A DNA stretch of 64,000 nucleotides, from assembly GCF_035594765.1 (NCBI RefSeq), contig NW_026943826.1, forward strand, positions 11,521,198-11,585,197, in the 5' to 3' direction. Below the pieces are notes generated by a model. The model was not told where the DNA came from. It saw only the letters and a program-made list of their open reading frames with translations, and ran no database searches. Below are positions 1-64,000 of this stretch, in pieces. Positions within the stretch are counted from its first letter, which is position 1, and every line of letters starts with the position of its first letter. The translations under genes were made by a program, and so were the position numbers. The stretch is from Anolis carolinensis (lineage: Eukaryota).

Positions 1-104
1 ATAATAATAATAATAATACATCACACAGTCCTAGACACTTGGGAAGTGTTCGACTTGTGGTTTTGTGAAACGAAATCCAGCATATCTATCTTGTTTGCTG
101 GGTC

Positions 105-144
<40 letters not shown>

Positions 145-229
145 ATCACACAGTCCTAGACACTTGGGAAGTGTTCGACTTGTGGTTTTGCGAAACGAAA
201 TCCAGCATATCTATCTTGTTTGCTGGGTC

Positions 230-263
<34 letters not shown>

Positions 264-348
264 ATCACACAGTCCTAGACACTTGGGAAGTGTTCGACTT
301 GTGGTTTTGCGAAACGAAATCCAGCATATCTATCTTGTTTGCTGGGTC

Positions 349-379
<31 letters not shown>

Positions 380-505
380 ATCACACAGTCCTAGACACTT
401 GGGAAGTGTTCGACTTGTGGTTTTGCGAAACGAAATCCAGCATATCTATCTTGTTTGCTGTGCCATACAACGTCGTTGTGTTGATAATAATAATAATAAT
501 AATAA
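1..505 (+). repeat. Tandem array (4 copies) of R4/Dong LINE 3' ends separated by (TAA)n
   Basis: Unit tacatcacacagtcctagacacttgggaagtgttcgacttg...gtttgctg matches the 3' end of the R4-type element at 49262-49939. Confidence 0.75.
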
Positions 506-556
506 CTTTATTTATACCCTGCCACCATCTCCCCGCGGGGACTCAGGGTGGCTTAC

Positions 557-834
557 AACGAGCAGAGGCTGAATGACCATCTATCGGGAGGGCTTTGACT
601 GTGCGTTCCTTAGATGTGGGCTCTTCCAACCCTAGCATGCTATGATCCTCTGCCTTAAAAAAACGAAAACACATGTACCTGCTTTTGGTAGTACTCCCGC
701 ACTGCTTTGGACGCTTTGCTGGGGTGTATTTTGTCGCTGTTCGGAGGCTTCCACAGCACATTCTTTTGCCGGCGGGGCCCCACCTCTTGCAGTTCGTTGA
801 AGCCCTTCTGCATCAAGGTGAACGCTTTCTCCAT
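557..834 (-). CDS. CCDC27: First coding exons of a CCDC27-like coiled-coil protein gene (continues beyond left edge)
   Basis: Exon 932-679 (acceptor tttcccatgcAG; in-frame TGA upstream; Kozak gagATGG at 834) encodes MEKAFTLMQKGFNELQEVGPRRQKNVLWKPPNSDKIHPSKASKAVREYYQKQ, resembling recalled human CCDC27 MARALVLLQ...WKP...LSKSVQTISRYYRK. Next segment 653-557 AEDHSMLG...SASAR ends at a GTAAGC donor. Candidate 5'UTR exon ends at 3925 (AAG|gtgagc). Identity is from memory only. Confidence 0.5.
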
Positions 835-1178
835 CTCGGTTCTCAGCTCTGGTGGCTCAGGAAAACATAATCGAAAGAGCCACAAACAGTTTCAGAAGAA
901 TAGGAGGCTCGTAAGACGTTGCTCGGCACTCGCTGCATGGGAAATAATATTATATTATTAGCTTAGCACAATATAAGCATTATATCTTACTATATTGTAC
1001 TATACCATCATACTGTAAAAATTAAATAATATGACGTGTAATATATAATATACAATTATAATAGTGTACAATATATTATTGTTAGCAATATGACATGTAA
1101 TATATAATCAATATTATTATACTGTATTATTATTAATATATTGTATTACATTATATTATTATCTATATTATATGTACA

Positions 1179-1717
1179 TCTATATATATAAAAGAGTGAT
1201 GGCATCAGGGCAGCGGACAAAACAACAAAACTACAGGACCCCCAACCTTGAAATTTGACAACACAACCCATCATTCACGGCTCTAGGTTGATACAACAAA
1301 AAGAAAAGAAAAATAAAGTCCTAATTACAGGGAGAGGAATAATAGTTTTTATCCAATTGCTGCCAGTTTGAAGGCTAAGCTCCACCCACTTGGTCTCCTA
1401 GCAATGTACTCAGCCCAGGGGACAGGCACAGTTAGGCCTCACTTAGGCCTCTTCCACAGATTATCAGATTTTAACTGGATTATATGGCAGTGTAGACTCA
1501 AGGCCCTTCCACACAGCTATATAACCCATTTAGAATCTTATATTATCTGCTTTGAACTGGATTATCTTGACTCCACACTGCCATATAATCCACTTCAGTG
1601 TGCATACGAAACATAAAGACAACCATACAACAGACATTCAATACCACCACTACCTCAACAATTTCTCACCAACACCACCAGACAACACCACAGCAACGCG
1701 TGGCCGGGCACAGCTAG
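1179..1717 (+). mobile_element. Non-autonomous Helitron
   Basis: 5' TC, 3' CTAG, subterminal hairpin ccac-agcaacgc-gtgg. Inserted between A1178 and T1718 with no TSD; removing it restores the flanking satellite unit tgtaca|tataat. Confidence 0.85.
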
Positions 1718-1853
1718 TATAATATATTATTGTTAGCAATATGACATGTATTATATAATTAATACTATTATATTGTATTATTATTAATATGTTGTATTAC
1801 ATTCCAATAGTATTGTCTATATTATATGTATATATGTATATATGTTTACAATA

Positions 1854-2176
1854 CAGTAGAGTCTCACTTATCCAACATAAACGGGCCAGCAGAACGTTGG
1901 ATAAGTGAATATGTTGGATAATAAGGAGGGATTAAGGAAAAGCCTATTACACATCAAATTAAGTTATGATTTTACAAATTAAGCACTAAAACATAATGTT
2001 TAACAACAAATTTGACAGAAAAAGTAGTTCAATACGCAGTAATGCTATGTAGTAATTACTGTATTTACGAATTTAGCACCAAAATATCACGATGTATTGA
2101 AAACATTGACTACAAAAATGCGTTGGATAATCCAGAACGTTGGATAAGCGAGTGTTGGATAAGTGAGACTCTACTG
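1854..2176. mobile_element. Tc1/mariner-pogo-type MITE
   Basis: TIRs cagtagagtctcacttatccaac / gttggataagtgagactctactg flanked by TA on both sides. Confidence 0.85.
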
Positions 2177-2179
2177 TAT

Positions 2180-3570
2180 GTATACAATATATTATTGTTA
2201 GCAATATGGCATGTATTATATAATTAATATTATTATACTGTATTATTATTAATATATTGTATTACATTCTAATAGTATTGTCTATATTATATGTATATAT
2301 GTATACAATATGTATACAATATATTATTATTAGCAATATGACATGTAATATATAATGATTATTATACTGTATTATTATTAATATATTGTATTACATTATA
2401 TTATTTATATTATGTGTACATATATTATTGTTAGCAATATGACATGTAGTATTTAATATTATTATACTGTATTATTATTAATATATTGTATTACATTATA
2501 TTATTTATATTATATGTACATACAATATATTATTGTTAGCAATATGACATGTAATATATAATTAATATTATTATACTGTATTATGATTAATATATTGTAT
2601 TACATTATATTATTGTCAATATTATATGTACATATATTATTGTTAGCAATATGACATGTAATATATAATTAATATTATTATACTGTATTATAATATTATT
2701 TATATGTACATACAATATATTATTGTTAGCAATATGACATGTAGTATATAATTAATACTAATATAATTAATATAATATAAATAATATTAGAATGTAATAC
2801 AATATATTAATAATAATACATTTATATTATATGTACATACAATATATTATTGTTAGCAATATGACATGTAGTATATAATTAATACTAATATAATTAATAT
2901 AATATAAATAATATTAGAATGTAATACAATTTATTAATAATAATACATTTATATTATATGTACATACAATATATTATTGTTAGCAATATGACATGTAATA
3001 TATAATTAATATTAATATATTGTATTATTATTAATATATTGTATTACATTCTAATTTTATTTATATGTACATATATTATTGTTAGCAATATGACATGTAA
3101 TATATAATTAATATTATTATATTGTATTATTATTAATATATTGTATTACATTATATTATTTATATGTACATATAATATATTATTGTTAGCAATATGAAAT
3201 GTAATATATAATAATTATTATTATTATATTGTATTATTATTAATATATTGTATTACATTATAATATTATTTATATGTACATATAATATATTATTGTTAGC
3301 AATATGACATGTAATATATAATTAATATTATTATATTGTATTATTATTAATATATTATATTACATTATAATATTATTTATATTATATATTATTGTTAGCA
3401 ATATGAAATGTAATATATAATTAATATTATTATATTGTATTATTATTAATATATTGTATTACATTCTAATATTATTTATATTATATGTACATATATTATT
3501 GTTAGCAATATGACATGTAATATATAATTAATATTATTATATTTTAATATTATTAATATATTGTATTACA
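2180..3570. repeat. AT-rich tandem repeat
   Basis: Recurrent attattgttagcaatatgacatgtaatatata unit with variable ~100-120 bp period. Confidence 0.85.
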
Positions 3571-3929
3571 TTCTAATACTGTTGTCTATATATGTATATA
3601 TCATTATATTTTACAATTATAAATATATTATTTTATTTCATTGTATATTATATACAATATACTATATAGGTACAATGCATATTATTAGCACAGTATGTTA
3701 TGTTTATAATTTTGTTTGCGCTTTTAAATACATTATAACTGTATCCTCCGTTCTGACACAATAAATAAATAAATCATAATAAACAAAAGGGAGAAGGGGC
3801 GTGGCCTATCCGTGTGGGCGTGGCCAAAGCCTGACTAGCCAAAGCTTTCTGTATTATTGTCGAATTTCTCTCTCTCTTGTTTAAGACAATATCTCGCTTC
3901 GTTCCCTTTTGAAGTTCTGCTCACCTTCC

Positions 3930-4200
3930 CGGCCCAGCGAAGGCCTCTCCGGCTCGTATTTTCACTCAAGAAGGCGGCCGAAGGCGGCGAGGAAAAGCTA
4001 GGCCCGACGCGGTTGCCTTAGCAACGCCTTTTGAGGCCCACACTTCCGGCGAGGCCTCTGCTCGAGCGGCCCGTGCACGTGACCTCCGTCTCGCTCTCCG
4101 ATTGGTCCGGAGCGCGAAAGCCATGCTTGCTAACGCTGGGGGAGCATTCTACGCATGCGCAGTGAGTTCAACATGGCTGCCTTTGCCTCGAGGTTGTAAT
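3930..4200. promoter_or_regulatory. CpG-rich bidirectional promoter (CCDC27-like / MRPS16)
   Basis: CpG-rich island between AT-rich flanks. RFX X-box GTTGCCTTAGCAAC 4012-4025, ETS CACTTCCGG 4041-4049, E-box CACGTGAC 4076-4083, inverted CCAAT 4101-4105, NRF1-like ACGCATGCGCA 4151-4161, YY1-like CAACATGGCTGC 4169-4180. Confidence 0.75.
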
Positions 4201-4283
4201 TCGAGGTCTCTGGTCTGCTTGAAAGTAACTTCTCGACAGAGAAGACGAATTAGGAATATCTAATTACTTCTCTTCCCTCCATT

Positions 4284-7200
4284 ATGGTTCAATTGGGTAA
4301 GTGAGATTGATTATTAATTGCTCGATGTCATCTTAATGTTGCCAGCTAAGCAGGGACAGGCCTGGTTGGTCTTTGGATGGGAAGATCTGACCATGATATT
4401 TTAATATTTCCAAGGTTTTTTAATGGCAGGAATAGTTTGCCTTTCTTGCCATTTATATGTAAGGTAAACTATTATATTATTATTTTATTATATGTATTTA
4501 TTTCTGTATTATTATTATTTTACTTATTTATTTCTGTATTATTTCATTTATTTCTGCATTATTTATTTATTTCTATATTATTATTTTATTTTACTATTTT
4601 TTTATTTCTGTATTATTTTATTTTTATTTCTGTCTTACTATTTTATTTTAGTATTTATTTATTTCTGTATTATTTTATTTTTATTTCTGTCTTACTATTT
4701 TATTTTATTATTTATTTCTGTATTATTATTTTATTTCTGTATTTCTGTGATATTATTTCATTTATTTATTTCCGTCTTACTGTTTTATTTATTTATTTTG
4801 TATTATTTTTTATTTCTGCCTTGCCATTTTATTTATTTATTTTTGAATTATTATTTTATTTATTTATTTCTGTCTTACTATTTTGTTTTATTATTTTTTA
4901 TTTCTGTATTATTATTTTTTATTTCTGTATTATTATTTTATTTCATTATTTTATTTATTTCTGTATTTTTTATTTTTTATTTGCAACATTTATATTCCGC
5001 CCTTCTCACTCCGAATATATTGTACATACAATATATTATAGCATAATATAATATATTACTATATTGTACCATACCACTATACTGCAATATTATTAGTAAT
5101 ATTACATGTAATATATAATATACAATTATAATAGTGTATTATTATATTACATTATATTATTATCAACATTATATTTATATACAATATATATTAGCATAGC
5201 CCAATATAAACACTATATATAACTATATTGTACTATACCACAATATTATTAGTAACATTACATGTAAAATATAATATACAATTATAATAATGTATTATTA
5301 TAATACAATATGTATTATTAATGTTTTTAAGTATTGTATAATGTTTTTATTAAGCAATTTTTTATCCTGTATTTTTGTTTTAATTGATATATTGTATTAC
5401 TGTTTTATCTTTTTATAGTGTGATTTGTATTATGTTGTTTATGTTTTGTTCTATGTTGTTTGTATAATATACAATTATAATAGTTTATTATTATATTGTA
5501 TTACATTATAATATTATCAATATATGCATATACAATATATTATATTATTGGCATAGCACAATATAAACACTATATATATATACTAGCTGTGCCCGGCCAC
5601 GCGTTGCTGTGGCAAAGTGGTGGTGGTATTGGTTAAAAATTGTTGTGTAATTTTTATTTGACGTTATTTGTATTTTTAAATTATTTTTATTGTAAGTTAT
5701 CTTTTTATTTATTATATTTTATTATTTTCTTGTATTATTTTTAGTTATTTTCTGTTATTATAGTATTTTATTGTATTTATATTTTAGTGTTTTTAATTAT
5801 TTTTAGTGTTTTTTATTATTTTTTATTGGGTTGCTAGGAGACCAAGTGGACGGAGCTTAGCCTTCTAACTGGCAGCAATTGGATAAAAGCAATTATTCCT
5901 CTCCCTCTAATTAGGACTTTATTTTTCTTTTCTTTTTGTTGTATCAACCTAGAGGCGTGGATGAGGGGTTGTGTTGTCAAATTTCGAGGTTGGGGGGCCT
6001 GTAGTTTTGTTGTTTTGTGGGTCGCCGTGATGCCATCACTCTTTTATATATATAGATAACTATATTGTACTATACCACAATATTATGAGTAACATTACAT
6101 GTAAAATATAATATACAATTATAATAGTGTATTATTATTACAGTATTACTATATTGTATTACATTATATTAGGATAGCATAATATTAGTATTATATATTA
6201 TTATATTGTTATACTAGCTGTGCCCGGCCACGCGCTGCTGTGGCTTGTCTGGTGGTGTTGGTGAGAAATTGTTGAGGTAGTGGTGGTATTGAATGTCTGT
6301 TGTATGGTTGTCTTTATGTTTAGTATTCACACTGAAGTGGATTATATGGCAGTGTGGAGTCAAGATAATCCAGTTCAAAGCAGATTAATATAAGATTCTA
6401 AATGGGTTATATAGCTGTGTGGAAGGGCCTTGAGTCTACACTGCCATATAATCCAGTTAAAATCTGATAATCTGTGGAAGAGGCCTAAGTGAGGCCTAAG
6501 TCTTCCTGTCCCCTGGGCTGAGGAGGTTGCTAGGAGACCAAGTGGGCGGAGCTTAGCCTTCTAACTGGCAGCAATTGGATAAAAACTATTATTCCTCTCC
6601 CTGTAATTAGGACTTGATTTTTCTTTTCTTTTTGTTGTATCAACCTAGAGCCGTGAATTATGGGTTGTGGTGTCAAATTTCAAGGTTGGGGGGCCTGTAG
6701 TTTTGTTGTTTTGTCCGCTGCCCTGATGCCATCACTCTTTTATATATATAGACTAGCTGTGCCCGGCCACGCGTTGCTGTGGCAAAGTGGTGGCGATATT
6801 GGTTAAAAATTGTTGTGTAATTTTTATTTGACGTTATTTGCAATGTTTTTATTAATTTCATTGTAAATTATATTTTTATTTATTATATTTTATTATTTTC
6901 TTGTATTATTTTTTAGTTATTTTCTGTTATTATAGTATTTTCTTGTATTATTTTTTTAGTGTTTTTAATTGTTTTTTATTGGGTTGCTAGGAGACCAAGT
7001 TGGAGGAGCTTAGCCTTCTAACTGGCAGCAATTGGATAAAAGCAATTATTCCTCTCTCTCTAATTAGGACTTTATTTTTCTTTTCTTTTTGTTGTATCAA
7101 CCTAGAGGCGTGGATGATGGGTTGTGTTGTCAATTTTCGAGGTTGTGGGGTGTTTACTTTTGTTGTTTTGTCCGCTGCCGTGATGCCATCACTCTTTTAT

Positions 7201-8261
7201 ATATATAGATTGACACAGGAGACATATTGGAATGGTGTCTTCCTGGCATACTTTGATTTTATGTACAGAGAGAACATATCCGTGGTCTCGCTTGCAGGGC
7301 GGCCCCTCTTGAAGCAGTACTACAACCTCCACGTCGTCATCCGCTTTGCCCTCGGGGGCTGCGCCAACAGGCCGTACTATCGGATCGTTGCCGCGCACAA
7401 CAAGCGGGCCCGGGATGGCAAGTACTTGGAGCAGGTCGGCTGCTACGACCCGCTCCCCAATGACCACGGGGAGAAGATCGTGGGCTTGAACATCGAGCGG
7501 ATCAAATACTGGATCGCCAGCGGGGCCCTCCTCAGCAAACCTATGGAAAAACTTTTAGGTAATATGGTGTAAAGAACTTAGGTGGCAGAGGATGGAATCC
7601 CCTTTGAATCCCACCGCTGCCACCAATTAACGTGGAGACTTGATGTAGCAGGGAATGGAATCCCTTTAGAATCCCTCGGCTTTGCCACCAATATGTATAG
7701 AGGTGAGGTGTCTGACGGGAACGTGTGGCCGAGATGGAACCCTTTTGATCCCACACACGCACACACACAGATACCACCACTTAATGAAGATGTCTTATGA
7801 GAGATGATGTTAATTAATGATTTGTTTGATTATCTTCTTCGCTGCCACCAATGGAGAGACGTCAGGCAGATGGCACTGGTTCCTTTAAGCTTTCTCTATT
7901 TGTTTTACTTCAGATGTTGGTGTTGCTTAATTTAATATGAGAGTATGACAGAGGCTTGATTAGAATAAATAAATTGCAGGTACAGAGCTTGATGGTTTCA
8001 GATAACTTGGTAAAGGCACTTCGCTTAATGGTTACAAACGGTTATGAGGTGGTTAAACTTCTGTAATATTCTGTAATAATAATAATATAATTATTGGGTT
8101 GCTAAATGATAATAAGGTGTACATTTGGTTCCCTAGGGCTGTCTGGGTTCTTTCCTCTCCATCCCATGACCATCACAAATGCGGAAAGAGCGAAGAGGCG
8201 AAGAGCCCGGGAGGCCGAAAGGGCTGCTGCGGAGGAAGAGCCGGTTGCCATCAAAGAGTGA
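4284..8261 (+). CDS. MRPS16: Mitochondrial ribosomal protein S16 (bS16m), 132 aa, 3 exons
   Basis: Exons 4284-4296, 7298-7558, 8137-8261 (399 nt, GT-AG). [109 protein letters not shown]... matches S16. ATTAAA at 8447-8452. Confidence 0.96.
4344..4385 (+). pseudogene. 5S rRNA-derived fragment (SINE3-type head)
   Basis: agctaagcagggacaggcctggttggtctttggatggga resembles the 5S internal control region (box A to box C). Confidence 0.55.
4470..5000. repeat. T-rich low-complexity repeat
   Basis: Degenerate tttatttctgtattattatt units. Confidence 0.8.
5583..6056 (-). mobile_element. Non-autonomous Helitron
   Basis: Same termini as 1179-1717 in reverse (TC...gccacagcaacgcgtggccgggcacagCTAG), A|T target. 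Confidence 0.85.
6214..6752 (-). mobile_element. Non-autonomous Helitron (subfamily of 1179-1717)
   Basis: Near-identical reverse complement of 1179-1717. Confidence 0.85.
6753..7209 (-). mobile_element. Non-autonomous Helitron (subfamily of 5583-6056), abutting the previous copy
   Basis: TC/CTAG termini; CTAG joined directly to the TC of the 6214-6752 copy. Confidence 0.85.
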
Positions 8262-8571
8262 AACCCAAATGGACATTTGCAAAGAACTTTCCGTATCCGC
8301 TCAAAGGGCAGAAGTGCTGCAGGAGACTCAGTTCCCGGAGTTTGAAGAGTTGTAGTACTTTATTACAACGAGGATTTAAAACAGTTTGATTCTTCACTGG
8401 ACGGTTCTGTGTACATTTCTGCAGATTGTGAAATACTAAAAAGGATATTAAAAACGGGACACTTGAGATTATTTTTTTAAAGACTGCACTCATTTAAAGT
8501 TCCTTAAAAGTTCCTTAAAAGTTTGGGTGGGAGTTCGTGTTCTTTATGTTTCTATTTCAAATATTACTTTT

Positions 8572-9255
8572 ATCAGGTTGCTGTGAGTTTTCGGGGCTGT
8601 CTGGCCATGTTCCAGAAGTAAACACCTCCCGACATAGGATTCCCCCCCAGGCAGGAGGCAGCCAGGCTTTGAAACTGCAAATCCGGTGACCAGTATTTTA
8701 AAAAAAAAATTCTTAAAGCTTTTATCAGGTTGCTGTGAGTTTTCAGGGCTGTCTGGCCGTGTTCCAGAAATAAACACCTCCCGACATAGGATTCCCCCCC
8801 AGGCAGGAGGCAGCCAGGCTTTGAAACTGCAAATCCGGTGACCAGTATTTTTTTTAAAAAAAAATTCTAAAAGCTTTGATCAGGTTGCTGTGAGTTTTCG
8901 GGGCCGTCTGGCCATGTTCCAGAAGTAAACACCTCCCGACATAGGATTCCCCCCCCCCCCCAAACAAAAAATGCTGCCAGGAAATACAGGAAGCAGCCAG
9001 GCTTTGAAGCTGCAAGGCTATTCGATGCTAATCAAGCTGGCCAATGGCAACACTGCAAGACAAAGAGTTCTTTCTCCCAACCTGGAGATATATAAACTCC
9101 ACTTGCCTAGTTTCCAACAGACCTCACAACCTCTGAGGATGCCTGCCACAGATGTGGGCGAAACGTCAGGAGAGAATGCTTCTGGGACATGACCAGACAG
9201 TTCACAAAACTAACAGCAACGCAGTGATTCCGGCCATGAAAGCCTTCGACAAAAC
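8572..9255 (+). mobile_element. Penelope-like element remnant with inverted pseudo-LTR segment (5' part triplicated)
   Basis: gttgctgtgagttttcggggctgtctggccatgttccagaag (three copies, 8577-8930) is the reverse complement of the ~9180-9220 segment. Same family at 43935-44105 and 41985-42070. Carries a hammerhead core. Confidence 0.7.
9130..9170 (+). ncRNA. Minimal type I hammerhead ribozyme motif (Penelope-associated)
   Basis: CCU-CUGAGGA-U-GCCUGC(cacagau)GUGGGC-GAAAC-GUC-AGG: core boxes, 6-bp stem II, palindromic ACGU in place of stem III; predicted cleavage after C9167. Confidence 0.65.
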
Positions 9256-9548
9256 ACTGCTTTTTATCAATTCAGAAAAGCCATAATAATAATAATAATA
9301 ATAAATTTTAGTTCTGACCCAGAGTTAGAATATAAAAATATTAGATTATTAAAAGACATAGTTAAAATTAAAACATTAACATAATGCATATGAATCAAAT
9401 GGAAGTGTAAATTAGTCTAGCTGTGTTGCAATACTATTGCATCGAATGCATTCAGTTGTAAACTTTGGGCAAGTTTGGTCCGTAAACACATTCGAAAGTA
9501 TATGCTGATCCGGATTGGTTCTGGAATATTCCCAAACTGGTCTCCTTG

Positions 9549-12500
9549 TCATCGCTCGAGGAACACAACCCGGTTTTCCCGCCGGGATTTCTCTGCTTCG
9601 AATACGAGGAGGTGGGAACGCAAAGTATCTTCTGGACCGGTCTGGATCAGAGACGGGTTATTCTCCTGTGCAGAAAAATGTAAACAAAGGTTCAGAACCT
9701 ATGGAAGGCCAAGAGCCAGTCTTCCATGTAAGGATTGTTTACAAACACAAACAAGTAGCTTGCATTAATGCACGCACATTCGATATACACATTTCCTTAT
9801 ATGCTGGACCTTCCTTATGGTAAGTAGAGTCAACGGTGGGCGGAGCTAATCGTAAGTTGAGTCAATGGTGGGCGGAGCTAATTGTAAGTTGAGTCAACAG
9901 TAGGTGGAGCTAATCGTAAGTAAACGGGTGGAGCTAATGGTAAGTAGAGTCAACGGTGGGTGGTGCTAATTGTAAGTAGAGCCAACAGTGGGTAGAGCTA
10001 AAGGTAGGCAATGGTGGGTGGAGCTAATAGTAAGTAGAGTCAACGGTGGGTGGAGCTAATCGTAAGTTGAGTCAACGGTGGGTGGAGCTAATCGTAAGTA
10101 GAGTCAACGGTGGGTGGAGCTAATCGTAAGTTGAGTCAACGGTGGGTGGAGCTAATCGTAAGTAAATGGTGGGCGGAGCTAATGGTAAGTAGAGCCAACT
10201 GGGGGTGGAGCTAATCGTAAGTAGAGTCAACGGTGGGTGGAGCTAATGGTAAGTAGAGTCAACGGTGGGTGGAGCTAATGGTAAGTAGAGTCAACGGTGG
10301 GTGGAGCTAATGGTAAATAGAGTCAACGGTGGGTGGAGCTAATGGTAAGTCGAGTCAACGGTGGGTGGAGCTAATGGTAAATAGAGTCAACGGTGGGTGG
10401 AGCTAATGGTAAGTAGAGTCAACGGTGGGTGGAGCTAATGGTAAATAGTCAACGGTGGGTGGAGCTAATGGTAAGTAGAGTCAACGGTGGGTGGAGCTAA
10501 TGGTAAATAGTCAACGGTGGGTGGAGCTAATGGTAAGTAGAGTCAACGGTGGGTGGAGCTAATGGTAAATAGTCAACGGTGGGTGGAGCTAATGGTAAGT
10601 AGAGTCAACGGTGGGTGGAGCTAATTGTAAGTTGAGTCAACGGTGGGTGGAGCTAATCGTAAGTAAACGGTGGGTGGAGCTAATGGTAAGTACAGCCAAC
10701 TGGGGGTGGAGCTAATCATAAGTAGAGTCAACAGTGGGTGGAGCTAATGGCATGTAGAGTCAACGGTGGGTGGAGCTAATCGTAAGTAAACGGTGGGTGG
10801 AGCTAATGGTAAGTACAGCCAACTGGGGGTGGAGCTAATCATAAGTAGAGTCAACAGTGGGTGGAGCTAATGGTATGTAGAGTCAACGGTGGGTGGAGCT
10901 AATCGTAAGTAAACGGTGGGCGGAGCTAATGGTAAGTACAGCCAACTGGGGGTGGAGCTAATCGTAAGTAGAGTCAACAGTGGGTGGAGCTAATGGCATG
11001 TAGAGTCAACGGTGGGTGGAGCTAATGGTAAGTACAGTCAATGATGGGTGGAGCTAATCGTAAGTAGAGTCAACGGTGGGTGGAGCTAATAGTAAACAGA
11101 GCCAATGGTGAGTGGAACTAATGATAAGCAGAGCCAACAGTGGGTGGAGCTAACAGATAGAGCCAGTGGTGGGTGGAGCTAATGATAGGTAGAGCCAATG
11201 GTGTGTGACGACAACAGTGGGCGGAGCCAGACTGCACTGTAATGCTCCTGTCTATACACCATGAGAAATACATTTATTTAGAACTAACGGTGTGAATCAA
11301 TTAATCCCAAGTATAGTAGAGCCAATGGAAATAATTTAACACTGGTTGAAAACCTAAAGCAAAGGAGCAAAGCTGTCTTCTGGCTTCCTCACTTCGTTGG
11401 GAACCCAACTGCCACTTGAGCTCCGCCTCTGGCTCAAAAGGCTTCTACAGGAAACACACAATCACTCACTTAACTGCTAACCTAAACTAAAGAGAATTAA
11501 AGGCGAAAAGGTTGGGGAAACGTACAGCTACCGCCGAAACGAAGCTCTCTATCAAGTAGAAGTCGGCACCATCGTGGGCACTCAAACTCGCCGGGACGGA
11601 GGAGACTTTCTCTGGGAAAAAGGTGGTTTTCTCCTTCTCCAGGAAACGGAAGACTTCCACGGGCCCGCCGCCTTCGCAGTGGAGCTCTCCCTGAAAAAGA
11701 TAAACAGCTTCGCTCTCACAGAGCCTTCTCTCACACCGAACGTACACAGGAGCTTCACACACAGCAGCCTTCACACTGGAGCTTCACACATGAGGCCGGC
11801 TCATACTGAGGCCTCTCTCACACTGAGGCGGAGCCAATGGTGGGTGGAGCTAACGGTAGATGGAACTAATGGGTGGAGCTAACAGGTGGCGCCAATGGTG
11901 GGTGGAGCTAAATGTAAGCAGAGCCAACGGTGGGTGGAGTTAATGGTAGGTGGAACTAATAAGTGGAGCTAACAGATGGAGCCAACGGTGGGTGGAGCTA
12001 ATAGTAAACAGAGCCAACGATGGGTGGAGCAAATGGTAGGAGGAGCCAATGGTGGGTGGAGCTAATGGTAGGCGGAACTAATAAGTGGAGCTAACAGAGG
12101 AGCCAATGGTGGGTGGAGCTAATGGTAGGCGGAATTAATAAGTGGAGCTAACAGATGGAGCCAATGGTGGGTGGAGCTAATGGTGGGTGGAGCTAATGGT
12201 AGTTGGAGCCAACGGTGGGTGGAGTTAATGGTAGACAGAGCCAACGTTGGGTGGAGCTAATGGTAGGCGGAATTAATAAATGGAGCTAACAGATGGAGCC
12301 AATGGTGGGTGGAGCTAATGGTAGTTGAAGCCAATGGTGGGTGGAGTTAATGGTAGATGGAGCCAACGTTGGGTGGAGCTAATGGTAGACGGCATTAGTA
12401 CGTGGAGCTAACAGATGGAGCCAATGGTGGGTGGAGCTAATGGTGGGTGAAGCTAATGGTAGTTGGAGCCAACGGTGGGTGGAGTTAATGGTAGACAGAG

Positions 12501-14861
12501 CCAACGTTGGGTGGAGCTAATGGTAGGCGGAATTAATAAATGGAGCTAACAGATGGAGCCAATGGTGGGTGGAGCTACATGGTAGTTGGAGCCAATGGTG
12601 GGTGGAGTTAATGGTAGATGGAGCCAACGTTGGGTGGAGCTAATGGTAGATGGCATTAGTAAGTGGAGCTAACAGATGGAGCCAATGGTGGGTGGAGCTA
12701 ATGGTAGTTGGAGCCAACGGTGGGTGGAGCTAATGGTAGGCAAAGCCAATGGTGGGTGGAGCCAATGGCAGTTGGAGCCAACGGTATGTGATGACAACAG
12801 TGGGCGGAGCCAGGCTGCACTTTAATTCCACTGTCTATACACCATGAGAAATATATTTACTTAGAACTAACAGTGTGAATAAATTAATTAATCCCAAGTA
12901 TAGTCGATCCAATGGAAATAATTTACTTTCGTCCCATAGATGGTGGTTTTCCGCAGGCCCAGTTTCTCGGTGAAGGCCACCATGGTGAAGCCAACCGTGG
13001 CTCCTCCTTCAAACTCCATGTTGACCACCTGGAAAGATTTATTATTATTATTATTATTATTATTTTAAAGATGATACAATCTAACATCTTATTTTAAATA
13101 GACAGACATGAAATCGTACCTGGTTGGTGACGACGTCGTTGTCGCACTCGTAGACGCACCTCCCGTAAGGACCGCGGCGCAAGGCGTCCGTCAGGGATTC
13201 GATGTCGTAGGTGCCGTCACTGCAAACGACGGACACCGGCCAATCAAAGTAGCCCTAGAAAGCCGGCCAATGAGTCAGGGAGCGCGTCTACACGGCTGAA
13301 ATAATGCAGATTGGTCCCGCTATGGGATCCTTGGAGTTGTAGTTTGGCGAGACCTTGCAAAACTATAAGTCCCACCTTTTTGGCGGGCTCCAGGTAGACC
13401 TTCTGAGCAGAATACGGACAGGTTGGCTCCACCAAACAATCCCAACACCGGCTGGAGGCTCCTTTGGGCTGAAATAATAATACCGTATATACTCGAGTAT
13501 AAGCCGACCCAAATATAAGCTGAGGCATCTAATTTTACCACAAAAAAAAAACTGGCAAATCATTGACTCAAGTATAAGCCGAGAGTGGTAAAAATACATA
13601 CCAAAAAATTACATTAAATGAGGCATCCGTGAAATAATAGAGTGAAATAATAAATGTATTAATAATAATAAAAATAGAGTAAAATAAATGTAATAGTAGC
13701 AACAATAATAGAGTACAATAATAAATGCAATAACAATAGAGTAAAATAATAAAGGTAATAATACCAATAATAATAGAGTAAAATAATACATGTAATAATA
13801 ATAATAATAAATACAGGAAAATAATACATGTAATAATAAATAGAGTAGAACAATAAACGTAATAATAATAATATCAGAGTGAAATAATAAATGTATTAAT
13901 AATAATAAAAATAGAGTAAAATAAATGTAATAGTAGCAACAATAATAGAGTACAATAATAAATGCAATAACAATAGAGTAAAATAATAAAGGTAATAATA
14001 CCAATAATAATAGAGTAAAATAATACATGTAATAATAATAATAATAAATACAGGAAAATAATACATGTAATAATAAATAGAGTAGAACAATAAACGTAAT
14101 AATAATAATATCAGAGTGAAATAATAAATGTATTAATAATAATAAAAATAGAGTAAAATAAATGTAATAGTAGCAACAATAATAGAGTACAATAATAAAT
14201 GCAATAACAATAGAGTAAAATAATAAATGTAATAATACCAATAATAATAGAGTAAAATAATACATGTAATAATAATAATAATAAATACAGGAAAATAATA
14301 CATGTAATAATAAATAGAGTAGAACAATAAACGTAATAATAATAATATCAGAGTGAAATAATAAATGTATTAATAATAATAAAAATAGAGTAAAATAAAT
14401 GTAATAGTAGCAACAATAATAGAGTACAATAATAAATGCAATAACAATAGAGTAAAATAATAAATGTAATAATACCAATAATAATAGAGTAAAATAATAC
14501 ATGTAATAATAATAATAATTAATACAGGAAAATAATACGTGTAATAATAAATAGAGTAGAACAATAAATGTAATAATAATAATATCAGAGTGAAATAATA
14601 AATGTATTAATAATAATAAAAATAGAGTAAAATAAATGTAATAGTAGCAACAATAATAGAGTACAACAATAATAGAGAAAAATAATAAATGTAATAATAT
14701 CAATAATAATAGAGAAAAATAATAAATGTACCATATATTCTGGAGTATAAGCTGATCCAAATATAAGCCAACCAGGACCCTCACCCGAGTATAAGTCGAG
14801 GGGGGCTTTTTTAGTCCTAAAAAAAGGGCTGAAAAACTAGGCTTATACTGGAATATATACA

Positions 14862-14906
<45 letters not shown>

Positions 14907-14942
14907 TTGAAATAGGTAAAGCTTCCATTTGTTAACATTTTA

Positions 14943-14990
<48 letters not shown>

Positions 14991-17377
14991 GGTATTGTTT
15001 ACATTTTAGAATACTTTAGAATAGCCAGCAATGAAAGGACCAAAGTAGAGACATCTCCGGCCCATATCAGCCAGCATGACAATGAATTAAATCAAGAAAC
15101 CACTTCCTAAGATCTGTAGAGATACTCGCAGGAACACCTCAGCAAGCAAGAGTCCAAAAGTGGCAGGCTAAAACCCGGAACAATTTGGGCCAGATGGGCC
15201 TAGGAGAGGAAAATCCAACCAACCTGGTGCCCTTTTGTGAAATGGGAGACATTCCCAAAAGAGGACACTTTCAAACATCTGGAAGAAAAGACAGGGAGGA
15301 AAGGGAGTTGTAGTCACTTTGCTCTACAGTCCAGGGCAGTACCTATTGATCTACTCATACTCTGGGGGTTGGTGCTCATCTCCATTTCTAAGCCGAAGAG
15401 CCGGCATTGTCCGTAGACACCTCCAAGGTCATGACTGCATGGAGCGCCAATGTTACCATCCCGCCGCAGCAGTACCTATTGATCTACTCGCATTGGCATG
15501 TTTTCGAACTGCTAGTTTGGCAGAAGCTGGGGCCAACAGCGGGCGCTCCCCCCGCTCCTCCGATTCGAACCTGCGACCTTTCGGTCCGCCCTGCCTTGTG
15601 TTTACCTTTTGCCGCCCATCCAGAAATTGATGAGGTCGAGGTCGTGGCACGACTTGGCCAGCAAGGAGAAGGAGCTCTCCGCTTCGTTGCGCCAGTTCCC
15701 GCGCACAAAAGAGTGCGCAAAATGCCAGAATCCCACCTGGATAGAAAAGGACGTGTTGTCGAAGGCTTGCTGTTGACCTAAGCAGCCCGAAAGACAGTTG
15801 CATCTGTCGAGTAGGAAATTTAGGTACCGCTTGTAATGAAGTACGAATTTTTGGTTTACAAATGTTATGTTTAATTGTGTGTTTGTGTTTTAAACGGGTA
15901 AGTATTACAGTTGTTGCCTCTCAGCACTCAGAGGCTGGTTGCCATGGAGAAGTAGGCGGAGTCAACTGCCGTTTTGTTGAAGAAGTGCAGAGTTTAAAAA
16001 AGGGATTCAGTCTGTGCTCCGATGAGGCACAAGGAAGACTGATCCTAGGTTGAGGGGATCAATTGTTCACTTTTGAGTCAGTTTAAAATAAGTTTGGTGA
16101 CTTATTTAATGTAGTCTGTGTCCCGGTAAGGAACAGAGAATCTGTGATCGTATATCACAGGGGGGACTGCGGTTTAAAAGTAGCAGAGAAAGAAGTTCTA
16201 ACTACTTTAAGTAAAAAAAGTGTCACTTCCTAATGGGTCCTATTAATGGCATTTTTGGTCACGAACCCGTTCCAAATGCTGAATGTGGCAGATGTCTCCG
16301 ATGAGCCCCGAATCCAGTAGCTCCTAAGCGGGGAATCAAAACAAGAACATAGATTGTAAAAATTTACTGCAAAATTGCAATGGTTTTCTACAGCTTATCA
16401 AATGCACAAAGTACTGTATATACTCTTTTCCCCGTAATAGGCAGTAAGACCACCTAAAGCTTCTGCTCGACCATTTCAAAGCTCTTCTGCTTGGGCGGTG
16501 ATTACGCTATCGTCGGCATAAATATTTTTGAAAAGCACAGGTTGTTATTGCCATTAATACTAGATGTCGTACCTTGATTTTCAGGACAACCGGGTGGTAG
16601 CGCAGGACGTGGCACACGGCAAGGATGGCGTGTCCGCTTTGACACGCCTGGACGATTTCTTTACAGTCCTCTGGGGTGGTCTGCGAAGAGGAAACAAGGT
16701 AAAACATATCAACAAAATTATTATTTTAAGTATTTTATGTGTTTTGGCAATGTCGTGACCCACCTAGAAGTTCGTCCGAGATTTTCCGTTTTTCCTCCAC
16801 CACGGACACCCCGGTGTTCCCGCCTACACCCAGACTGCACTATGAACCCATACATTATTAATGCTAGCAATATCTAAAAATGAATTTAGAATTATGCATA
16901 AATACTAATAAAATAATACAATGATAATGATATAATAACAATGCATTAAAATACATACGTACATTATTAAATGACCCGGGCAATGCTAGTAATAATAATA
17001 AAATAATAATTATAGTAATATTATTATTAATAATAGTAATCCCTTATTTTTTCAAATGACTTGGGAAACACCGGGTAGCCAAGCTAGTAATAATAATAAA
17101 TGATAATAATAATAATAATAATGATAATAATAATAATAACAATCCCTTACTTTTTCAAATGATCTGGGAAACACCGGGTACCCAAGCTAGTAATAATAAT
17201 AAATGGTAACAATAATAATAAATGATAATAATAATAGTAATAATAATAATAATAATCCCTTACTTTCTCAAATGACCTGGGAAACACAAGGTACCCAAGC
17301 TAGTAATAATAATAAATGATAATAGTAATAATAATAATAAACAAATGATAATAATAATAATAGTAAAATAATACATG

Positions 17378-17412
<35 letters not shown>

Positions 17413-18887
17413 CCCTTACTTTTTCAAATGACCTGGGAAACACAAGGTACCCAAGCTAGTNNNNNNNNNNNNNNNNNNNNNNNNNNNNNNNNNNNNNNNN
17501 NNNNNNNNNNNNNNNNNNNNNNNNNNNNNNNNNNNNNNNNNNNNNNNNNNNNNNNNNNNNNNNNNNNNNNNNNNNNNNNNNNNNNNNNNNNNNNGATCTG
17601 GGAAACACCGGGTATCCAACTTAGTAATACTAATAAATGATGATGATGATGATGATAACAATAATAATAAATGATAACAATAATAATAAATGATAATAAT
17701 GATAGTAACAATAATAATGATAACAATAATAATGATGATAAATGATAATAATGATGATAATAATAACTGATAGCAGTGATAATAATAAATGATAATAATA
17801 ATACAAATAAATGATTATAATAATGATAATAACAATAATAATAATAACAATAATAATAAATGATAGCAATGATGATAATAATAATAACAATATTAATAAC
17901 AACAATAATAATNNNNNNNNNNNNNNNNNNNNNNNNNNNNNNNNNNNNNNNNNNNNNNNNNNNNNNNNNNNNNNNNNNNNNNNNNNNNNNNNNNNNNNNN
18001 NNNNNNNNNNNNNNNNNNNNNNNNNNNNNNNNNNNNNNNNNNNNNNNNNNNNNNNNNNNNNNNNNNNNNNNNNNNNNNNNNNNNNNNNNNNNNNNNNNNN
18101 NNNNNNNNNNNNNNNNNNNNNNNNNNNNNNNNNNNNNNNNNNNNNNNNNNNNNNNNNNNNNNNNNNNNNNNNNNNNNNNNNNNNNNNNNNNNNNNNNNNN
18201 NNNNNNNNNNNNNNNNNNNNNNNNNNNNNNNNNNNNNNNNNNNNNNNNNNNNNNNNNNNNNNNNNNNNNNNNNNNNNNNNNNNNNNNNNNNNNNNNNNNN
18301 NNNNNNNNNNNNNNNNNNNNNNNNNNNNNNNNNNNNNNNNNNNNNNNNNNNNNNNNNNNNNGGTTTCTCCAGTAAGATGTGATATCCTTTGTGGGCAAAA
18401 GCCACCGCCGGCGCCTAGAGAGAAACAGAAGCAAAGTCTCCTTCAGCGATGGCAAAGTGGTGTCAAACCGCATTAATTCTACAATGTAGACACACTGGCC
18501 TTACCTTATGGAGCCGGTCTGGTGTTGCAATGAGAACGGCGTCTGCAAACCTCTCTCTCTCGGCCGCGGGTCTCCAGTCTTAAAAGATAAAGGATTTTGC
18601 AAAATTATAACGCCGTGTATAATTGTGTCCATGTGTTTTGGACTGCAACTCCCACCATTCCTGACAGTTTACCGTCAAAGACATTGGCCGGGTCCATGGG
18701 ATGCATCTCTTGGAGCTCTTTTCTGGCCGAAGACCTGGGATCGGCCACACCAACGACCTGATCGAAAAGGGGGAAAATTACAAATCAAATATAAACATTT
18801 AAATCCATTATTATTATTATTATTATTATCATTATTATTATTTTCAAGCCATGACGAGAGGCACGTCCATGACACGGCACCAGGAAA

Positions 18888-18921
<34 letters not shown>

Positions 18922-18937
18922 TTCATGCGCATTGGAT

Positions 18938-18974
<37 letters not shown>

Positions 18975-19023
18975 TAGTTTCAAGCCATGACAAGAGGCAC
19001 GTCCATGACACGGCACCAGGAAA

Positions 19024-19066
<43 letters not shown>

Positions 19067-19111
19067 TTCAAGCCATGACAAGAGGCACGTCCATGAGACG
19101 GCACCGGGAAA

Positions 19112-19155
<44 letters not shown>

Positions 19156-19202
19156 GTTTCAAGCCATGACAAGAGGCACGTCCATGACACGGCACCGGGA
19201 AA

Positions 19203-19255
<53 letters not shown>

Positions 19256-19413
19256 GTTTCAAGCCATGACGAGAGGCACATCCATGACATGGCACCAGGA
19301 AATATTATTATTATTATTATTATCATTATTTTCAAGCCTTGACGAGAGGCACGTGCATGACACAGCACCAGGAAATATTATTATTATTATTACTACCTTC
19401 ATGCGCGTGGGAT

Positions 19414-19462
<49 letters not shown>

Positions 19463-19587
19463 TAGTTTCAAGCCATGACGAGAGGCACGTCCATGAGACG
19501 GCACCAGGAAATATTATTATTATTATTATTATTATTATTAGTTTCAAGCCATGACAAGAGGCACGTTCATGAGACGGCACCAGGAAA

Positions 19588-19633
<46 letters not shown>

Positions 19634-19678
19634 TTCAAGCCATGACAAGAGGCACGTCCATGAGACGGCACCGGGAAA

Positions 19679-19719
<41 letters not shown>

Positions 19720-19766
19720 GTTTCAAGCCATGACGAGAGGCACGTCCATGAGACGGCACCAGGAAA

Positions 19767-19815
<49 letters not shown>

Positions 19816-19943
19816 TTCATGCGTGTGGGATGTATTATTATTATTATTATTATTAGTTTCAAGCCATGACGAGAGGCACGTCCATGAGACGTCACCAGGA
19901 AATATTATTATTATTATTATTATTACCTTCATGTGCGTGGGAT

Positions 19944-19989
<46 letters not shown>

Positions 19990-20189
19990 TAGTTTCAAGC
20001 CATGATGAGAGGCACATCNNNNNNNNNNNNNNNNNNNNNNNNNNNNNNNNNNNNNNNNNNNNNNNNNNNNNNNNNNNNNNNNNNNNNNNNNNNNNNNNNN
20101 NNNNNNNNNNNNNNNNNNNNNNNNNNNNNNNNNNNNNNNNNNNNNNNNNNNNNNNNNNNNAGGCACGTCCATGACACGGCACCAGGAAA

Positions 20190-20232
<43 letters not shown>

Positions 20233-20333
20233 TTCATGCGCGTGGGATGGCACAGAGCATAAGATGAGTAGCGTTTCCCTCGATTTCCACAACCGATGAT
20301 GAGAATGCTGATCTGGCGAGACGTTGCCATCAT
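9549..20333 (-). CDS. Gfo/Idh/MocA-family NAD(P)-dependent oxidoreductase (YteT-like), ~425-430 aa, 13 coding exons
   Basis: Exons 20333-20232, 18757-18673, 18578-18505, 18414-18362 (runs into gap), 16680-16573, 16323-16267, 15736-15606, 15278-15224, 13468-13376, 13254-13120, 13028-12927, 11690-11526, 9665-9549; all visible junctions GT-AG and in frame. Motifs: Rossmann IIGCGNRG, DAVLIATPDRLH, HILLEKP, AVCHVLRYHP, HSFVRGNWR, LLAKSCHDLD, GPYGRCVYECDNDVV, SHLLVFEAEKSR. Confidence 0.9.
9820..11230. repeat. G-rich ~32-bp minisatellite
   Basis: (ggtgggtggagctaatggtaagtagagtcaac)n in the last oxidoreductase intron. Confidence 0.95.
11830..12810. repeat. G-rich minisatellite, same family
   Basis: ggtgggtggagctaatggtag...gagccaa variants. 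Confidence 0.9.
13483..14862. mobile_element. Non-autonomous pogo/Tigger-type DNA transposon with internal 237-bp AT-rich tandem repeat
   Basis: Imperfect TIRs ccgtatatactcgagtataagcc / ggcttatactggaatatatacag, TA flanks; 237-bp period visible in the ORF track. Confidence 0.75.
15325..15590 (-). mobile_element. Sauria SINE fragment
   Basis: gcagtacctattgatctactcgcattggcatgttttcgaactgctag...gaagctggggc; related pieces at 30720-30860, 35985-36175, 38330-38650, 52520-53220. Confidence 0.65.
15832..16225. mobile_element. Interspersed repeat, possibly LTR-derived; second copy at ~27800-28300
   Basis: About 330 bp near-identical to 27822-28160; the longer copy has AATAAA and TG...CA ends but no clear TSD. 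Confidence 0.45.
16965..17630 (+). repeat. Tandem copies of a Helitron-like 3' terminus in (TAA)n
   Basis: tttcaaatgacctgggaaacaccgggtacccaagCTAGt repeated with TAA-rich spacers. Confidence 0.5.
17461..17594. other. Assembly gap
   Basis: Run of N. Confidence 1.
17913..18361. other. Assembly gap truncating oxidoreductase exon 4 just after EKP
   Basis: Run of N. Confidence 1.
18807..20231. repeat. Composite tandem repeat: ~47-bp unit alternating with (ATT)n
   Basis: tttcaagccatgacgagaggcacgtccatgacacggcaccaggaaat + (att)n; includes gap 20019-20160. Confidence 0.9.
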
Positions 20334-20339
20334 CGCCTC

Positions 20340-20415
20340 GAAAACATGCAAACGCAAGTAGGTAAATAGGTACTGCTCCGGCTGGAAGGTAAACAACGCT
20401 CCATATAAATAAAGT

Positions 20416-20470
<55 letters not shown>

Positions 20471-20602
20471 GAAAGGTATACATTTTACAAAGAGGTCAGC
20501 CCTAGTTGCTGCCAACCTCGCAGTTCGGAAACATGGAAACACGAGTAGATAAATAGGTACTGCTCCGGCAGGAAGGTAAACAGAGCTCCATATAAATGAA
20601 CT

Positions 20603-20654
<52 letters not shown>

Positions 20655-20946
20655 GAAAGGTATACATTTTACAAAGAGGTCAGCCCTAGTTGCTGCCAAC
20701 CTAGCAGTTCGGAAACATGGAAACGCGAGTAGATAAATAGGTACTGCTCCGGCAGGAAGGTAAACAGCACTCCATATAAATAAAGTGTATTATTATTATT
20801 ATTATTATTATTATGAAAGGTATACATTTTACAAAGAGGTCAGCCCTAGTTGCTGCCAACCTCGCAGTTCGGAAACATGGAAACGCGAGTAGATAAATAG
20901 GTACTGCTCCGGCGGGAAGATAAACAGTGCTCCATATAAAGTAAGT

Positions 20947-20977
<31 letters not shown>

Positions 20978-21109
20978 GAAAGGTATACATTTTACAAAGA
21001 GGTCAGCCCTAGTTGCTGCCAACCTCGCAGTTCGGAAACATGGAAACGCGAGTAGATAAATAGGTACTGCTCCGGCAGGAAGGTAAACAGAGCTCCATAT
21101 AAATAAAGT

Positions 21110-21149
<40 letters not shown>

Positions 21150-21160
21150 AGGCATACATT
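20340..21160 (+). repeat. Tandem array of Sauria-SINE-derived fragment plus (ATT)n
   Basis: aacctcgcagttcggaaacatggaaacgcgagtagataaataggtactgctccggcaggaaggtaaac, about 5 copies. Confidence 0.75.
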
Positions 21161-21316
21161 TCACAAAGTCATCCAGTCCAACCCTCACTCCCCAAGGCAC
21201 AATCTAAGCCCTCCCAACAGATGGCCATCCAGAAAGCTGCTATGGATAGGCATGCAGGATAATAAAGCATTGCAATTTTAATTAATTTTAATTTAAATGC
21301 ATTGCAGGATGTTTAC

Positions 21317-21535
21317 CTTTGGACCTTCTCTGCAAGGAAGAGCAGCTCGCCTGGCCACGCCCCCTTCCTCTCTCCTCATTGGTGCAGGACTCCCAGGACC
21401 AACATCCAATCAGCGACGGCGTGACGTCATAGAGAGGCTCCTTACAGCTGCTTTCCAAAACTGCGCAGGCGCAGAAGGGTCTCTGTTGCACTTTGCTCTC
21501 TCTCTATTAATTATGCATGCGTGGAATTTGCATGA
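21317..21535 (-). promoter_or_regulatory. Probable promoter and short non-coding first exon of the oxidoreductase gene
   Basis: Donor AAAG|gtaaac at 21317. Sp/KLF CCACGCCCC ~21355, CCAAT boxes ~21378 and ~21406, perfect CRE TGACGTCA 21422-21429, NRF1-like CTGCGCAGGCGCAG 21461-21474, octamer ATTTGCAT ~21526. Confidence 0.6.
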
Positions 21536-21605
21536 CCCCGCCCACTGCCTCCAGGGCAAAATAGCCCAACATAAACCAAACTTTTTAAGTACTGATGCAT
21601 GCAAA

Positions 21606-22640
21606 ATGAATTTAAAATTATGCATAAATAATAATATAATAATACAATGATAATGATATGATAACGATGCAATAAAATGCATACATACATTATTAAAGCT
21701 AAAAATGAATTTAAAATTATGCATAAATAATAATATAATAATACAATGATAATGATATGATAACGATGCAATAAAATGCATACATACATTATTAAAGCTA
21801 AAAATGAATTTAAAATTATGCATAAATAATAATATAATAATACAATGATAATGATATGATAACGATGCAATAAAATGCATACATACATTATTAAAGCTAA
21901 AAATGAATTTAAAATCATGCATAAATAATAATATAATAATACAATGATAATGATATGATAACGATGCAATAAAATGCATACATACATTATTAAAGCTAAA
22001 AATGAATTTAAAATTATGCATAAATAATAATATAATAATACAATGATAATGATATGATAACGATGCAATAAAATGCATACATACATTATTAAAGCTAAAA
22101 ATGAATTTAAAATTATGCATAAATAATAATATAATAATACAATGATAATGATATGATAACGATGCAATAAAATGCATACATACATTATTAAAGCTAAAAA
22201 TGAATTTAAAATTATGCATAAATAATAATATAATAATACAATGATAATGATATGATAACGATGCAATAAAATGCATACATACATTATTAAAGCTAAAAAT
22301 GAATTTAAAATTATGCATAAATAATAATATAATAATACAATGATAATGATATGATAACGATGCAATAAAATGCATACATACATTATTAAAGCTAAAAATG
22401 AATTTAAAATTATGCATAAATAATAATATAATAATACAATGATAATGATATGATAACGATGCAATAAAATGCATACATACATTATTAAAGCTAAAAATGA
22501 ATTTAAAATTATGCATAAATAATAATATAATAATACAATGATAATGATATGATAACGATGCAATAAAATGCATACATACATTATTAAAGCTAAAAATGAA
22601 TTTAAAATTATGCATAAATAATAATATAATAATATAATAA
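21606..22640. repeat. 99-bp AT-rich tandem repeat (~10 near-identical copies)
   Basis: Period 99 (21606, 21705...); 33-aa periodicity in ORF track. Confidence 0.95.
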
Positions 22641-23187
22641 AAATGCATTCAATATATATATATAGATTGCTAGCTGTGCCTGGCCACGTGTTGCGGTGGC
22701 AAAGTGTATTGATATAAAGTATTGAGGAATTGGTGGTAGTTAGTATGTTATTTCCTGTATTTTTTAGGCAGTATGGAAGAACTGTGGCATGAAGGGGGTG
22801 GGGCCTAAAGGGGGCGGGGCCTACCCTTCTGACTGGCAGCCTGGGGGAGAACGGCTCTTCCTCGTTTTCTTTAAATTGGATTGAATTCTTCTAGGGTTTT
22901 TTTTATTGAAAGACACAGATTGGATGACTATCTCTTTTGTGGCCAAATTTGGTGTGATTTGGTCCAGTAGTTTTGTTGTTTACTCCGTGGGAAAAACACA
23001 CACTGGTGCAATATGTTACAAAATTATGATCGTTGTGAGATTTGCTTTGACAAGAGAGAGACACACACACTCCAAGGCGGCCATCTTTTTATTGTCATTA
23101 CGGTATGAAGAGTTGCCCCGTCTACGGCTAACCGCCTTCCTCCCAGTGTCTCTGGCCCAACGGCGGGATTCGCACCCAGCTCCGGCC

Positions 23188-32585
<9,398 letters not shown>

Positions 32586-32639
32586 GGCGGAGTGGCCTGC
32601 GAGGGGGACACCACTGCTTAGCCATCATACATGAACATG

Positions 32640-33340
32640 TGTCACTTGGGGAACAAGAAACATATGAGCGAGGGGAGGTCGCTCATGCCAGGAAGATCCT
32701 ACTCTCAGTCCCACCACCTTCAGAAGCACAATGGGTGGGAACGAGAGATAGGACCTTCTCAGTGGTGGCACCTTGGTTGTGGAACTCCCTCCCTAATGAT
32801 ACCAGTTTGAGCCCATCATGTATACTCAGGGCGCTTGGAGAACAAGATATGAGCGAGGGGAGTTCGCCCATGCTGGGGAGATCCTACTCTCAGTCCCACC
32901 ACCTTCAGAAGCACGACTGGTGGGAAAGAGAGAGAGGGCCTTCTGGGTGTTGGTGCCTTTATTGTGGAACTCCCTTCCCAGTGATACCAGTTCGAGCACT
33001 AACTTGACCACAATAAAGTTCTTAAGAACTTCCATTGTGTATATTCAGAGCGCTCAGGGAACAAGAAACATATGAGCGAGGGGAGGTTCTGCTCTCAGTC
33101 CCACCACCTTCAGAAGCACGGCTGGTAAGAACGAGAGACAGGACCTTCTTGATGGTGGTGCCTTCATTGTGGAACTCCCTTCCCAGTGATACCAGTTCGA
33201 GCGCTAACTTGGCCACGGTTAAGTTCTTAAGAATTTGCATAGTGTATACTCAGGGTGCTCGGGGAACAAGAAACATATGAGCGAGGGGAGCTCACTCTTG
33301 CTGGTGAGATCCTACTCTCAGTCCGACCAACTTCAGAAGC
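32640..33340 (+). mobile_element. Tandemly duplicated L2 LINE 3' fragment
   Basis: Translates to RTFSVVAPWLWNSLP / RAFWVLVPLLWNSLP, the L2 ORF2 C-terminal motif; about 4 copies. Confidence 0.6.
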
Positions 33341-34089
33341 CAAATCGGAGGTAAGTCGTAAGGAGTCAAAAAAGGTGCATCAGCGCCTCCGAACAAATGT
33401 CGTTTGACACCACTTTAACTGCATTGGGAGTTGTAGTTTGGGCGAGGCACTAAAGCACTAAAGAACTTGCCAAACTACAACTCCGCCACGAAGCGGATTC
33501 AAGTGGTATGAAAACTACAGACACACCCCGCATCTTACTGCCTCATTGCACCTCATCCTCTTTAAATCCAGCAGAATTCTGGGATTTGTAGTTCGACGAA
33601 GGCCTAGGACCTAACCTGGATGGGCTGCTGAAAGGCCCCTCCTGAAAGTGGATTCGAACTGGATCCAAAGTCTAGTGTGACGAGATCCTATAATGGGAGT
33701 TTGTAGCTCAATAGAGGGCCTTACACCTACAGAACTACAACTCCCAGCATCCCATTGAGAATAGAGATGCATTCACTTGGATCCTTAAAAAAAGGATGCT
33801 GACCCATGAAAAAGGCCTGGCTATGGACCGGAGGAAATCTGTGTTTCTTACCTGGGCGTGGACATCAAGGTGGAGCATCCGTGGGAGAACAAGGAGGAGG
33901 CAGGGTGGCCTCTCCGCTCCTGGACCAGGGAGGAGGGGTGGCCGGTGATGTCACGGTGGTGCGTCTTCCCCTCCTTCTTTTCCCGCAGCATCCTGCGTCC
34001 GCCTTCCTTGCCTTAAAGAGGCAGCGCCAGGCAGCATCCTTCCTCCGCAGCCCCGGAAGGAGACGTGGTTGGGTACCACTTGGGCTGCG

Positions 34090-35990
34090 CAATGCTACGG
34101 AGTCCTGGGAGTTGTAGTTCAGCAAGACTCTTGTCCTTCTCTGGATGCATCTATGCTGTAAGGAGGATGCATTTTGCTACGACTCAATGCTATAAAGTCC
34201 TATGAGTTGTAGTTCATAAAAACCCTCAGCCTTCTCTGTCTGGAGTCCTGGGAGTTGTAGTTCAGCAAGACTCTTGTCCTTCTCTGGGTGCATCTATGCT
34301 GTAAGGTGGATGCATTTTGCTACGACTCAATGCTATCGAGTCCTGGGAGTTGTAGTTCATAAAAACCCTCAGCCTTCTCTGTCTGGAGTCCTGGGAGTTG
34401 TAGTTCAGCAAGACTCTTGTCCTTCTCTGGGTGCATCTATGCTGTAAGGTGGATGCATTTTGCTACGACTCAATGCTATAAAGTCCTATGAGTTGTAGTT
34501 CATAAAAACCCTCAGCCTTCTCTGTCTGGAGTCCTGGGAGTTGTAGTTCAGCAAGACTCTTGTCCTTCTCTGGATGCATCTATGCTGTAAGGAGGATGCA
34601 TTTTGCTACGACTCAATGCTATAAAGTCCTATGAGTTGTAGTTCATAAAAACCCTCAGCCTTCTCTGTCTGGAGTCCTGGGAGTTGTAGTTCAGCAAGAC
34701 TCTTGTCCTTCTCTGGGTGCATCTATGCTGTAAGGTGGATGCATTTTGCTACGACTCAATGCTATCGAGTCCTGGGAGTTGTAGTTCATAAAAACCCTCA
34801 GCCTTCTCTGTCTGGAGTCCTGGGAGTTGTAGTTCAGCAAGACTCTTGTCCTTCTCTGGGTGCATCTATGCTGTAAGGTGGATGCATTTTGCTATGACTC
34901 AATGCTATAGAGTCCTGGGAGTTGTAGTTCACCAAGACCCTTAGCCTTCTCTGTATGGAGTCCTGGGAGTTGTAGTTCAGCAAGACTCTTGTCCTTCTCT
35001 GGGTGCATTTATGCTGTAAGGTGGACTCACTTTGCTATGACTCAATGCTATGGAGTCCTGGGAGTTGTAGTTCAGAAAAACCCTTAGTCTTCTCTGTCTG
35101 GAGTCCTGGGAGTTGTAGTTCAGCAAGACTTGTCCTTCTCTGGATGCATCTATGCTGTAAGGTAGATGCATTTTGCTACAACTCAATGTTATAGAGTCCT
35201 ATGAGTTGTAGTTCAGAAAAACCCTTAGCCTACTCTGTCTGGAGTCCTGGGAGTTGTAGTTCGGCAAGACTCTTGTCCTTCTCTGGATGCATCTATGCTG
35301 TAAGGTGGATGCATTTTGCTACGACTCAATGTTATAGAGTCTTATGAGTTGTAGTTCAGAAAAACCCTTAGCCTACTCTGTCTGGAGTCCGGGGAGTTGT
35401 AGTTCAGCAAGACTCTTGTCCTTCTCTGGATGCATCTATGCTGTAAGGTCTTATGGAGTCCTGGGATAGTTTACCAAGGGCCTTAACCTTTTCTGTATGG
35501 AATCCTGGGAGTTGTAGTTCACCAAGGCCCTTGTCCTTCTCTGGAGCATCTACACTATCAGGTGGACTCACTTTGCTGCAGCTCAATGCTATGGAGTCCT
35601 GGGAGTTGTCATTCAGCAAGGGCCTTAGCCTTCTCTGGGTGTATCTACACTATCGAGTGGACATACTTTGCTATGACTCAATGCTATAGAGTCCTGGGAG
35701 TTGTAGTTCATAAAAAACCCTTAGCCTTCTCTGTCTGGAGTCCGGGGAGTTGTAGTTCAGCAAGACTCTTGTCCTTCTCTGGATGCATCTATGCTGTAAG
35801 GTGGATGCATTTTGATACGTCTCAATGCTATAGAGTCCTGGGAGTCGTAGTTCACCAAGGCCCTTAACCTTTTTGGGGCATCTACACTGTAGGGCGGACT
35901 CTCTTTGCTACGACTCAATACTATAGAGTCCTGGGAGTCGTAGTTCAGCAAGTAATTAGCCCTCTCTGGGTGCATCTGCACTGTAGGGTC
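34090..35990. repeat. 143-bp tandem repeat rich in CTGGGAGTTGTAGTT
   Basis: ttcagcaagactcttgtcc recurs at 34118, 34261, 34404, 34547, 34690, 34833, 34976. Confidence 0.92.
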
Positions 35991-36287
35991 ATGTGGCCAG
36001 CATGACTGCATGGAGTGCCATTACTTCCCCGCCGGAGCAGTACCTATTCATCTACTCACATTTGCATGTTTTCGAACGACTAAGTTGGCAGAAGCTGGGG
36101 CTAACAACAGGAACTCACCCCACTCGCCGGATTCGAACCGCCGACCTTTTGGACAGCAAGTTCAGCTGCTCAGCAGGTCAGGGTTTCGACAATGCGCTGA
36201 ATGCGCGGCTGCTTTTGCGCCGAAGTCCTAATAGGATTAACTTCCAATAGCTTTGCTGGAGTTGTATGTGGAATCGCGGACTACGGG

Positions 36288-36723
36288 ATGGCAGCAGGCG
36301 CGGATATCGTCACCCTCGTCTTGGGCGCTTTGGGACTGGCGCTGCTCGTCCTCTCCGCCGGGTCTGATTGCTGGAGGGTAAGGCCCGGGGGCGATGGGAG
36401 TTGGAGTTGGAAAAAGTTCCAATTCAACCACGGGATGAATTGGAACTGGGGGGGATCCGGTTGCCAAGCGGCGGAATCCGCACTCGGCGGCATTTCTTGT
36501 GTTTCGGGAGAGAAAAGGTCAGCCTTGCTTCTCGGAGACCTCCGACTGTGTTGTCGAAGGTTTACTAATCTGGAAAAGAAGCCGTTCTTTGCATTTCCCA
36601 ATATATAGAAGTCATTCATTTCTATAGGGTTCGCTATTTAAACACGGGTTTGCGTATCCGCGGATACTGCAGACTTGCAGGCTTCTATATCCGCGGTATT
36701 GCATTCAAGAACGTACGATGCTC

Positions 36724-36776
<53 letters not shown>

Positions 36777-37650
36777 TGCCAATCGAAAAGTCAGCAGTTT
36801 GGGCCCGGGTCGGGGTGAGCACCCGCTGTTAGCCCCAGCTCCCTGCCGATCTAGCAGAAATGTGAGTAGGTAAATAGGTACAGCTTGTTGCGAGGAGGTA
36901 ATAAAGGCGCCCTTACAAGCATCAATCATTGATACGGCTAAGGATGATAAAGCAAGTCAGCAGTTTGAGTCTAGGTCGGGGTGAGCATCCTCTGTTAGCC
37001 CCAGCTCCCTGCCCATCTAGCAGAAATGTGAGTAGGTAAATAGGTACTGCTTTTAGAGGGGAGGTAATAAAGGTGCACTTAAGAGCATCGATCATGGGGA
37101 CGGCTAAGGACGATAAAGCAAGTCAGCAGTTTGAGCCCGAGTTGGGGTGAGCACCCGCTGTTAGCCCCAGCTCCCTGCCCATCTAGCAGAAATGTGAGTA
37201 GGTAAATAGGTACAGTTTTTAGTGAGGAGGTAATAAAGGTGCCCTTACAAGCATCGATCATGGGGACGGCTAAGGACGATAAAGCAAGTCAGCAGTTTGA
37301 GCCCAGGTCGGGGTGAGCACCCGTTGTTAGCCCCAGCTCCCTGCCTATCTAGCAGAAATGTGAGTAGGTAAACAGGTACTGCTTGTTGCGAGGAGATAAT
37401 AAAGGCGCCCTTATGAGCATCGATTACGGGGACGGCTAAGGACAATAAAGCTCCTTGGCACGGAAGATGGAGCGAGGCCAGAGTCGAGCACAGTCTCCAA
37501 GGTGCCGGAAATAAGACGGGAAAGCCTTTACCTCTGTTTGTGTATTGTCTGTCCTTCTTAATTGTATAATAGCATTGAACATTTGTTGTGTGTCTTCTGG
37601 AATCCGCCCTGAGTCCTCTCAAGGAGACAGAGCGGAATATAAATAAAGTA

Positions 37651-37690
<40 letters not shown>

Positions 37691-39365
37691 TGGGACTATT
37701 GATGTCATATCGAGATAGTTCCTCCTGCAACTTTCAAGGCCCGTTTGTGCGGAATCCTTGCACGTCTTGACCCTTCTTTCCTCCAGCAAGATGCCAAGGA
37801 TCCCCTCTCGTCGGTGGGACTGAGTGTCCGGTGCCGCGGCTTGTGGAGCGAGTGCGTCTTCGACAACGTGGCCGACCTCTGGACCTGCGACATTCCCATT
37901 TCCTATCTCGGCGAGCATCCTGGTAAGAGGCAGAAAAACCCATCCCGACAGAAGGGACCCGATTGTGACGGTGGGCAGTTAAGGTCCACTAGCTATGTCC
38001 GGCCACGTGTTGCTGTGGCTTATGGGAATGCTTTGTTGGCCAGGTGGAGTAGCAGTGAAGAGATTGCCTACCCTTCTGACCAGCAACCAGGATTGAAAAC
38101 GGCTCTTCCTCGTTCTCTAATTTGCCCGTTATTTTCCAGGTTTTTTGTTTGAAAGACATAGATGGGATGACGATGTCTTTTGTGGCCAAATTTGGTGTGA
38201 TTGGGTTCAGTGGTTTTGTTGTTTACTCGGTCCTACAAACGTACATGACATTTTTATATAGATAGATAGATTCCAGGGGTACATCTAAGTCCCGAGTCCC
38301 TTCGGGGAGACAGGTAAAGTTTATCAGAGTGAGTTAAACCACTAAACAACAGAAAATCCTGCCAAGAGAAAGGTTGGTAGTTCAAGCCCAGGTCGAGCTT
38401 GAACTCCCTGCTCACCTAGCAAATCGAAAACAGAAATGTGAGTAGATAAATAGGTACCGCTTTAAGCAGGGAGGTAATAAAAGGCACTCATAAGGACACG
38501 TCAGAGGATGTCCAAGGACGACAAAGCTCCTCGGCATGGAAGAATACAACAACAGCAGCTCCCCATGGCCAAATCGAGCACAGCCGGATGCCGGAGATGA
38601 AAAAAGGGAAGCCTTGCCTCTGTTTATGTACTGTCTGTCTCTGTCAATTTTTTCTCTTTTTCCCTATGGAGTGTGATTCTCTTCTCTCTTTCCAGGCGTC
38701 CTTGTGGTCACCCGGGTCTTGGTGATCCTCTCCGGCTTGATGACTTTTTCTGCTATGCCCACGTTCATTGCCGGGATGGGTTGCACCAAGCTTTTCCACG
38801 ACAACGTTCCTCTGAAACATCAGTTTTCTCTTGCAGCTGCGACTCTATTTCTCCTGGGAGGTAAGAAGAAAGGCGGCCGGGACATTGTGTTGTTGCAAGC
38901 GATTGATGGGGACTCAAAATGGCAATAAAGTCCAAAAACTCTACTGAGCATAATGCATCAATTTCTGAAAACCACAATGTAGGGTTCGCTTCTCTTTAAT
39001 AGGTCTTTCCGGAGCGGTCGCAGTTTTTTGGTACGCTGTCGACACCGTCCAGAAGTACAAACTGGAGGTAGGTCGAACTTCAAACAAGAGTTCAGATATC
39101 TAGAATATCCCCGCAATTGCGAGATATCCTCGCAATTCAGCAATTGGGTTTCGTCATGCCTCGATAGTGAAGGATTCGTAAAGTTGCGTGTCTTTCCCAT
39201 TTCTGGAAAAGCCGAGAATCTATGAACATGAGTATCATTTTTGTATGTGATCTTTTATGACTTGTTTTTTATTGTTGATTGACTTGTTTTATTGCTTTGT
39301 TTTTATATTGTTGATGTCCAGGCTTGGCCCCATGTAAGCCGCCCCGAGTCCCTTTGGGTATAAAA

Positions 39366-39422
<57 letters not shown>

Positions 39423-40098
39423 CAGACTTCCCCAAAGATATGAGCCATAGACCCAAGATCCATACAGTAACGCATTGTGGCCCTCAAGTAAACAATCTCT
39501 TAATTTAAGGAAAGCCATGAAGCCGTTATTTCGATGATTTCTCACTCGCTGGTTTCTCACAAATTCTCTGCGACCTCCGTAACCTGACTCTCTCCTCCCG
39601 GAGACCGAGTCTCCAAATTCTAGTAACTCTTCTACTAACTTCTTGCGTGTTCCTAGGGGAAAGATCTCTCCCTTCCAGCTCCTTATCTGGTGTTGCTAAG
39701 GCACGACTAGGAGAAAGGTCCTCTTTATCATCTGATGCCACAGCATCTCTCTTTCTGCTCTGCCTTTCAGTAGGCACAAACCGTTCTCTAAAGCAGAATC
39801 TTGATCTAAAATCTCCTCCTTTCTCTCACTGTATTACCCATCAGTCCTCACAACCTCTGATAACACAATCCCCTCGTCTTCAGCCTCTGGCGGAACTACA
39901 ACATCCGTTCTCTTCCAGGTCAGCTTGGGCATCCCTGGCGTGACTTATGAGCTCGGCTATTCCTTCTGGGTGGCGGCCGCCGGGGTGGCGAGTGCCATGT
40001 CCAGTGGCCTTTTGTTGGTGGTTGCCAACTGTCTTCGAACCCAGAATCCAAGGAAGAAGGAGCCGGTCCATGAACGAAGGCTGGGAACCTACCTGTGA
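36288..40098 (+). CDS. Divergent claudin-16-family tight-junction protein, 211 aa, 5 exons
   Basis: Exons 36288-36377, 37787-37922, 38696-38860, 39003-39067, 39919-40098 (636 nt, GT-AG, no internal stops). Claudin W-GLW-C-C signature with CLDN16-type DCW..CRGLWSEC..TCD..LGEHP, then VVTR, WYAVD, YELGYSFW; four hydrophobic segments; C-terminal PDZ-type GTYL. ATTAAA at 40130-40135. Confidence 0.88.
36780..37655 (+). mobile_element. Sauria SINE with tandemly repeated 5' part and (TTA)n tail
   Basis: gtcagcagtttgagcccaggtcggggtgagcacccgctgttagccccagctccctgcc x4, then 3' body. Confidence 0.65.
37989..38268 (-). mobile_element. Short non-autonomous Helitron
   Basis: ctagctatgtccggccacgtgttgctgtggc ... 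tttttatatagataga termini; related remnant at 22670-23000. Confidence 0.7.
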
Positions 40099-40214
40099 TG
40101 CTTTCTTCAGACTCTTTCTCTCACCTCTTATTAAACCAGGGTCATTCCGATGCGCCTTTTGCCTCCAGTGAGTTGCTTTTCCCATCTATTTGCATTGCTC
40201 ATTATAAATACATA

Positions 40215-41575
40215 CCAGACTCCCACTATCTGCAGAACTCTCCGCTGCAGTTTTGAATTTAGTAATTTAATATTTTGACTCGGGGGGGGGGGGTCAGGGC
40301 TCAACAACAGTAGTACTAACAGAGTTACTCCATACTCCGGGACATCCGTAAAGTAATCCAATGGAACTCCAGACTCCCAGTATCTTCAGAACTCTCCGCT
40401 GCAGTTCTGAGTTTAGTAATTTAATATTTTGACTCGGGGGGGGGGGGGCTCAATAACGGTAGTACTAACTGAGTTCTTCCATATTACGGGACGTCCGTAA
40501 AGTAATCCAATGGAACTCCAGAATACTAACAGAGTTCCTCCATACTCCGGGACATCCGTAAAGTAATCCAATGGAACTCCAGACTCCCAGTATCTTCAGA
40601 ACTCTCCGCTGCAGTTCTGAGTTTAGTAATTTAATATTTTGACTTGGGGGTCAGGGCTCAACAACAGTAGTACTAACAGAGTTCCTCCATACTCCGGGAC
40701 ATCCGTAAAGTAATCCAATGGAACTCCAGAATACTAACAGAGTTCCTCCATACTCCAGGACGTCTGTAAAGTAATCCAATGGAACTCCAGACTCCCAGTA
40801 TCTTCAGAACTCTCCGCTGCGGTTTTGAGTGTAGTAATTTAATATTTTGACTCGGGGGCAGGGCTCAACAACAGTGGTCCCTCCATTCTCTGGGACGTCC
40901 GTAAAGTAATCCAATGTAACTCCAGACTCCCAGTATCTTCAGAACTCTCCGCTGCGGTTTTGAGTTTAGTAATTTAGTATTTTGACTTGGGGGTCGGGGC
41001 TCAACAACAGTTGTACTAACAGAGTTCCTCCATACTCCAGGACATCCGTAAAGTAATCCAATGGAACTCCAGACTCCCAGTATCTTCAGAACTCTCCGCT
41101 GCAGTTCTGAGTTTAGTAATTTAATATTTTGACTCGGAGGACAGGGTCAGGGCTCAACTCTGAGTTTAGTAATTTAATATTTTGACTCAGGGGGTCAGGG
41201 CTCAAAAACAGTAGTACTAACAGAGTTCCTCCATACTCCAGGACATCCGTAAAGTAATCCAATGGAACTCCAGACTCCCAGTATCTTCAGAACTCTCCGC
41301 TGCAGTTCTGAGTTTGGTAATTTAATATTTTGACTTGGGGGCGGGGTCAGGGCTCAACTCTGAGTTTAGTAATTTAATATTTTGACTCGGGGGGTCAGGG
41401 CTCAACAACAGTAGTACTAACAGAGTTCCTCCATACTCCGGGATGTCCGTAAAGTAATCCAATGGAACTCCAGATTCCCAGTATCTTCAGAACTCTCCGC
41501 TGCGGTTCTGAGTTTAGTAATTTAATATTTTGACTCGGCGGGCGGGGTCAGGGCTCAACAACAGCAGTACTAACA
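40215..41575. repeat. Composite tandem repeat between the convergent claudins
   Basis: ggacatccgtaaagtaatccaatggaactccagactcccagtatcttcagaactctccgctgc units. Confidence 0.9.
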
Positions 41576-41634
41576 GATGAACAAACATACATACATGCAT
41601 GAATGTTTACATATAGGTATAGATTGACTTACTC

Positions 41635-41682
<48 letters not shown>

Positions 41683-41821
41683 TACTATTGTTATTATTAA
41701 CTTTCTCAAGAATTCTCGGTGAGCTCCGCAACCTGATTCTCTCCCTCCCGCCGTTCTCCCCATGGGGACCCAAAAAGGGTCCTGGCAACAGAGTTCTTTC
41801 TGACATGCAATGTTGTTGGTG

Positions 41822-44800
41822 TCACACTCGGGATGCGACCGCATACATCTTGGAGTGGACGGTCCGTGGATGATAGACGGTGCGCTGGAACCTTCTGGAA
41901 GGGGCGGCATCACCTTTGGGAAGGAGAAATAGAGAATCGATGTTCCCAAAGCTCTGCGATGCTCAGGGCGCATTCCCTACACTGGCTTCCCTGACCATGT
42001 TCCAGAAGCATTCTCTCCTGACGTTTCGCCCACATCTCAGCCTGGGGAATCCTTTGTTGGGAGGTGTTACCTGACCAACAAAGGATTCCCCCAGTGTCAT
42101 CTCCAGATACAGAGCAAGCCCTGACAAAGAACAGATGCCAGCCATAAGACGGGCCAGCCATAAAACCTCAATTGCCCTCTGGTATGTGAGAGACCCTATA
42201 TAAATGGGATACAGAGAAGATTCTGGTATTCTGTACAATGATGATGTCATGATCTCCGATCTTTGACATCTCCGGACACAGAGCAAGTGCTGACAAAGAA
42301 CAGATGCCAGCCATAAAATGGGCCAGCCATAAAACCTCAATTACTCTCTGGTATGTGAGAGCCCCTATATAAATGGGCTACAGAGAAGATTCTGGTATTC
42401 TGTACAATAATGATGTCATGATCTCCGATCTTTGACATCTCTGGACACAGAGCAAGTGCTGACAAAGAACAGATGCCAGACATAAAACGGGCCAGCCATA
42501 AAACCTCAATTACCCCCGGTATGTGAGAGCCCCTATATAAATGGGCTACAGAGAAGATTCTGGTATTCTGTACAATGATGATGTCATGATCTCTGATCTT
42601 TGACATCTCTGGACACAGAGCAAGTGCTGACAAAGAACAGATGCCAGACATAAAACGGGCCAGCCATAAAACCTCAATTACCCCTGGTATGTGAGAGCCC
42701 CTATATAAATGGGCTACAGAGAAGATTCTGGTATTCTGTACAATAATGATGTCATGATCTCCGATCTTTGACATCTCCGGACACAGACCAAGTGCTGACA
42801 AAGAACAGATGCCAGCCATAAAACCTCAATTACCCTCTGGTATGTGAGAGCCCCTATATAAATGGGCTACAGAGAAGATTCTGGTATTCTGTACAATAAA
42901 AACCTGTTGGAATCTACCAGCGTGTGTCTTGGTGCTTTCTTCTAGTGGAAGACTTACCCACAGCACAACTGGAAGAAGAGAATCTAACACCCAGGCAGGA
43001 CGTGACCTACTCTCCCCATGTTTTGGAGAGATTCGCACACCCGCTGATTTTTGGTGAATTTTTAAATAAATCTTCCAAAAAGTATTTTTATAAGAAAACT
43101 ACAAAGCCCATTGTGGCTTAAATAGGACGTCTTACCACTGACCTTTGACGGCATAAAGGCAGCAGGTCAGCGCAATGGAGGCCACCAAACAGCCCACGGA
43201 CCCGGCCATGCCCATCCAGCAAGACCAGCCAAAGTCGTGGTAGATGCCCAGAAACACGCTGTGGAGCAACAAGGTGGACCTCTCCATGTAGACGTCGACG
43301 GCATACCAGATGGAACCCACCAGTCCAAAGATGCCTGAAAGGAGAGCAATTCGGAAAAAAAAAAGAGAGAGAGAGAATAACAGAATTATTATATTTATTT
43401 ATAATACAAATTTATGGTGGAAAGTCTTGCGCTGTTCAATAGATTATCAGTGGAAGGTACTACCTGTTGGAGGGTGTAAATGTAAATAAATAGAAGCTTT
43501 ACCACTGTTTCTGAACCAAAATACACCCTGCGGTATAATAATGTAACTTTACTTCAGTTCAAAAGCTCAAACAGAGCAACAATATATACAGCAGTCTCTC
43601 TGAATTCTGTTTCCAGTCAGCACTCTCTTCACTCTCCGAGGTGAAAGTGGCAGTTAAAACCATTTCTCCCAGTAGCAAGCTAGAGACAGTAGCCAATCAG
43701 AATTCTGGCTCTTGGCATGCTCAGCCAATCAGCTGCCACTGTTTTTGAATCAAAATATACTCTGCAGTATAATAATGTGTCACTCGGGTTTGTGTAACAA
43801 ATAACAGTAACTTTACTTCCGTTCAAAAGGTCAAGCAGAGCAACAATATATACAGCAGTCTTTCTGAATTCTTACAGAAAACAGATGGAATAAACAGTCC
43901 TTTTATACAGTCTTTAAAATATGCTTTAAAATAACGCTGGCTTCCAACTGACACACTCTCCACAGATACATATTTACCTTCCTTGCCTAGTTTCTCCATG
44001 CCTCACAACCTCTGAGGATGCCTGCCATAGATGTGGGCGAAACGTCAGGAGAGAATACTTCTGGAACATGGCCAGACAGCCGGAAAGACATACAACAACC
44101 ATGCTTCGTTTGCCTTAGAAATAATTAGTCTTCAAAGAGTTGACAGCCATTTCCTGCCTGGCTGTTTCCAGTCAGCACTCTCTTCACTCTCCGAGGTGAT
44201 AGTGGCAGTTAAAACTGTTTCTCTCAGAAACTGGAAACAGCCATTTCCTGCCTGGCTGTTTCCAGTCAGCACTCTCTTCACTGTCTGAGGTGAAAGTGGC
44301 AGTTAAAACTGTTTCTCTCAGAAACTGGAAACAGCCATTTCCTGCCTGGCTGTTTCCAGTCAGCACTCTCTTCACTCTCCGAGGTGAAAGTGGCAGTTAA
44401 AACTGTTTCTCTCAGAAGCAAGCTAGAGACAGTAGCCAATCAGAATTCTGGCTCCTGGCATGCTCAGCCAATCAGCTGCCGACACATGCCTTTCTAGTCA
44501 ACCCATCATATCGTGGTGCCTTTTACAAATCCCTGCACTACTTACTTCCAACTCCGAGAACGAAGCCGGAGGAGTAGCACATCTTCAGCTTGATCTGTGG
44601 CTCGTCCTTGAGGAACTTGACACAGTCGAGGCCCGACACCAGCAGCACCAGCGCAAAGACCGAGAGGATGTCGGCCGTGATGAGCAACGCGCGGGTCACC
44701 ACGATTTTCACTGCGGGAAGAGAGCGGAGGGCAAAGGAGAGGCGGACTACGGTTGAGCTCTAAACTGCATCTGGGAGTTCCACTGGGGTCAAAACCACAT

Positions 44801-46230
44801 TTATCCGTACAGTATAGACGCCCCATCCTTTGGTGACTTACTGGGGTGTTCGGCTAAAATGGAGTCGTACTGGTCGCAGGTCCGGATGCCGTCCTGCATG
44901 TTCGTGACACACTCTCGCCAAAGCCCCCGGCATTTGTGACTCACCTGGGAAGGAAAGGAAAGAGATAAATACTGTAAATAAGTAAATAAGTCATCTCCAG
45001 AACATTTGCTGTTGACTTGGTTGCCACCATCAGAGCTTGGTTGCGGTTGACGTGATTGACTTGGTTGCCACCATCAAAACTAAGTTGCTCTTGTCTTGGT
45101 TGACTTTGTTGCCACCATCAGAACTTGGTTGTGGTTGACTTGGTTGACTTGGTTGCCATCATCAGAACTTGGTTTCTGTTGACTTGGTTGACTTGGTTGC
45201 CACCATCAGAGCTTCATTGCTCTTGTCTTGGTTGACTTGGTTGCCACCATCAGAAGTTGGTTGGTCTTGACTTGGTTGGCACCATCAGAGCTTGGTTGTT
45301 CTTGTCTTGGTTGCCACCATCAGAACCTGGTTGCTCTTGACTTTGTTGCCACCATCAGAACTTGGTTGTTCTTGTCTTGGTTGACTTGGTTGCCACCATC
45401 AGAACCTGGTTGCTCTTGACTTTGTTGCCAACATCAGAACTTGGTTGTTCTTGTCTTGGTTGACTTGGTTGCCACCATCAGAACCTGGTTGCTCTTGACT
45501 TTGTTGCCACCATCAGAACTTGGTTGTTCTTGTCTTGGTTGACTTGGTTGCCACCATCAGAACTTGGTTGCTCTTGACTTTGTTGCCACCATCAGAACTT
45601 GGTTGTTCTTGTCTTGGTTGACTTGGTTGCCACCATCAGAACCTGGTTGCTCTTGACTTTGTTGCCACCATCAGAACTTGGTTGTTCTTGTCTTGGTTGA
45701 CTTGGTTGCCACCATCAGAACCTGGTTGCTCTTGACTTGGTTGCCACCATCAGAACTTGGTTGTTCTTGACTTTGTTGACTTGGCTGCCACCATCAGAAC
45801 TTGGTTGTTCTTGTCTTGGTTGACTTGGCTGCCACCATCAGAACTTGGTTGTTCTTGACTTTGTTGACTTGGCTGCCACCATCAGAACTTGGTTGTTCTT
45901 GTCTTGGTTGACTTGGCTGCCACCATCAGAACTTGGTTGCTCTTGACTTTGTTGACTTGGTTGCCACCATCAGAACTTGGTTGTTCTTGACTTCATTGAC
46001 TTGGCTGCCACCATCAGAACTTGGTTGCTCTTGACTTTGTTGACTTGGTTGCCACCATCAGAACTTGGTTGCTAGAAACCAATAGGATCCTGGTCCTGAC
46101 CAATGTCATGGCTCACCTCTAAGCTGTCATCAGCGTTGACCATCCAGCAGTCGGTCCAGGTTGCTGCCACCAGGAAGAGGGTCGAGATGAAGGCCACGCA
46201 GAAGGAGGCCAGCTGCAGGACCACCGCCAT
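41822..46230 (-). CDS. Claudin-16-like (paracellin-like), 221 aa, 5 exons; probably a paralog rather than the CLDN16 ortholog
   Basis: Exons 46230-46117, 44944-44842, 44710-44546, 43334-43143, 41913-41822 (666 nt). [50 protein letters not shown]...[12 protein letters not shown]...[21 protein letters not shown]...[12 protein letters not shown]...KMYAVASRV closely follows CLDN16. Symbol withheld because the neighbours are CLDN19/P3H1, not CLDN1/P3H2. Confidence 0.92.
42100..42900. repeat. ~168-bp tandem repeat
   Basis: 56-aa periodicity in ORF track; intron 4 of the claudin-16-like gene. Confidence 0.9.
44009..44049 (+). ncRNA. Minimal type I hammerhead ribozyme motif in Penelope fragment 43935-44105
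   Basis: CCU-CUGAGGA-U-GCCUGC(cauagau)GUGGGC-GAAAC-GUC-AGG; differs from 9130-9170 only in loop II. Confidence 0.65.
45008..46072. repeat. ~30-40-bp minisatellite
   Basis: (ttgacttggttgccaccatcagaacttggttgttc)n. Confidence 0.95.
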
Positions 46231-46259
46231 TGGGAGAACTCTGAAAGACCAGAGGTTGG

Positions 46260-46295
<36 letters not shown>

Positions 46296-46896
46296 TCCAC
46301 CACAGACATCCCAGTGTTTCTGACTTTCTCCATTGGTGTGCAATTTGTAGTCCACCCACAACCAGGGAAACTGTGACCTCCACCAATGATGGACCTGGAC
46401 CAAACTTGGTACCAAGAACCTCCATGACTCACTCAACCTACTGGAGGAGTTTGAGGAGACTGACTCACCATGATGGGAGTTGTAGTTCACCCACAACCAG
46501 GTAAACCGGACCTCCACCAATGATGGAGCTGGACCAAACTTGGCATGCAGAAACTCCATGACTCACTCAACCTACTGGAGGAGTTTGAGGAGACTGACTC
46601 ACCCTAGCGGGAGTTGTAGTTCACCCTACATGCGTATAGTGGGAGTTGTAGTTCACCCTACAGCCAGAGAGCACACTCAACCCCACCCATGATGCCTCCA
46701 GAGCAAACTTGCGCAACATAACAAACTTTAAGTACTGATGGAGTTTATCGGGCTTGGCCTGGCATGATGGGAGTTGTAGTTCACCCACAATATTATGCAT
46801 TTGGTACAATTAAAAAATTGACTTAAATAACCCGAGCAATATACCTAGTGTATAATAATGACAATGATGATAATAATGCATTAATGTGCATAGTGC

Positions 46897-46947
<51 letters not shown>

Positions 46948-60060: not shown

Positions 60061-60689
60061 AGAACCACGATGAATAACTCAACGTACTGGAGGGTTTTCA
60101 GGAAACTGAGTGGCCATCGTGGGAGTTGTAGGAGGGGAGTGACTCGACATAGTGGGAGTTGTAGTTCACCTACAACCATAATGCATCCAGATGGGAGAGA
60201 GTGAAAACTCTACGAAACTCTGGGGAGTTTCTGCAACTATTTCTGCAACCATTAATACAAGAGCAAACAAATTGAGTCGTGAGCGGATTCCTAATGAGAG
60301 GAGAGTTAAATATTTTCCAGCCGGGAGCGGAGTCAGGTGAGCGACGGCATGGGAATGCCATTGAAGGAGCGTCAAACTGAATTAACTCGACTGTGTAGAT
60401 GCACCCGACGACTCCGGAGACCGTCTCTTTGTGTTCCCCTGCAACTCCCCTTTCCTTTGCCAAACTGCCTATTTAATACAAAGGCATCGCAATTATTACA
60501 TTCCAGTCATTCAAACAGACGTCTGACTTTTGAAATTGAATCAAAACACCCTTAAGTATATGTTTCCTCCCAGGATTGGCATCCGAAAAGAGTTTGAGTG
60601 CATCCGTAGAACTAAATGCAGTTTGATTCCACTTTAAATGTGATGCAATCCTGGGAGAACGTTGGATTAGGACTCCGGAGATCTGGATT

Positions 60690-60752
<63 letters not shown>

Positions 60753-61222
60753 TACATCACACAGTCCTAGACACTTGGGAAGTGTTCGACTTGTGATTTT
60801 GTGATATGAAATCCAGCATATCTATCTTGTTTGCTGTGTCATAATATAACAACAACAACAACAACAACAATAAATACATCACACAGTCCTAGACACTTGG
60901 GAAGTGTTTGACTTGTGATTTTGTGATAAGAAATCCAGCATATCTATCTTGTTTGCTGTGTCATAATATAATAACAACAACAACAACAACAATAATAATA
61001 AAATACATCACACAGTCCTAGACACTTGGGAAGGGTTCGACTTGTGATTTTGTGATATGAAATCCAGCATATCTATCTTGTTTGCTGTGTCATAATATAA
61101 TAACAACAACAACAACAACAATAATAATAAATACATCACACAGTCCTAGACACTTGGGAAGTGTTTGACTTGTGATTTTGTGATAAGAAATCCAGCATAT
61201 CTATCTTGTTTGCTGTGTCATA

Positions 61223-61283
<61 letters not shown>

Positions 61284-61374
61284 TACATCACACAGTCCTA
61301 GACACTTGGGAAGTGTTTGACTTGTGATTTTGTGATAAGAAATCCAGCATATCTATCTTGTTTGCTGTGTCATA

Positions 61375-61412
<38 letters not shown>

Positions 61413-61505
61413 TACATCACACAGTCCTAGACACTTGGGAAGGGTTCGACTTGTGATTTTGTGATATGAAATCCAGCATATCTATCTTGTTTGCTGTGTC
61501 ATAAT

Positions 61506-61537
<32 letters not shown>

Positions 61538-61632
61538 TACATCACACAGTCCTAGACACTTGGGAAGTGTTCAACTTGTGATTTTGTGATATGAAATTCA
61601 GCATATCTATCTTGTTTGCTGTGTCATAATAA

Positions 61633-61663
<31 letters not shown>

Positions 61664-61690
61664 GTAGTAGTAGTAGTAGTAGTAGTAATG
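60690..61690 (+). repeat. Tandem array (7 copies) of R4/Dong LINE 3' ends with (TAA)/(CAA)n spacers
   Basis: aatacatcacacagtcctagacacttgggaag...tttgctgtgtcataat. Confidence 0.8.
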
Positions 61691-62947
61691 AAAAAGGAAA
61701 CAATTTATTCAGTAATCCGACAACAAGGGGCTCTTTGTTTTTCACAGAAAGTGGCATCCATGATTGATTTGGGACATATAGATCTCCAAGGATCTCAGAA
61801 ACACAACCATTGGGCTCTATCAGATTGCCATTAAAACTATCCGGCAAGGGATATGGTGGATTTATAGGAAGAGAGGTGATGTTCCAGAGTGTAATTTATT
61901 ATTAATAATATTATTATTATTAGCTAATAATAATAATAATGAATGTGAGCAATGAGATCACAATAACACTTTTGAAATTATTATTATCATTAAATAATAA
62001 TAATAATAATAATAATGAATGTGAGCAATGAGATCACAATAACACTTTTGAAATTATTATTATCATTAAATAATAATAATAATAAGGAATGTGAGCAATG
62101 AGATCACAATAACACTTTTGAAATTATTATTATCATTATTAAATAATAATAATTATATTAAGGAATGTGAGCAATGAGTTTGCTGTAACACTTTTGTAAT
62201 TATTATTATTATTATCATTATTAAATAATATGAAATGTGAGCAATGAGATCGAAATAACACTTTTGTAATAGTAATAATAATAATAATAATAATGAAATA
62301 ATAACAATAAGGAATGTGAGCAATGAGATCGCAATAACACTTTTGTAATTAGTATTATTATTATTGTTATTATTTAATAATAATAATAATAATAAGGAAT
62401 GTGAGCAATGACATCGCAATGAGACCACAAAAATACTTTTGTAATTATTATTATCATTATTAAATAATAATAATATGAAATGTGAGCAATGAGATTGAAA
62501 TAACACTTTTGTAATAATAATAATAATAATAATAATTTTTTATTATTATGAATGTGGCATCATCAGCAAAGCCTCTTGAACCATGAAAGCCCTTCATGAC
62601 GTGGAGTGCTTGCAAAAAGGGGGGACTGTGGGACTCCCCGCTGCATGATTTTGGGGTTAGATGCAAAATAAGGTCTATTTTATATTATTAAAAAGGGACA
62701 GCGTGTGGGACTCCCCGCTACATGATTTTGGGGTCAGATGCAAAATAAGATTTATTTTATAATAATATTTAAAAAGGGGTGGCCTGTGGGACTCCCTGCT
62801 GTGTGATTTTGGGGGTCAGGGCCCCGCTTTGCATCACCGGCGGCCGGAAATGCATGGCCAGGGCTCCAAAACACATCTCAGTGATGCACTGAGCATATAA
62901 ACATGGATCCGTGGCCTGATTTCCCTTTCTGTGACGTTCCGACTGGG

Positions 62948-63079
62948 CTAGAGTTCGTCTTTCCCCAACGCGGTGGGGCTCTTCCCGGGGTCTTCGGGGC
63001 CCGGGGTCCGCTCTGGGGGCAGCTCCGTCTCCGCCGTGTGGAACAGCATCCGCACCAAGTCGTCCGCCTGGACCCTCTC
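62948..63079 (-). CDS. P3H1: Terminal coding exon of prolyl 3-hydroxylase 1 (leprecan); rest of gene beyond right edge
   Basis: Acceptor ctgcAG then ERVQADDLVRMLFHTAETELPPERTPGPEDPGKSPTALGKDEL*. RVQADDLV.MLF and the ER-retention KDEL match P3H1; same orientation upstream of CLDN19. AATAAA (-) at 62756-62751. Confidence 0.88.
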   Translation of the reverse strand, partial: ERVQADDLVRMLFHTAETELPPERTPGPEDPGKSPTALGKDEL

Positions 63080-63124
63080 CTGCAGCGGGTTCAAAAGGCG
63101 GAGAGGCATTTCAGGTTATGTATT

Positions 63125-64000
63125 TCCTCCACCACAGACACCCCAGTGTTATAGCAAGTGCTGTGAATATGTCCAAGAGCCCTGCCAACGTCCTCCACAA
63201 ACACTATCCTACCCACCACCCAAGTGAAGGCAAATTTCATTCTAGATTTTCTGTTTTTCTTCCACCACGGACACCCCAGTGTTACAGTGAGAGCCGTGAA
63301 CATGTCCAAGAGCCCTGCCAACATCCTCCACAAATACCACCCTGCTCACCACCCAAACTTTCATACAGGGACAATTTCCTCCTAGATTTTCCATTTTTCC
63401 TCCACCACAGACACCCGAGTGTTATAGCAAGTGCTGTGAATATGTCCAAGAGCCCTGCCAACGTCCTCCACAAACACTATCCTACCCACCACCCAAGTGA
63501 AGGCAAATTTCATTCTAGATTTTCTGTTTTTCTTCCACCGCGGACACCCCAGTGTTACAGTGAGAGCCGTGAACATGTCCAAGAGCCCTGCCAACATCCT
63601 CCACAAATACCACCCTGCCCACCACCCAAACTTTCATACAGGGACAATTTCCTCCTAGATTTTCCATTTTTCCTCCACCACAGACACCCCAGTGTTTCTG
63701 ACTCTCTCCATTGGTGTGGATAATTTCCTCCTAGATTTTCCATTTTTCCTCCATCACTGACACCCCAGTGTTTCCGACTCTCTCCATTTGAGCGGACAAT
63801 TTCCTCTTAGATTTTTTTGTTTTTTCCTCCACCACAGACACCCCAGTGTTTCTGACTCTCTCCATTGGTGTGGACAATTTCCTCCTAGATTTTCCATTTT
63901 TCCTCCACCACAGACACTCCAGTGTTTTTGACTCTCTCCATTGGTGTGGACAATTTCCTCTTAGATTTTTTGTTTTTTCCTCCACCACAGACACCCCAGT
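63125..64000. repeat. Tandem repeats in the last P3H1 intron
   Basis: ttcctccaccacagacaccccagtgtt units. Confidence 0.85.

Follow-up and report, generated by a model that had tools for sequence, protein, structure and literature searches.

The described claudins with which the gene reported here can be compared are CLDN16 (paracellin-1), claudin-15 and claudin-2. Five acidic residues of the first extracellular loop (ECS1) of CLDN16, i.e. D104, D105, E119, D126 and E140, are named as functional in the excerpted text of PMC3867513, and an excerpt of PMC6609605 gives D97 as needed for the localisation of the protein to the junction. Seven interface loci in TM3 and TM4 are mapped for CLDN16 in an excerpt of PMC4666130. 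The main filter residue of claudin-15 is D55, with E46 as a minor determinant, in the excerpted text of PMC6028499, and the same text also names D65 for claudin-2.

The window, i.e. the whole stretch of 64,000 nucleotides from Anolis carolinensis that was analysed, encodes at 36288..40098 of its forward strand a five-exon claudin gene, to which we give the working name X. Our data show that the RefSeq name 'claudin-16' for X is wrong, as its orthology to CLDN16 is rejected, and that X represents a separate ancient lineage. It is likely an undescribed member of the known claudin family, of conventional fold and probably conventional function.

Gene structure and neighbourhood of X

All four introns of X have GT..AG ends, in phases 0, 1, 1 and 0, and the joined exons (Table 1) give an open frame of 211 amino acids. 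A search with exon 2 found the identical product in RefSeq, i.e. XP_008122678.1 of Anolis carolinensis (P0004), named 'claudin-16', and hence the spliced five-exon gene proposed by the sequence-only reading is real.

Table 1. Exons of claudin X and neighbouring claudin genes in the window
Feature	Positions	Strand	Description
Claudin X exon 1	36288..36377	+	90 nt; start codon, TM1, D27-C28-W29-R30; then intron 1, phase 0
Claudin X exon 2	37787..37922	+	136 nt; remaining ECS1: C46, G48-L49-W50, E52, C53, D56, C64, D65
Claudin X exon 3	38696..38860	+	165 nt; TM2, inner loop, first part of TM3
Claudin X exon 4	39003..39067	+	65 nt; end of TM3 and start of ECS2; then intron 4, phase 0
Claudin X exon 5	39919..40098	+	180 nt; ECS2 strand 5, TM4, T-Y-L tail end, stop
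Likely poly(A) signal ATTAAA of X	40130..40135	+	spliced contigs stop at 40150-40155
CLDN16b (neighbour)	41822..46230	-	221 aa from five exons, introns placed as in CLDN16; identity 60% to true anole CLDN16 and 27% to X
CLDN19	53392..56624	-	four exons, 209 aa, two-Cys ECS1

Introns 2 (37922/38696) and 3 (38860/39003) are each joined in contigs of two of four public sequencing runs, and intron 4 (39067/39919) in contigs of three of the four. The runs belong to four studies and are presumed to be RNA; the joins come from three of these studies and all fall at the predicted GT..AG bases, and one contig of 603 bases carries exons 2 to 5. The anole genome, when searched, gave a single copy of exon 5; spliced RNA is thus the best reading of the joins, and a retrocopy does not account for them. 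Three of the four junctions placed by the sequence-only reading are therefore seen joined in run contigs, and the remaining one (36377/37787) is based on the RefSeq model, on the orthologous proteins running through it and on the GT..AG ends of the intron rather than on RNA, as neither this junction nor exon 1 has cover in the four runs.

From left to right, the genes are an SLC45A1-like gene on the reverse strand, X, CLDN16b, CLDN19 and a leprecan/prolyl 3-hydroxylase gene. The label of the leftmost gene is our assumption (it has no Pfam match), and the rightmost gene, identified by Pfam, is presumably P3H1. We take the surroundings of X to mirror the P3H2-CLDN1-CLDN16 arrangement, in which case CLDN16b would be a genome-duplication copy of CLDN16.

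Relationship to CLDN16 and to the paralogue Y

The ECS1 exon of CLDN16b, used as a query, led to a second anole gene (on C3), which has a CLDN1-type gene at a distance of 54 kb on the other strand. We take this neighbour to be CLDN1 and the human CLDN1 and CLDN16 to be arranged head to head. The gene on C3, beside CLDN1 and on another chromosome than X, is the true anole CLDN16; it stands head to head with CLDN1, and X does not. CLDN16 and CLDN16b have in common exons of 114, 103, 165 and 192 nt at 60% identity, whereas the exon sizes of X (90, 136, 165 and 65 nt) do not match this pattern, and X is only 26-27% identical to CLDN16 and CLDN16b and 22% to CLDN19.

The comparison of gene structures confirmed the positions which the sequence-only reading had given for introns 1 and 4 of X relative to the neighbour. 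Introns 2 and 3 and the 165-nt exon are indeed common to X and the neighbour as claimed, but they do not serve as a sign of kinship, since anole CLDN19 likewise has an exon of 165 nt flanked by phase-1 introns, and the arrangement is thus general in these claudins. Likewise the exon structure of X, described as distinct, differs from those of CLDN16, CLDN16b and CLDN19 but is not unique, being the same in a sister gene, Y; of the five anole genes in the comparison, only X and Y have intron 4 in this position.

We calculated a tree under LG+G4 from 51 of 73 rows, the omitted 22 being 3 of X, 2 of Y, 2 of CLDN16b type, 1 of CLDN16 and 14 of other claudins. X forms a clade (support 97/99) outside the clade of CLDN16 and CLDN16b (100/99), and CLDN16, CLDN16b, X and Y together form one four-cysteine clade (100/99). 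The grouping of X with CLDN16 and with CLDN16b is rejected by the AU test (p 0.000115 and 5.7e-05, respectively). X includes proteins of chimaera and sharks, and one shark protein groups with CLDN16, so X and CLDN16 split before cartilaginous and bony fishes diverged. The four-cysteine CLDN16 group is hence made up of four anole genes, i.e. CLDN16, CLDN16b, X and Y, and not of one. The proposal of an ancient uncharacterised claudin subfamily is borne out by a clade of its own from chimaera to lizards and by the strong conservation of both extracellular loops, and the RefSeq name does not amount to the clear orthology to a named claudin that would refute it, given the AU tests and the location of the true CLDN16 elsewhere.

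It is hardly credible that X is simply the anole CLDN16, as its database name 'claudin-16' would have it, or a recently diverged copy or pseudogene. This is already refuted by the tree and the AU tests; moreover, the identity of X to the true CLDN16 is low (26%), and X has intact orthologues from chimaera to lizards and is found in spliced contigs. No description of the X subfamily was found in searches of the open literature, although the clade may already be present in the claudin phylogeny of Baltzegar 2013, in a 2016 lamprey study or in the round goby claudin tree. The name 'claudin-16-like' was found in one paper, PMC8227761, where it is a table row for eel larvae and could stand for any of the paralogues.

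Of the 7997 candidates scored in a profile search, 74 proteins reached an E of 1e-20 or better; 69 of them read as X and five as Y or CLDN16b. The named sources of X are lizards, turtles, crocodilians, frogs, salamanders, caecilians, lungfish, bichir, sturgeon, bowfin, teleosts, sharks and chimaera, to which additional searches added gar and further teleosts. Mammals, birds and snakes are absent from the named sources of X among these matches of annotated proteins. An exhaustive search of 50% representatives gave 306 matches; among the 150 listed, 15 of 148 new proteins are best read as X, with no mammal, bird or snake among the 11 that are named, and the other four are frog- or teleost-like by sequence. 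As a partial control, the CLDN16b-type proteins of birds and marsupials were recovered in the searches. The sequence-only reading recognised no mammalian counterpart of X, which agrees with the matches of these protein searches, and the missing of X from mammals, birds and snakes is an absence among annotated proteins, which is distinct from gene loss.

A search of the anole genome with exon 2 of X gave a second match, Y (G000:C39), a claudin of 210 amino acids (P0267) with the database name 'claudin-16-like'. Y has in common with X all four intron positions and phases, including two that are missing from CLDN16 and CLDN19, as well as a 90-nt exon 1, a 65-nt exon 4, the four cysteines, D56, D65 and an end of the form T-Y-hydrophobic. 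The two differ in that they are only 29% identical and that the ECS1 of Y is net basic (+1 to +3), and the sequence of Y has diverged enough to miss Pfam. Database matches to Y number 43 and come from lizards, turtles, amphibians, lungfish, sturgeon and paddlefish; sharks, teleosts and crocodilians are missing among these 43. X and Y group as sisters with support 89/83, but the alternatives are not rejected by the AU test (p 0.35 and 0.39). Since the sequence tree does not settle the placement of X and Y, it is the two shared introns that argue for their sisterhood. In many species, e.g. Eublepharis, Microcaecilia, Xenopus and Acipenser, the contigs of the two genes are listed at equal length, suggesting that both lie on one chromosome and stem from an old local duplication. 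We also considered Y as a whole-genome-duplication copy beside CLDN7 and rejected this, as its surroundings carry other genes, i.e. DNAJC11 and Kelch-BTB, BTB-zinc-finger, ankyrin, death-domain and RhoGEF genes. Profile searches found no further X- or Y-type exons in 60 kb around the CLDN7-like gene or in 130 kb around CLDN1/CLDN16.

Fold, first extracellular loop and predicted pore

The claudin domain PF00822 of Pfam is found in X at 49.7 bits against a cut-off of 26.7, and the claudin signature W-LW-C-C is present as W29, L49, W50, C53 and C64, together with R82 atop TM2. The structure model (pLDDT 90.3, pTM 0.85) has four helices, which are also seen by hydropathy, and the five strands of an extracellular sheet (30-33, 43-47, 52-56, 61-65 and 161-164). 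This confident model needed the other claudins that are included in its 134-row alignment, and pLDDT is below 50 over ECS1 in the model from the family-only alignment. The top matches of the model in Foldseek are claudin-3, -15, -4 and -19, with TM 0.76 and rmsd 2.4 for claudin-15. Sequence searches of PDB found no member of the four-cysteine CLDN16 group. A look-up of X in the cluster atlas gave generic claudin clusters only.

The identity of 42 orthologues to anole X is 84% in ECS1, 79% in ECS2, 38-61% in the helices and 20% in the tail, and reaches 94% in the last three residues, suggesting that purifying selection acts strongly on the loops facing the junction and on the PDZ end. These last residues are Thr, Tyr and one of Leu, Ile or Val, each in 42 of 43 rows. 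T-Y-L is a class I PDZ motif like T/S-R-V, and its Tyr is as in the usual Y-V end of claudins. The idea that the -TYL tail implies different PDZ partners finds no support here, as the motif is still of class I with a claudin-typical Tyr.

The ECS1 counts of the sequence-only reading are right, with four Cys and eight acidic residues in X, four and nine in the neighbour, and two Cys in CLDN19. Cys is present at both C28 and C46 in 43 of the 45 rows of X (the other two lack that part), 23/25 of Y and 13/13 of CLDN16/16b, i.e. in 79 of 83 rows of the four-cysteine group, versus none of the 51 rows of other claudins. This co-occurrence counts as one event, because the pair arose once. C28 lies at the start of strand 1 and C46 at the end of strand 2 of the model, which makes a second ECS1 disulfide between them plausible. 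The preceding D27, the counterpart of D97 in CLDN16, is kept in 43/43 rows.

D56 and D65 are Asp in all 45 rows of X. D56 aligns with D55 of claudin-15, and D65, following the second signature Cys, is at what we take to be the position of D65 in claudin-2. Counted from the alignment columns, the mean ECS1 net charges are -2.9 for X (44/45 rows), -4.5 for CLDN16/16b (13/13), +1.6 for Y (25/25) and -0.7 for the other claudins (51/51), and each of the 44 counted rows of X has a net acidic ECS1, ranging from -5 to -1. X keeps two to three of the five functional acids of CLDN16, depending on the placement of gaps: it has Lys at D104 (45/45 rows), a residue varying with gap placement at D105, Glu at E119, Ala at D126 and a variable acid at E140. 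The acid pattern of X differs from that of CLDN16, and the different selectivity suggested by the sequence-only reading is a prediction. Three basic residues, K34, R45 and R47, are invariant; the last, Arg in 45/45 rows, is at the position of the pore-lining E46 of claudin-15. Net charge is a poor predictor of claudin selectivity. Furthermore, the D56/D65 pair alone may not set selectivity, because Y has the same pair in a net basic loop; with lysines beside these two aspartates, Y would, judging from its sequence, be tighter or less cation-selective than X.

Our preferred reading, held with moderate confidence, is that X is a conserved tight-junction claudin of its own ancient lineage, predicted from sequence to line a cation-preferring paracellular pore. 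X would polymerise into strands, alone or with another claudin, and its T-Y-L tail would be held by PDZ scaffolds of the ZO type. A C28-C46 bond would be formed in addition to the usual C53-C64 bond, and D56 and D65 would attract cations in a filter like that of claudin-15 and claudin-2 rather than through a string of five acids as in CLDN16. The tissue could be an ion-transporting epithelium such as the kidney, which is a guess.

The conserved loops could instead serve strand assembly and not a cation filter, X being a barrier claudin or an anion-blocking or structural subunit. The invariant K34, R45 and R47, the loss or reversal of two functional acids of CLDN16, the hydrophobic residues of ECS1 and ECS2, which are conserved as well as the charged ones, and the basic loop of the sister Y all fit such a role. 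We nevertheless regard it as not very likely, as Asp is invariant at both known pore positions of X, the loop is net acidic in every row counted, and it is Lys that follows the second Cys in the barrier claudin-4 and claudin-19. X could also be an obligate partner of CLDN19 or CLDN16b, in place of CLDN16 or in addition to it, in a heteromer for renal uptake of Mg2+ or Ca2+ like the cis-heteromer of CLDN16 and CLDN19 in the thick ascending limb. This is unlikely in our judgement: old duplication accounts for the linkage of the genes, both CLDN16 and CLDN16b are already present in the anole, and X matches anole CLDN16 at 0/7 of the mapped interface loci, a weak test given that the neighbour matches at only 2/7.

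That X is a non-junctional protein of the claudin fold, e.g. an auxiliary channel subunit like the TARPs, seems very improbable, even though TARP structures come after the claudins in the fold search, Y is too divergent for a Pfam match and extra ECS1 cysteines occur in such proteins. The ten best fold matches and all ten PDB sequence matches of X are claudins, X nests among claudins in the tree, and it has the introns flanking the 165-nt exon in common with CLDN19 and a Tyr-hydrophobic PDZ end. We speculate on a wider joint reading, itself doubtful, in which early jawed vertebrates would have had a set of four-cysteine claudins, with CLDN16 as the only one retained in placental mammals, X and Y would be an oppositely charged pair of pore subunits, and X would be the missing partner of CLDN19 for paracellular Mg2+/Ca2+ or Na+ in the kidney or other ion-exchanging epithelia of fishes, amphibians and reptiles. 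If this were true, X would have been lost separately in mammals, in birds and in snakes, and these losses would be signs of a changed renal physiology.

Comparison with known claudins

What is known of claudin biology has the mammalian genes as its basis, and outside mammals the names 'claudin-16' and 'claudin-16-like' cover four genes that split long ago, so that 'cldn16' may mean different proteins in transcriptome and comparative papers. X is a cloneable candidate for the unknown partner of CLDN19 in the fish kidney. The four genes also offer a natural charge series, with ECS1 net charges of -9, -5, -4 and +1 in one lizard and on one scaffold, which could be used to test the determinants of paracellular selectivity and the role of the extra cysteine pair.

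X resembles CLDN16 (paracellin-1) and CLDN16b in the D-C-W and C-R-G-L-W motifs, the four cysteines of an acidic ECS1, the Asp after the last Cys, the class I PDZ end and the number of exons (five). Unlike them, it has introns 1 and 4 elsewhere, an ECS1 longer by three residues, Lys for D104, Ala for D126, a new Asp at 56, a T-Y-L tail and a location away from CLDN1, and no mammalian protein was found for it among the search matches. With claudin-15 (PDB 4p79) X shares the same predicted fold (TM 0.76) and the Asp at the D55 position, and with claudin-2 the Asp after the second conserved Cys, presumably D65. Its identity to them is about 22%, and it differs from both in its Arg at the position of E46, its two additional cysteines and its separate lineage.

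Paralogue Y and contig C39

The exon structure of paralogue Y, an X-like gene on anole contig C39, is identical to that of the focal claudin gene X. The first extracellular loop of Y is net basic and its C-terminal tail reads T-Y-V. A Pfam search at E 0.05 gave no match for Y, and hence claudin tallies based on Pfam would overlook it. Contig C39 also carries a retrotransposon with a single 1596-aa open frame covering gag, protease, RT, RNase H and integrase domains.

Coordinates of the features discussed
Feature	Location	Strand	Remark
Paralogue Y	G000:C39:66294-72343 (loci L007-L008)	+	five exons
Ty3/gypsy-type retrotransposon	L015:265-5052 (C39)	-	
Oxidoreductase-like gene	window about 7000-16900	-	named from translation
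SLC45A1-like transporter gene	window about 23000-32700	-	named from translation
5' extension of P0191	window 36010-36287		+93 residues upstream of X
CLDN16b	window 41822-46230	-	adjoins CLDN19
Prolyl 3-hydroxylase (leprecan) gene, last exon	window 62951-63115 and loci L034-L035	-	

Gene models in the window

The UniRef model P0191 (304 aa) extends X with residues drawn from two reading frames, and the upstream DNA has a repeat-derived appearance; this extension is likely an annotation artefact. A second RefSeq isoform of X, P0192 (184 aa), lacks TM4. Contigs from three of the four sequencing runs compared carry C>T at window 37805, changing Leu37, a variable position across orthologues, to Phe. 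Two other genes are presumably an SLC45A1-like transporter and an oxidoreductase-like protein as judged from their translations; Pfam searches with individual exons of these genes gave no match. The leprecan exon encodes a K-D-E-L C-terminus.

CLDN16b and the four-cysteine group

CLDN16b is a second CLDN16-type gene and not the true CLDN16, and is likely a copy from genome duplication. Turtles, crocodilians, birds and marsupials have relatives of it, though the branch leading to the marsupial proteins is long and its placement unsure. Two database proteins, the two-cysteine claudins P0063 and P0067, group as sister to the entire four-cysteine group (92/96; 51-row tree), and they may serve to root it.
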